DNA of 64,000 nt from Podarcis muralis. Its lineage: Eukaryota. Below, in pieces: positions 1 through 64,000 of this stretch. The DNA is taken from positions 53,072,001 to 53,136,000 of the forward strand of contig NC_135659.1 in the NCBI RefSeq assembly GCF_964188315.1, in the 5' to 3' direction. The translations under genes and the position numbers were made by a program. The notes below the pieces were generated by a model that was not told the DNA's origin, made no database searches, and was given only the letters and a program-made list of their open reading frames with translations. Position 1 is the first letter of the stretch. Every line of letters begins with the position of its first letter.

Positions 1-859
1 ACAGAGGTATATTTAAGTAATACTGAGTGGGTAGGCAAGTACCATTGCTATGGGACACTCAAGATAGTTGGTGCAACACAGCATTCAGTTTTTTGCGGGG
101 AGAAGATTGCATATGATATTTTCTAAGACTTGTAAATGTCTTGCTTTTCATGAGATTGAAGGCTTGACTTAATACATATTTTTATCTCAATACTCCAATA
201 CTGCCTGTACTTCATTATTGTGGGAGCGGGGAAAGCTTATGATAGGTGGTATTGTTATATCCATTTGATAGATAAATGTGATAGAAAGAGAACCATGTAT
301 ATGGTCATCCAGCAAGCTCACGTCAGAGTTCAGCATATCCAACACACGGTCAAGCCGAGTGCCACCAGGGTTTTGAGTGCTAAAAGATTTGTGGTTGATG
401 GTGACAGCAGCAGTCTAGGATTGCTTTTCTTCCTCTTTCTCCCCTACCTTGCCATCACATACTGCAAGGCCTGTCTTCCATTGGCTTCACATTTCCTACC
501 TATCTTGTTCCTGACAAAAAGTCACAATTCCAGGTTATGCGATTTCTAAATCATGCCGAGTTATTGGATTCTGTTACTCTTCCCTCTCTTCATTTATTGT
601 GTCTTCCCTTACCCGAGTGTAATACAATAGCACATATTCCTTTCCTATAAATGACAATGGTCATATCTTCAGTTGGAAGGATTTTTTGAACTTCTGGTAG
701 GCTTCTTGCAACATAAACTGTCTGGTGTAATGCCTGATTATGTGCATGACAATTCACATTTCCTTCTGTAAATCTGTGGTACTACTTCCCACCCTAACCC
801 TGTCTTCAACACCTTTCTTCTGGTTGACTACCAATTTGCACAACTGATACAGTATAATA

Positions 860-1211
860 GGGACGCGGGTGGCGCTGTAGGTTAAACCACAGAGCCTAGG
901 ACTTGCCGATCAGAAGGTTGGTGGTTCGAATCCCTGCGATGGGGTGAGCTCCCATTGCTCGGTCCCAGCTCCTGCCAACCTAGCAGTTCGAAAGCACATC
1001 AAAGTGCAAGTAGATAAATAGGTACCGCTGCGGCGGGAAGGTAAACGGCGTTTCAGTGTGCTGCTCTGCTTTGCCAGAAGCAGCTTAGTCATGCTGGCCA
1101 CATGACCCGGAAGCTGTACGCCGGCTCCCTCGGCCAATAAAGCGAGATGAGTGCCGCAACCCCAGAGTCGGCCACAACTGGACCTAATGATCAGGGGTCC
1201 CCTTTACCTTT
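860..1211 (+). mobile_element. Sauria/Squam1-type tRNA-derived SINE, full length
   Basis: GGGACGCGGGTGGCGCTG head (A box), GTTCGAATCC B box and (CCTTTA)n tail. 13-bp TSD ATACAGTATAATA at 847-859 and 1212-1224. Confidence 0.9.
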
Positions 1212-3120
1212 ATACAGTATAATACTTACCCTCTCCCCTACTCTAGAGATACTGTCTGATTTAAACAGGTATGTTTTAGCAGGAGACAATGCTGCACTGA
1301 TACCGTGTGTGAATTGATTCCTGTTAAAAACATGCAAGTTTTGTTTGGAAAACACTGGGTGAAATATGAAGACTAAGTGTGCGCTAGAATGCAAAGCATG
1401 GTTTTCATAGCTATGTTGACACAAAGAAAAATACTAACATACCTTCTTGTAAAAAAAGAAAAGAAAAACCTTACCGTGTGATGCAGGCATGACATGAGCA
1501 CAAAGGATTGTTATGCTGCCTCAGAATCCAAGACATGACTGTAAACATAGCTAAAACATCCAATAAAACCTACATTGCCATTCTGCCTCTGTTCCATGAA
1601 CTTCCTCTGGTCTAGGAGTAATCTTCCAGCAAGTGCTAGACTCCGAAAGTCCCTTGGTGAGATGGTTTGTCAGCAGTGGGTTGTTCAGCAATCTTCTCTG
1701 ATCAGGACAACATCCTTATGGCATGTTCTCTAATTACATCTTCTGAAGTGCCTGTGTGTGCGTGCACCATGGGAAAAACTTCTCACCTGAGGGCAGCATT
1801 GCACCATTGTGGAGCAAAGACTTAACTATTAAGGAGTGTTTTAAGCACCTGTCAGAGGAAGATCACTCCTAGCTACCTAATAATTATCAAGAAAAAGATT
1901 GATTCACATCCGCTGCCATTGCCGGAAGAATTAGTGATGGACATACGGAAGAACATGGGATATGAATGATTTAGGCATTGTAGGCATGCATATTATTAAT
2001 TAGTTCATAGAAAGCATTACATGTAGCTTACTCTGAAGAGCATCTGCCTTGTTAAGGACTCCCCTCTGCTGATCTTCTAAAAAAGTTTCTAAAGCAGTTA
2101 CAGCAACTGGTGAATTGGTGAATTTCAGAAGGCTTTTGATTAGTAAATGCAAATAATTAAGAGAATAGTGAAACTACTTGACCCAGGATGCTGCAGAGTC
2201 TTGTTCTGATAAGTCAGGGAGCAATAACTTGAAGGGTATAGCTTATCACCAGCGCACCATAAATTGCTGAAGTGCTTTTGCTTTGTTGCTTCATGGAGGA
2301 CAGAAAACAAATGGTTGTGTTGTGAAAAGGATACGTTACTAAGGAGATTAGATTACAGAACAGTCAATGTTGGTATCCGAAAAGCAGAAGGCATATTATT
2401 GTTGCAAACACAGTCAGCTAGTTTCGTTGCATTTTCACTGGCTGTCAATATGCTTCCAACTTCCATTCAAGGCCCTGATGCATACCTGTCAAGTCATTTG
2501 CAGCCTGGACCCCACATATCTTAGGGAGTGCCTTTTTTATATTGTCCCCTATGTCAATAGCAACCTGCTTCACAGGCCCTGCTCTGAGTACCAACTCAAG
2601 CATATCATGGCAAGCATCAGTTGCCCCAAGGTGGAATTCCCCAAGGTCCATTATTCTCCCTCTCTTTTGGCATCTTGTGTGCGCATGCACATGTGCCTGC
2701 ATATGCAAATATATTTCTGTTTAGCCCTCAGTTCAGCTGACAGGTTTGTTTGTTTGTTTAATTAGATATGGGGAAGGATTGAGGACTCCTAGGTTGGGTG
2801 TGTAAGTAGGTTCACACCTGCAGTCAGCCATGCACAGATTTACTGTTCTGCAAATAGCTGGAAAAGCAACTCAGAAGAGAGCAATGGATCTGCCACAGAG
2901 TGTACCAACAGGGTCTCATCAATCAAAGTTTTGCTGCCAATGGGAAAAGATGCAGGCAATCCTTTATTTCCCAGACTAGCTCAGAGGACAGAGAATGTGT
3001 AGAGTTGAGACTTTCTTACATCAATGCTAGGCACAAGGGTCCTGTCTCCAACAGGATTTTTGCTTTGAGTTGAAACAGAGCTATGCTGTGCGGTAGAGAT
3101 ATGGCCTCACCTATGAGCAG

Positions 3121-3912
3121 CCTCAGATATGCAGATGACACAACCTTGATGGCAGAAAGTGAGGAGGAATTAAAGAACCTTTTAATGAGGGTGAAAGAGG
3201 AGAGCGCAAAATATGGTCTGAAGCTCAACATCAAAAAAACGAAGATCATGGCCACTGGTCCCATCACCTCCTGGCAAATAGAAGGGGAAGAAATGGAGGC
3301 AGTGAGAGATTTTATTTTCTTGGGCTCCATGATCACTGCAGATGGTGACAGCAGTCACGAAATTAAAAGACGCCTGCTCCTTGGGAGAAAGGCGATGGCA
3401 AATCTAGACAACATCTTAAAAAGTAGAGACATCACCTTACCAACAAAGGTCCGTATAGTTAAAGCCATGGTTTTCCCAGTAGTGATGTATGGAAGTGAGA
3501 GCTGGACCATAAAGAAGGCTGATCGCCGAAGAATTGATGCTTTTGAATTATGGTGCTGGAGGAGACTGTTGAGAGTCCCATGGACTGCAAGAAGATCAAA
3601 CGCATCCATTCTTAAGGAAATCAGACCTGAGTGCTCACTGGAAGGACAGATCGTGAAGTTGAGGCTCCAATACTTTGGCCACCTCATGAGAAGAGAAGAC
3701 TCCCTGGAAAAGACCCTGATGTTGGGAAAGATGGAGGGCACTAGGAGAAGGGGACGACAGAGGATGAGATGGTTGGATAGTGTTCTCGAAGCTACAAACA
3801 TGAGCCTGACCAAACTGCGGGAGGCAGTGAAAGACAGGAGTGCCTGGCGTGCTCTGGTCCATGGGGTCACGAAGAGTCGGACACGACTAAACGACTAAAC
3901 AACAACAACAAC
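3121..3912 (+). mobile_element. 5'-truncated RTE/Bov-B LINE (RT C-terminal part plus 3' tail)
   Basis: Open frame LRYADDTTLMAESEEEL...KSRTRLND (RT YADD motif) with a (CAA)n tail. TSD ATGAGCAGCC at 3113-3122 and 3913-3922, overlapping the 5' end by microhomology. Confidence 0.95.
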
Positions 3913-4155
3913 ATGAGCAGCCAGCTTTTCCCCTGGTGCTCTGCATGTTTTTTCACTTGTTTCTCCTGTTTGGAGACTTGCAACGTATTAGCAAGAGGCA
4001 GACAAATCTGGTCTGACTTGTTTATTGTTTCCTTTCCTTATCCAGAATCAGAGGTGCTAAAACAAAAACAAAGAACCCAAAGGGTCAGGGTAGGAGTGGG
4101 TCCTTCTCTAGAGATGCAGAGAAGATTAGCTAAGTTTGGGTGTCTTCTGCACATG

Positions 4156-7100
4156 TCATTGTGATTGTCCACCGCTGCTTCTGTCCAGTTCTAGCAAGGG
4201 AAGTTTCGAACCTGATGTAGGCCGAACTGCAAGAGCTTTTTCCTGCCCTTGCATTTGGTCTTGGAGGTACTTGATTTCCAACCGCTGCATTTCAATGATC
4301 CTCTCCGTTTCCTCCTCTGGATTCAACCGTAGGATGGTTGGAGTGTGCCGTTCAGGGGAGGGAGCTGGAGGAAATGGAAAAATCACATTGCTTGGTTGTA
4401 ACTGTAGAAAATACCTCAAAGAGATGAGCCAGGATGAGGGATAGCCATGAACACAACAGAAAGGATAAAAGGAAAACAGGGGTTGGAATTATTGGGCAAT
4501 TTCCAAGGTCTACACCAAAGAACAAGGCCCACTGACAGTTCCTGGACACTTCACGACACTCCTGGACACTGCCTCTCTAAGCAGTAAGGAAGCAGTGAGA
4601 GGAGCTAAAGAACCTCTGCATGTTTTTATCCAATCTACCTCTCTCTAGGAGGTGGTTGGCTAACTTAGGGAGTGGGGGCTCACTAACAGCATCTTGTTCA
4701 ATCCTCCTTGCAGAAAAGTAGAACTGAAACTTAGGCTTTTGCTTTGCTCACAACCAGTTGTTTTGCAAAGACAACTGTTACTGTGTTAATCCCAGAGCAA
4801 TATGACTATAAAGTACGTAAGGTGCATTTTAAAATTGGATCAGCATCTACAATAGCAGCAGAACATAATCTTTTAGATAATACAAAATACCAAAGTGAGT
4901 GTAGAACATGAGAGACTTACACATGCCAGCCAACTTTTGATCAACCCCTCCCACTAGCAATACAGCACCGCCAACAGCTGCATGTCGCCCTTGGGAACAA
5001 AACAGTTGCCCACCCCTGTTCTAGGGAAAAGGGGCCAAAAGGAAAGAAATGGAAACATTTTCTGGGAAAGAGCAGAAGGGGAAAGTGAGCTGAATAACAA
5101 CTTGGTTACCTAGGGATTGTGCTGGTTGCTTCTTGCGTTTCATAAGGAGCCCCAAGGTTGACTGGAGGTCAAGAACTTGAGTACGGGTGACCTTCAGTTC
5201 TCTCCGCAGCTCATTTATTTCCTTGATGAGGCTCACATTTTCCTACAGAAACAAGATGTAGTATAGCTAAGGTGATAGGAAATTTACTGTCTATACACCA
5301 AAAAGAAATTGCTGACATTGTGGAAAAGCATACTGATATGCAGAACAAGACCAAGAGCTAAACAAAGCAGATGCTTTGGGTATAAAGGTATGGAGGATGC
5401 CTCTTGTGTTCTCCATATTTGCCAGGTATGCATTGCCTATCTATTAAAACAAAACAGGGGTTCTCCTGAGCTCTGCAGAGCCAATTTAGGGGGGCACATG
5501 GGAAAGCCCAGTTGTGCCAGTAGAAGTTCTTGTGTAGGGCTTCTGCTGATGGGACTCGTTAGGTGAATCCCACCCACAGTACTTTTCAAATCCACATTTG
5601 AAATTCATTATTTAAACTGAAATTTCTGGACCTTCTGGACCTGGGAATGGAGCAAATAGAACTTTTTTCTTATAGCAGTTTAGAAGAGTGGACCTGCCCA
5701 GTTCCCCTCACAGTGCTAGTACCTGCATGATGCGCACATAGTCTGCACGATGTACCTCGCCTTCTTTTATCACCTTCTTTTTCAGTGTTGCCAGGTTGCG
5801 CTCAAGATGCTCTCGCTGCCGTGTGTACTCTTGATGCAAGTCTGTGTCAACGCCAACAATTTCCACCTGATGGAGCAAATGAAGTGAGCTCAAAGGAAGT
5901 ATGGTGGGTATCTGCTGCTGAGAGAGAAGAACTTTCACTTACCATATCTGCCTTCTGCACATACTTTTCATAGATATCCCGGATGCTCTCCTTCAGTTTC
6001 TTGGGTTCCTGGATGAGGCCTACACAGTTGTGAAGATCTGTTTTAAATCGCTTGACAAGTGCTTCCATGTCTCGTTCCTGCAGTCAGAGGAACACCAAAG
6101 CTTGATGCAGCAGAATACATTGCCTGTTGGTGAGGCTTCCTTGCTCTGGCTCAAATTACATCTCACAAATTGTCTGTGGGACAAATACTGGCCAGAGGGT
6201 ACCCAACCTATCGGGACCCCGTTAAACATTTCAAATCCCACAGTACTTCTTCATCACTTGAATTTCCAGCTCTACATAGCTTGCTAACCGACAGCTGAAT
6301 GTATAAGTTGTCTTCAGGAAAAAGCAGAGCATTCAGTTTTAGGAGATACAAAATAATGTGAAAGCCTGAAATGAAATTGTTGTTTTACATATGCAAGTCA
6401 TCAAGTCATGGACAGGCTTGTGCAAAGTCACCTATTAAATTATTATATTAGAGCAGCCCCAACACATTTGTCATTACCTTTGCTTTGATGTGAAATTTAA
6501 ACACTAGATTCAGTGGAAGAAAATTTCAATTACCATTACAGAATCATAAAGATGGAAGGAAACTTTAGAGCTCATCTTAGTCTGTATATGACACCCTAAA
6601 GAAGGACCAGTTATAATTTGGTGTACCACTTTTTTCAGCTGCCATTTGACACACCTTTTGCATCTCTTTGTGCATCTCCCGGTCTGTGGCTTTCAGTTTT
6701 AGCCGTAGCTCTGATATGTTCAGTTCCAGTTGTGTGTTCTGCTTGTGGAAACGTTCCAGCTCTCCTTCCATCTGCACAGATGCATGAGACGAGAAGAGGT
6801 TTTAAAGGAGGCCTGTGGCCTGCTATGGTTTTCAAGCTGGCTCAGCTTCAGGGCTGGGAGTGGGCTGCCTAAACTGCTTCTCACCTCCTGGATCTGCTCC
6901 TTCATAGCTTTGATATCATTCTCACGCGGCTCTATTTGCTTCTTCAACTCCTTTATTTTATAATCTAGTACAAATTTGAACTTCTCCAGTTCTTGGTTTT
7001 TTTTCTTTAGATCGTAAATTCGCTTCTCCTGGGACAAATAAAATAGAGACATGAGGTGAGTGGGGATCTCTTACAACTTCAGCCCTACATCAGTGGAGTC

Positions 7101-10100
7101 AAGAGACAATGTGTGGGAAGGTGGCATATGAGGAGGAAAAAGGAAAAGTGCCAGAAATATCAGAGAAGGGATAATGAATTCTAAGAATTCAGAGCCTTTG
7201 TAGATTTGGACAGCAAAATCCAGCTGGGGGTAGAGGGGTGGGAAAGGAGCATAGATCCAAGCACCTCACCTTGTCTTGAATGGTCTCATCTCTTTCTTGA
7301 ATCTCTCTCTTCAGCCCCTGGATGTCCTTCTCTAAGGCTTTAATGATTCCTTGCAACTTTTGCTGCTCCACCTTCATTGCCTCAATGTCACTGCAGCGCT
7401 CTTCAATCTCTTTCTGCAGACTGTTGAACTAGAGAAAAAAGCATAAGGTATCTTTCAGTCTGAAGCCAGTGTCTCACCCAGCAACAGCTCCATGAGAACT
7501 GCTGACAAGAATCAGTGAAAGCTACATGGTGGGCATCTCCATATCCCTGCACAGCTGATGCCTTCAGGAAGCAGAGTTGATCATGGCCCATCAACTGATG
7601 GACAGTGAGTTCAAACCTGCAGGATTGGCTGTGCAACCAAATCTCTAATGGGAAACTCGGTCAAACAGCTGATCCTTGCAGAAAGGAGCTTTGCCAACCC
7701 TATACTGGGTGCTTGGAAAATGCTGAGCATGCCAAGCACTTTACACAGAACTTCCCAAACACCTAATAGGCAGATGGATATTGGGAAGCACTGCATAAGG
7801 GAGTTGGACAGGTGGGTGGGATGACCCACCTGTCAATCATCTGACAATTAAAGAAAAACAAGCATGCAAGGGCCATTTGTACAATTAACATAACATTTAA
7901 TTTGGCCCTTTGCTAGCATTCCAGCGTTTAGATAAAACCTTGCATTTTAGGAAATAATTTTACATTAGATGTAAAACAGATTTTTGTTGACATTTCTGTG
8001 ACACTGTTTCAATAGACAGTTGGGTATTAAAATTTGTGTTGCTTTTTATAATTTTAATCTACTCTTATTATCTATTTTATTGTCATTTTGTTAGCAGAGA
8101 AAGTGGTATATACATCTTGAAATAAATGATCACAAACCAGAAATCTGATAGCCTGAAACAGGTGAGCATACCTTCTTCCTCATGATTCCTGTCTCCCCTT
8201 TTAGCCGCAAATTTGATTCTCTTTCCTCACGAAGTCGCCTCTCATACTTAATTTTTATGTCCTGGATTTCTCGATCCTCATCTTCTTCAATTTGTTTCTT
8301 AGTTTCCTCAAATTCTCGGAGCTGAGTTCTTGATTCATCTTGAGCCTGAAAGTTAGGAAGGAGAAAAGTAAAAAGGAGGAGTTAAAGGAGCCAGACTGTT
8401 AAGGGATCAGACTGAAATGATTGCCTGGGAGAGGCAAGACCCTGGGCTAGTTTGGAGATGAGGCAGATTGACACAAGCTCTCCGGGGATGGCAATGCAGC
8501 AACATGATGTTACAGTGCTGGAGGCTTAATTACATGTTACAAAAGCACTGAATGACCCAGTTCATAAATTAGTGGTGGGTAAGTGGATCTGACCAGTGCA
8601 CCAGATTTTTACCTCCACCAACCTTGCAGGTGAACTCTGACAGGTGGGCGAGTCTGGATATTAAAAAGCATATGTATGGAAAGGTGAATGATAGAAACAT
8701 CCAGCTACTTATGTCACTCTGAGTACAGTAAGGATGAAAAAATGAGAGTTTGGAGCTGTCATTGACTTCAGCCAGAAAGGACAGGTGAGTAGGGTTGAGA
8801 ATAATCTACTTGAAGAGTACTTTAAATTAGAATCTCTGTAGTTGTGAAACTTGCTTAGTAGGATCCAGTAGAGTGGCTCTTTTTTTTAAGGGGGGGGTGT
8901 TATTGGAATGTTGTTTTTATTTTGATTATATATTTTGTGGTTTTTATGTTGATCTTTTCTGTGAACCAGCCTGAGAGCTTCCCGCCTGCATTCGCTCCAT
9001 AAGATGCACACACATTTCCCCTTACTTTTTAGGAGGGGGAAAGTGTGTTTCATAGAGCGAAAAATACGGTATGAATGTTGTCATACAGAGACTTTTTGTT
9101 GGCGTGGTTTACTTTTACTTTTTGAAATATGGCAATCCTATCTAAGCCAGAAACAGGTCAGCCTGCCTAGGGGTTTTATCTGAGAGAACTGTAAGTTAAA
9201 CGCAGTAACATGTGGCACTCAGGGAAGAAGAAGACTGGAAAGATCTGTGTTTGGGATGGGAGATGGTTGCCTAATCAGGAGGGGCAAGGACAAGAGTGTA
9301 CACAGATCAGAGCTCAACTTCAGAGCACAGCTAGTGGAAGTCAGAAGAGCGATGAAGGGCTGAATCGGTAGTAACTTCAAGCATTGTAGAACTGCGCCCA
9401 TCCTTAAAAAGAAATAAAAATGAAACCATCACAGCTCATACCTCTTCCAGCTGAGTGGTTTTCTCAAGCAGCTTTGCCTCATAATATTCTGTCAGCTCCT
9501 CCAGCGCCTGGTTTTTGTGCTCTTCCATTTCATGAAGCTGCTTCTCATAGTCCTCCTGCATGCGTTGGGATTTCATCTGAAGCTCCTGGTACTTCTCAAA
9601 CTCCAGCAGAAGCTTCTGGTTATTGCCAGATTCTGACCCAAAGAGAGAGTTAAAAAACAAATTAATGTGGGTGGGTGGGTGGGTGGGTAGGGAGATGTAT
9701 TAAAAAGTAAGGTATGTCTTGTCCTCTCCCAGATATCCTTAGTCTTAGGGAGCCGTTTTAGACCCCACATCTTGGTGCCTGCTCACTTCTCTCTCCTCTA
9801 GCTCATACTATTCCTTAATCACTAGCTTTGAAGCCCCATTTGCACACTCTTTACAGGTGCGTCTACATCAGAACTCCATACTCAGTAGTTCTGGCTTTTT
9901 AGGCACAAAAGAAAATACTGGGGGATTAACTTCTGTATGCCATCCCCCCAAAAGTGGGAATGATGTGACGTGCATAATGCTGTGCAGATGCTAAGATGAT
10001 ACAGACTACTCCACTTGTGGTGGCTTTGCAATGACAGTAATATACTGATGGCCATGGAAGAAGTGTGCAGTAAAACCTTGTTTCTTGGTGGCTTACAGAG

Positions 10101-13100
10101 ATAAAACGCTTTAAAAAGGTATCTCCCGTTTTCAGAAAGTTACCTACCTTACTATGCCCTGCTTATCTATTGCCCCTTTATGTTCTTCTTTATTAGGTTT
10201 GCTCATTTCTTCCTGCCTTTATTGGCAGGGAGATATAATTATAATTAAAAAGATGAGTTAATTCCAGTTACATTCAAGCAAATTATTGTCAATATGCCTA
10301 TGTACTCAATCCTCTAAGTTGCCCCTTTGCCATGACCGACAAACACTCAGCACGGGAAAGGTTTTCTTTCTTCATCTTTCACCATAGGGACTGAAGCCCT
10401 TTCTCACAGTCTGCAGGAAAGTGTGACTTAAAGTCCTCCTAACCTAGGTCTTGCACCTCTCTTGCCTGCTTCTCTGTTAGTTCTGCAACTTGTTCCTGGT
10501 GCTGTGCTTCCTGCTTTTCTTTATCTGCTTTCAAAACCTGAAATACACAGAGATGAGAATTACACCTGAAACTAGGCATACCAACCTTCAAATCCCTCAG
10601 GTGACTGCATGATGGGAAAAAGAAGACACAATAATGCTGAGAGTTGTAGTTATTTGCTCACCTGGTTTTTGGTTTTCAGTGATTCCATTTCCTGGATGAA
10701 TTTCTCAGTTAGTTCTTTAATCTTTTCATTATAATTCATGTCCTTGAGGCGCAGCTGGTACTCATTTTCCATCTTCAGTTCCTCTACACGTGTTTTTAGT
10801 TCTAACATGATCTGAGTCTGCAGGGTAAGGAATCATAAGAAAAGAAGTTGGTGGCAAAACATTCAGATATGCAAATTAAATAAAAATCTACTGTACACAG
10901 TATCTTGCCAGATCCATATTTTAGGGCTGTTTCATATGTTAAATTTGTCATGGATACACACAAGGCATTTCAGGTGGAATTCAAAATGGTGGCCTTCAAA
11001 TCGTTCCATTAGTGCAAGCATTCTAGCATGCCATGCAGAACAATGCCCCCTCTCTTCCCCCTGAATGCTATTCTGGGGGGGTTCTCCCAACCCCCACCGA
11101 GCCCATTTCAAGCAGGTGGGGGAAGAAGCCCTACTGCGCAAGCAGAAGTCCTTGCACAGGACTTCCACTGATGGGTGCTAGGTGAATCCTGCCCTTCACG
11201 TTTATATGAAAAACGATGATATATAAAGACAGCATATATTGTATCTGGCCATATATATGCATTTCCTATAACATGTGAAGTAGGTTTCAGGACAGGGAGC
11301 AATGTAGCTCATGAGCTCTATTTTAAGTGTACAGTGTTTGATTCTTGTATTATAAGGCTAATTCAAACCTGCTGTCTCCTCTCTACTAGGGCCATGATAT
11401 GTACTGGGTAAGTGCTGCCCCCATGGAGATAAAGCACATTTGGGTTAGTTGACACAAAGTCTTCTGATGTGTTCTCTTCCCATTTCAAAACTCATCCGTA
11501 CTGACCTTCTCTTCCATGTCTGTTCTAGTGATCAATACTTCATCAGAGTATGGCACATCTCTCTCCCTTTTCAACCCCCGCCCTTCTTTGTCATAAACTT
11601 TCCAGATAAATATGCAGCCATCCTCTGCAGATGTTAGTAGGAACTGATCATCAGCTGTTATGGACATCTGTGGAGAAAAAAAGGCATATGGAACTCCAAT
11701 AAAACACAGTTGGAGAGTCAGAGAAAAGAAAGGGCAGTTGGCAGAATCAGAAGAAGATGCTCCGGGTGGATTAATAAGGATCAATTATTTTAAAAATATA
11801 TCCATCTCTTTGCCTCTAGTGATATCTCTTCTTCTCCACTTTCCCCATTTTGCTCCAAGCATTCCCCTTGCCATTTGTCAGGCTACTGTCCATTCCTCAG
11901 AATCCATTTAATTAACAACTTGTCCTTGTTTTCAGTGGCTTTCCCATTCACTCTCATTATCAATCTCAGTCTTATCTTTTTAATGAGGCACAGTAGCAGA
12001 CTGATTTTAAACATGACACCAAGAAGCACAGTCACCCTCACGCCCTTGCTCTCAACATTACTGGAACCTATGGTGAAAGCATAAGTGATAAACAAGCCTT
12101 CTGGATGAAATAACATTTTAAAAATAGTACTGTACAGCAACAATGCTGTAAATGTTGCACTCCAGCGTCTGAGAAGCTAGCAACCCAGAGAGATTTCCCC
12201 TACACTCTCCCAGCTACATACACTCAGCTTGGAAGACTCCGAGAATGAGGCTGATGGGTGTACTGTTTAGGTAGAACTCATTCTCATTACTTTCCTCATT
12301 ACTGTGATTAGAGACTCTGTTGTCTATTGTCATTCTTATTAAGCTACTTTGATACACAATAAATATATCATATTTAGATATGCCCATTTGTGGCTCATTG
12401 CGTGATATACGGTGTGCCTCCTTTCATTATTTGTTGCTGCAGACTCAGAAAAAGAAGGGATAAATAAAGGCTATGGCAATTAAGTTGACCTGGAGACTGA
12501 CTTGGCCTTTACCTTGGTGACTGGACCAGCATGGGCTTGGTATTCATTGTATTCCTTGTGCACAGGTAGTGGGTATTTCATGGACCGAATGGTACCTGCA
12601 GAGGTTCCGGCGAACACCATGCGTCCAGAATGAGATACCACTATGAAAGTGTAGGCAACTTCAAAAGTGGGCACTTCTCGCAGTATCTGAAAGAAAGGAC
12701 ACCCACCATGCTTTTAGCAAGTCACTCAGCAAGGATTAAATTTGCACTGGAAAGTGGCAGAGGGTACACAAATCCATTATTCATTCTCTCCACTGTGAAT
12801 GTCCTGTTATCCTCTCAACGCCTCAAGAGTCATGAATTTCCCTCTCAACTTCATAACTGGGAAGAAACCCACAATTTTTGGCAACCAAGGCAAGGTATAG
12901 ATTCCATAGATGGCTATACTCTTATAGAGAAGAAGGAAACTATGAACACAACTGTCACTACATGGCATAGGCAACCACTGGTGTTAAAAGCTGGAGGGCA
13001 AGCCACAGCCACTGGCGGAGGAAGAGGAGTGCGGGGGGAGCGCACCACCCCTGGGAGCGCAATCCCAGTAGGGTGCCATTTTGGCTGCCCCCCACCCCCG

Positions 13101-16100
13101 CTGGGCACCCCGCCCCCACCTGCTCTCCGCCCCCCCATTGCTGGAGTATGAAGCTCTGCCACTGGCTACAGCACTGGGTTCACTGAGCTTCACTTTCTTC
13201 TGCATTGTTTGCTGCACTTTGATCAGCTCCATAAGTGTCTGCACATGAGCTCACCGCAGAATCACAGATCTCCTTGATGCTATGATCAGATCCGACAGCA
13301 AATATGACTTTTGCATCGGGTGATATTGCCACTCCATTGTAGCTGCAGGACTTGAGCACACACTCGGATTCTCTCTTGCCATTCTGGAGGTTCCATTCAT
13401 ATACAGCCCCATCTGTGCCACAGGAGACCAGTTTATAGTCATCCATGCTCCACGCCACTGCGCGTACCTGGAGGGGCGAGTGAGAATATATATAGAATGC
13501 TCAGGCAATCCTTACTTAGGCACAAGAGACAGGTTGCTGCTTGGTACTCTGCCTGTTTACCTGGTGTCATTGCATCAAACCTTTTACATAAGAAACTCAC
13601 AGAACACAGCCCCTTTTCACCCTGTGTCCTTTGTGCTCACAGTTTACCTGTAAGCAGTTAAGATAAAGATTCCCATTATAATCCAGCAGGTCAGGCTAAG
13701 AGGGTCAGGAATTATGTTCATGAACTGAATTCAGAGTTATAACAGCTCACACATTTGGTCTCCAAACACATCATAGCTAATAGCCAGTGGCAAGGAAAGG
13801 CCTGCAGATTACCATCTGTCCTTGTTGCTCCTCTGGTTTTGTCCTCCCCTGCTCAAAGTTCTATGCCTTTTTTGACAGATCAATAAAAAGTGAATAACAA
13901 AAAACATGCTCTGTAGTTTTTGAACCCACACATATTTCTAATAACTCAGTTAAAAAGGTATTTGCTTCATTTTCACATTCACCTTGCTCTTGTGTATATT
14001 GTAGTAACTTAAAATTGTTTATAAATACTGGAGTCAATTATAAAATTATTTATGAAACTCTCCCAAATTATAATAAATTATCTGCCTAGTTGCCTGGAGG
14101 CAATTCTCATCACATAAGAGTGGCTGTTTACAAACTTGCTTTATTCTGTTTAACCTTTTCCCTTATCTCTAATAAGTCTTATCTCATTCCATCCCAGATA
14201 GTCCCCTTGCTTTCCTTAGCAAAGCTTCAGCTTCTTTCACTATAAATTGGACTCACAAGCACAAAATGGTGAGATAAGAGGGCACTGAACTGCTGTAGGT
14301 AATCATGGGTGGAACTTATGGAGCTATCTCAAAACATTTCATAAGCTTGGAATTTACCTATTTGTGATCACTAGGGCATCAAAGCAGGGCTGATGACAGT
14401 TCAAGAGGAATCCACTTGCTCCTTAAAATTCATTGGATCAAAGTTCTTAAATTCAAGTCTTTTTTGCACAGATATTTGGGAGGCCAATTACGGCAAGGGA
14501 TGTTGGAGGGAATGTCGTCTCCACAGTCATCTAACAGGTTGTTGGCAATTCAGTAAACAAACATTAAATAATATATCTGTTTTCTTGATAAACCGAGCCC
14601 AGACAAACAAAAAGCACTTTTAAGCCCTACTAATTTTAGCAAGAGAAATTTAAGCACATTCCTATTAAAATCAGTAATAAGTCCCACTGAGTTCAATTGG
14701 ACTTACTCTACATGTGTATAGGATTACAAAGCACTGTAAAAATGCTGGCTCTCTTTTAACCTAAGCTATTGCACGTAACAGAGGAGAAAGCTGATTCCAT
14801 TATATCTGCACTGCCAGAGAAGGAGCACCTTGGAGTATTTTTAATCCTTCACTCCTATTCTTTAGTTTCTAGTGCCTTTGTAATAAAAAAAGGAATTCAA
14901 TCATAGGCAGAGCCTCTAAACCAGCTTCTTGAGAAATCCTGTTCTTTTGGCTTCTCAAATATATTCAGTTTAATGTACTATTCTACCTGTATTGTAGGCA
15001 TCGCTTACTGACCTTCCCATTGTGCCCTTTCAAGTTAATGATGTTTTCAAAACTTGTGGCAGAATAAATGTGAATCACATTTCCATTTACTGCTGCAAAC
15101 AGATGACCTCCTGTACTGAAGGCACACTGTAGAGAGAAGCAGGAGACAGCATGAAGCAACGAGACTTCACATAGGTAACCTCTTTGTACGTACCAGATAT
15201 CCATAATTCGGAGCCCATGCAGAAAACAGCCTCTAATCATCCTTCATCACAACCAGATGCATCTGTTGTCAGAGAGTGGTATTCTGCTATTTTGTGCCCC
15301 TCCTTTGGCTCCAAATTTTGTCTGGGAAAGTGAGCTATTAAGGACCTACCAAACTAGGACAAAGTTACTTGAGGGTCCCACTGAACTCTATTGAAATGGA
15401 AAAGAGAGTGTCCGCACACTATACAGTGGACGTATACCTTCGGGTAACGTAACTTTTGGGTTGCAAACCTGGAAGTGTACACTTCCACGTTTCACCACGT
15501 GTGCATGCACAGAAGTGCTCTGCACACCGTGCGTGTGCAGAAGCGCTTAATCGCGCCACATGTGCAGAAGGGCACCTCTGGTTACAAAAATTTCAGGATA
15601 CGGCCAGGTCTCCAGAACGGATCCCATTCGTAACCGGAGGTACCACTGTATACTGGCATGAGACCTTCTGAAATGCTTAACTGTTGAATCTTCCTTCAAA
15701 TCCTAGCCTAATTGATTAGCAACAGGGAACCCTGAGACTTCAGGTACAAGAAGTATCCTAAACTCTACCTAACTCGAAGACTCTCCTTATTCCATAGGAA
15801 GAAGGCAACAGTCTTTTTGTATGTACCTGGAAATCACCCTTCTGGGATCACACCCTACTCTGTATTCCAGCAGAATGTGGGGAAATTCCTCTAGCATATT
15901 TGAGCAAAATCTCCCCCAGAAATTGTGTTCTGGTATGGGTTATTTCCTGAACACAGAAAAATAGTCTGTAGGTGGGCAGGGAGAGACCTGTTCCAAGCAA
16001 ACGTGGTAACACAACTTACTAGTCATAAAGTGCCTGTGCCACCTCCCAATCTGGTGTTCCCCATTCAAGCTCCTCCACCAGTTCCTTCCCCTGCACTGCT

Positions 16101-19100
16101 CACCTCTCTGCACCCTCGTACAGTGAAGTCCTTGAAAGTTCGGATGTCGTCAATAAGCAGATTCATAAGTCGGAGTTTGTCAGCAAAACCAACCAACACA
16201 TACAGTCCACTAGGGTGAAGGGAAAGTGCATATGCCTCTTCTTGGTATTCCTTGTACAGGTCCAGTGTGCTGCAGCAAGAGCAACCATGGCAATCAAAGC
16301 ACAGACCACGCTTCTGTGCAGCTAAGTTGTACCTAGTGCTATTTTTGGTCACAGTTCCCCCAAGAAGGTCAAATGCTGGGGAACAGTGAACAAAGGGGAA
16401 CAAAGACAACTTGACAGCGTCATAGATATACCAGTCCCTTTCAATGCATACATCAGGGCAGCAAAAATAATTTTTCACATGACAGGCAGTTCATACTGTC
16501 AGGCAACCAAATTAATTCAGCATCACATGAGAATCAATTTGTATAACCAGAACTAACAATAAAACTGTCATTTTTAAAACCTAAAGTTGATAAAAGAAAT
16601 AGGCTTTCTAATTTTGATTGCTCCAGATTTTTAATGGAATTTTTCTGGATTTAGAACTAGGGTTATATTTCTGTTACATACACAGGAGTCCCATGAAGAA
16701 GTACAATTATGTAACTGAACCTTGCCTATCAACTGATTTCTAGAGCAAGCACCATCTCTTAATATTATTTTGTTCTCTGAGTAAATATAAGCAGGTTCTA
16801 TTTATCAGAATAGGACTGACACTTGTCCTGATGATTGCCTGGGGCTCTGTAGTGAATTGCTACTCACTCATGGTCTGAGTACAATTCATAGTCAGTACAA
16901 ATCAAAAGGCTGTGCAACAGATCATGTCCCCTTACTTGTTTTCATAATTCCAGATGCGGACAGATTTGTCCAGTGAACAGGTAGCAACGAGGGGCTTGCG
17001 AATGCAGGTATCCAAGCCAGTAATGGAAGCAGAATGTATTGGGTGGTTCAGGTATTCAAAGTGAGCTGTCTCCCCCTAGTGAAATATCACAAACATGTTA
17101 GCTAGAGCTGCTCATGTGATGGTGTAACACCAGGCAACACTGAACTTCTCTCCATAGCAAAAAGGAGGCATTTGATATGTACTAAATTTATCAAAGCACT
17201 GGAAAGTCTAGTGACAAATAGAGTATTTGTAGAGAAGTACACCAGTGACTATAGAAAAGTACTCTGAAGAGGTCCAAACAGAAACAGCCACTACTGGAAA
17301 TTTGACTGGAGAACAGACCTTACAAATCTTGGGGAGATTTTCTGCAAGAGGTATTTAAGATAGCTGAAATGTGTCCTTGCTGTCTCACAGGAGAACATGA
17401 CATTTTGAATTGTTTTGATGACGATTACACCAACATGTCTATGCACCAGGGCAAAGGAGGTTGCAACAGGAAAGGCTGCCACTCTCTATATCCATAAATT
17501 GATACTGGCTATGGTCTGGATGGAAATACCAATGAAAGGCCTAAGTGCCGTGAGTTGTGTGGTCATGATATTGCTGCATGGTTATTGGTGCTTTCAATGT
17601 GAAGTTGCTATAGGAGTTATTCAGTGGTGATATCATGACTGGTGAAGAACTGTGCAATTGAGAGTATTCTTTATGTTGCTGGTTCTCCTTTCAACACTTT
17701 TTTTTAGGGTTGCTGAGTAATTGATTTGATGCAATCATATTACCAGACTGTCTTGGTTTCTTGTTTTTGTTCTGTTCTTTGCAGCACAAGAATATAAAAT
17801 TACTTTGAACACCACATTTGCAAGTCGTTGCTCAGAACACAGTGCTCTTAATGAACTCACCTTGCTAATCTCAGCTGCTGATATGGAGAGGAGATAGAGC
17901 TGATTCTTAGTTGTGCTGATCAGAAGTGTTTCCTCTGCAGGACTGAAGGCAATACAAACAACATCCTGTTTGTCCGACTGGTTTGGATCATTGCTGCACT
18001 GGTCTTGTGGAATCTATGAAATAAAGCATCTTAGTTAACTACTTTCCTAGATACATACTTTCTAGTCCAGTTTTGCAGCTGTGTAATAGATAATGTTCCA
18101 TAAACAATGGCAGCAAGATTACCTTAATAAAGATTTTCACCTTTAAAAGCACAGACCCAAAATGGCACATGGACCAAAAATGGGCAATTCCAGGGCAGAG
18201 AGGGCTTAGTCCATAACCTAAATTCCATCAAACCCCAATCCTGACCCCTATGCTCACAATGTTATGCTGGTAAAATAGGGAATATAAAAGAAAATTTTGA
18301 ACTGAACATAATATCCACCCCTACCTTACATTGTCAAACGTTCTTCAGCCCTTGTGTTTTGAGGGATCATAGAATCTTAGAGTTGGAGGAGACCAAAGGG
18401 TCATCAAGTCCAACCCCCTGCAATGCAAGAATCTCTGCTAAAGCATCCATGACAGATGACCATCCAACCTCTGCTTAAAAACGCCCAAGGAAGGAGACCT
18501 CTTGTGGGGGTCTGTTCCACTGCTGAACAGCTCTCACCATCAGCCTGGGCAGTGGAGCAGAAGAAATAGAAGCATCATAGTACCACACACAAGGGAGGGA
18601 TAAGTACAGTGATGGTTCATGGAGGTGGGGCAGCGATGTCCTCCCAGCAGCAGCAGGATGAAGTGGTGGTGGTGAGGTTGGGGAAGCATTGGGTTGGTGC
18701 CATTGGCCCTGCAGATAGGTGTACACCTACAAGGGTACTTCCACCATGGAGCTCTCCCAACCTCACTGCTGCCACCTAGCCTCATCCTGATGATCTCATC
18801 ACTGCAGCTGCTGCAAGGATGTCCCCACCCCATGATTCATAAGAGCTAATGAAGATTACAGTCAGCACAATCTCTTATTCAAGGCTCTTTCTTAGCTCGT
18901 CAGAACCCTCTGTAGGGTGGAGGGGGCTGGAGCTGGGGATGGAGAATGGGCTTTTTAGCTGGAACCATGTACTCCATTTTTGCTACTATGACTCAGCAAC
19001 ATTCTCTTCCATCTATGAGTGAAGGGTGGGGGCAGGCTCCTTGCAGCTCACAAGCTCACTACTGATACAATGATAATTCAGATGGTATAGGGTGGGCAAA

Positions 19101-22100
19101 CAAGGTCTGCTGCGGCAATAACCTGCAGGACTGGCAATCAATTAAACAAGCAGAGCAGGGAACAAGTATAGCAAGGTGGGATGACAGTGGCTGCAAGATG
19201 CAAACAGCAACTTGGGTGTGTGAGATCAGCAGACTGGAATGTGAGTGCTTCCCCTGATTGGCTTTGGCACCTGTAGGTGTGTGAGGACTTTCTCCAGCAG
19301 TCCTCACAATATCATATCCAAAGCCTGAACCTGAGACCTCCTGTATGCAAGACTTGTGATGCACCACAGGGTAGGGTTTGTCATTTAGCCACCTTGGATC
19401 TCATTGATATGGCTGGGTCTGTTGGTTGGGGATCAGCAAATGCCTCATCATGTGTTTGTCTCCTACCTGCGGCTGGGGTTGAGTGGTGTCTGGCGCAGTG
19501 TGGGTTCTAGTTCTGCTGAATCTCCTCCTTTTGCCTCCAACATTTCTATTGTTGGTGAGCTATGCGATAAATCAAGCATTCCATGTCTCAGACATCTTAC
19601 CTACCCGTATCTCTCGGCTTTCTCTGTAACCTTCCTTCTCATCTGACTTTTCAAACAGTAGAACAATCCCGGGACCAGCTGAACAAGCAAATCCCTTGGA
19701 ATATGCAGCAATAGCAGAGACCCGAGGTAGAACTGCTTGCTGCTGTGCTTCAGTTTCACAAACCACCTCAGTGGAAATCTCAGGGGAATTGTGAGCAGGA
19801 AACTCAATAAGGCTTTAAAAAGAAATTCATCAATCAATCAATCAGCAGCAAACAGAGAAGTCTAACAAGTTCCAAATGTCAGTTGCATGAGGCGTAAAAA
19901 AATGATTGTTGTTCATTTTAAACTTGTTTTTTTCATTTCAGAGACGCCACATAGTCCTAGTATCAACATAAAGTTTCCCCTATTTGAAATTTTGTACACA
20001 TATATTAGGACATAAGTCTCATTGAACTTGGTATAACATTTCGAAGTCAACGTACTGAAGGGTTTAGGGAAGATACTAAAGCTGTGCACACACTCACATT
20101 TACTCTGCATTCAGTGCACTCTCACTACTGGTTTCTGAAGCCATGTACATGCAATGTTAACCACAATCCACATCTGTCCTGTAGTTGTTTGTGAAATACT
20201 GTGTTTTCATGTTTCTTGCCTCAATCCAGTGTCAATCTGGATTGAATGCACCCATGAATGCACCATGCCCCCGTGACTTGGAAACATATCCAACAGTACT
20301 GAGGTGTACAAGGGCATGCCTATGCAATTTAACATGCAGCAGAGGGGCAATGACCTTGCTGCATTTTAAGCCAGTAATGTATACAAAGCCTAACACTCCA
20401 ATCCTAAGCATCCTTCTTGAATTTAATTAGCACTTTACACAAGCTTTTAAACGATATCTTATAAATTTCATTTATTTATCCTCCAACAAGTGTGACAGAT
20501 CATGATTAGTCCCATTTGACAGTGAGACAAAACACTTCCCCTATGACAGTGGGACAAACGGTACAATCCTGCGCATGTCTATGCAGAAGTTAAGTCTCAC
20601 TGAGTTCAATGGGACTCACATTCTGGAAAGTGTGTATAAAATGGGTGGACAACCTTTTCAAGCCTGAGGGCTGCCTCAGAGGCAATAACTTTTCTCAGAG
20701 AGGCAATACAGTCATGACCATGATACCATTTGTAGATCATAGTAAATCACATTATCTGCTGGAGCACACTGACCACTCCAGTGTCAATAGTTTGAAGGCA
20801 GTCTCACCTCTCTGAATCCTGTTGTGGTTCCTCCTTATCTACTTCAGAGACTGTCTCTTTGCGCTCAATACTTGTCTCCCAGCGAAGATCACCGGAGTCA
20901 AATAGGTAGATCTTGCCTGTGTCAGTGCCCACAACCACCTTCTCTTCAGAAAGCCAGGCATGAGACAGGTAGTTTTGAGGTTCACCTCGCAAGAAGTTGG
21001 TCTGTTTTAAGGTTCCTTCTGTGTATCTAAATAGCTTAAAAATGCCATATCCTGTAACACAGACTTGGGTGTTATCCTGTGGATTGAAGCTCACCTGGAA
21101 AGGAAAACAACATAAAATAAATGATTACTTGATGAGCAACATGAACAATTGATTAAAAAAATTAAGAGCAAAGGTCACCAGAGTGTTACAATATAAAATG
21201 TGTAAAAATAAAAGAAACAAACAGGAACAAAAATAATAAATATTTAAACATAATACTTCAGAAAAAAGGCCTCCATGATAAAACAAGGAGTAGAGTAGGG
21301 AATTTGTCCTGTCCTTCGTTGTAACTGCACAGTTCTGCCTAAGCAACCTAAATAAGAAACCTGACTCTAGCTAGGAGCCACGTTTAGGACACACAGTTTG
21401 TGAAATAAATAAGGATGTTACACTGCAGTACAATTCTCAACCACTTGTTGAGACAAGAGAAATTGTTGTAAAATTGAGGAGTGTTGAGTTGTTAAGGAGT
21501 TAAGAAATAGAGATTGCAGCTGTAAACAATAAGTTAAGGGAATAAGAATTTAATGAAAGTGAATTAAATAATTAGTTGAAGGGTTGCTGAAGAAAGGTAA
21601 AACAAGGATGCAGAAAAGGGGAGGTATGGGGAAGTCCGAGAAGTAAGGTGCATGAAAATAAGATTATGAAATTATACATGTTTAGATGTTTGTATGTTTT
21701 GTTTTGTCTACTGTATGTTCTTATTACGTGTTTGGAAAATTAATAAAAATTTATTAAAAAAAAAAGAATGTGAACAGAAGATCTGAGATTTCACACTAAG
21801 TCTATCTCCATATGGCAACTTTTCTCACTGAGGTCTCCAATGGTGGAGGCAGAGCCTTTCTCTTTGAGGCAATGACAAGTGGTGATAATTACCTCATGTA
21901 CCCAAGTACTATACTGATGCATGTGGTGCTTCTCTTCTATGTTACCTGATAAAGAGGATTGTTCTGGACATCAACCTTGATAATTGCCATTGTTCTTTGC
22001 TTTTCCCACATCCAGTAGGCAAGGTTTGATTCTGGAGGTCCTGTCTGTGCCACTAGATATTTAGAATCAGGGGAAAAAGCTACACTAATAAATTCTTGGA

Positions 22101-24267
22101 CCGCAAAATCAAAGCTGTTCAAGATCTTCCGCTTCTTGCATGGGACAGATGACAGTTCATAGATTGTGATGGTAGGTTTATCCTGCAGTATCTCTGAAAT
22201 AGCCAGATAGCGTCGATTTGGACTAATTGCCAGTGCTAGCATCCCCTGGCTCTTTTCTGAGCCTATAAAGCACAAAGAAAAAGCTTATGTGAGCTTCATG
22301 TAGGAACATTACATTTTCAGGAGCCAAGTCCAATATCACGGTTGCCCATGTGGGCTTCAACTTTTTTTCAAAGACTTCAGGAAATAACTACATATTACTG
22401 AGATGATTATAGAGATGATAATCCAGGAAACTGAAATCCCAATAATTTCCTTGTTGTAGAGACACTGGCTCAGTTCACACATAACATTAAGCCAAATTAT
22501 GTATTAGCATAGCTGAATCTATGTATTAGCATGAATGTGTCATCATGCAGGTTCTCAGAGAGGGGATTGCAGTCACTTTTCTCCTTTACTAAAACAAGCC
22601 AAGCTTCAAACATTGGTTTACAAACTTGGCTTGTTGCAATAAACAATAATTAAATGTTAGGTAACTGGTAACATGGGGACGCGGGTGGCGCTGTGGGTAA
22701 AAGCCTCAGCGCCTAGGACTTGCCGATCGAAAGGTTGGCGGTTCGAATCCCCGCAGCGGGGTGCGCTCCCGTTGCTCGGTCCCAGCGCCTGCCAACCTAG
22801 CAGTTCGAAAGCACCCCCGGATGCAAGTAGATAAATAGGGACCGCTTTCTAGCGGGAAGGTAAACGGCGTTTCCATGTGCGGCTCTGGCTCGCCAGAGCA
22901 GCGATGTCACGCTGGCCACGTGACCCGGAAGTGTCTCCGGACAGCGCTGGCCCCCGGCCTCTTGAGTGAGATGGGCGCACAACCCCAGAGTCTGTCAAGA
23001 CTGGCCCGTACGGGCAGGGGTACCTTTACCTTTACCTTTAACTGGTAACATAGGCTAGTGCTTCCAGTCTCCTCAACACAGCCACACTAGAGGAGAGAGA
23101 AGCATGCAAGAGCAAGGCCCATGGAATCATAGAATCATAGAGTTGTAAGGAACCTCAAGGGTCATCTAGTCCAACTCCCTGCAATGAAGGAATCACGTGA
23201 CAGGTGGCCATTCAACCATTCAGCCATGAAACCTCACTCAGGTTCATTCACATGATGCTAAACCATAGTTTCCTGAACATCTGTTTATTTATCACATTTT
23301 AATACCACTTAATATAATCATTTTCTAAGCAGTTTATACAAAAACATCCCAAGAATACTCAGATGAATTGTTCAGCAATGCTTGAACGTAACCATCTCTA
23401 AAATATACACCTAATGGGAAGTTGCATTTTAAAACAGCATAAGAAAGAAGCGAAAATGTTTATATTTCACCTAAAACTAGACAGAACATAACAATGGGCA
23501 GAAGCCACCTTGCAACCAAGTGTCAACGACATTGTTGTGAAAGCATATACAAACAAATACTGTAATTATTTTTTGGAAACCATGAAGCATGATGTTTCCT
23601 ACCAGCTTCAACCATGCTTTCCAACTTTAATGTGATATGTGGGTTCCGAGCATAGCTGTCAACCTTCCCTTTTTTGGGGGGGAAATTCCCTTATTCCAGC
23701 GCCATTTCCCGCTGCTTCCCGCTGCTATCCCAGGTTGTTAGATAACCTGTAGACTGTCCCCGGGACAGGTGAGGCTGAGGATCCCTTATTTTTGAGGGTG
23801 CTGATCCCTTATTTTCAAATCCAAATGTTGACAGCTATGGTTCCGAGCCTGAATCTCTAACACTGCAACTATTTAAACCCAGGTGGCTACTTTATTAGTA
23901 ATAAATAGCACAAGTATCATGTCTAAAATCTGAAAGGGAAGGGTCAGCAGCTAGGAATGCAGACGAGGCCTTGCCTATTTAGAAGACTGATATTTTAGGT
24001 GGGTGGCTGCACCTTCCCACTTCCTTTCCTAAATTTCAGCCTTGGCAGTGAGGGGACATGGGAGAGCAGGGTGTGGGGTGGGGAGGAGAAAGAGGAGGAA
24101 GCTGATTTACCTGGGATGAACTTCTGCCATTTCTGCTCAATGTGATATTTCACACAGCTATTCCCCGCAGGGTACACTATGATCTGTTCATCGAAGAAGC
24201 AAATATTATTTGCCACCCGAGACTGGAAGCCAAAGATGTGGAGGGCTTGCGCCACAATCACCGACAT
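4156..24267 (-). CDS. CFAP57: Cilia- and flagella-associated protein 57 (WDR65), 22 coding exons, ~1248 aa
   Basis: Coding exons (minus strand, 5'->3'): 24267-24111, 22262-21946, 21094-20808, 19812-19605, 18013-17861, 17075-16936, 16269-16104, 15126-15013, 13467-13255, 12686-12513, 11667-11506, 10817-10662, 10537-10444, 9632-9442, 8345-8172, 7428-7270, 7028-6885, 6771-6655, 6077-5943, 5866-5723, 5242-5110, 4364-4156. All introns are GT-AG with compatible phases; total 3747 nt ending in TGA. The peptide [30 protein letters not shown]... has WD40 repeats then a long coiled coil ([25 protein letters not shown]; [36 protein letters not shown]) and matches recalled human CFAP57. AATAAA (minus) at 4021-4026. 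Confidence 0.97.
15424..15648. mobile_element. Tigger-like MITE in CFAP57 intron 7
   Basis: TA|CAGTGG...GAGGTACCACTG|TA; internal AACCTGGAAGT and GCATGCACAGAAGTG shared with 51188-51425. Confidence 0.7.
17094..17157 (+). repeat. 64-bp dispersed duplicate, copy 1 (CFAP57 intron 5)
   Basis: 63/64 identical to 25402-25465. Confidence 0.9.
18366..18545 (-). mobile_element. CR1 LINE 3' fragment
   Basis: ATCATAGAATCTTAGAGTTGG...GGGTCATCAAGTCCAACCCCCTGCAATGCAAG, the reverse complement of the CR1 (ATTCTATG)n tail. Confidence 0.7.
22675..23038 (+). mobile_element. Sauria/Squam1-type SINE, full length, in CFAP57 intron 1
   Basis: Same head and body as 860-1211, with a (CCTTTA)n tail. 13-bp TSD TAACTGGTAACAT at 22662-22674 and 23039-23051. 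Confidence 0.9.
23124..23195 (-). mobile_element. CR1 LINE 3' fragment
   Basis: GAATCATAGAATCATAGAGTTGTAAGGAACCTCAAGGGTCATCTAGTCCAACTCCCTGCAATG; same family as 18366-18545. Confidence 0.7.
23651..23839. mobile_element. hAT-type MITE in CFAP57 intron 1
   Basis: Perfect 13-bp TIR CATAGCTGTCAAC...GTTGACAGCTATG. Perfect 8-bp TSD GTTCCGAG at 23643-23650 and 23840-23847. Confidence 0.85.
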
Positions 24268-25200
24268 GGCGCCTGAGATTCAGCAAACTTTGCTGGAAAA
24301 GGAGAAAGAAACGTCAGGAAGATTTCCCAGGTGGGGTTGTCGTGCTCCTTCCCCAACAGGCGCCCAGGGATGGGGCCCCGACCCGCCAAGTCGTTTGCTT
24401 GCTCGTCCCGGGTCTTGCTCTTCCCTAACCACCCAGACCTCTCTCCCCTCTGGGGTCCTGCTCGCTCAACTGTCTCTCTGCTTCTCTCTCTCTCTGGCCT
24501 TAAGGTAAAAAGAGCAGAAGAAAAAAAGGAAGTCGAGGCTGGTTGCTATGGAGACGGCGTCCTGGTCGCATGGCGAGCGGGCGGGGGAGGTGGGGAACTC
24601 TAACCGGAAGAGGAAATACACGGAAACCGGAAGTAGCTTTGTGCCGTTCCGCGTGGTTTCTGAACCAGCGTCTGGCCGGAGTCGTGGAAGGGGCCTCCAG
24701 ACGAGGACTCGTGGTAAGACCAAGTCTATAGTAGTATGTACGGTTTACGTGGGAGTAATCCCTATTGAATACAGCGGGGGCTCCTTCCGAGCAGGATTAT
24801 AAAACGCGAGGCGGTTTCTAGGGAGGGAAGAAGCCCCAGGTTCGGCTTAATGCATCGTTAGGAATGTGTTGGGGGCGGCAGGTGGAAGTTCAACAGGTGA
24901 AGCATTCCTGGAATTTAAATGTATGCCGTTTCCCCGTCTTTTACCAGCCTGGTCGCGGGGAAGCGGGGGAAGCAATACCAATCTCTCCAGTGGAGAAATT
25001 GAAGGTGGAGCGTGCTTTCTCTGCCCCCCCCCCGTTCTTCGTGTAGCTCGGTGGTTTCGAGGCACCCCAAAGCACAGTGTGCAATGCCTCACGTAGAGAT
25101 GGAGGAAGGCTTCTCGTCATCGGATTCGGAAGAGTCTCTTGTCACTGACCGAGAGGTAAGTTTAGTGCTGTGATCATGCTGCGCTGGAGTGTGGGCAGGA
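24150..25200. promoter_or_regulatory. CpG-island bidirectional promoter, CFAP57/EBNA1BP2
   Basis: CpG-rich interval between divergent ATGs at 24267 and 25099. RFX X-box-like GTTGCTATGGAGAC at 24542-24555; ETS/GABP-like CCGGAAG at 24604-24610 and CCGGAAGT at 24627-24634. Boundaries approximate. Confidence 0.75.
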
Positions 25201-28200
25201 TGTTCGTTATGGCTGGTGATGTTTAGCTCATTTCTCTGTAGCCTGCCGTGGAGGGCTACACTTCATTTCTTACAAAGGTTGTAGACAGGACTATATTTAT
25301 ATAATAGCAATACCTTAAAAATTACAATTTATATAGGGCATTTCCCTATATCAATATCTTTACTTGCATGTAGAAGCAACACAGGGACAACAGGGCTAAT
25401 CCATGTTAGCTAGAGCTGCTCATGTGATGGTGTAACACCAGGCAACACTGAACGTCTCTCCATAGTGAATTGTGCAGGGAGCTTCCACAACCCATTTCAT
25501 GGGTTCATTATACATCACATACATTTTTTGGTGTTTTAAGTAATAGCCCTATATTATTGTTCATATTGTAAGTAAGCAGCCGAGGTGGAAAGAATAGCAG
25601 CTTGCCTAGTTGGTTTATGACTAGAGTGAAATTTGAGTTAGTAGCTTACCGACTCACACTCCTAGCCATCAATGCTTGTTCACAGTATCACGTCGCAGTA
25701 CAGTGTCAATTCAGCATCGAAAGCAAACATGCTTACATAGGGCAGGTAGAAAGCTGCTTTGTCTAATCACTTGCAATTTGAGCGCTTCATTTTAGGTTTC
25801 CTCTCACTTATGCTCCTGTGTGCTTGGTTTCTTACTTTTTCCAATGTTTCTATTATTAAGGGTTTGGGGTGGGTGAGCTAACATCCTTCTGTTTCAGCAT
25901 TCTGGGATGCTGCTGATTTTATCACTTTTCTTCCATATAGCTCCAAGACGCATTTTCTAAAGGTTCAATCAAGCCAGGCCTAAACGTTGTGCTAGAGGGA
26001 CAGCCAAAAGCTTTCAACAATGTGGTGAGTGCTGTATGATCATGAGCTTTGTGGGATTAATTTGTGTGGGCAGATTGAGCTTCTTTTGGATGGGCATACC
26101 ATTTAGCCAGAATAAAATTGTTCAGCCACTCAGTTCAGTCTGTCTGCTGAACTGAACCTTTAAACTGAATTCCTGGCATCTACAGTCCTCTTCAATTTTT
26201 GGAATGGCTTGGGCTTATTTATCTGCATGCTTGATGAGTCTCACCTTTTAGATTGGGCATCATCCACCACTTACATGGTAACTTGATGCTTTACTCATTT
26301 GGACCATCAAGACATGTTGGAGGTGGGGCAAGAAAAAAAGTTGACACTTATTTGACTACACTCTATCAAAATAAGAGTGGTACCGTGTTCTGCAGGCTGA
26401 TAAAAACCCTCAAGCTATTCAGTTTCTTTCAAATTTATAGGATAAATTCTGTATTGGCCTCTGTTTGTGTTGTCATTGTTAAGACTGAAGCACTAGGAGG
26501 AGTTTGAGGCTCAAAAACCTCTGGCATCTGATTTGATAGAGAGCAGAAGACAATGCATCTTTTTGGGGTGGGAGTATCAGGACATGGTCTGTTTGGGGAG
26601 GAGAGATTCCTAGTTCTGCATTGGTTGGCATGTTATCATGTAGAAGATTTTGGGTTGCATTTAATGCACAATTAATATGCTGTTTTCTAGGATGGATTGA
26701 AGCAGTGCTTGTCTGAATTCCAGAAACACCTGGCCTGGATTGAAAGGCTTGATGTTACCTCTCATTTGGAAACAAGTGCCACAAATGCAGCTTCTAGTCA
26801 AACACTTGACAAAGATGATGTTGACCCCGAGGATGACTTCAAGAGAGAGATGAGCTTGTAAGTCTGTGTATAGGAAGTAGAGCTGCTGCTTATCAGCCTG
26901 GTGTGTTGAGCTTTTAGCTTTTTTCAGCCATATGCACAATGGAACAATATGTTAGTAGTTCAAGAGTTTTTTATTGTCCAATGGAAGAAGTAACAATTTA
27001 CTAATGGTCCAATGGCTGCTTGCATATAACATCTTAATACATTATCCTGTGTTCCCAGCTATCGTCAAGCCCAAGCATCTGTTTTAGAAGCTTTGCCTCG
27101 GCTGCATAAGTTCAAAATCCCTACTAGGCGGCCTGATGACTATTTTGCAGAGATGGCAAAATCTGATCAGCAGATGCAGAAGGTAAGGTGCATGGTTCCT
27201 CTTCTTTTCTCATCTGGCTGCTATAATAGATATGTTAACAGTTGCTGGCCATATACAAAAATGTGGCACATTGGGTCTGGTATTTTGATGGTGCCTGATC
27301 GTAGTGCATCAGCAAATGGAGAAAAAGAGCTTTAGCAAAGTTCTTCTCAGTGCATAATGCTACAGATCATTGTTAATTAAAAATTTGTTAATAAAAGGCC
27401 ATAAAAAGCTTGCTTGTGGGCATTTTCGGTTTGTACTGAACTCTTAAGAAAGAGGGACTATAATGAAGATTGATTTTGTGTGGAACATAATGCTGCTGTC
27501 ACATACAACATTGGGTATGGGGCAAATGTGTGTAGTTTAGGGAAACAGGTCTTGCAGACTCAGTTGGGACCTGTGCCAGGCCTAGTTAAGCCTTTGGGTC
27601 AGAGGTTCCCATCCCTGCTGCATATTGTCTTGGGCCTTCAGAATAAAGAATTAGCCTTGGATTCTGCAGCAATTCTTTGGCAGCAATACATCCTCATCAA
27701 GCTCTTTAAAGAACTGTCATTTTTTTCTGTATTAACAAAATGATGCATCTAAGGCCATGGCTGCATTTTGAGGCATTAATAGTGAATTTGTGTGTTTGCT
27801 CTTGCCTCTCCCTTTGGTCATTATGTATCCAAGAAATAATGGTGGGTTATGAGTTTCTGGCATGATGCTTTTTCTTGTCTTGTGTGATCTTGCTGAAGAA
27901 AGACAGCAACTTATGCCCAACAGTTATAGAGTCTGAGTAGTCCTAAACAGTTGAAGCAATTGTCAAAATTCACGTTTAGGAGTGCAGCACACTCTAAGCT
28001 GCTTTGGTTTTCATTTCTGAAATTAAAAAGAGCATCATTGCCACAAACAAGCAGATTTTCATAGTCACAAATTCAGGGAACCTGCCTTCATCTGCATAAA
28101 AAGTACTTCGGTTGCTTTCTCTCAATTAGATTCGGCATAAGCTGAAGAGTAAACAAGAAGCAATGGAAAAGTCTGAAAGAGCCAAACAGCTCCGTGCCCT

Positions 28201-31138
28201 GAGAAAATACGGCAAAAAGGTGAGAAAAATGGTGACAAAAACATAGAAGCCCCCTTGGAATGGAGGAAGTGGGAAAGACACACCCATTGTTTTGATTGGC
28301 AGTCCCAGCGTTGGAATCCTTTGGCAAAAGTATCTAGAAATGTCATGAACAGGACTCCTGGGGTGTGGGAAGGATACATGTGTGTGCAAAAAAGGGGAGC
28401 ATTTTGGAAAGGACTGGGGTACTGTGGAAGGAAAGGCTCACTTTTTATTTCTTGTTGGTAGGTCCAAACTGAGGTGCTGCAGAAGAGGCAGAAGGAGAAA
28501 TCCACAATGCTGAATGCAATCAAGAAATACCAGAAAGGTGAGGCACTCCACTCCCACTTTATTCTTCACTACTCCCCCCCCCCCAACCCTTACTACAGCA
28601 GTAGAAAACTGTAGCCCTCTTCAGGCATTCAACTTGCATGTAAAAGCAACATGAAAGAGGGGCTAAGTATGCTCAGCTCCATCACAGTCCCTCCACAACT
28701 TGGGAGGGCACACTTCTGAAGCAGAGAGCTTCCTGGGTTGTGGAAGCTCCCTGCATGATTCAGAGCCCTGCTGTCCCTGTGTTGCGTTTGCATGCAAGTA
28801 GAATACCTAAAGAAAGGCTTATGTGTAGTCCATGTTGCAAGAACTTGGTTTGTGGGAAAGCTTGTTGATACCTCCAGCCACTGCTGCATAGAAAATATAG
28901 AAATTATAATCTAGTACTTGAGAGTCTAAATCAGGGGTCAGCAAACTTTTTTGGCAGGGGGCCGGTCCACTGTCCCTCAGACCTTGTGGGAGGCCGGACT
29001 ATATTTTGAAGGGAAAAAAAAGAACAAATTCCTATGCCCCACTAATAACCCAGAGATGCATTTTAAATAAAAGGACACATTCTACTCCTGTAAAAATATG
29101 CTGATTCCCGGACCGTCCACGGGCCGGATTTAGAAGGCGATTGGGCTGGATCCGGCCCCCGGGCCTTAGTTTGCCTACCCATGGTCTAAATGCTGCACAA
29201 TATTCCTGTGCATAGGTATACCCTTTTGGGTGATAAAGCAAGCCTTCCTGCAGTGTTTGTCCTGGAATTTCTGGCTTTGCATGCAGCTCATTTATTCTGT
29301 CTTTTATTCAGGTCTTTCGGACAAGCTGGACTTCTTGGAAGGTGAAAAAGCACCAGCAACTCAGGGAAAGAAGGCAGGGGCTGGAGGCCAGCATAAAAAT
29401 AAAGGGTAAGGCCTGTGAAGTGCAGGGATGTCTACTAAAACTTGCATTTCTTTTGCTTTACCATGAGTAAGTCTTTTATTGGATCAGTTTTGTTTTGTTT
29501 CGTGTTTAAGTTCTAAGTCCTTCTAATAACAAAAGTTGATCCATTAGCAGAGCACTGGAGGGGGAGCTAGGCGGCAGCGATGGGGTTGGATTGGCCAAAG
29601 GTGTCCCTCTGCCCAGCTCTCTCAGCTAAAGCAGCCTCCTGCTAGCTGATGGCAACTGAGTGGCTTGTCATTCCACTGATGTGGCACTGCCCCTTTCATT
29701 TGCAAATGCATGTGCAGAAGTGTTGTCAGTGAGGTCCCTGCTGGTGACAGTCACTGAAATTCTCCAAAAGGGTTTTTTGGAGGTGGGGAGGGGCTGAGCT
29801 GGCCAGTTGGATCCCAAGTTGATCTCACTGCCATCACACCCGACAGCATTGGAGCCCAAGATAAAAATTTAACTTCTTTCATACCTAACACCTAAGACTA
29901 ATGCCCTCAGAGTGCTTGATCGCTACAGCTAAACTAGCCTAGTAAGACTGAACTGACTGAGACCTACAGCCTTAGAACTGTTGCTGTTTGGGTGCACAGA
30001 AAAAGCAAACTAACTACTGGCTTCCAGTGTTTCTGTTTGTTGCTGAATGAGTAGTCTTTGCCATTAGGTGTCTGGCAAAGTGGGAATCAGGTTGTGAAGT
30101 GTCAGGATGGGGTGTGGGGTGCTGCTTAAAATAACGGTGTACTGCAGTTGGAATAATTCCTTTTGAGGGCAGGGAGAGAAAGATAAAAATGTGTGCTGAG
30201 GAGCCGGCCAGTTTTTGGGGAGAGAGATGGCTAAGTACCCAGCCATAATTAGCTGCTTGTTTTTCTTTCAGACCAAGTGCCAAACGACGCTACAAGAATC
30301 AGAAGTTTGGTTTTGGTGGCAAGAAGAAAGGGTCAAAATGGAACACTCGAGAAAGTCACAATGATACGTCCAACTTCCGTGCTAGTGTGGCCCACCACAA
30401 GGGTCCTGGGAAAGCAGGGAAAAAGGGTGCCAATGTGAGTACCTGCCATGAATTGTTTTTATTTAGACAATTCATGTTAATAAACAGAAGTGGCTTATAA
30501 TAAATTACCAATGCATTCATATAATTTGGAGGGATTTTAATCAGGCTGCACTTCTTATGGTTTAGAGTGGGCTCTTAGTATTTATTTATGGCTGCTGTTT
30601 ATTATATTGAGGGTGTGTGTTTGAGTTTTACTTACATTGCTTTATATATTGCTATCTTTTTTTTAAGTGAACTTTGTAAGGCAGGGTATAAATTCATTAA
30701 ATTTATAAGTGCATAAATTAAATGATTAAAATTTATCAGGGTGTCTTCTGCTGGCATAAATAAAAATTAGCTAACAGCTGCCAACTGGGAAAATCTTGCT
30801 GTAATCTGGCTGCTAGTGGAGCATTCGCTGAGCTGGTTCACACCTCACATTAAGCCACAGTCACAAGTAAACCATGGTGTTCTGTGAATGAGCAACAAGC
30901 AGGACTGTTCAGTCACTCTGCCCTGCCTGGACCCAGAAAAGCAACCCACAAGGCTTGGCTTGCCATTACAGGTGAACCAGCCCATTGTGGTACACAGCTC
31001 CCCCTCTCCCCCCTGCCATCACCCTTTCCCTTGTACAGTATAGCTAAGGTAGTAAAATGATAACATTCAACTTGTATCTCATTTTAGAAGAGGCCTGGCA
31101 AGAAGGTGAGGCAGAGGATGAAGAACCGTTCCCGATAA
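25099..31138 (+). CDS. EBNA1BP2: Probable rRNA-processing protein EBP2, 9 coding exons, ~301 aa
   Basis: Exons 25099-25155, 25941-26024, 26691-26857, 27059-27182, 28130-28219, 28462-28537, 29312-29405, 30272-30434, 31088-31138 (906 nt, GT-AG, in phase, TAA). Motifs SEESLVTDRELQDAF, DPEDDFKREMSFYRQAQ, RPDDYFAEMAKSD, KRRYKNQKFGFGGKKKGSKWNTRES and KRPGKKVRQRMKNRSR match EBP2. Lies between CFAP57 and CFAP144, as in human. Confidence 0.97.
25402..25465 (+). repeat. 64-bp dispersed duplicate, copy 2 (EBNA1BP2 intron 1)
   Basis: 63/64 identical to 17094-17157, same orientation. Confidence 0.9.
28932..29183. mobile_element. hAT (Charlie-like) MITE in EBNA1BP2 intron 6
   Basis: CAGGGGTCAGCAAAC...GTTTGCCTACCCATG ends with a perfect 8-bp TSD GTCTAAAT. 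Homologous to 57707-57959. Confidence 0.85.
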
Positions 31139-31945
31139 CGAGTAAAATGGGTGACCTTTCCTTCTTCGTGAAGTGTGACTCCCTACGGGACGTTGGCGTG
31201 AAGTGATGCTGAGCTGGACAACATAGCCGTTCAGATTGCCATTCAGAGTCAGCAAGTGGTGCTGCCTGACACTGGGCGTACGACTTCTCGTACATAAATA
31301 ACAAGCAGGTGCTTCTGGTTGCCTATATTTCATACTGATTTGGTCTTTCTTGATCCTCCTTGTGCAAGATGGTGAATTAAAAAGTCTTGATAGCTTGATC
31401 ATCCGTGTCAGGTTGGGAGAGATCCTTTCTGGTTTGCATTGGGTCTCACTAAATCCTTCACTTTTTTTGGTACCTCATACATAACACCAGCATGTGTGCT
31501 CCTCCTTGTCACCCAGCAGTGGTGCATGCAAAGTACTAAGCAACAGCTTTTGTATTTCTGCCACTTTATGACTTTCTTTGCTAAGGGCATTGGGTCCTCT
31601 TCCATTCAACAGCAGAAGATGGTGGTCTACCAGCAAATAATCACATGAACTACTGTTGCTGCTCATACCACAACTTCTGGTTGAGAAACAGATTGTCCTA
31701 TCCACCCACTATAAAAACTGATGACTTGCACAAAATGAATACGGTAGCAGAAATAGCAGGCAGTTTCAGGTCAGGTTTATTGTAATACTAAATGTTCACA
31801 TAACACAGGACTTTCCTATACCCACTGCCTTGCACCCTGTGTCAGGCCTCTGTCTTATGCTTTGCAATAATTAAAAGATGGAAGTCTGGAAGCCTAAATT
31901 TATGTCTACAGTCCTTCCCTTAAAGTCCTGCAATGCTGTGTTCCT

Positions 31946-34900
31946 TTATCGCTTATCTTTTGTCATCCCCTTCAGGCGCCACATAGCAGCCATATATCTG
32001 GTGATTTCAGTGCTCCGACTTGGGAAGTATAGCCTGTTGTCATTCCGGTTTACACTGATCTGTGAAGGAGAATATTACTATAGTATAAGAACATTTGGCA
32101 TAAGGGAGGAGCTAGGATTTGAATATTTTCCCCAAACTATCTCCCCATTTGGTGAAATGTCTAGATTCTGATAGCCAACCAGGTACTCCCTACAAACTTT
32201 CAAAGCTTTATCCATAGCTATAACAGCTTAAAATTATTTTCCTGTAAAGTCTGGATTCTTAAAATGCCAGACAACTACATACACTTCCCCAGAAGCTCCT
32301 TAAAAACCCACTTACCAAAGGTGAGGAAAACCAGCCGATTTCTTGGCTTTCTGTTTGTGGTTCTGTGTATTTCTTGTTTGGTTCAAGTGCGGCATGATGA
32401 ATTAGTTTCAGGAACTTAGCTATTAGGGTTAAAGCATTGGCAATGAGACTTGCTTAGTGTAGACTGGGTGCAAGGCATTTAAATTGCACTGAAATTTTTA
32501 GATGTGATGATGCTACAGTGCTCTGTTAAATGCTTATACAGTATCGATTTCAATGTTTGTTCTGCTCACATAACTTATTAGCTTGCACCTGAAGTTTTTA
32601 CATACTTCATTCATTTCACAATGCATATACTGCCTTTCATGGTCAATTCTCTCAAGTTGGCTTGCATCAAACAACAACAAAACGATACAACAAAATTAAT
32701 CATATACCAATAATACCCACCACCTGTTGTTGTTCAGTCATTTAGTCGTGTCCGACTCTTCGTGACCCCATGGACCAGAGCACGCCAGGCACTTCTGTCT
32801 TCCACTGCCTCCCGCAGTCTGCTCAAACTCATGCTGGTAGCCTCGAGAACACTATCCAACCATCTCGTCCTCGGTCGTCCCCTTCTCCCTGTGCCCTCCA
32901 TCTTTCCCACCACCTACCCCCTCAAAAAATGTTAGAGGAGTTGAACATGCTTTTGGTTCCTGCTGTGAATGAGGAAGGACAGCTGCTTTGCCTGTTCTGT
33001 GAGCAGCATTGCAAAAAAAGTTGGTATCTTTCGTTCTGTGTGTGTCAAATATCTAAAAACACTGGCAAACCTAGTAAAAATGCAATTGAATTTTCTTTGT
33101 ATTTAATGACAAGGTCATAGAATAGGATAGCCCACCCTTCGGCAACCTGGTGCCCTCTAGATGCTTGGGACCACAACTTCCATCAGCCCCAGCCAGTACA
33201 ACTGTCCTAGTTGGAGCTGATGAAGAGTTGTCATTCAAAACAGCTGGAGGGCATGAACTTTGTGAAGGCTGGGATAGCAGGTACTAAATCCTTCTGAAGA
33301 ACACACTCTTAGCTTGTGTTATGGCTTTGTCTTGTTTCTCTCATTTTCACTTGGGCCTATGTAACGAAAGTGGCATTTGCTTACCATCTTGTTTCCTAAT
33401 ATTTCCAGTAAGTCTTGTACCCTGGCCCTAATTCTAGATTTCCAGGCACTGCTCTTCTGCACAGAGTATAGCAACTGCATGCTGATGCCTATGCTGCCAT
33501 GCTCTCGCTCTGTAGATGCATGACAGGAGAATGAAGCTTGGAAAAGATTTTCAGTGAAGTTCACATCTTCTCTAAGGCAAACAGGAGGCCTGCATTGTTC
33601 TGGTAAAATGGGATGACTACAGTATTTTGTATAATTTAATAGAGGTTGCAGAAAACCTCAATTCCCAAAGACATATCCTCTTGGCTGCTCTACATTTTAC
33701 CCTTCCCAAAAGGTTAGCTGTCACTGGCCTTAAGGTAACTTCATTGTTGTCCCGAAAGGCTTAACTATATTACAACAGTATTTGCTGGCAAGAATTCGTT
33801 ACAAAAAGGCCACAAACCAGTGTCCATCCTGAAACCAATATCCTGGATAAAGGCATTTCAACATAACAAGCAGCTTTTAGGTCTCTCAGAACCCTTAGAA
33901 AGGTAAAGAATTAAAAAGATGAAATGGGAACTAATCTAGATGTTACTTTTAATGAAATAATATTAAGTTGGAAGTCAAATTTGATAGTATCACTGTGTGG
34001 CTAGGTAAGTTGGGGTTTGTTGCTTTGAATATTGAAGCTTGTGCTTTTAAATATTTATTTGCAAAAATATATCATTATTAAGAAAAAACAACATAATGGC
34101 AGTGACTTTTTTCTTAACTTGAAAGTTTCAGCGCTCCAACATACATGGAAAGGAATTGATCCAATAAAAGATTGATCCCAAAAAAACAAGAAATAGAAAA
34201 AATTGGAGCTATCAGCTGTCTCTTGCCACATTCCACTGCAGATTGTATAGTATAATGCTTTTTGGGTTACAGAGGGAGAAAGAGAGTGAAGTTTGACGTT
34301 TAGACTTCAGTATGGTGCTACATACTTTGCCTTCTTTGATTCATGCTGGAAAACATTTCATAAATGACTCCTCTGTTTCACTAACTTAAATGTAACTGTT
34401 TAAAAGCATGTGCTTACCATCTGCAGGTTCCTCTAAGTTATCATGCCAAGAGGTAGGCTTTCGAGTTATGGTGTAAACTAAAGGTAAAAGCAAAATAAGG
34501 CAAATTAATCACTAGATAACCTTAAGCAAGGGCAGAGGAAAACTAACAAAGCTTAGAAATTTATCATTTTTTCCCCACACCACCCGTCTTTGGCAGGAAT
34601 TTAGGCCTTTTTCTTAAATGCAGGTTTTCAAAGAACCACAAGGATATTTGGGGGACAACTGTTGCATAACTTTTGGGGGTCCCACAGATAGGCATGGGAG
34701 ACACTACAAAGCCATTGCATCATTTTAGAGGAAAACACTGGCACCTGGGATCAAAACTATTAGAGAGATTTGTGTAATATGTCAGTTTCCAGAGGGGTAG
34801 GCCTGTTAGGGTATGTTTACGTTAGTAGCTTAAAATGCAGCAAGGCCATTGCCCCTGCTGCTGTGTTTCAAGCTGCATTTGCACAGTGGTGTTCGCATCA

Positions 34901-36221
34901 GAGAAAGGGCAGGGTTGTCTTCCCACATGTGACATCTTTTCAATTTCTTGCCCCTGCAATCCCCACCATCCAACTCCTATTCATGAAGCCGTCATCTGTA
35001 TAAGTGTGCTCATCTGGGCATGTGAGATAGCTGTCTCAAATGTTCACATTGCTGTTTACTCCCCATCCAGTTTTCCAGCTAGATTAAAGCTAATTTTTTT
35101 TGGGGGGGCTAGGAAATGCATCAAACAATAGTATTTGTCAAGATCAGTATGGATTGTGGCTAACATCGTGTGAATGCAGCTTCAAAAAGCAGTGGGTGCC
35201 CTGGATGGGGAGTAAGCAGTAATGTGAACATATCCTTAGTATGTGGAGGCAAAAGGATATTTTAACAAGCTTTTTTGATGTGTTTATGAAACAGCTCTTC
35301 GTAAGTCTTCTTGACTGAATTTTAGGATTGCAAATCCAGGTACACAGAAAACTGCAAATATGTTTCCAAGAAATGGCTCTATTCTATGAATCCCTCCTGA
35401 ATTCACTTTGGCACTGAGAATGTGGTTTAGGAATATAGGAAGCTGCCTTATACCAAGTCCATGTAACACAGTATGGTCCACACCAGCTGGCAACAGCTCC
35501 CCAGGATTTCAGGCGGGATTTTCTCCCAGCCTCACCTAGAGATGCTGGGGATTGAACCTGAGACCTGCAAGCACTGAGCTACAGCCCCTCCCCTTTAGTT
35601 ATTGCACCTCTAAACGCCCCTGATCCTATGGAGATCTACCCGCTCATATTGCAGCTCATATTTCTGCTTGGGCATTTAAAGTGCACTTTATGTGATAACA
35701 CAAATTGCTGCTGCTGTGAGGGTCGGTCTGCATACATTTAAGCTCTAATTCAACTGCCAATACAGTACTGCTTTTGCATTCCTTTGCTACTTGTTTCCAA
35801 CCTACCACTTTCCCTCCTTTACACAGATGTGTGTGTGGGTCAGAAACCTGTGGATCACACTCTTTAAAGTGCCACAAACCCCTCTGGTGGTGGTTGGGGT
35901 TTTTTATTTTAGTTTGCAGCAAGTTTACTTGACTTTCTACAAACGTATGACAATTAGCACCCGTGGAAAGGGGGGAAACTAGAGCTGGAGTCAAGAGCCA
36001 GGGGACTCCCTTAGACCTAACTGGGAAGCTCCGTCTGCCCATGAGAAGGGGAGAAGTCTCTCCCCTCCCCCCGGTACCCCCGTACCCGTCATCAGGGGGT
36101 TCATCGCGTATTCCGTCTGCAGGCGCTGGCATCGTAGCTCCTTCCGGACCGTCTCGCAGAAGATCTTGTTCTGGCTTACTGGGTCCAATGGTTCCTTTGG
36201 GACCCGCGCGGCTCCTGCCAT
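31946..36221 (-). CDS. CFAP144: Cilia- and flagella-associated protein 144 (FAM183A), 4 coding exons, ~137 aa
   Basis: Exons 36221-36086, 34477-34418, 32419-32316, 32059-31946 (414 nt, in phase, TAA). Peptide ...[17 protein letters not shown] / [20 protein letters not shown] / [30 protein letters not shown] / ...[11 protein letters not shown] matches the FAM183 family. AATAAA (minus) at 31776-31781. Confidence 0.93.
32726..32908 (-). mobile_element. Short 3' fragment of RTE/Bov-B LINE in CFAP144 intron 2
   Basis: Reverse-complement homolog of 3720-3910 (TGTTGTTGTTCAGTCATTTAGTCGTGTCCGACTCTTCGTGACCCCATGGACCAGAGCACGCCAGGCAC). Flanking direct repeat CCCACCACCT at 32716-32725 and 32906-32915. Confidence 0.88.
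35421..35592 (-). mobile_element. Degenerate tRNA-derived SINE (L2-tailed squamate type)
   Basis: Reverse complement reads GGGAGGGGCTGTAGCTCAGTG...GGTTCAATCCCCAGCATCTC (A/B boxes) and ends in a AAGGCAGCTTCCTAT-like tail. A related copy is at about 37795-37920 on the plus strand. Confidence 0.55.
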
Positions 36222-36634
36222 GTGCCGCTATCTGGCGGGGAGGCTATTTAGAACGTGCCCGGAGCGCCCCGAAATGCCCTTCGTGTATGTTGCGGGCGGC
36301 GTTTCCCCACCTTTTCGTATCCTAGCAACCGAGCGAAACGTCGCAGCCGAAAGTTGCGCCGGGATTCTGACCGCGCCCCTTCTCTATTTCATTGGTCGAG
36401 GAGTTAAATCTCCGGCAGCGCTGATTGGCTGCTGCGACCCCGGTTAAAGGTTTGAATCCGCTTGCGGCAGAAGCGAAGGCACGGCTGGAAGAGTTATTTA
36501 CGCACATGGGAGAAATAAGCGGCTGCCGAAATCAACGCGAAAGGGAAAGGCAGCAAGAAGTCGGCGTCTTTTCTGTACAGACATTTTAGCAGGTCTCGAA
36601 TTCTGCGTTGCCTCCTCGTTTTCAGTCGGACGGG
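36222..36634. promoter_or_regulatory. CpG-island bidirectional promoter, CFAP144/PIF1
   Basis: 413 nt between divergent ATGs. X-box-like GTATCCTAGCAAC at 36317-36329; inverted CCAAT boxes (ATTGG) at 36391 and 36424, 33 bp apart; CHR TTTGAA at 36451-36456. Confidence 0.78.
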
Positions 36635-39600
36635 ATGCAACCAGGCTCCGAAGCGGACGGTCGGGTTCGCTGCACCGTAGCGATCGAGCACCTGGGTGCT
36701 GCAGCAGCCCCGAATCGTGTGCTTCTCCGCGATGCTTGGGTCACGCTGGGCCGGGACGAGTTCCAGGAGCTGGTTCTGCAAGTGGCCAGCGCCCTCGGTC
36801 CGGGGCGCCCCCAGAACTTCCCCTTGCGGCGGGGTGAAGTGCGGCTGTTCACACGCTTCGTGAAGGAGGGGAAGAGCTCGGTGCAGCTCGGTGCAAACCA
36901 CAATCACGTGCAGCTGCTGCTCTCTAATTGTCCTCCGGATCGGCTGCGCCGCTTCGTCCGCACGCTGCGCATCAAGCACGCAGCCGCCCAGCGGGGGACC
37001 AAGCCTGTGGCTGAGCGAACGCGGCTTCTCGCTAGCCGACCGCGGACGTTCGACACTGTGAGCCCGGTGCAGACTCGCGACTTGCAGCAGGCGAGCGCCC
37101 GGCAGGCTCTGACTGACGTGACAAGCACCCCGCGGAAAGGTCAGCCCTTACGCTGCGCGTCTCGGAAGCGGATCCGGAGTGAGTCCATCGATGGGAAACA
37201 GGTGAGTCGGCTTCTGTCGAAAAGCATGATCTAGCTGGGAGTTGGATCTGCCCATAATAAAAGGATCTCTGGCCCTCCAGGTATTGTTGGACTCCAACCC
37301 CCATCACCCCTGGCATGGCAGTGCTAGCTGGGATTGCTGGGAGTTGGAGTCCAAGGATACCTGGAGGTTCCCCATACTTGGCATAAGAGTGGTGGCTAGT
37401 TTCTGAGAAGTGGACATACTCACCTGCTAATCCCATATGCTGAAGTTGCGGTTATGCAAAGTGACAGATTCATGCACTCCTTAGCAAGTTCCATAACTGA
37501 GGCCACCACAGAGTAGGCCCTTTCTCCAATGCATGCTGGTCTTACTGGCAGATACCTGAGCAGAACCTCCAAAGTAGTATGGGCAAGGTCAAATTATTAT
37601 TTTATTTAAACGTAAGACTTATTTCGTCCAATTGAAATTCAAAGAACATCCCTCTGGATAAGAGAAGCATTCTCCTCTCTGGCTGCTGTAATCAAGAGAG
37701 ATGGGATGGAAAGCTCTCATGAGCACTTTGGATTCAGAGGAGTTTGCCTTTTGAGGAATGTGTTAAGTTCTGTTATGCAGGCAGAATGTTCTAGGCTCAA
37801 CCCACATAATCTCCAGGTGGGGCTAAAAAACACCCCTGTCTGAAGCTGCTCCCAGTCAGTGGATACAGTACTGAACAAGATGAGCCACTGGTCTGACTCA
37901 ACATAAGGCAGGTTTCTGTGCTCTTTTCAGGTGGCTGAAAAGCAGCAGGTGAAGAAGACTTGGTCCATGTGCTCCCGAGCAAAACTCTCCCAGGAACAGT
38001 CAATGGTGTTGAATGCAGTGCTGAGTGGGAAGAATGTTTTCTTCACAGGCAGTGCTGGTGAGAGAAGAGGGTCAAGGAGGGTCTATGTGTTTGCAGGTTA
38101 GAGGTTGTAGTGGCTTCATCTACTATGGTGGGAATCTCGCATTCCTTCCAGGACTGAACAAACCTGGGATTTAAGGTATGTAAAGTTGGTGATTCTGATG
38201 TCTCTCTTTTTTGGGGTAGTGGCATGGGGCAGGTGGAGATTTATGAGAGGTACATACCATTGAGTCGACTTTGATTTACAATCTAGGTGTCACTTTTAAA
38301 ACTGATCAAGTTTTACATCTGCCTCTTGCCATTTAAATGGTTCGGCTTTGAAGGGAAGTATGAATGGTGCTGGAATAATTGTAAAACTGAAATTTAGATT
38401 GTGTGCCTCTAAATACAAGGGCTCTCTCTCTGTAGGGACTGGGAAATCCTACCTGCTGAAAAAGATCATAGCCTCGCTGCCTCCAAACAGCACTTACGCC
38501 ACAGCCAGCACAGGGGTGGCAGCATGTCAGATTGGTGGCACTACTCTCCATGCCTTTGCAGGTAACTGGGATCCTGGGAAAGGAGGGAAGCGGAAATGTG
38601 CCTAGTGGTGGGTTACAGCTGACATACTCTTTCCCCTCTCCTTTGATAGGTATTGGGTCAGGAAAAGTCTCCCTACATCAGTGCATTGAGCTGGCTCAGA
38701 GACCCGGAATTCGGCAGCAATGGCTGAACTGCCGCCATCTGATCATAGATGAAATCTCCATGGTGGAGGGGGATTTCTTTGATAAACTGGAGGCAGTAGC
38801 TAGGTGGGTGGAGCCTTCCTTTTGGGGGATATTGCTGCACTTGCATTAATCCTGTGTGTACATGGCTTTGGGGAGGGTATTAATAGGGCAGAAGACAAAA
38901 CATTGCATAGTTGTTTTAAAGTTCTGCCTAAGCAGGCACCTGATGCAATTCTGCAGCAAACAGTCTCACACTCACAGCTTTGCCCATGTATTCTCTTCAG
39001 TCCCACATCTAGTTTTGGTTAATGCTGTGGCCAGTGCCCACCCAGAGCCACCAGTCAGCATTGCCATCTCTGTGCTTCAGTCCTGTCTGTTTCCCATGCT
39101 CCTGTCCATGCACCATAGTTCTAAAATGACTCCTTAAGTATAATGTGGTCTTAGAAGGGGGTTTGCAGCCACAGAGAGAAGCAGAACTGAATTATATTTG
39201 TTACTCTGTCTTAGCGTATGCAGAGCATGTGTAAGTGTTGCAAGGGAAACAGGAACAGGGAATCTTCCAGATGCAATTGGATTACAATTCCCACCAGTCC
39301 CAAGCAGCATGACCAACAGCCAGGCATCATGGGGACTGCAGTAGAACAACATCTGGAGGGCCACAGGCTTCCCATCCTTGGTCTAGGACATTGCATTTCT
39401 TTTCTCTTGGACCAGAATAAAATCTGCTCCCTGAAGGTGTCTCCATTCTCTTTTGGTAGAGCTGTCAGGAAATGTGAGGATCCATTTGGAGGAGTCCAAC
39501 TCATCGTATGTGGAGACTTCTTGCAGCTGCCTCCTGTCAGCAAATCCTCCGAGCAGCCCAGGTTCTGTTTCCAGGTGTGCTGCTGCTGCTCTTTGTCACT

Positions 39601-42600
39601 GCATGCTCTTGTCACAGGCTGAGCTATAGTTTGATCAAAGGGTTTCCTTCACAGGCAAAGAGCTGGCGCAAGTGTATCCACCTGAACATGGAGCTGACAG
39701 AGGTGCGGAGGCAGACTGACAGGGACTTCATTTCTCTTCTGCATACTGTCCGCCTGGGCAGGTGAGATGCCATCCTCCCCCGGCAGAATATTGGGCTGGG
39801 GAGATTCTAATCTCTTGGGGTGGAAGTCCCATGTCTAGAGAGACATCACCAAACATTTGAATGCTGATATAGCTGCTTCTGTCAAGTTGGCTGGCCTGCT
39901 CCAATACTTCCTTTAAACTCATTGCACTGTTTGAAATTTGGGTCAAGTACTCTTTGAGGAACCATGGAGAAATGCTGGGAGACACTGGGTTTGGAGGAAT
40001 GGGGAATTTAGAGGTACTGTGTTTGCTGGGGTATTCCTTCACTTGAAAGCATCCTCGCTCACATACTAGCGATGCACAGAGTTGATCTCCATGTTTTGGT
40101 GCTGGTTATGGCCTCATGTTCTCATGGAAAGTAATTTGAATGGGCACAGCAGCAAGCTTGATAGTTCTTCTTGGTCTTCAATGTTTCTCATCAGATACAA
40201 ATGTCTTCTTAATTTTAATTGTCCCCATTCAGATGCACAGAGGAGGTTACCAGACAGCTAACTCTAACAGCTACCCATCGGGTGGAGAAAGATGGAATCT
40301 TGGCTACCCGGTTGTGCACCCACAAGGATGATGTGGAGCTCACAAATGCTAGAAGGCTGGATGAGTTGCCTGGTGAGAATGCTGCAATGACTCCAACTGT
40401 GACAAGTAGCCCTTTCCTTTTAGAGACAGACTTTCAGCTAAGAGCTGGGAACCAACCCTTGGGAACTTGCCCTGCCCCTCTTCTTTCTGAATAAAACAAC
40501 ATGAGACCATTATAAAATTAGGCAATACATCCTACTGACACCAATAGTTAAGTTTTCGAGTCCTGATATTCTTGCCACCGCTTTTTGATAGGTGAATACA
40601 AGGACACATTTATTTATTTTATAATATTTTATTCTGTTGCTGATATCTGCAGAAGTGGGAAACATATTATGATATGTATTGCATGGAATTTTACAGAATT
40701 ATGCTTTCAGGATAGTGTGCAGAGTCTAATACTTGGAGCTCACAACACCTGGGGCTGTGGGAGGATGAAACAGCGCCCCCTACATGCAGCTCAGCTATTG
40801 GGAAGTAACCCTTTCAAAACACATCAGGCAGGAGGGATGCAAGTTTTTTACATCTTGTCTGTCTTCTAGGAGAACGAAGGTCCTTCAAGGCAGTGGATAG
40901 TGACCCTGTACTGGTGAAAACTCTTGATGCACAGTGTCCAGTAAGCAGCAACATTGAACTTAAGCAAGGTGCCCAGGTGAGCATTGCCCAAGCGAGAGGC
41001 GGTTCTTTAGTAGGCAATGGAATTTTGCTTTTTTTGTGGGTGGGGGGAAAGGTTTTTATGTTATCTGCTTCTCACACTAGCGCCACAGTCCTGTATTCTT
41101 CACCTTTCCCATGGGGTCTCACAAAAGGGGTCCCTAACCCTAGGATACTGGAGTCCTCTTGATGCAGAATATGACAGCATAAAGTGTTACAGGCAAATGC
41201 TGGCTGGATCTTACAGGAGCAGGCAAGCAGAGTAATTGTAAAATGAATGGTTTCTATAACAAATATCTATTATATAGGTTGTCTGAGGGAGTCATGGTGG
41301 CACTTACAGGTAATTGTTGACTGTAGCTTGGAATGTCAGAGCTATAGGCTTGGACACATTTGCAAACTATTTATATGTGCTCAGTATTTCACCTGCTGAG
41401 CAATTCAATTACTCCTTGCATTCTATTAATACTGATTTCTCTCTTACAAATGCGTGGCTGGCTAGCACTGATTATAGCTTCTCAGGAATTGTTACCTGCA
41501 CTGCCATGGCTAGGTTGGACAGATCTTTACATGACAGAACCTAGAGTATCAGCTGAGTGAAATGATACTCTTATGGACCCTAGTGGCTGCCATTTGCTTT
41601 ATTTGAGCTGGTTGTGCACTGCTTTCGATAACTTTTAAACCTTAAAACTGGGAAGTCAGGCCATGCCAAATGCCACAGAGTCCTTGACTTTTAAGAGCTG
41701 CACCCAGCTATTAAATATGGGTGGCAAATCTGTGATGCTGTTTAACTGTGATTGTATTGTAATATTAAAGTTTAACTGAGACCAGTTACCATTTTCAACA
41801 CATTATTCACTTTATTAGATGGATTACTAGGTTTTTTTCTGGTCTCATATGTATGTATTTAATATTTGACTGTTTGTTTGGTTATCTACCTTGTGTGCTG
41901 CCTTCTTGAAAAGTAGGATAAAAGTGTATACAATGAATAACATCCAAACAAGTATGAGGCTTTCCCTACCCGAGGAACAGGGTGGGGACATTCTTGTTTG
42001 TTTTCAGTGGCAGTTATTGAGACTCTACTGTTAATGCTGACTATGTACAATAAAGTCGACTGACCGGACAGGTGAAAGCTAGGACGTTTTTCTTCATTAG
42101 TAATTTTTACATTCTTTCACTAGGTGATGCTTACTAAGAATCTTGATGTGTCCCAAGGTCTTGTGAATGGGGCTCGTGGAGTTGTGATTGGATTTGAAGC
42201 AGAAGGAAAAGGTTAGTTTCTGACAGATGCACTTATCACCCATGACTGGGTGTTCTTCGGGCTGTGTCTGAACTCTTCTAGATTCACAATGAAACTTTGG
42301 TGGGTGCCTCTGCACTGTGCCAGAGGTGGAGGATTTTTTGAGACATAGTTGCTGTTCTTTGCCATCCAGTTTTTTGTACATGAGCTGCTATTCTATTGGC
42401 GTCCCATTTGCAAGAACTCAAGTGGATGAGTTCTAGGCTGCCTTGCAGTATCTCCTTAAAGACAATAGATATTTGGGAGGTTACCTGGCCCTGACTCCTG
42501 GGCATAGGAGATCAAAGTTCTGACTTGGCTCTCTTTCTACAGGGCTACCGAAAGTGAGATTTCTGTGTGGTGTCACTAGTGTTGTTGGGTTGGAACGATG

Positions 42601-45600
42601 GGTTTTAAAGGGACCAGCAGGAATTTATCTGAGTCGCCAGCAGCTGCCGCTGAAACTTGCCTGGGCCATTTCCATCCACAAGAGCCAGGTTAGTGATACA
42701 TTGTGTGATATTCTGTACAAGAAATCAAGACAGTAAAAATGGTCCATAATGGGACGTCTGTAAGGAACTTGTGTTTACAGTGGTACCCCGCAAGACGAAC
42801 GCCTCGCAAGACGGAAAACCCGCTAGACGAAAGGGTTTTCCGTTTTGGAGGCGCTTCGCAAAACGAATTTCCCTATGGGCTTGCTTCGCAAGACGAAAGC
42901 CCATAGGGAAATCTCCAGGACAGCGGGGAAGCGCAGCGCGTCTTCCCCACTGTCCTCGGACCTCCTCCGAAGCCTGGCGGCGGGGCGGAGAGACCTCTTC
43001 CCGCCGCCAGGCTTCGGAAGGATGCTCCGAAGCTAAAGAAGCTAAAGCAGCCTGCCGCGACCCTCTCCCGGCTGGAGATGTGACGCGCGCCTATGGCAGG
43101 AACCTCCATAGGCGCCCGTCACCTCTCCAGCCGGGAGAGCGCGCGCGGGGCTAAATCAGCCCCCCGCGACCCTCTCCCGGCTGGAGAAGTGACGCGCGCC
43201 TATGGCAGGAGCCTCCATAGGCGCCCGTCACCTCTCCAGCCGGGAGAGCGCGCGCGGGGCTAAACCAGCCCCCCGCGACCCTCTCCCAGGTGACGCGCGC
43301 CTATGGCAGGAGCCTCCATAGCCGAGCGTCACCTCTCCAGCTGGGAGAGCGCGCGCGTGGGGCTAAAGCAGCCCCCCGCGACCCTCTCCCAGGTGATGCG
43401 CGCCTATGGCAGTAGCCTCCATAGGTGCACGTCACCTCTCCAACCGGGAGAGCGCGCGCGGGGCTAAAGAAACCCCCCGCGACCCTCTCCCGGCTGGAGA
43501 TGTGACGCGCGCCTATGGCAGGAACCTCCATAGGAGCCCGTCACCTCTCCAGCCGGGAGAGCGCGCGCGGGGCTAAACCAGCCCCCCGCGACCCTCTCCC
43601 GGCTGGAGAAGTGACGCGCGCCTATGGCAGGAGCCTCCATAGGCGCCCGTCACCTCTCCAGCCGGGAGAGCGCGCGCGGGGCTAAACCAGCCCCCCGCGA
43701 CCCTCTCCCAGGTGACGCGCGCCTATGGCAGGAACCTCCATAGGCGCCCGTCACCTCTCCAGCCGGGAGAGCGCGCGCGGGGCTAAAGAAGCCATAGCCC
43801 CGCGACCCTCTCCCAGCTGGAGAAGTGACGCGTGACTATGGCAGCAGCCTCTGAAGGATGCACCGAAGCCTGGCGTGGGGGGGGGGGCGGAGAGACCTTC
43901 TCCCCGCGCCAGCCTTCGGATGGCTGTCCTGAAGACTTGGGGTGGGAGAAGGGTTTTCCTTCCCACCGCCAACATTCAGAATGCTGTTCTGAATGTTGGC
44001 GGTGGGGAGGAAAAACCCTCCTCCCACGCAAGCCCCGGGAACAGAGGGAAAGCGCTGCGCGCCTTCCCCTCTGTTCCCGTACCTGTGCTGAAGGCTTGCG
44101 GTGGGGAGAAAAGCCCTTCTCCGCACCGCCAGCCTGGCAAGCGGTTTCCCTAGGAACGCATTAATTGATTTTCAATGCATTCCTATGGGAAACCGTGCTT
44201 CGCAAGACGAAAAACTCGCAAGAAGAAAAAACTTGCGGAACGAATTAATTTCGTCTTGCGAGGCACCACTGTATCTAGATTTATCTGTACTAAAGCTCCC
44301 ACCAAAGTTACTACGGTTCTGGGACGTTACCAGTTGGGCCCCACATCTATGCAGGATCTGTAAGAATCTGCTCATTTGCCTTGCCCCCCCCCCCCCCCGC
44401 GATTAATTATAAGTTAGTGGAATCTAGGCAAACCATTCCTGTACAACAGTCTCACTCAGGCTGTTTTCCTTGCAACATGTGGCTGTTCTAGAAACACTGG
44501 AAAATCACACCACCCTGCAAACAAAATTATAAAGGGTGAGGGAACTGTGGAAATGTTGTTCAGCAGTGTTAATTCTTCCTATTTGCCTAGTAGCCATTTT
44601 GCGGAATGAAGCATCATACATAAAATATATAGGTACTTTACTGTACTATGGGGTGCACATACTTATCAGAATAACTAGGGAGTATCTGCTTCCTGACTTT
44701 TTCTCTTTTACTAGGGTATGTCTCTGGACTGCGTTGAGATTTCCTTGGCTCGTGTTTTTGAATTTGGCCAGGCTTATGTAGCACTTTCTCGAGCACGTAG
44801 CCTTGCAGGTCTTCGTGTTCTGGATTTTGATCCCAAGGTAGTGAGAGCCAATCCATACGTGTTGCAGTTCTACAAGCACTTGAAGAGAGAAAAATTTCTA
44901 ACCCAGGTAAAGTGATAATCTGCCACTAGGCTACCATAACCATCTGCAACGTAGACATTCTGATTTTGTGTTGTATAAACTGCAAAGGGAGGAGGGTGGG
45001 AGAAAGGAAGGGCAATATAGGAGCCTGGAACAAGGGCCACAGGTGACTAATGGCATTGTGAATTAGGGATATCTGGCCACCATTCCTCTGTAACCCTGAA
45101 ATAGACACAACGCTCTTGAGCGATTATCTGTCTGCAGCCCTAATTGCAAAATGTATCTTCCCTACATTTCCCTCTCCAAAGAAGAATATACTGTTACAAG
45201 CTCATACTTTATTAAAGAAAAAAGTAGTGGAAGGTCATAGTCCTTCCATATGGCAGAAATGTCCCATCCCCCCCAGGGGATCACAGTGGCAGAGCAAGCT
45301 GATTGGGCACCTGGGGAGGCACACATGCCCTGTGCCCAGGGGCGGGGCCACCCAAGCCGGGGCAGTGGGGCCTCGGAGGAGTCTGCCTGCCTTCTCCCAC
45401 TCAGCCGCCCTACAGCTGAGGGAGAGGCGTCGGGTGGACCGTTTGGGGCAGTGTGGAGCCTGCGGGCGCCCAAGTCATTGTGTCACTCCCAAGAGAGACG
45501 CGTGGCTCAGGCGTGTTGTGGGCCCTGCGGTGAGTGCCACCCTGCATTTTGTCACCCCCCCTCAGTGGTGAAACCTGGGGCGGCCCACCCCCACCACACA

Positions 45601-45727
45601 CCCCTTCCTCCACCCCTGGGGGATCATACAAAGTGTGAGTAGCTGTGTATAATTTGTTACTTTTGTTCTTTAGGCTTTGCTGCACTCCTCTATTCAAGCT
45701 AATAAAGAAAATGAAGAAGCTGCCTGA
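36635..45727 (+). CDS. PIF1: ATP-dependent 5'-3' DNA helicase PIF1, 12 coding exons, ~640 aa
   Basis: Exons 36635-37201, 37931-38057, 38436-38561, 38650-38803, 39460-39574, 39655-39761, 40233-40372, 40870-40976, 42124-42211, 42543-42688, 44715-44906, 45674-45727 (1923 nt, in phase, TGA). Contains the PINT N-terminal domain, Walker A GSAGTGKS, Walker [69 protein letters not shown] and [14 protein letters not shown]. The last short exon is the least certain. Confidence 0.97.
37274..37367. repeat. Palindromic MITE-like interspersed repeat in PIF1 intron 1
   Basis: CCTCCAGGTATTGTTGGACTCCAAC...GTTGGAGTCCAAGGATACCTGGAGG inverted repeat. Related to 55482-55617 and degenerate copies near 33130-33250 and 63400-63490. 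Confidence 0.6.
42778..44271. mobile_element. Non-autonomous Tc1/mariner (Tigger/pogo-like) DNA element with an internal tandem array, PIF1 intron 10
   Basis: TIRs CAGTGGTACCCCGCAAGACGAA and CAGTGGTGCCTCGCAAGACGAA (20/22 match), TA target duplication at both ends, repeated subterminal CGCAAGACGAA motifs. No transposase ORF. Confidence 0.85.
43056..43850. repeat. GC-rich tandem array of ~101-109-bp palindromic units (7 full plus 1 partial)
   Basis: Units start at 43056, 43165, 43274, 43377, 43478, 43587, 43696 and 43801. Each contains CTCTCCCGGCTGGAGA..GTGACGCGCGCCTATGG, a loop, then CCATAGGCGCCCGTCAC.TCTCCAGCCGGGAGAG (left arm shortened by 8 bp in units 3, 4 and 7). Confidence 0.95.
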
Positions 45728-47290
45728 ACTTGACATACTTTTATTGCTCCTTGTACTTTTATTGAATCTACACCACTAAGTGGGAAACTTCTTCCATGGA
45801 GAATCAGCTCAGCTCATGGATTTTCTGCACTGCAGCTCCTGATACTTCCAGGATCATTCTGTTTTCTAGCATTAGAACATCATCCTGGAAACATTTTCCA
45901 CAGACTATCATAGTTCAAGAGATGAACCTAAAAGTCAATTTTTTAACCAAAAACTGTTATTAGGACGGAAGTAAGATGTTCTGCTATAATACCTTCAAGA
46001 AGTCTTTTAATTCAAACATCAGCATTGACAGTATTGCACCTATGACAAGAGTTTGACACACTGAATAATAAAGAATGCACTTTATTTTTAAAGGACATAA
46101 AAGTGAATGAAATTACTGCTCTCAGTGCAGCACATAATGCGTGTACGACATGCCAAGAGTCTGAGTTTACAAAGATGGCACACTAGTCTTCTAGGACCTG
46201 CCTGTTACTTACATTCTCTACAGAGGCCTCTTCAAATAAAATAAATAAAGCAAAGATGCTAAATTGTAGTAATTTGTTAAACTATATATGCATGTTGCCA
46301 ATTTAGGAGCTAGGAACTCCTTCCCAAGTTAACATGGTTCAGTTAAAATTCAGATTTTGAGAAGTGCATTTAATCTATGTTTGAAGTAATAATTACTTAA
46401 GGTGCTAGTTATGTTATGTTACAAAGTATGCTTTCTTTCCCCAGTCCCACCAGTTTATGGCAAATACTGCTATGAGCTGTTATGAGTCCAAGTATATCCA
46501 TACTAATATCTCCTTAATAAAATAAGTACTAATGCTACATGGAGGGTTTACGTTTTGACACAGGCTGCTGTAGCATTTATGCTTCTATGCTATAACATAG
46601 TAACTTCATCTTTGCATTCTTCAGTGCCTACAACTATAACAGTTCAGTATTGTGTTAGTGGTAGATGGGGGGCATTTCTTCCAAGAAGATATACTGCATC
46701 ATCAAGCACTGCTTAACAGTAACATTCCTAAGCATGTTATAAGTTGACTTTGCCTAGTTTATTTCAGTTAAAGCCTTCATGGCTTCTATAGCTCCTCAAA
46801 CCATATTGAAGGTAACCCCTGGTGAGCATGTTACAGGTAGAAGGCACTTGGCAAGTAATATGAGATTATTACAGCTTTGCAACTGATATTTTTGTAGTCC
46901 ATATTTTTTTTTTAAAAAACGGTTATTACAAAATAATTTGACTATTCTGTGACTCAGGAATGATATTCACCATCACTTATTTTACTAACCACAATGATCT
47001 GTAGACCAAGGTCAAGATTAACACTCAAGGCCATCTCTGAGCTGCTACATAGCAACTGGCCAAATAAGATCTAGCAGCTGTCATGGAGTAGTAAGACCAG
47101 ACTTCAGTGTAATACAAAACAAGTATCATACTCACGAGCCAAGGTGTAAAAGAGCAGGTCAGGCTGCTTAACCCCCATGCTACGATGAGGGGGATCATGG
47201 CTAAGGAAAGCTCAGCAAGCTTGTTTAGTCTTCCCACACATGTTATGAGAGGGCATAGTTCATTACTGGGCAGCACAGAATCCAGTTCCC

Positions 47291-49888
47291 TCAGTCAAAG
47301 CTTTCTTCTTTACGTGCAAGGATAGCTAAAGGAAACAAGAATGGATTCAAAGGGCAGATACCCAGAGTCTTCCAGTCCATGGCAGAGGCAGAAGTTGCAT
47401 CATCTTTGGAAGTGGTAGGAGAACTACTACTCTCCTCCTGTAGTGGTAAGCCACTTGTAGCTGGCTGCACATGCGGAAATAGCTCCCCATTATTGTTTAC
47501 AGGCTGGTTGCCCTCTTTCATTCTGCTTCTTTCACCTGTGTAGTGGGTGTTCAACTCTGTGTAACATTTGTGCATGTGACTCTTCAGCTTCTTAAAGTCC
47601 AGAAAGCCCAGCTCTTCTGGCAGTGACAGTAGCAAATCTAGTACCACAGCTGACTCTGCAGAAAGCAAGCAAAATGTATGAGGAGAGTGGCTACACTCAC
47701 TTTGGCAGAAACATAGGCAGGATTTTTTTATCTCCTGCTCTCCAGAGATTCTGCTCTTACAGATTCTGAAACTTCACCCTGCCTCCAACATGTGTAACAA
47801 ATGAAGTAGAAAATTTTCTCACATTAACAGCTAAGCTATTTTAGATTTTTAAAAATTATGTCTTAGAGGTTAAGGATAACTTTCTAAATAAGAAGTTTTA
47901 TTTTAAAAACTGGAAATCTGATGAGAACCTTTTATCTGTTTTACATTATATGACAAGTTGCTGCTTCCTCTCACCTAGGAAAACTCTACCTGTCTCCACA
48001 CTCACGGGCCACTCATATTTTCACTGGGTGGGGTGGGGAGAAACATAACAAACAATTCCCTTCTGAAATGTTTTCCTTAGTCCCTCAAATCCCACCCATC
48101 ATCCACAACAGTAACCTCAAAGGTTACCCAGCAAGGTGGTTGTTGCTTTTAGTAGCACTAAATATGTTGGAAGTTTTGGCAGAAGGAGTACAGTTTTTGG
48201 CAGGACACATAGTGTTTCCAGTCCTAGGGGATGCTCCATTTCTGGGAAGCGTTTTTAAGATTTAGTGTCCAGCCCTTCAGCTGAACTAGAACTCCACAGC
48301 CGATGACAAAAATGGCACAATAAAGAAAAAGCAACAGAATAAAAAGGAAGGGATGGAATGATTGCAAATAAAACTCAATAAGGCAGTTTCCATAAGGAGA
48401 AATGTTTTTGCCTGGCACGAATAATACAGTAGGCATGCTGTAATAGATGTCTTGGTTACCTGGAGTTACATTCAAGTGCAGAAACATTTCTTCCAGTAGC
48501 TGCCTGTTATTTAAATTCATCTTGGTCCAACACAAATGCCGACTTACCACATGGTGGGAGTTCAGGTGCCTTACAGCCACGTGAGATCACAGAAAGGTAC
48601 TTGTAGATCTTTTCAAAGTCCACATGGAACCCACTGTTTTCTGCAGGGGCTATTTCCTCTACATTTGATGATACAGTTGGTTCATGAGATTCTTCATCGG
48701 ATTTCCTACTCTCACTATGAAGATTTTGGGATGAACATTGAGAATTCTTTATCACCACTGACTTTGGAGGCACGGAATGGAGCAAGGTGAGTGGCTCAGT
48801 AGATGCAATTGTCCAAACCTAATGAGTAGAGAAAAAGTCACAATCAAGTATGGACTTTGTATGCCAAGTAGTCAGGGGTTCTCTAGTAAACCAAATACAT
48901 TTCCCAGCATTAAATCTGTCTGAAAAGTTATACAAGAACCAAGAGAACCAGGACAGAGCCATGTATTTCAGAGACATTTTGTCAGATGGAGACATACAGA
49001 TATCTTAAATTACTACACCAAGAACAATATCTATCTTATTAAGATCAGGGAAAAGGTTACCTGGGAAAAAGCAGTTGCCACAGCATCCTCAAGGGGACCT
49101 GTCAATTTCTCAGCTAACTCTGTCCATATCTAAAAAAAGGAAGTGTCAGTTGTGTGAATAGCCCTTAGCTTATGTTGTGCCATATCACATTACCTACACT
49201 TTTAAAACTCTCATACCTCAATAGGTGCTGGAATAGGAGCATCCTTCTGTTTACGCTGGCGATACTGATATTGTTCCTTGACTGCTTCCTTTGCCACACG
49301 CTCTTTCAGGTGCTCCACAAATGCCATGATCTGCAAGAGCAGCACAACTTAGGGGACATACATGGAATGTTTTGGGAAAGACACTATCTATCTTTCTGAA
49401 GACATAAAAGCTGAGCATTTCTTCAAGGCAGAAAGTTTGCAATTACTCCCCTTTAACTAGGATTTGCCAGTATGAATGTGTAGAGGATTAATAAAGGAGC
49501 ATAGGTCCTCTCCCAATTCATCCTCCCATGTCGTCCCTTATGATTTATCTGCCAAGGCCATCTAGCTCTCGTGGCTGACCAGAGATAGAGTCCTCGTCTC
49601 CAAACCCTGCATACTGGTCATCAGTCCGCCAACTCGTGGGGTTGTTAGGAAGCTCACAGCCCGGCCAAGTTCGAATCCTGCCCTCCACCACGTGGCCACG
49701 CCTCAACCCACCTCTTCTTCATCCCTCGAAGGCAGGTACTTCTTCAACAGCTCGGGCCGCAGCGGACCCTGGCCGTGAGCTCTCAAGGCCCGAAGAAGGC
49801 GTCGCTTTTCTGGGTCCGTCCAAGCCTGGCTCGTGGGGGCCGTCCTGTAGCGAGCAGGGGCTGAACGCTGCCTGGAAGGCGGCTTCAT
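47291..49888 (-). CDS. SNAPC2: snRNA-activating protein complex subunit 2 (SNAP45), 5 coding exons, ~331 aa
   Basis: Exons 49888-49712, 49330-49217, 49129-49061, 48818-48548, 47655-47291 (996 nt, in phase, TGA). MKPPSRQRSAPARY, PAPIEIWTELAEKLTGPLED, TIASTEPLTLLHS, VDFEKIYKYLS, ESAVVLDLLLSLPEEL and GICPLNPFLFPL match recalled SNAPC2. Probable non-coding first exon ending at 50038 (donor at 50036-50037; acceptor at 49893-49894). Confidence 0.94.
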
Positions 49889-50353
49889 GGCGCTGAGAAG
49901 AGAAAACAATATAAAGCTAAGAACCTAAAACACGCCCAGGGGTGTCAATTGCCACCCGCCCAGCACCTATTCTCTTTAGCCCCTCACCTCTAGCCACCCG
50001 TTCCTGGCTTCTAAGGCGACACAACGCTGCTCGTTACCTTCCGGTAGTCCTCAGTCCTCAAACACAACGCCGCCTAGTTTGCGAAAAGCCATTGCTTCCA
50101 GGTTGTCGCAATCGGATGACGTATAAAAACGCGCCGACGGGGGCCGCCGAGGACCAGAAACTATCAGAGGCGAAAGCAACCTTAGCAGCGTCTTCCGCTG
50201 GGACGGTGGCGGAGGTGGGTTCTAGAACGCCTCGACGTCACGAAGGAGCTCTAGGCTGCGTAGCAACCGCATGGCTCTTGCAGGGATTCCTGAGACCCCC
50301 CCGTTCTCACGGGGGGCTCTAGAATGGGACAGATCGCCCTTAAGTCTGGCTAC
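49889..50353. promoter_or_regulatory. CpG-island bidirectional promoter, SNAPC2/ZPBP-like gene
   Basis: 465 nt of CpG-rich sequence between divergent ATGs. CRE-like TGACGTA at 50117-50123 and CGACGTCA at 50233-50240; RFX half-site TAGCAAC at 50261-50267; ETS core CTTCCGG at 50038-50044. Confidence 0.65.
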
Positions 50354-53300
50354 ATGTCTTGCTGGTCGGCCGGCGTCGCTTTGGGGATCCTAGTCCTATT
50401 GCTGTGTGATGGGCCCGGTACGGAGAAGGGTGCTGTCGAGGGGCTAGGCTGCAACCGGGTGTCTCCTCGAGGATGTGGTGGTAGCACATCAGAGCTGCAG
50501 TCGCTTGTGAAAGAGCCAAGGGCACTGTCTCCTAAACGCCTGCCTGTTATACGAGTTTATTAATTCAATTAACATTCGAATCTGCCCTCAAAAACGGATG
50601 GAATCGCCTCGCAGGCAGCTCAAAAACACAATATTCTGGCCCGAAATGGCTCCTTCATGGAGCTAGAGAGCTGAATCGTGAAGTTCAATTTGAGACTTCT
50701 GAAACTGACTTTGTATATTGCTATCCTCCTGAGGTCTACCAAATGGTGTCAGGAGCAAGATCCTGGCTGGGGTGGGTGGACAGTACAGAGCCACATTGTA
50801 CAAAGGTGGCAGTGGGAACAGGATTGGCACCCCATGGAAAAGGGTGGCTCAGCAGGCAGAATTAGCTGTTCCACCCCACAAACCATACACTGGAATAAAC
50901 TACATACACAAATGAAAATGTATTGTAACAATAACTACATCAAAAAAATAAATATATAATTAATAATTCAACATCTAAGTTACTGCAGTTTAGGGATTTT
51001 AACACAGAATTCTAAAACTGGCCAGCGGCAGCCATTAATGCAATCCCATGTGTACTCAGAAGGAAGTCCTGTTGAATTTACTAGGGCTTCCTCTTGGGTA
51101 TGGTGTTAAGATTGCTGCCTACTTTCCAGGTGAGGAACACTGAGGCTGAGAGATAAGTGATTTCTATAAAGTCACCAATGGCAGATACAGTCATACCTCA
51201 GGTTACAGATGCTTCAGGTTGCATGTTTTCGGGTTGCACACCGCTCCAAACCCGGAAGTACAGGAATGGGTTACTTCTGGGTTCAGCACTCGTGCATGTG
51301 CAGAAACACTAAATCATGCTTTGCGCATGCACAGAAGTGCCAAATTGCAACCCACGTGTGCGCAGACGCGGCACTGTGAGTTGCGAACGCTGCACGGATC
51401 ACGTTCGCAACCCAAGCGTCCACTGTATATATCAGTTTTACTCGCTGTTGTGGAAATACTCTGTGTCATCCGGGGATTTGCCAGTATATCCCAATTTAAC
51501 TTCCGACTCTCCCTGGTCAAAACACAGGAGCTCTGGGGTGGGTTTCAGACCGCACAATGTACCATGAAGCTGGGAACTACCGTTTTATGAACACACAGAT
51601 ACAGCAGACAAGTCTGTAATGATACTTTCCAAAGGAGGGATCATGCTGAAGTCTGCTCCTTTTCAGGCTGTGGACTTCACCTTGACTTGTCTGACAATGG
51701 AACTCCTGCAGGACTGGCACGTGTTAGAAAGACAGCTGGAGAGATTGGTGAGAATGTAATAAAGATCAGTTCCATTTAGCTGACACTGCACTAAGTAAAA
51801 TAAACAAGCAATAAATGGGGACATCGTCTGATCAGCTCGATCCACTGTGGCCTTGTTTCATCCATCTTCAGTGGCCATCTGATCTGTGCCTTGAATCCAT
51901 GGCCTTGGCACTGTGCTCTGGCCACCTGAGCTAGCCAAGCGATAGGTGATCATTAGATGATTTGAGCCCATTAACACAAAGCCCAACCAAGAACCTTGTT
52001 TTCCCATTGCCCTATCACCAATGCCAAATTGATTCTGATTTATTCGTTATTTACTAAATTTAGTAAAAATTTATTAAAAAGCCCAAGACAGAGTACACAG
52101 CTCTTCCACCTTCCATTTATCTTCATGGCAACTCTATGAGGTAGATTAGGCTGAGAGGTAGTGGCTGGCTCAAGGTCATCTAGGGAGCTTCATGGCCAAG
52201 GGAGGATTTGAACCCAGGTCTTCTTGGTTCTAGTCAGACGTGCAAACCACTATATCTGCCTATTTTTTCAGACACCATCTTTATCCACATTGGTGCCAAG
52301 GAATTTACTATCCCCTGCAAGTCTTCAGAGATGGATGTTGTGATTGGTATGAATCCCACCTACAACTGGAGCCTGGAAAATGAAGGTTAGGCCTTATTGC
52401 TTGGGACTCTAGGATCTTTCAGTAGATGTCAGGGACAGATGTGTGAGGGAAAGAAGAGGATGGATTACTTGGGAAAAGGCACCTGTTGGTGTCCCAGGCC
52501 TGCCAATGTTTTTTCTAGAATGATCAGCAACAGAGATTTTTTTGCACCTCAGACTGATTTGAACTTTAGCACCCAAGATAAATATTTCCCAAGCATTTTA
52601 TGTTGAGAATTAGTTTAGTCTTGCCTATGCCCTCTGTGTCCTTGTGCCTTGGGCAAGAGCCCATGTTATGTCTGTCCTCCTCCTAATGCTACAGAGAGGC
52701 CATTATGTGGCTAAATTTGGAGTGAGTGGGGATTGGGCCATGTGGATTTCATTAAGGAGCCCATCTTTACCTCTTATACCAGTTCAATCCCTGCTTGGGG
52801 TGAGGCTTGAAGATGCATGAAAAGGTAACTTGCAAACACATTGATGCATCTGTTAAGTTTCCCAGATGTGAAACCAAGTTGACCTGAAACTGACCGCGTC
52901 TGGAGAGATTATTCTTCGCAACAGGCATATTGGCAAAAACATCAGAACTACTGGAAATGAAATTGACCCAGAGCTCAGCTTTTTAAGGTTCCTGTTACTT
53001 AAAAGTTATGACTGAAGCAAGCTGTGAGACAACTGACTTTTCCAAACCCAAAACTTGGTTGTAAAATAGTATCAGCATGTCACAAAATATTGACTAACTG
53101 TACCTGCCAATCTAAGCTACCCAGTGCATGGTTCCTATAATAAGAAAATACGGTGTAGAATGTCGGGATTCAAGAAAGGTATTTTGTATGGGCATTCATG
53201 GCATAAGGGCAGCAGAAAATAATTAGACTCTCTCAATGCATCCATGTACCAATGAGCCGAGAGCCACATGAAGCTATAGAAGTATTAAAAGACAGGGGGT

Positions 53301-56300
53301 TTCTCTTGACCTCAGTATTGGTGCCTAAGCTGGTTGTAACAGAACATTGTTCTCCTTAGGCTGATTCTGCCCTCTACTTTCAGGAACCCATCCCCTCAGT
53401 GGTGATGCTTCCCTGACTCTACATGATTTTCATACTGATGACAGTGGACTGTATGTCTGCACAGTCTCCTACACCACGGATGGCCAGCTCCATACTAAAA
53501 CTTTCTATCACACAGTGGTGGGTGAGTGGATTCCAGATGTCTTGAAGGATAGTGAAACAAAGGGGGCTGAACTATTTGACTAGATGGGTGATTGGCTGGA
53601 ACCAGGAGGAAGCTAGTGGAGGGGGGGGGGGACATATACTGGGAGAAATTTTGGCCTGTGGCCAGACGCTGTGGCCAAACATAGGTGGTTTCTCTGTTCT
53701 CCTAAGGATCCACTGTCTTTCTTAGGTGTTTACAATTTCTTTCCGTACTCTTTAACTTCTTAATAGTGGACATGATGTGGAAGATGTGACTTTTGCCGTC
53801 TTTTGAGCTCCTGTTTTTGTAGGAGAAGCTGCCTTCCAGATTCCCCTTCCTCTGCCTCTTTCCCCAGGCTACCACATACGTGCAGAGCTGCACGTCCTAC
53901 TGCTTTTTCAGTGCAACTCTTGCGATGAGGAATTGACGCACGGGTTCCTGAAGACCCTGCGAGAGCATCTGAGCGAGGTGGTGCACCACCTCCACTGTGA
54001 ACTTCTGCTTGGCGCCATCAGCTGCTTCCCCACCATGGAGAAACCCTTGGATGAGTTCAACTTCCAGGTAGAGCTTGAAGGTCAGAGCCAAGAAATTCAG
54101 GGTGTTTCTAGACGATGGCAGTCAGGTTGGCTGGGTTCAGTCACAGTTTGGGGAGGAAGTGAAGTTTGGAGCAGGAGAGGCTCGTGCAGAAAGGCAGGAT
54201 TTCACCAGCTAGGACTGCCTACTGAAAACACCAGAAGTAAGTGTAGCCTCAGTGTGTGTCTTTGCTGAGAACAGACAGATTTTGGGTAAAGGTACATTCC
54301 CTTGGATTGGCCGGAGGAACATTTCTTAAGCAGCAAGGGTGGCAATGGATATGTATCATGATCTGGAGGGTTGCGCTAAGTTGAATTAACATAATTTACT
54401 GCATTCATGCAAGCATCATATAGTGGATCTGTTTTGCCATATCCTGGAATGAGGGTTTGGACTCTGTGTGCACAGATGGAAGAGCGAGCCTATTGGCAAA
54501 GGGACCGTAACATATTTATCATTGTTTTCTAGTATCTCCTTTTGGGAAGGGCTGGGATAAGTTCTGCTCCCCCAAGGCTGATGCACTGGAATTTGATTGT
54601 TATAATGGAGCTGTCTTGAGCAATCTGCAGCAGGTACGTCACCAAACCTCATCTCTCCCCTACCAGGAAATAAGTTTGCTGGGGCTTTGTACCTACATAT
54701 GTTGCTGAGCTGCAAAGGGAAACCATGTCTTTTATCTTCTGGAACAAGGCTAATGTGCATCGCTGCACATGGAATGACTGGGGTTATTTACTTTGAGGCA
54801 ATACAAGCAAGAATCGCATGGTTATGCATATTTCGAAGAAACGATGGGTGCTTGCATTCTAGGCATTTACAATGGAATTGCCACGTTTTGTTCACTCACT
54901 CTTGTGATGACCCTGTCTTCAGATTCTTATCCTTCTCTGTTTTCCCTGCAATCCTGTTTTCCTTCCCTTTTCAGAAAAACAGATCAATAACAAAAAGCAG
55001 ACCTCCCAGTCTTCCTTCCCCCACTCTTGAACCACCCTATGCATCTCCCTACAGGCCGAGGAAGCAATAACCATATTCATGGAGAACAACAAACGTTTCC
55101 CCTTGGGAGAGGCGCCCACCTCCCGCACCTCCTTCGTCAACACCTTTGTCAACTTCCTGGAGGGTGGAACATGCCTGGAAGGTTATGGACAGACCCCGGA
55201 GCTACAGGCACGCTGTCCCGACTGCTGTAGTGAGTGGAGCAGGTGATCCATGAGCTGCTGCCTCATCCCTCCTCAGACGCTGCCTCTGGTCCCATAGGCT
55301 GCAGTGTTTGTTCATGCCACTGGGAAGCCTCTCGCCACATTTGTTCTTAGCTGTCACCCCAGCCTTTGCAAACCCAGTGCCTTCCAGATGTTTTGGAACA
55401 CAACTCCCACCAGCCCCAAAACATCTGGAGAGCACTGGGTTTGTAATGGCTCTCTTCTCTCTACCTTCCCTTCCTCTAGAGCAGTGTTTCCCAACCTTGG
55501 GTCTCCAGCTGTTTTTGGAGTACAACTCCCATCATCCCTAGCTAGCAAGACCAGTGGTCAGGGATGATGGGAACTGTCATCTGAAAACAGCTGGAGACCC
55601 AAGGTTGGGAAAGACTGTTCTAGAGTTTCACTGTAGCTCTGCCAGGTGCCCTTGGGCTGTGTACACTTTAGTTTTCACCCCTCGTGGAGCTATATTTCTC
55701 AGCAACCTTAACAAACTACAGTTCCCAATATTTTTTGGGGGAAGTCACGTGCTTTAAATGCATGGTGTGTACACAGCCCTTGGATCCGACCTGTAATTCC
55801 ATCCAGTCAGAGCTATTTTGTCCACCTGTTTAACACATTGCACTAAGCATGACTCCCTCGACTCCAGGAAGAGACATCTTCTCCACAACTCCTTTGAGGA
55901 GCACAATTGAAAAACGATGCCCCTTGGGTAGGGCTCACACGGTATGCGGCCAGCTTTGAAAACCCTCTCTCCCTAATCCCTCCCCACCCCTCCAGCTTAG
56001 CTGATGGAGGAATGAAACCTGTGTGCTGTCTATATTTCAGGCTCTGCTTCTTTCGCTCCCCCCTCCATGCCTTTATCTGCCATTTTGCTTGACAGCTGCG
56101 TGCCCTCCTGGAACATATAGTGTGTCTGCAGCTGGAAATTGTGTTCCCTGCCCAAACGGATCATACAGCCTGCGCTATGGGGCAACTGTGTGCATTCAGT
56201 GCTACCACAACGGGTCAACCTTGCACCCTGCTGCCAGAACAGCTGCAGAATGCATGAGCCCAGAAGGTATGTATCAGGTGGGAGACATGAGGAAGGGCTT

Positions 56301-58609
56301 CCTGAGAGACCTCTCTGGATTTTCCAGCACTGGTTCTTGGATTTAGCATGCTGAGAGTCAAGCTAGACGCAACGTAAAATATGTTCAAGGTTTTAAAAAA
56401 TGCACATAGCATCAGCTGTGTGGCTGGGGCTGATAAGTATCATGATTGTAGGGGGTGAAGGGGGGGATTTTAACACTTTCCTTGCCACAGTCCTGAGAAA
56501 AATCCCTCCTCTGAAATTGGGAAGATTTGCTGCAAAGGGGAATTTCTTCCCAATGGAAATACTAGCTCCAGAGGAGGGATTTACTTCAGTCCTGGATGCT
56601 GGACTTGAATTAGTTTCCTTGGTTCTGTGTTTTATTTAAAAGGTGGCCCCTCACCTGGGTAACAGACAAAGTGATGTAGAAGTAAATTCTTACCACAAGA
56701 CTCACAACAGGAGAGTTAAATTTCACCTCCTGTGATCGTGTTAATTATCCATCTTCCCTAAGGTGATGCTCTGTATACTTAATGCCCCCTCAAGCCTGTA
56801 TGTTAAATCCAAAGACAGATTTATCTTCAGATGGCTATGTTCCACCTCCACTATTGGCTGTTGCACTCGTGTCCTGCTTGCAGGCTTCCTGCAGACCTCA
56901 GTGAGAACAAGATGCTGAAGGAGGTGGTCCTTTGGCCTGATCTAGCAAGGCTTTTCTTGTGTTCTTAGGTACCTAAGAAACAGCGCTCCTAGACTGCAAC
57001 CATATATACGAGCATCTAGTGAGGGAACAGTTCTGCGCATGTGTGAATTTGGTCCAAACAGTGTTTGTTTATACTGGCTGCCTATTTCCCTTTGGCCTTT
57101 CTTTCCACTGTGATACTTAAGCTCACCTGCTGTTTAACTTAATAGAGGCAGGTGCTACTGCTGGATAGGCAGCTTGGCTCTGGGTGCTGAGGAGAACTGG
57201 CACTCTTGAGTGATCTGTGTCTCTTTCCACGCAGTCCCTCCAACACATGGGTTTCCTGCTCTGTTGGTGATCTTTGTCGTCCTGCTGCTTACTTGCCTCT
57301 GTATCATTGTGCTGTGAGTTCTGGGTTTTCTTCTTTCCTGTCTAAGCCCACTTCTGTAAAATTTGGTGGGCCAAAGAGATGTGTGGCTGGGCATTAAGTG
57401 AGGGCAGGGTCCCAAGAAATGACAGTGGCTGTGCAACCAGTTAGCACAGATAATTGGGGGTGGGGGGTGCCTAGGGAATGCCTCCACTACGGGATCATAT
57501 ATCTGCACCACCAGTTCTCTACTTTCCTGGCTTCTGGGACTAGAGTGCACCAAACAGGTATTGCTTTCATTCCACCTTTGCCCTTCCTCTGAATACAGCC
57601 CCCTTGCATAGTTTCCCCACATGCCTTTCTACAATTTGATTATTATCACTTTTCAGTAACCACCACCTGATCCTGGCCAAGATACCCCAACCAGCATATC
57701 CTAACCCAGGGGTCAGCAACCTTTTTCAGCCATGGGCCGGTCCACCGTCCCTCAGACCATGTGGTTGGCCGGACTATATTTTGAAAATAATAATAATGAA
57801 TGAATTCCTATGCCCCACAAATAACCCAGAGATGCATTTTAAATAAAAGCACACACTCCACTCATGTAAAAACACGCTGATTCCCAGACTGTCCGCGGGC
57901 TGGATTGAGAAGGCGATTGGGCTGCACCCGGTCCACGGGCCTTGGGTTGCCTACCCCTGCCCTAACCCAACAGAGTTCTTGGGCAAGGGGGATGTTACCA
58001 CTTTCCTATGAATCTGGCTTCCATATTCCTTATATGTGTCCCTCCCTGTATTTTGCTCATGGGGTTCTGGGCAACCAGAGCTGTATGGGAGGGGTGCCTA
58101 CTAAGATCCACATGCCTTATGGTAATAAAGATTCCCTGTCTCTGTGCAGCTGCTGCTGGTACTTCCGCCGTAGAAGGAAGAAGAAACAGGATTCTTTTCC
58201 TAAAGGTGATGGCGAGACCAAGCAGGAAAAAGAAGTCACAGTCCTTGCTGTTCCGGACTCCCCAAAAGATGACTCTCCCCTGTTGCCTTCTATCACTTTG
58301 GAGAATCCTGACAAAGATGACTCTCCCCTGTTGCCTTCTCCCACTTTGGAGAATGCTGAAAAAGATGACTCTCCCTTGTTGCCTTCTATTACTTTGGAGA
58401 ATCCTGACAAAGATGACTCTCCCCTGTTTCCTTCTCCCACTTTGGAGAATCCTGACCAAGAAGGTGTCATGTTTCCAACTCCTCCCAATCCAGAGGAAGA
58501 GCCAGGTGGGGCTATTTTGCCGCCCCTTTTTGAGCTAGAAGAGCAGCCTGTTATTGAAAATGTTGTGTTCCCATCATCCTCACCTGTCTCAGATTTTGAA
58601 AGTACATGA
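50354..58609 (+). CDS. Unnamed ZPBP/Sp38-like type I transmembrane protein, 10 coding exons, ~531 aa
   Basis: Exons 50354-50417 (signal peptide MSCWSAGVALGILVLLLCDGP; an in-frame ATG also at 50324), 51667-51747, 52272-52385, 53384-53521, 53868-54080, 54533-54633, 55055-55229, 56096-56266, 57235-57313 (TM), 58150-58609. All introns are GT-AG and the phases join into one 1596-nt ORF. Features: Ig-like C...W...DSGLYVC; CNSC...LSEVVHHLHCEL and CLEGYG...RCPDCC resembling ZPBP1/2; ACPPGTYS...CVPCPNGSYS...CIQC Cys-rich module; hydrophobic ALLVIFVVLLLTCLCIIVLCCW followed by RRRRKKK. Family assignment is from recalled ZPBP motifs. Confidence 0.82.
51188..51425. mobile_element. Tigger-like MITE in ZPBP-like gene intron 1
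   Basis: TA|CAGTCATACCTCAGGTTAC...CCCAAGCGTCCACTG|TA; internal AACCCGGAAGT related to 15424-15648. Confidence 0.7.
52115..52245 (+). mobile_element. MIR/CORE-like SINE remnant
   Basis: GAGGTAGATTAGGCTGAGAG...CAAGGTCATCTAG...GGATTTGAACCCAGGTCT core-like segment. Confidence 0.55.
55482..55617. mobile_element. Palindromic hAT-type MITE
   Basis: CAGTGTTTCCCAACCTTGGGTCTCCAGCTGTTTT...AAAACAGCTGGAGACCCAAGGTTGGGAAAGACTG long inverted repeat. TSD CTCTAGAG/TTCTAGAG fits the NTCTAGAN hAT target. Confidence 0.8.
55654..55779. mobile_element. MITE with GGGCTGTGTACAC terminal inverted repeats (possibly Harbinger-type)
   Basis: Perfect 13-bp inverted ends; TSD unclear. Confidence 0.5.
57707..57959. mobile_element. 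hAT (Charlie-like) MITE in ZPBP-like gene intron 9
   Basis: CAGGGGTCAGCAACC...GGTTGCCTACCCCTG ends, TSD TCCTAACC/CCCTAACC. Internal sequence shared with 28932-29183. Confidence 0.85.
58265..58456 (+). repeat. Coding minisatellite, 4 x 48 bp (16-aa KDDSPLLPS[I/P]TLENPD)
   Basis: Units at 58265, 58313, 58361 and 58409, in frame within the last exon of the ZPBP-like gene. Confidence 0.95.
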
Positions 58610-59039
58610 CTCCCAGTAAATTCATCTCCAACAAACAGACCTGCTTCACGTGTTCTTAAAGGTTGCTGATAATACTAACCACTTGTTCCCTTGCTCAAGG
58701 TCTGGGCCCTACAAGGCCTCCTATTTTCTTGAGTTGGGTTCTGCATCTAGAAGATCATGGGAGAACGGAAAACTTCTTCATCACTAGCCATAACCCACTG
58801 CACCCCAGTCTCCTAACAAAATCAGTGTTGGAAGTGAGCGGCCTGAAAGGAGACTGAGCTAATCTTTAATTTCTAGAGGGCATGGAGGGTTATGCTCAGA
58901 CTGGGCAAGCAACTGCAGTGAAGCGGCTGAAGGCTCTAACCTAACAGCACCACAAATGAAGCAGCAAATCCTGCAGTGATTGTTTTGTGCTTCTGGCTAT
59001 TACCCAACCGAGACGATGTCAATATGTGGTGGCAGCACT

Positions 59040-59260
59040 GTGGGCTGACCTTTATGAATGGAAGTTGAAAAACCAAGCCAGTTCATTTTGACTGAAACGT
59101 CAAAAACAGCAGACTCAAACTCCTCTCCTCCTAGCTACCAAAGGCCTGAACAGATACACGGCTCCTTTATTATTTATGGAGGTGAATTTGGAGACAATTC
59201 AAAAGCCTCAGGGCCACTACTGAGAAGGCCCTGCTCCATTCCACAGCAGTCCTGTTGAGC
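59040..59260 (-). mobile_element. Old L2-type LINE remnant
   Basis: Reverse complement contains GGGCCTTCTCAGTAGTGGCCC, typical of L2 3' ORF/UTR remnants. A similar remnant is near 2460-2620 on the plus strand. Boundaries approximate. Confidence 0.4.
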
Positions 59261-61557
59261 ATTAGATACACGGGGGGGCGGGAGGGCTTTCCTGATCATC
59301 TTAATAGGTGAGGGAGCTCATATGTGGAAGAGCACTCTCTGAAATATTCTAGAGCCTTTCCCTTGTCATTCCGTCCTGTAGTTAAATAACAGATTTATGA
59401 TTGGGGATTGCCTGCCTATAGGGAGAGCAGCCACGGTTCTAACTTTTACAACTGTTCAACTGTGTGGTGGGGTTTCTACCTCTTATAAGAACATCTCAGA
59501 GTGCCCACAAGTTTTCAGATATTTACAGCTCCCATGGAATGGGTAAATTGGCTTAAAGTCAAATGCATCTACTCAATGCAATCTGATTAAGCAGATGTCA
59601 AGTCAATTCATTTTCTGTAGGTCACACGCAGAAGAAATCTGTTACAATGCACAATACAAAACAGAAGCAAAGCCTGAAAATTGCCACTGTTTCCCCACTG
59701 TTTTGTGATTTCCCAGAGCCTTGTAACCCCAACTCTAGGTATCTCCTCCCCACTTGTATTCCTTAGCAAATACCTGTTATCATTCTAGCTCCCCTGTTAC
59801 TAGTTTTCACTATGATCTGGGTATGCTCTCTGGGCTCATCCCTATGTTTTCGTATTTGTTCAGCATAAACAAAGCAGTTCCATTTTATATTGGTTGATAT
59901 AAAACATAATCTCAGATCAAAGGAGTTCAAAACCTTGCGCATTATGTACTGGGACGTATGTGGGTTTAGCTGAGGTAATCAATTTCAGGCACCGGCAAAG
60001 CAAATCAAGAGAAAATGCCAAGCCTCAAGATGGAGAGATACTGTACTCCTCATCAAGTGACATGAAGACATCTTCAGGTGAATGCATCAAGCAATCTGAA
60101 ATGCTACTCGACTGAATGGTACTTGGCGTTAATGGTGCACACACTCCAGGCAGTTAAGGCGTTACCCAACACAGCCCCAATTGGGAGCTTACAAATGAGA
60201 AAAGTCACGTTGAAGGTAGACACGTACACGTGAACTGGAGTTTTAAGAGTACTCTTTTTACACTTGTATCATTGCTAACCAGATTGCTCAAAAGTGTGCC
60301 CCAGAGTTTTTTGTGGGACTCACTGTCTTAACCCAGAAATTATCTTCAGGGCACCTTGGAGGTCTCCTGCCCCTTGGACCTTTTGTTGGCAACAATATTT
60401 TTTATTATTTTTATGGTAGCAATAATTTGAAGCACACCCCTCTCCTTCCTCCCCTAAAGAGTCCTGGGAACCATAGTTCAAGGGTGCTGCGAATTGTAGC
60501 GCTGTGAGGTTTAAACTACAGTTTCTAGAATTCTTTGGAGGAAGTCATTTGGGGTTGGGAATCTTGGAGGTAAAAAAACTACTGGGGGAGGGGGGGTAAT
60601 AAATGGCCCACAGGTTTCCACCCCTGCCTTAGATCATTTGAAAATGAAATGAAAGCAATTGTGCAATCCATTGCGGCAAGAGATTATTAATTTAAAACAT
60701 ATTAATGTTTCAAAGCAAGGACTCATTAGTGCTTTCCATTAGGGAGCAAGTTTAAAAATAATAATCCATGCCATCAATATCAAGCTAACACAAGTCAGTT
60801 CTGTTTTCTAAAGGCTGATGCAAAAGATCTGTCTTGTGGCCACGATGGACAGTGGGGGAGACTCACAATGTGACAGCTTCAATACTTATAAGCTGTACAT
60901 CTGAAAGATATGGTTGGCTTGGATCACTTCAGAGAGGCTGTTTTCAATGTTACATCCATGACAAATTTAAACTGCTCTTTCCTTTAGTGTGGGTTGAATA
61001 AAGCCCAATTCAGAATTACTATAGCTTGGGAAGACGGCTGTTTTTGAATGCTAAGGTGTCCCAATGGGCCTGCCCACCTGGTTCCAAATACTACTTCAAA
61101 ATGGCCTTGAAGTGGCATAGGATGAAGCCCACCAAGCAGGTAATTTTGCTTCAAGCCCAAGTGGAGGCACACAGGTAAGGCAATAGTGACATCTTGTGGC
61201 TGTGACCATTCAAGTCTGACCTTGGTTTGGTACATAGTTCACTGCGGAAGATTGCCCTTTGTGAACTGAATGGATGAAGTTAATTCTGTTGTCTCTCCAT
61301 ATGCAGGACAACCACAGTGTTGGGGCTGCCCATGCCTGTTCTCCGCTGCAAAATGCAGATTGACATTGCAGAGACAGCAGTGCATATGTGTTGTACAAAG
61401 GCAGTATTAATGGAAGTTTGTCTCCCTGGAGACATTGCTTCAACTACAGGACTCAAATCCTTTTCATGGGAAGCCTATGGACTCCATGCAAGACTCTTAC
61501 CTATTCATTTATTTATTTTCAGCTGTTTCCTGTGCATGTGTGTGTGCATAACTGGCA

Positions 61558-61558
<1 letters not shown>

Positions 61559-61602
<44 letters not shown>
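61559..61602. repeat. (CA)22 microsatellite
   Basis: Perfect dinucleotide run. Confidence 0.98.
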
Positions 61603-61603
<1 letters not shown>

Positions 61604-63573
61604 CTCACATTTCTTTGCAGCATAAGCTTATCAACAGAGCCTCCCTTTGCAGGAGTAGTCTACCCCTCCAACAACATGTTTCATTCCTATCAGTTTCCTT
61701 ACTGCTCTTCACATGTAGACACAGGCAGAGACAAAGGAGGAGCTGTGCTGTATCCTTTTATTCCAAATAGCATACAGCTCCCTGCCCTACCTCTCTTGGT
61801 GAGTCAGAAAAAAAGCCAGCTGCACATTCAGTTCCATAAATTATATGTACACACAGAGAGATGCACGCTCAGGGGAGGAAAGTTTGGGGTGCGGGTGGGG
61901 AAATCAGCAAGTACCTTTAAAAGAATACATTGCATGCCAGTTTATTTGTCTCAAAAGGTATCATTTTTGGCATCATTGTTAAGTTATTGGGTGCAAAAAT
62001 AATAACAACGCAGGGGTGTATGCATATATATATTTATCTAACTTGTGTAGGTGTTTGGTATGTGATGCCTATGTTGGGCATCAGCTGCTGTATTCCTAAA
62101 TAAGTAAGAAGTGGGGAGGGAATGCAGTTAGTTGCTTCCTAAAAATTGAGATGATAGGGCCATGGGATTTCCACCCAAGAAGGGAACGGAAAAAGGCAGC
62201 TACCCAGACAGAAGAGGGGCAATTGGAGGACATTCTGCACTCATGCTGCACAGTCTACTCTGCCATCTCACTCTGCTGCATGCACAACCTTGGGCTCCTC
62301 TTCATTCCAGGGATAGAGCGCTGGCTCCAGGGGCATTGCTAGTAGCTACTTAAAGGACTTGGGGCACAGGCCCAAGACACATTTTTTAAAAAATAACATT
62401 CACATGTTAATTTATATGTTTAGACACTACCGGGCAAATTAAGATGATTAGTACTTTGCTTTAGTATATATACACACACACATATATATGTATAACTGGG
62501 GTTCAGGCCCACTGTCCTACCCTCTTACAAAGAGGTGGGGGAACTGTTTGGCTTCGAGCAGGACAGGTTAACTTTGACAGGTGGATGGAATTTGAGACAA
62601 CTCATCTGTCAGTTGCATGGTGTCATTATGACATCACATGGTTGATGGGGGGGGTGTTGGGTTGATGGGGGGGATGCTGGCAAGGGGTGTTGCCAGCCCT
62701 ATGCTTGCTGCGTTGGGAAGAGCCTAACACCCCACCCCAAGTCAGGCTCAGTGCCAGTTGCTCTCTCCTACTGATCATTTGTTCAGCCTACTCACCAAAT
62801 GTTTGGCTTTGGGTGCTTGGTTGACTCAAGTACCACTATGGGGCTTTCTTTTCTTTTTTGCATTTTACTTTTCTAGGAGAAGAAACCGAGCACACCTGTA
62901 GTTAGGCTGAATCTGACAGGCTCTGCTATTTCCCCCAAAGCTGACTGAGTTTCTGGGCAGCCATGATAAATACAGCCCCCATCTGCCAGCTCCTGATAAA
63001 GAGCTCACAGAATGTCTTGCTAATGGGAAAGAGGATAAATGGGCCTGAACTGAGGCTCCATTTCAGACAAAATGCCTGATATTAATCTTGTCAACAAGGA
63101 TAAGAAGGGAGGCAGGTTAACTGAGTGCATTGCTGGCAGACAATCAAGCAGCAGTAGTGTTTTGCACCACTGTTTGCTGTTCTGAGCGCAGCCGGTGCTT
63201 AGATGTTAAACAAAATTCTCAGTTTTGGTAATATGATGATGACCCAGGCATTGGCCAACAACAGGGATGCAGAGGGCTCAGTAGATGACAATTTCATAAT
63301 TGGAATCACAGATCCCCGAGATTCAGCTTTTAAGTTTGCCAACTTCTTTGATGGGCTGCTGTCTCCCTAACACAGGGACGGGCCACCTATGGCCTAACTC
63401 CCACCAGCCCTCGGCATTACTGGTAACTATGATGGCTGGGGCTGAAGGAAGTTGGAGTCCAACCACATCCACAGGGCCACAGGTTCCCCATCCCTCCTTT
63501 GAGAGCAGTTTGATGTGCAGATAGCAGCAGGTACTATTGATTTCTTTCTCCCAATGAAAGCCTTCCCTGCTGA

Positions 63574-63836
63574 TCAAGTGGCTGTCGAAAGCACACGAGC
63601 AAGCAAAGCTGTTTTATCTGGCCAGCTGGCAACCCGATCAGCACCCTCAGTATTGGAGAGCGGCTCATTGAGGGCCTGAGTGGAATCATCAGTGAGGTCC
63701 CCCAAAGGAAAGTGGTGAAGTACATACAGCTCCATGGAGAAGTTGCTGTTGATTTCAGCACAGCAAGACAGATCCCATGTTGCACCGAGGTTGGTACAAA
63801 AGAAACCTGAGTTGCTGGGATTGTTACAGTAGCTCA
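63574..63836 (-). other. Possible terminal coding exon of an unidentified gene extending beyond the window
   Basis: A minus-strand acceptor TTTTTCCAG at 63837-63845 is followed by an 87-codon open frame (VSYCNNPSNSGFFCTNLGATWDL...LSTAT) ending in TGA. No homolog recognised; a plus-strand frame over the same bases is also open. Confidence 0.3.
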
Positions 63837-64000
63837 CTGGAAAAATATGCATGTGAAGTGACCAAGGCCCCTGGTAATGACTATGTTAAAATACAGTCTG
63901 CATCAGATTCAGCTGGATCGTGCACATCTAATATTAGGTTGAATTCAATGGCAGTTTTGTGGTAATAGAAAACACTTCTGCTTATGCAAGGCAGGAAAAA

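What the first reader, a model, noticed from the sequence alone, without database searches (positions are those of the whole stretch)
50354..58609. Membrane-anchored ZPBP/Sp38-like protein: a candidate third zona-pellucida-binding paralog with a receptor-like architecture
Seen: ten small exons, mostly missed by the ORF track, join through GT-AG sites into one 531-aa ORF. It runs from signal peptide to Ig-like domain (TIPC...PTYNW...SLTLHDFHTDDSGLYVC), helical/Cys region (CNSC...LSEVVHHLHCEL...CLEGYG...RCPDCC), Cys-rich ACPPGTYS...CVPCPNGSYS...CIQC module, a ~22-aa TM helix, an RRRRKKK stop-transfer, and a ~150-aa acidic Pro/Ser-rich tail. Known (from recall): mammalian ZPBP1/ZPBP2 share the order Ig, CNS...L..LV.DLSCE, C.PGYG...CPECC, C.PG.Y, but are soluble acrosomal-matrix proteins with no TM or tail and lie at other loci. 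Inference: this is a divergent, tethered family member, possibly a squamate sperm-surface or acrosomal-membrane egg-coat receptor. Its Ig-plus-TM layout is reminiscent of gamete-fusion proteins such as IZUMO1/SPACA6/TMEM81, but that link is speculative.
Basis: partly seen in the sequence, partly recalled or inferred. Interest (0 to 1): 0.88.

Follow-up and report, generated by a model that had tools for sequence, protein, structure and literature searches.

The report
Membrane-anchored third ZPBP gene of reptiles/birds
This wall-lizard gene is real and encodes a membrane-anchored relative of the two sperm acrosome proteins ZPBP1 and ZPBP2; gene databases already predict it across lizards, snakes, turtles, crocodilians and birds, but I found no study of it and its role in sperm is untested.

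Summary
Ten GT-AG exons (50354-58609, + strand) join into one 531-aa ORF. RefSeq isoform X1 of Podarcis muralis LOC114599148 has the same sequence plus 10 N-terminal residues from an upstream ATG at 50324.

The protein has a signal peptide, a linker, an Ig domain, a beta-alpha-beta-beta-alpha-beta domain, a Cys-rich EGF_Sp38_C/Ephrin_rec_like module, one TM helix, a basic stop-transfer and an acidic repeat tail.

The ZPBP link holds. EGF_Sp38_C passes Pfam's threshold. The eight best Foldseek matches in Swiss-Prot are all ZPBP1/ZPBP2 entries (E about 1e-19, 17-25% identity).

It is a third paralog, not ZPBP1 or ZPBP2. Chicken has separate ZPBP1 and ZPBP2 entries as well as a 508-aa TM ortholog. 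The lizard gene lies beside SNAPC2 and PIF1.

It is neither squamate-specific nor unannotated. Orthologs with the same TM layout occur in snakes, turtle, alligator and many birds, usually auto-named "ZPBP2-like". The gene tree follows the species tree, and lacertid dN/dS is about 0.14-0.53.

No non-sauropsid ortholog, human third member or paper was found. A sperm or egg-coat receptor role is untested, and the IZUMO/SPACA6/TMEM81 link is not supported. Interest is moderate.

The parts
50324..50417 (+).
   Evidence: P0152 equals MGQIALKSGY plus the model. The N-terminus is hydrophobic (KD >1.6 at residues 1-9). The donor is GT at 50418.
51667..51747 (+). Exon 2: 27-aa linker after the signal peptide, with one N-glycosylation sequon (NGT)
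   Evidence: It is disordered in the AF2 model (pLDDT <50 for residues 1-25).
52272..52385 (+). Exon 3: first half of the Ig domain (strand B Cys, the Trp of YNW)
53384..53521 (+). Exon 4: second half of the Ig domain (DSGLYVC)
   Evidence: V-set E 3.9e-6; Sp38 N-terminal Ig 17.2 bits, below the 23.1 cut-off. RefSeq isoform X2 (P0058) skips this exon.
53868..54080 (+). Exon 5: first beta-alpha-beta of the central alpha/beta domain
   Evidence: for secondary structure. An exhaustive HMMER search with this exon returned 13 hits: 10 fetched ones, of which the named are sauropsid and two are unnamed bird-like fragments, and 3 long multi-stretch proteins.
54533..54633 (+). Exon 6: central domain (invariant WD..C and CY)
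55055..55229 (+). Exon 7: long helix and last strands of the central domain, then the GYGQT...CPDCC start of the Cys module
   Evidence: EGF_Sp38_C begins here.
56096..56266 (+). Exon 8: complete Ephrin_rec_like (GCC2/GCC3) module
   Evidence: PF07699 40.5 bits against a cut-off of 23.1, covering profile positions 1-48 of 48.
57235..57313 (+). Exon 9: transmembrane helix
   Evidence: hydropathy 3.5 at residues 362-380. The exon is skipped in the predicted soluble isoforms: P. muralis X3 (P0001, sequence seen) and Pogona X3 (P0020, tail seen); P. raffonei X3 by same-cluster membership only.
58150..58609 (+). Exon 10: CCWYF-RRRRKKK stop-transfer, acidic Pro/Ser-rich tail with a 48-bp x4.1 tandem repeat (58265-58461), conserved C-terminal ...VVFPSSSPVSDFEST, and the stop codon
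49600..50450 (.). CpG island spanning SNAPC2 exon 1 (- strand, ATG at 49909) and exon 1 of this gene: a probable shared bidirectional promoter
   Evidence: GC 0.59, CpG o/e 0.82. SNAPC2 Pfam hits on the - strand; the same PIF1 / SNAPC2 / gene order in three other lacertids.

Best explanation
This is LOC114599148 of the wall lizard Podarcis muralis. It is an intact, expressed-looking, single-copy gene for a type I membrane glycoprotein whose ectodomain is a full ZPBP/Sp38 module. The module has an Ig domain, a beta-alpha-beta-beta-alpha-beta domain and a Cys-rich EGF_Sp38_C module.

ZPBP1 and ZPBP2 stop part-way through the Cys module. This protein instead continues through a complete Ephrin_rec_like (GCC2/GCC3) repeat into a TM helix, a basic/Cys juxtamembrane stretch and a fast-evolving acidic cytoplasmic tail.

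It is a third paralog of the ZPBP family, inherited vertically since at least the common ancestor of squamates, turtles, crocodilians and birds. It appears to be absent from the human proteome.

Shown here: the gene model, architecture, family relationship, paralogy, distribution and purifying selection.

Inferred, at roughly 40-45% likelihood: like ZPBP1/2, it acts in spermatids and sperm as a membrane-tethered ZPBP module. It would be sorted from the Golgi into the acrosomal membrane, where it would organise acrosomal matrix and/or bind the egg coat. Skipping of the TM exon would yield a soluble, ZPBP1/2-like form.
For: Gene model:
- Ten GT-AG exons give one 531-aa ORF, identical to RefSeq isoform X1 apart from the start codon.

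Family relationship:
- On the window's own ectodomain, EGF_Sp38_C scores 30.3 bits (cut-off 24) and Ephrin_rec_like 35.3 bits (cut-off 23.1).
- All 36 orthologs match both families, and 25 of 36 match the Sp38 N-terminal Ig domain.
- The AF2 ectodomain model has pLDDT 81.5 and pTM 0.71.
- Foldseek against Swiss-Prot gives ZPBP1/ZPBP2 of human, mouse, rat, pig and chicken as ranks 1-8. E is 2e-19 to 1e-17 over 296-356 aligned residues; the next hit is at 4e-8.
- The ESM Atlas gives the same neighbours.

Third paralog:
- Chicken ZPBP2 (Q6PVW7, 352 aa) and ZPBP1 (Q6Q2W4) are only 21% identical to the lizard model.
- Chicken also has XP_430256.4 (508 aa); the chicken cluster representative P0092 shows the TM layout and is 37% identical.
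- The locus is flanked by SNAPC2 and PIF1.

Conserved TM layout:
- Found in Pogona, Rhineura, Sceloporus, Anolis, snakes, turtle, alligator, chicken, duck and tinamou.

Vertical descent and selection:
- The gene tree follows the species tree.
- Four lacertid CDSs are intact, with omega 0.14-0.53 overall and 0.12-0.38 in the ectodomain.

C-terminal difference from ZPBP1/2:
- ZPBP1/2 C-termini align to model residues 306-311, inside the 279-326 Ephrin_rec_like match.
Against: - No expression or localisation data were available, so the sperm or acrosome role rests only on family analogy.
- The TSS lies in a CpG island shared with the housekeeping gene SNAPC2. This fits broad expression as well as germline expression.
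- In the lizard, the Sp38 N-terminal Ig profile is below Pfam's threshold (16-17 bits against 23.1).
- TM-scores to ZPBP1/2 models are only 0.40-0.53. I attribute this to differing domain orientations, but I did not test domain by domain.
- I could not fetch ZPBP1/2 sequences, so there is no joint phylogeny.
- The cytoplasmic tail is poorly conserved between squamates and birds, so tail-based sorting ideas are weak.
Confidence: 0.8

Rival explanations
1. It is simply the sauropsid ortholog of ZPBP2 (or ZPBP1), as most automatic names say, and has gained a C-terminal extension.
For: Database names read 'zona pellucida-binding protein 2-like', 'ZPBP2 protein, partial' and 'zona pellucida-binding protein 1'. 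Human ZPBP2 is the top fold hit, but by a negligible margin.
Against: - Swiss-Prot holds separate chicken ZPBP2 (352 aa) and ZPBP1 entries, each about 21% identical to the lizard model. The chicken TM protein is 488-508 aa and 37% identical.
- ZPBP1 and ZPBP2 match equally well, at 17-25% identity.
- The neighbours are SNAPC2 and PIF1. Human ZPBP2 lies with GSDMB and ORMDL3 at 17q12-q21 (abstract of PMC3374122).
- PMC7647744, citing Lin et al. 2007, states that ZPBP1 and ZPBP2 coexist in birds.
Confidence: 0.05
2. It is a somatic cell-surface receptor or adhesion molecule, for example immune or epithelial. It shares the ZPBP ectodomain fold but has nothing to do with fertilisation.
For: - Its layout (Ig, Cys-rich module, TM, tail) is a type I receptor-like architecture.
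- The promoter is a CpG island shared with SNAPC2.
- The ectodomain fold recurs in non-reproductive proteins: thyroglobulin residues 1189-1517, SCUBE1/2, and invertebrate SVEP1-like proteins.
- The moderately raised omega also fits immune genes.
Against: The two closest relatives are both spermatid acrosomal proteins (review PMC7827414). No signalling domain or known motif was found in the tail (no Pfam hit). The evidence against is weak, and this rival remains open.
Confidence: 0.3
3. It is a decaying duplicate or an annotation artefact, with exons chained by chance.
For: Several predicted isoforms are aberrant. X2 skips half of the Ig domain and X3 has a frameshifted tail.
Against: - The ORF is intact in four lacertids, with omega below 1.
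- The ten-exon join of the window gives a protein that aligns end to end with full-length orthologs across Sauropsida; exon hits in the same order were also seen in guinea fowl and alligator loci.
- Forty-four ectodomain columns are invariant across 36 species, including 16 cysteines.
- The AF2 model is confident.
Confidence: 0.02

Closest known systems
ZPBP1 (sp38/IAM38) and ZPBP2, the vertebrate acrosomal zona-pellucida-binding proteins
   Same: - The same three-part ectodomain in the same order: Ig, alpha/beta domain, Cys-rich EGF_Sp38_C.
- Pfam EGF_Sp38_C is above threshold.
- They are the best fold matches across model residues 1-311.
- They share motifs such as GYG...CP(D/E)CC.
   Different: - Only 17-25% sequence identity.
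- ZPBP1/2 are 320-352 aa and end inside the Ephrin_rec_like repeat, with no TM helix. This protein completes the repeat and adds a TM helix, a basic stop-transfer and a tail of about 146 aa.
- It has a separate locus (SNAPC2/PIF1).
- It is present in sauropsids, and no third family member appears among the listed top 30 Swiss-Prot hits, which include the human ZPBP1/2 entries.
- Its expression and function are unknown.
Automatically annotated sauropsid 'ZPBP2-like' proteins (e.g. chicken XP_430256.4, duck XP_012958194, Pogona XP_020638856, alligator KYO46517.1)
   Same: They are orthologs of this gene with the same domain order and TM anchor. They are 35-65% identical in the ectodomain, and the gene tree matches the species tree.
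   Different: Their cytoplasmic tails differ widely in length, repeats and composition. The names are inconsistent (ZPBP1, ZPBP2, ZPBP2-like, uncharacterized, Ig-like domain-containing).
Thyroglobulin hinge/type-2-repeat region (about residues 1189-1517) and the SCUBE spacer plus Cys-rich region
   Same: Thyroglobulin is the only solved structure that aligns across all three ectodomain parts (Foldseek E 8.6e-9, VIA Z 9.5 over 224 residues). SCUBE models give TM 0.53. Both contain Ephrin_rec_like repeats.
   Different: Identity is only 12-17%. These regions are embedded in very large secreted proteins of unrelated function. The similarity is at fold level only, and homology is not shown.
IZUMO1 / SPACA6 / TMEM81 gamete-fusion proteins
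   Same: They are type I membrane proteins with an Ig domain near the membrane.
   Different: There is no Izumo four-helix-bundle domain. None of them is listed among the fold-search hits shown. Izumo-Ig matched only 1 of 36 orthologs at E<=0.001; its one recorded score is sub-threshold. The resemblance is generic.

Membership tests
ZPBP/Sp38 family (Pfam PF07354 + PF20626) | C-terminal EGF-like domain EGF_Sp38_C (PF20626) above the gathering score | tested here: met
   The window's own ectodomain scores 30.3 bits against a cut-off of 24. All 36 orthologs match at E<=0.001.
ZPBP/Sp38 family (Pfam PF07354 + PF20626) | N-terminal Sp38 Ig domain (PF07354) above the gathering score | tested here: inconclusive
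   The lizard protein scores 16-17 bits against a cut-off of 23.1. Bird orthologs pass (28.7 bits), and 25 of 36 orthologs match at E<=0.001.
ZPBP/Sp38 family (Pfam PF07354 + PF20626) | Whole-ectodomain fold like ZPBP1/2 | tested here: met
   Foldseek ranks 1-8 in Swiss-Prot are all ZPBP1/2, with E 2e-19 to 1e-17 and 296-356 aligned residues. TM-scores of 0.40-0.53 are modest.
ZPBP/Sp38 family (Pfam PF07354 + PF20626) | Secreted or acrosomal-matrix protein without a membrane anchor | tested here: not met
   There is a hydropathy peak of 3.5 at residues 362-380 followed by RRRRKKK. The TM helix is conserved in the full-length orthologs that I read.
ZPBP/Sp38 family (Pfam PF07354 + PF20626) | Spermatid-specific expression and acrosomal localisation | not testable with these tools
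   No expression data were reachable, and no paper on this gene was found.
Orthology with ZPBP1 or ZPBP2 | Being the only ZPBP1 or ZPBP2 copy of the species, at the conserved locus | tested here: not met
   Chicken has separate ZPBP1 and ZPBP2 Swiss-Prot entries plus the TM ortholog. The neighbours here are SNAPC2 and PIF1. A joint tree could not be built.
Ephrin_rec_like / GCC2_GCC3 repeat proteins (PF07699) | A complete 48-position Cys-rich repeat above threshold | tested here: met
   The exon alone scores 40.5 bits against a cut-off of 23.1, covering profile positions 1-48 of 48. All 36 orthologs match.
IZUMO / SPACA6 / TMEM81 superfamily | N-terminal Izumo four-helix bundle joined to an Izumo-type Ig domain | tested here: not met
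   No helix bundle appears in the model. No family member is listed among the fold hits shown. Izumo-Ig scores 18.1 bits against 26.7 in the one ortholog with a recorded score.

The most novel reading that the evidence does not exclude
Reptiles and birds keep an unstudied third ZPBP gene that mammals appear to lack, and it tethers the ZPBP module to a membrane. It could be the integral-membrane partner that holds the acrosomal matrix or egg-coat-binding machinery on the inner acrosomal membrane in sauropsids. With its complete GCC2/GCC3 repeat and TM helix, it could also represent the ancestral membrane-bound form, from which the soluble ZPBP1/2 arose by truncation. Skipping of the TM exon could switch between tethered and secreted forms.
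Probability: 0.3. Interest if true: 0.7.

Novelty: new variant of a known kind. Interest (0 to 1): 0.45.

Why it matters
ZPBP1 and ZPBP2 are needed for acrosome formation and are implicated in egg-coat binding in mammals. ZPBP1 sits on the inner acrosomal membrane without an anchor of its own (review PMC7827414).

A conserved, membrane-anchored family member in birds and reptiles would have several consequences:
- It gives a candidate for sperm-egg coat interaction or acrosome assembly that can be tested directly in chicken.
- It shows that the family has three ancient members rather than two.
- It warns that many bird 'ZPBP2' annotations refer to a different gene. Evolutionary-rate or proteome studies that use those annotations may therefore be affected.

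If the gene proves to be somatic, it is still an uncharacterised receptor-like protein that has been kept across all the main living sauropsid groups.

Tried and rejected
- **ESM Atlas search with exon 5 alone**: only noise, scores of 0.53 or less.
Repeating with the ectodomain-only alignment A2 recovered the birds. It still found no ZPBP1/2, amphibian, fish or mammal sequences, because this tool needs shared 5-mers.
- **Joint phylogeny with ZPBP1/2**: not possible, since no tool could return those sequences and I did not type them from memory.
- **Synteny outside squamates**: the 10-kb flanks of the guinea fowl and alligator loci show no SNAPC2 or PIF1 and no convincing coding ORFs.
- **The look-up of encoding contigs**: failed for chicken P0092 and turtle P0056.
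- **Literature**: seven searches found no paper on this gene. Lin et al. 2007 (PMC2099232) is not held. PMC3434135 does not mention ZPBP.
- **IZUMO/SPACA6/TMEM81 link**: rejected (see the membership test).
- **Acidic dileucine DDSPLL repeats as a conserved sorting signal**: rejected. They occur in lacertids and once in Rhineura, but not in agamids, iguanians, snakes, turtle, alligator or birds.

Full report
**1. The observation**

The window comes from the wall lizard Podarcis muralis. I re-derived the gene model from the sequence. Ten exons on the + strand are each bounded by AG...GT with pyrimidine-rich acceptors:

| Exon | Coordinates |
|---|---|
| 1 | 50354-50417 |
| 2 | 51667-51747 |
| 3 | 52272-52385 |
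| 4 | 53384-53521 |
| 5 | 53868-54080 |
| 6 | 54533-54633 |
| 7 | 55055-55229 |
| 8 | 56096-56266 |
| 9 | 57235-57313 |
| 10 | 58150-58609 |

- RefSeq XP_028589638.2 (LOC114599148 isoform X1, 541 aa) is identical apart from ten extra N-terminal residues. These come from an in-frame ATG at 50324, which has the better Kozak context.
- The feature is therefore real, and it is already a predicted RefSeq gene. An earlier record version was named 'zona pellucida-binding protein 2-like'; the current one is 'uncharacterized protein'.

**2. Anatomy**

- Hydropathy shows two hydrophobic segments: the N-terminal signal sequence, and residues about 359-384 (19-residue mean of 3.5). The second is followed by RRRRKKK.
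- The mature ectodomain has 19 cysteines and four N-glycosylation sequons.
- I built an AlphaFold2 model of the window's own ectodomain (P0001:33-362) from 36 orthologs. It has mean pLDDT 81.5 and pTM 0.71. It shows:
  - a disordered linker (exon 2);
  - a seven-strand Ig sandwich (exons 3-4);
  - a small disulfide-rich module (end of exon 7 plus exon 8).
- The tail is 146 aa with net charge -19 and is rich in Pro, Glu, Asp and Ser. It contains a 48-bp x4.1 tandem repeat at 58265-58461.

**3. Family relationship**

- Pfam on single exons gave Ephrin_rec_like on exon 8 (40.5 bits against 23.1) and weak Sp38 hits.
- On the whole ectodomain, EGF_Sp38_C scores 30.3 bits (cut-off 24) and Ephrin_rec_like 35.3 bits. 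The Sp38 N-terminal Ig profile stays below threshold in the lizard (16-17 bits against 23.1) but passes in birds.
- Across 36 orthologs, 36, 36 and 25 match Ephrin_rec_like, EGF_Sp38_C and Sp38 respectively.
- Foldseek against Swiss-Prot AlphaFold models places eight ZPBP1/ZPBP2 entries (human, mouse, rat, pig, chicken) at ranks 1-8. E is 2e-19 to 1e-17, with 296-356 aligned residues and 17-25% identity. Thyroglobulin follows at 4e-8.
- The ESM Atlas agrees, by sequence features and by shape.
- The ZPBP1/2 models end opposite model residues 306-311, inside the 279-326 Ephrin_rec_like match. The soluble paralogs therefore stop part-way through a repeat that this protein completes before entering the membrane.

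**4. A third paralog, not ZPBP1 or ZPBP2**

- Chicken has Swiss-Prot ZPBP2 (Q6PVW7, 352 aa) and ZPBP1 (Q6Q2W4). Each is 21% identical to the lizard model.
- Chicken also has XP_430256.4 (508 aa); the chicken cluster representative P0092 (488 aa) shows a TM helix and is 37% identical to the lizard ectodomain.
- PMC7647744, citing Lin et al. 2007, states that ZPBP1 and ZPBP2 coexist in birds.
- The lizard gene lies head-to-head with SNAPC2. Their ATGs are 415 bp apart within one CpG island (GC 0.59, CpG o/e 0.82). PIF1 lies beyond SNAPC2.
- The same order is found in P. raffonei, Zootoca and Lacerta.
- Human ZPBP2 lies with GSDMB and ORMDL3 at 17q12-q21 (abstract of PMC3374122).

**5. Distribution and selection**

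- An exhaustive HMMER search of 1.84 billion representative proteins with exon 5 returned 13 hits. I fetched ten: the named ones are lizard, snake, alligator and bird, and two are unnamed fragments that resemble the bird sequences. The other three are long multi-stretch proteins that I took for noise.
- Word-seeded searches added many more squamates, a turtle, an alligator and about 60 bird species. Most are auto-named 'ZPBP2-like' or 'ZPBP2 protein, partial'.
- Every full-length ortholog that I read keeps the same order: signal peptide, Ig, alpha/beta domain, Cys module, TM helix, then a basic or Cys-rich juxtamembrane stretch.
- Forty-four ectodomain columns are invariant across 36 species, including 16 cysteines.
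- A maximum-likelihood tree of the 36 ectodomains largely follows the species tree. Squamates separate from alligator, turtle and birds, and within birds the split is palaeognaths, Galloanserae, Neoaves. This indicates one vertically inherited gene.
- I rebuilt the CDS in three other lacertids. All are intact, with 3-5 tail repeat copies.
- Nei-Gojobori omega is 0.14-0.53 overall and 0.12-0.38 for the ectodomain. It is lowest in the alpha/beta domain. This is purifying selection at a rather relaxed or fast rate.
- No non-sauropsid ortholog was found, and the listed top 30 Swiss-Prot fold hits, which include human ZPBP1/2, show no third member. Amphibians, fishes and non-placental mammals were not excluded, because the searches available were limited.

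**6. Isoforms**

- RefSeq predicts TM-exon-skipping isoforms in P. muralis (X3, sequence read) and Pogona (X3, 368 aa, C-terminus read); a P. raffonei X3 sits in the same 90% cluster as the P. muralis one.
- Skipping the 79-nt exon shifts the frame of the last exon. The product would be a secreted ectodomain with a short or nonsense tail.
- Whether these isoforms are abundant is unknown.

**7. Mechanism**

- Shown: this is a type I membrane glycoprotein that displays a ZPBP-type ectodomain.
- Inferred from the family: ZPBP1 is an acrosomal protein that coats the inner acrosomal membrane and binds the zona. Zpbp1-null mice are infertile because the acrosome does not compact properly (review PMC7827414). 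By analogy, the TM paralog most plausibly works in spermatids and sperm as a tethered ZPBP module in the acrosomal membrane. I put this at about 40-45%.
- The main rival, at about 30%, is a somatic receptor or adhesion role. This fits the CpG-island promoter shared with SNAPC2. It also fits the recurrence of the fold in thyroglobulin, SCUBE and invertebrate SVEP1-like proteins.
- The DDSPLL acidic-dileucine repeats noted in a neighbouring finding are confined to lacertids, with one copy in Rhineura. They cannot be the conserved function of the tail.
- Only a short C-terminal ...FP..SPVSD-like stretch is shared by squamates and a tinamou. Alligator and turtle carry a related ...FVFP... stretch.

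**8. Novelty and verdict**

- Seven literature searches found no paper that describes this gene or a membrane-anchored ZPBP. Sequence databases hold it only under inconsistent automatic names.
- It is therefore an unstudied, membrane-anchored variant of a known family.
- The IZUMO/SPACA6/TMEM81 comparison is not supported.
- Interest is moderate. The gene is a concrete, testable candidate for bird and reptile fertilisation biology, and it corrects many 'ZPBP2' annotations.

Noticed in passing
window 47291-49909 (- strand) and 36608-~46000 (+ strand): SNAPC2 (Pfam PF11035 on three exons) lies head-to-head with the ZPBP-like gene. PIF1 (PH_LRR1 and PIF1 helicase domains) lies tail-to-tail with SNAPC2. 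The order PIF1 / SNAPC2 / ZPBP-like gene is conserved in four lacertids. From memory, the human genes are on chromosomes 15 and 19.
   Followed up: partly
window 49600-50450: An 850-bp CpG island (GC 0.59, CpG o/e 0.82) covers the first exons of both SNAPC2 and the ZPBP-like gene. Their ATGs are 415 bp apart, so the promoter is probably bidirectional.
   Followed up: partly
window 58265-58461; L003-L005 last exons: The 16-aa tail repeat (...KDDSPLLPSxTLENPD...) varies in copy number among lacertids: 3 in Lacerta, 4 in P. muralis and Zootoca, 5 in P. raffonei. In Zootoca it has changed to DYSPRL. The repeat evolves quickly, and its dileucine is not conserved.
   Followed up: yes
model mb9c7a7668b6d against PDB 7n4y_A and 6scj_A: The whole ZPBP-type ectodomain (Ig, alpha/beta domain, GCC2/GCC3) superposes on thyroglobulin residues about 1189-1517. 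It also matches the spacer and Cys-rich region of SCUBE1/2. I saw no mention of a structural link between ZPBPs and thyroglobulin or SCUBE in the papers I read.
   Followed up: partly
AFDB cluster hits (A0A4W3JR19, A0A803THP3, R7T448): A 364-aa Ephrin_rec_like protein and a 430-aa protein match at 23-25% identity through the complete Cys module and extend about 150 residues further. An annelid Ig-like protein also matches. These hint at older or additional long-form ZPBP-like genes. The sequences could not be fetched.
   Followed up: no
window 55229-55246; P0043 (Pogona X4), P0053 (Varanus): Read-through of the exon 7 donor gives a short soluble isoform ending ...CPDCCSEWS.... This is annotated in Pogona and Varanus. 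In the window the read-through frame stops after 5 codons.
   Followed up: partly
bird entries: [quoted passage not shown] Studies that rely on those names may refer to the wrong gene. Possible examples are the rapid-evolution or positive-selection reports on 'ZPBP2' in sparrows and tortoises (PMC6993853, PMC12225707).
   Followed up: no
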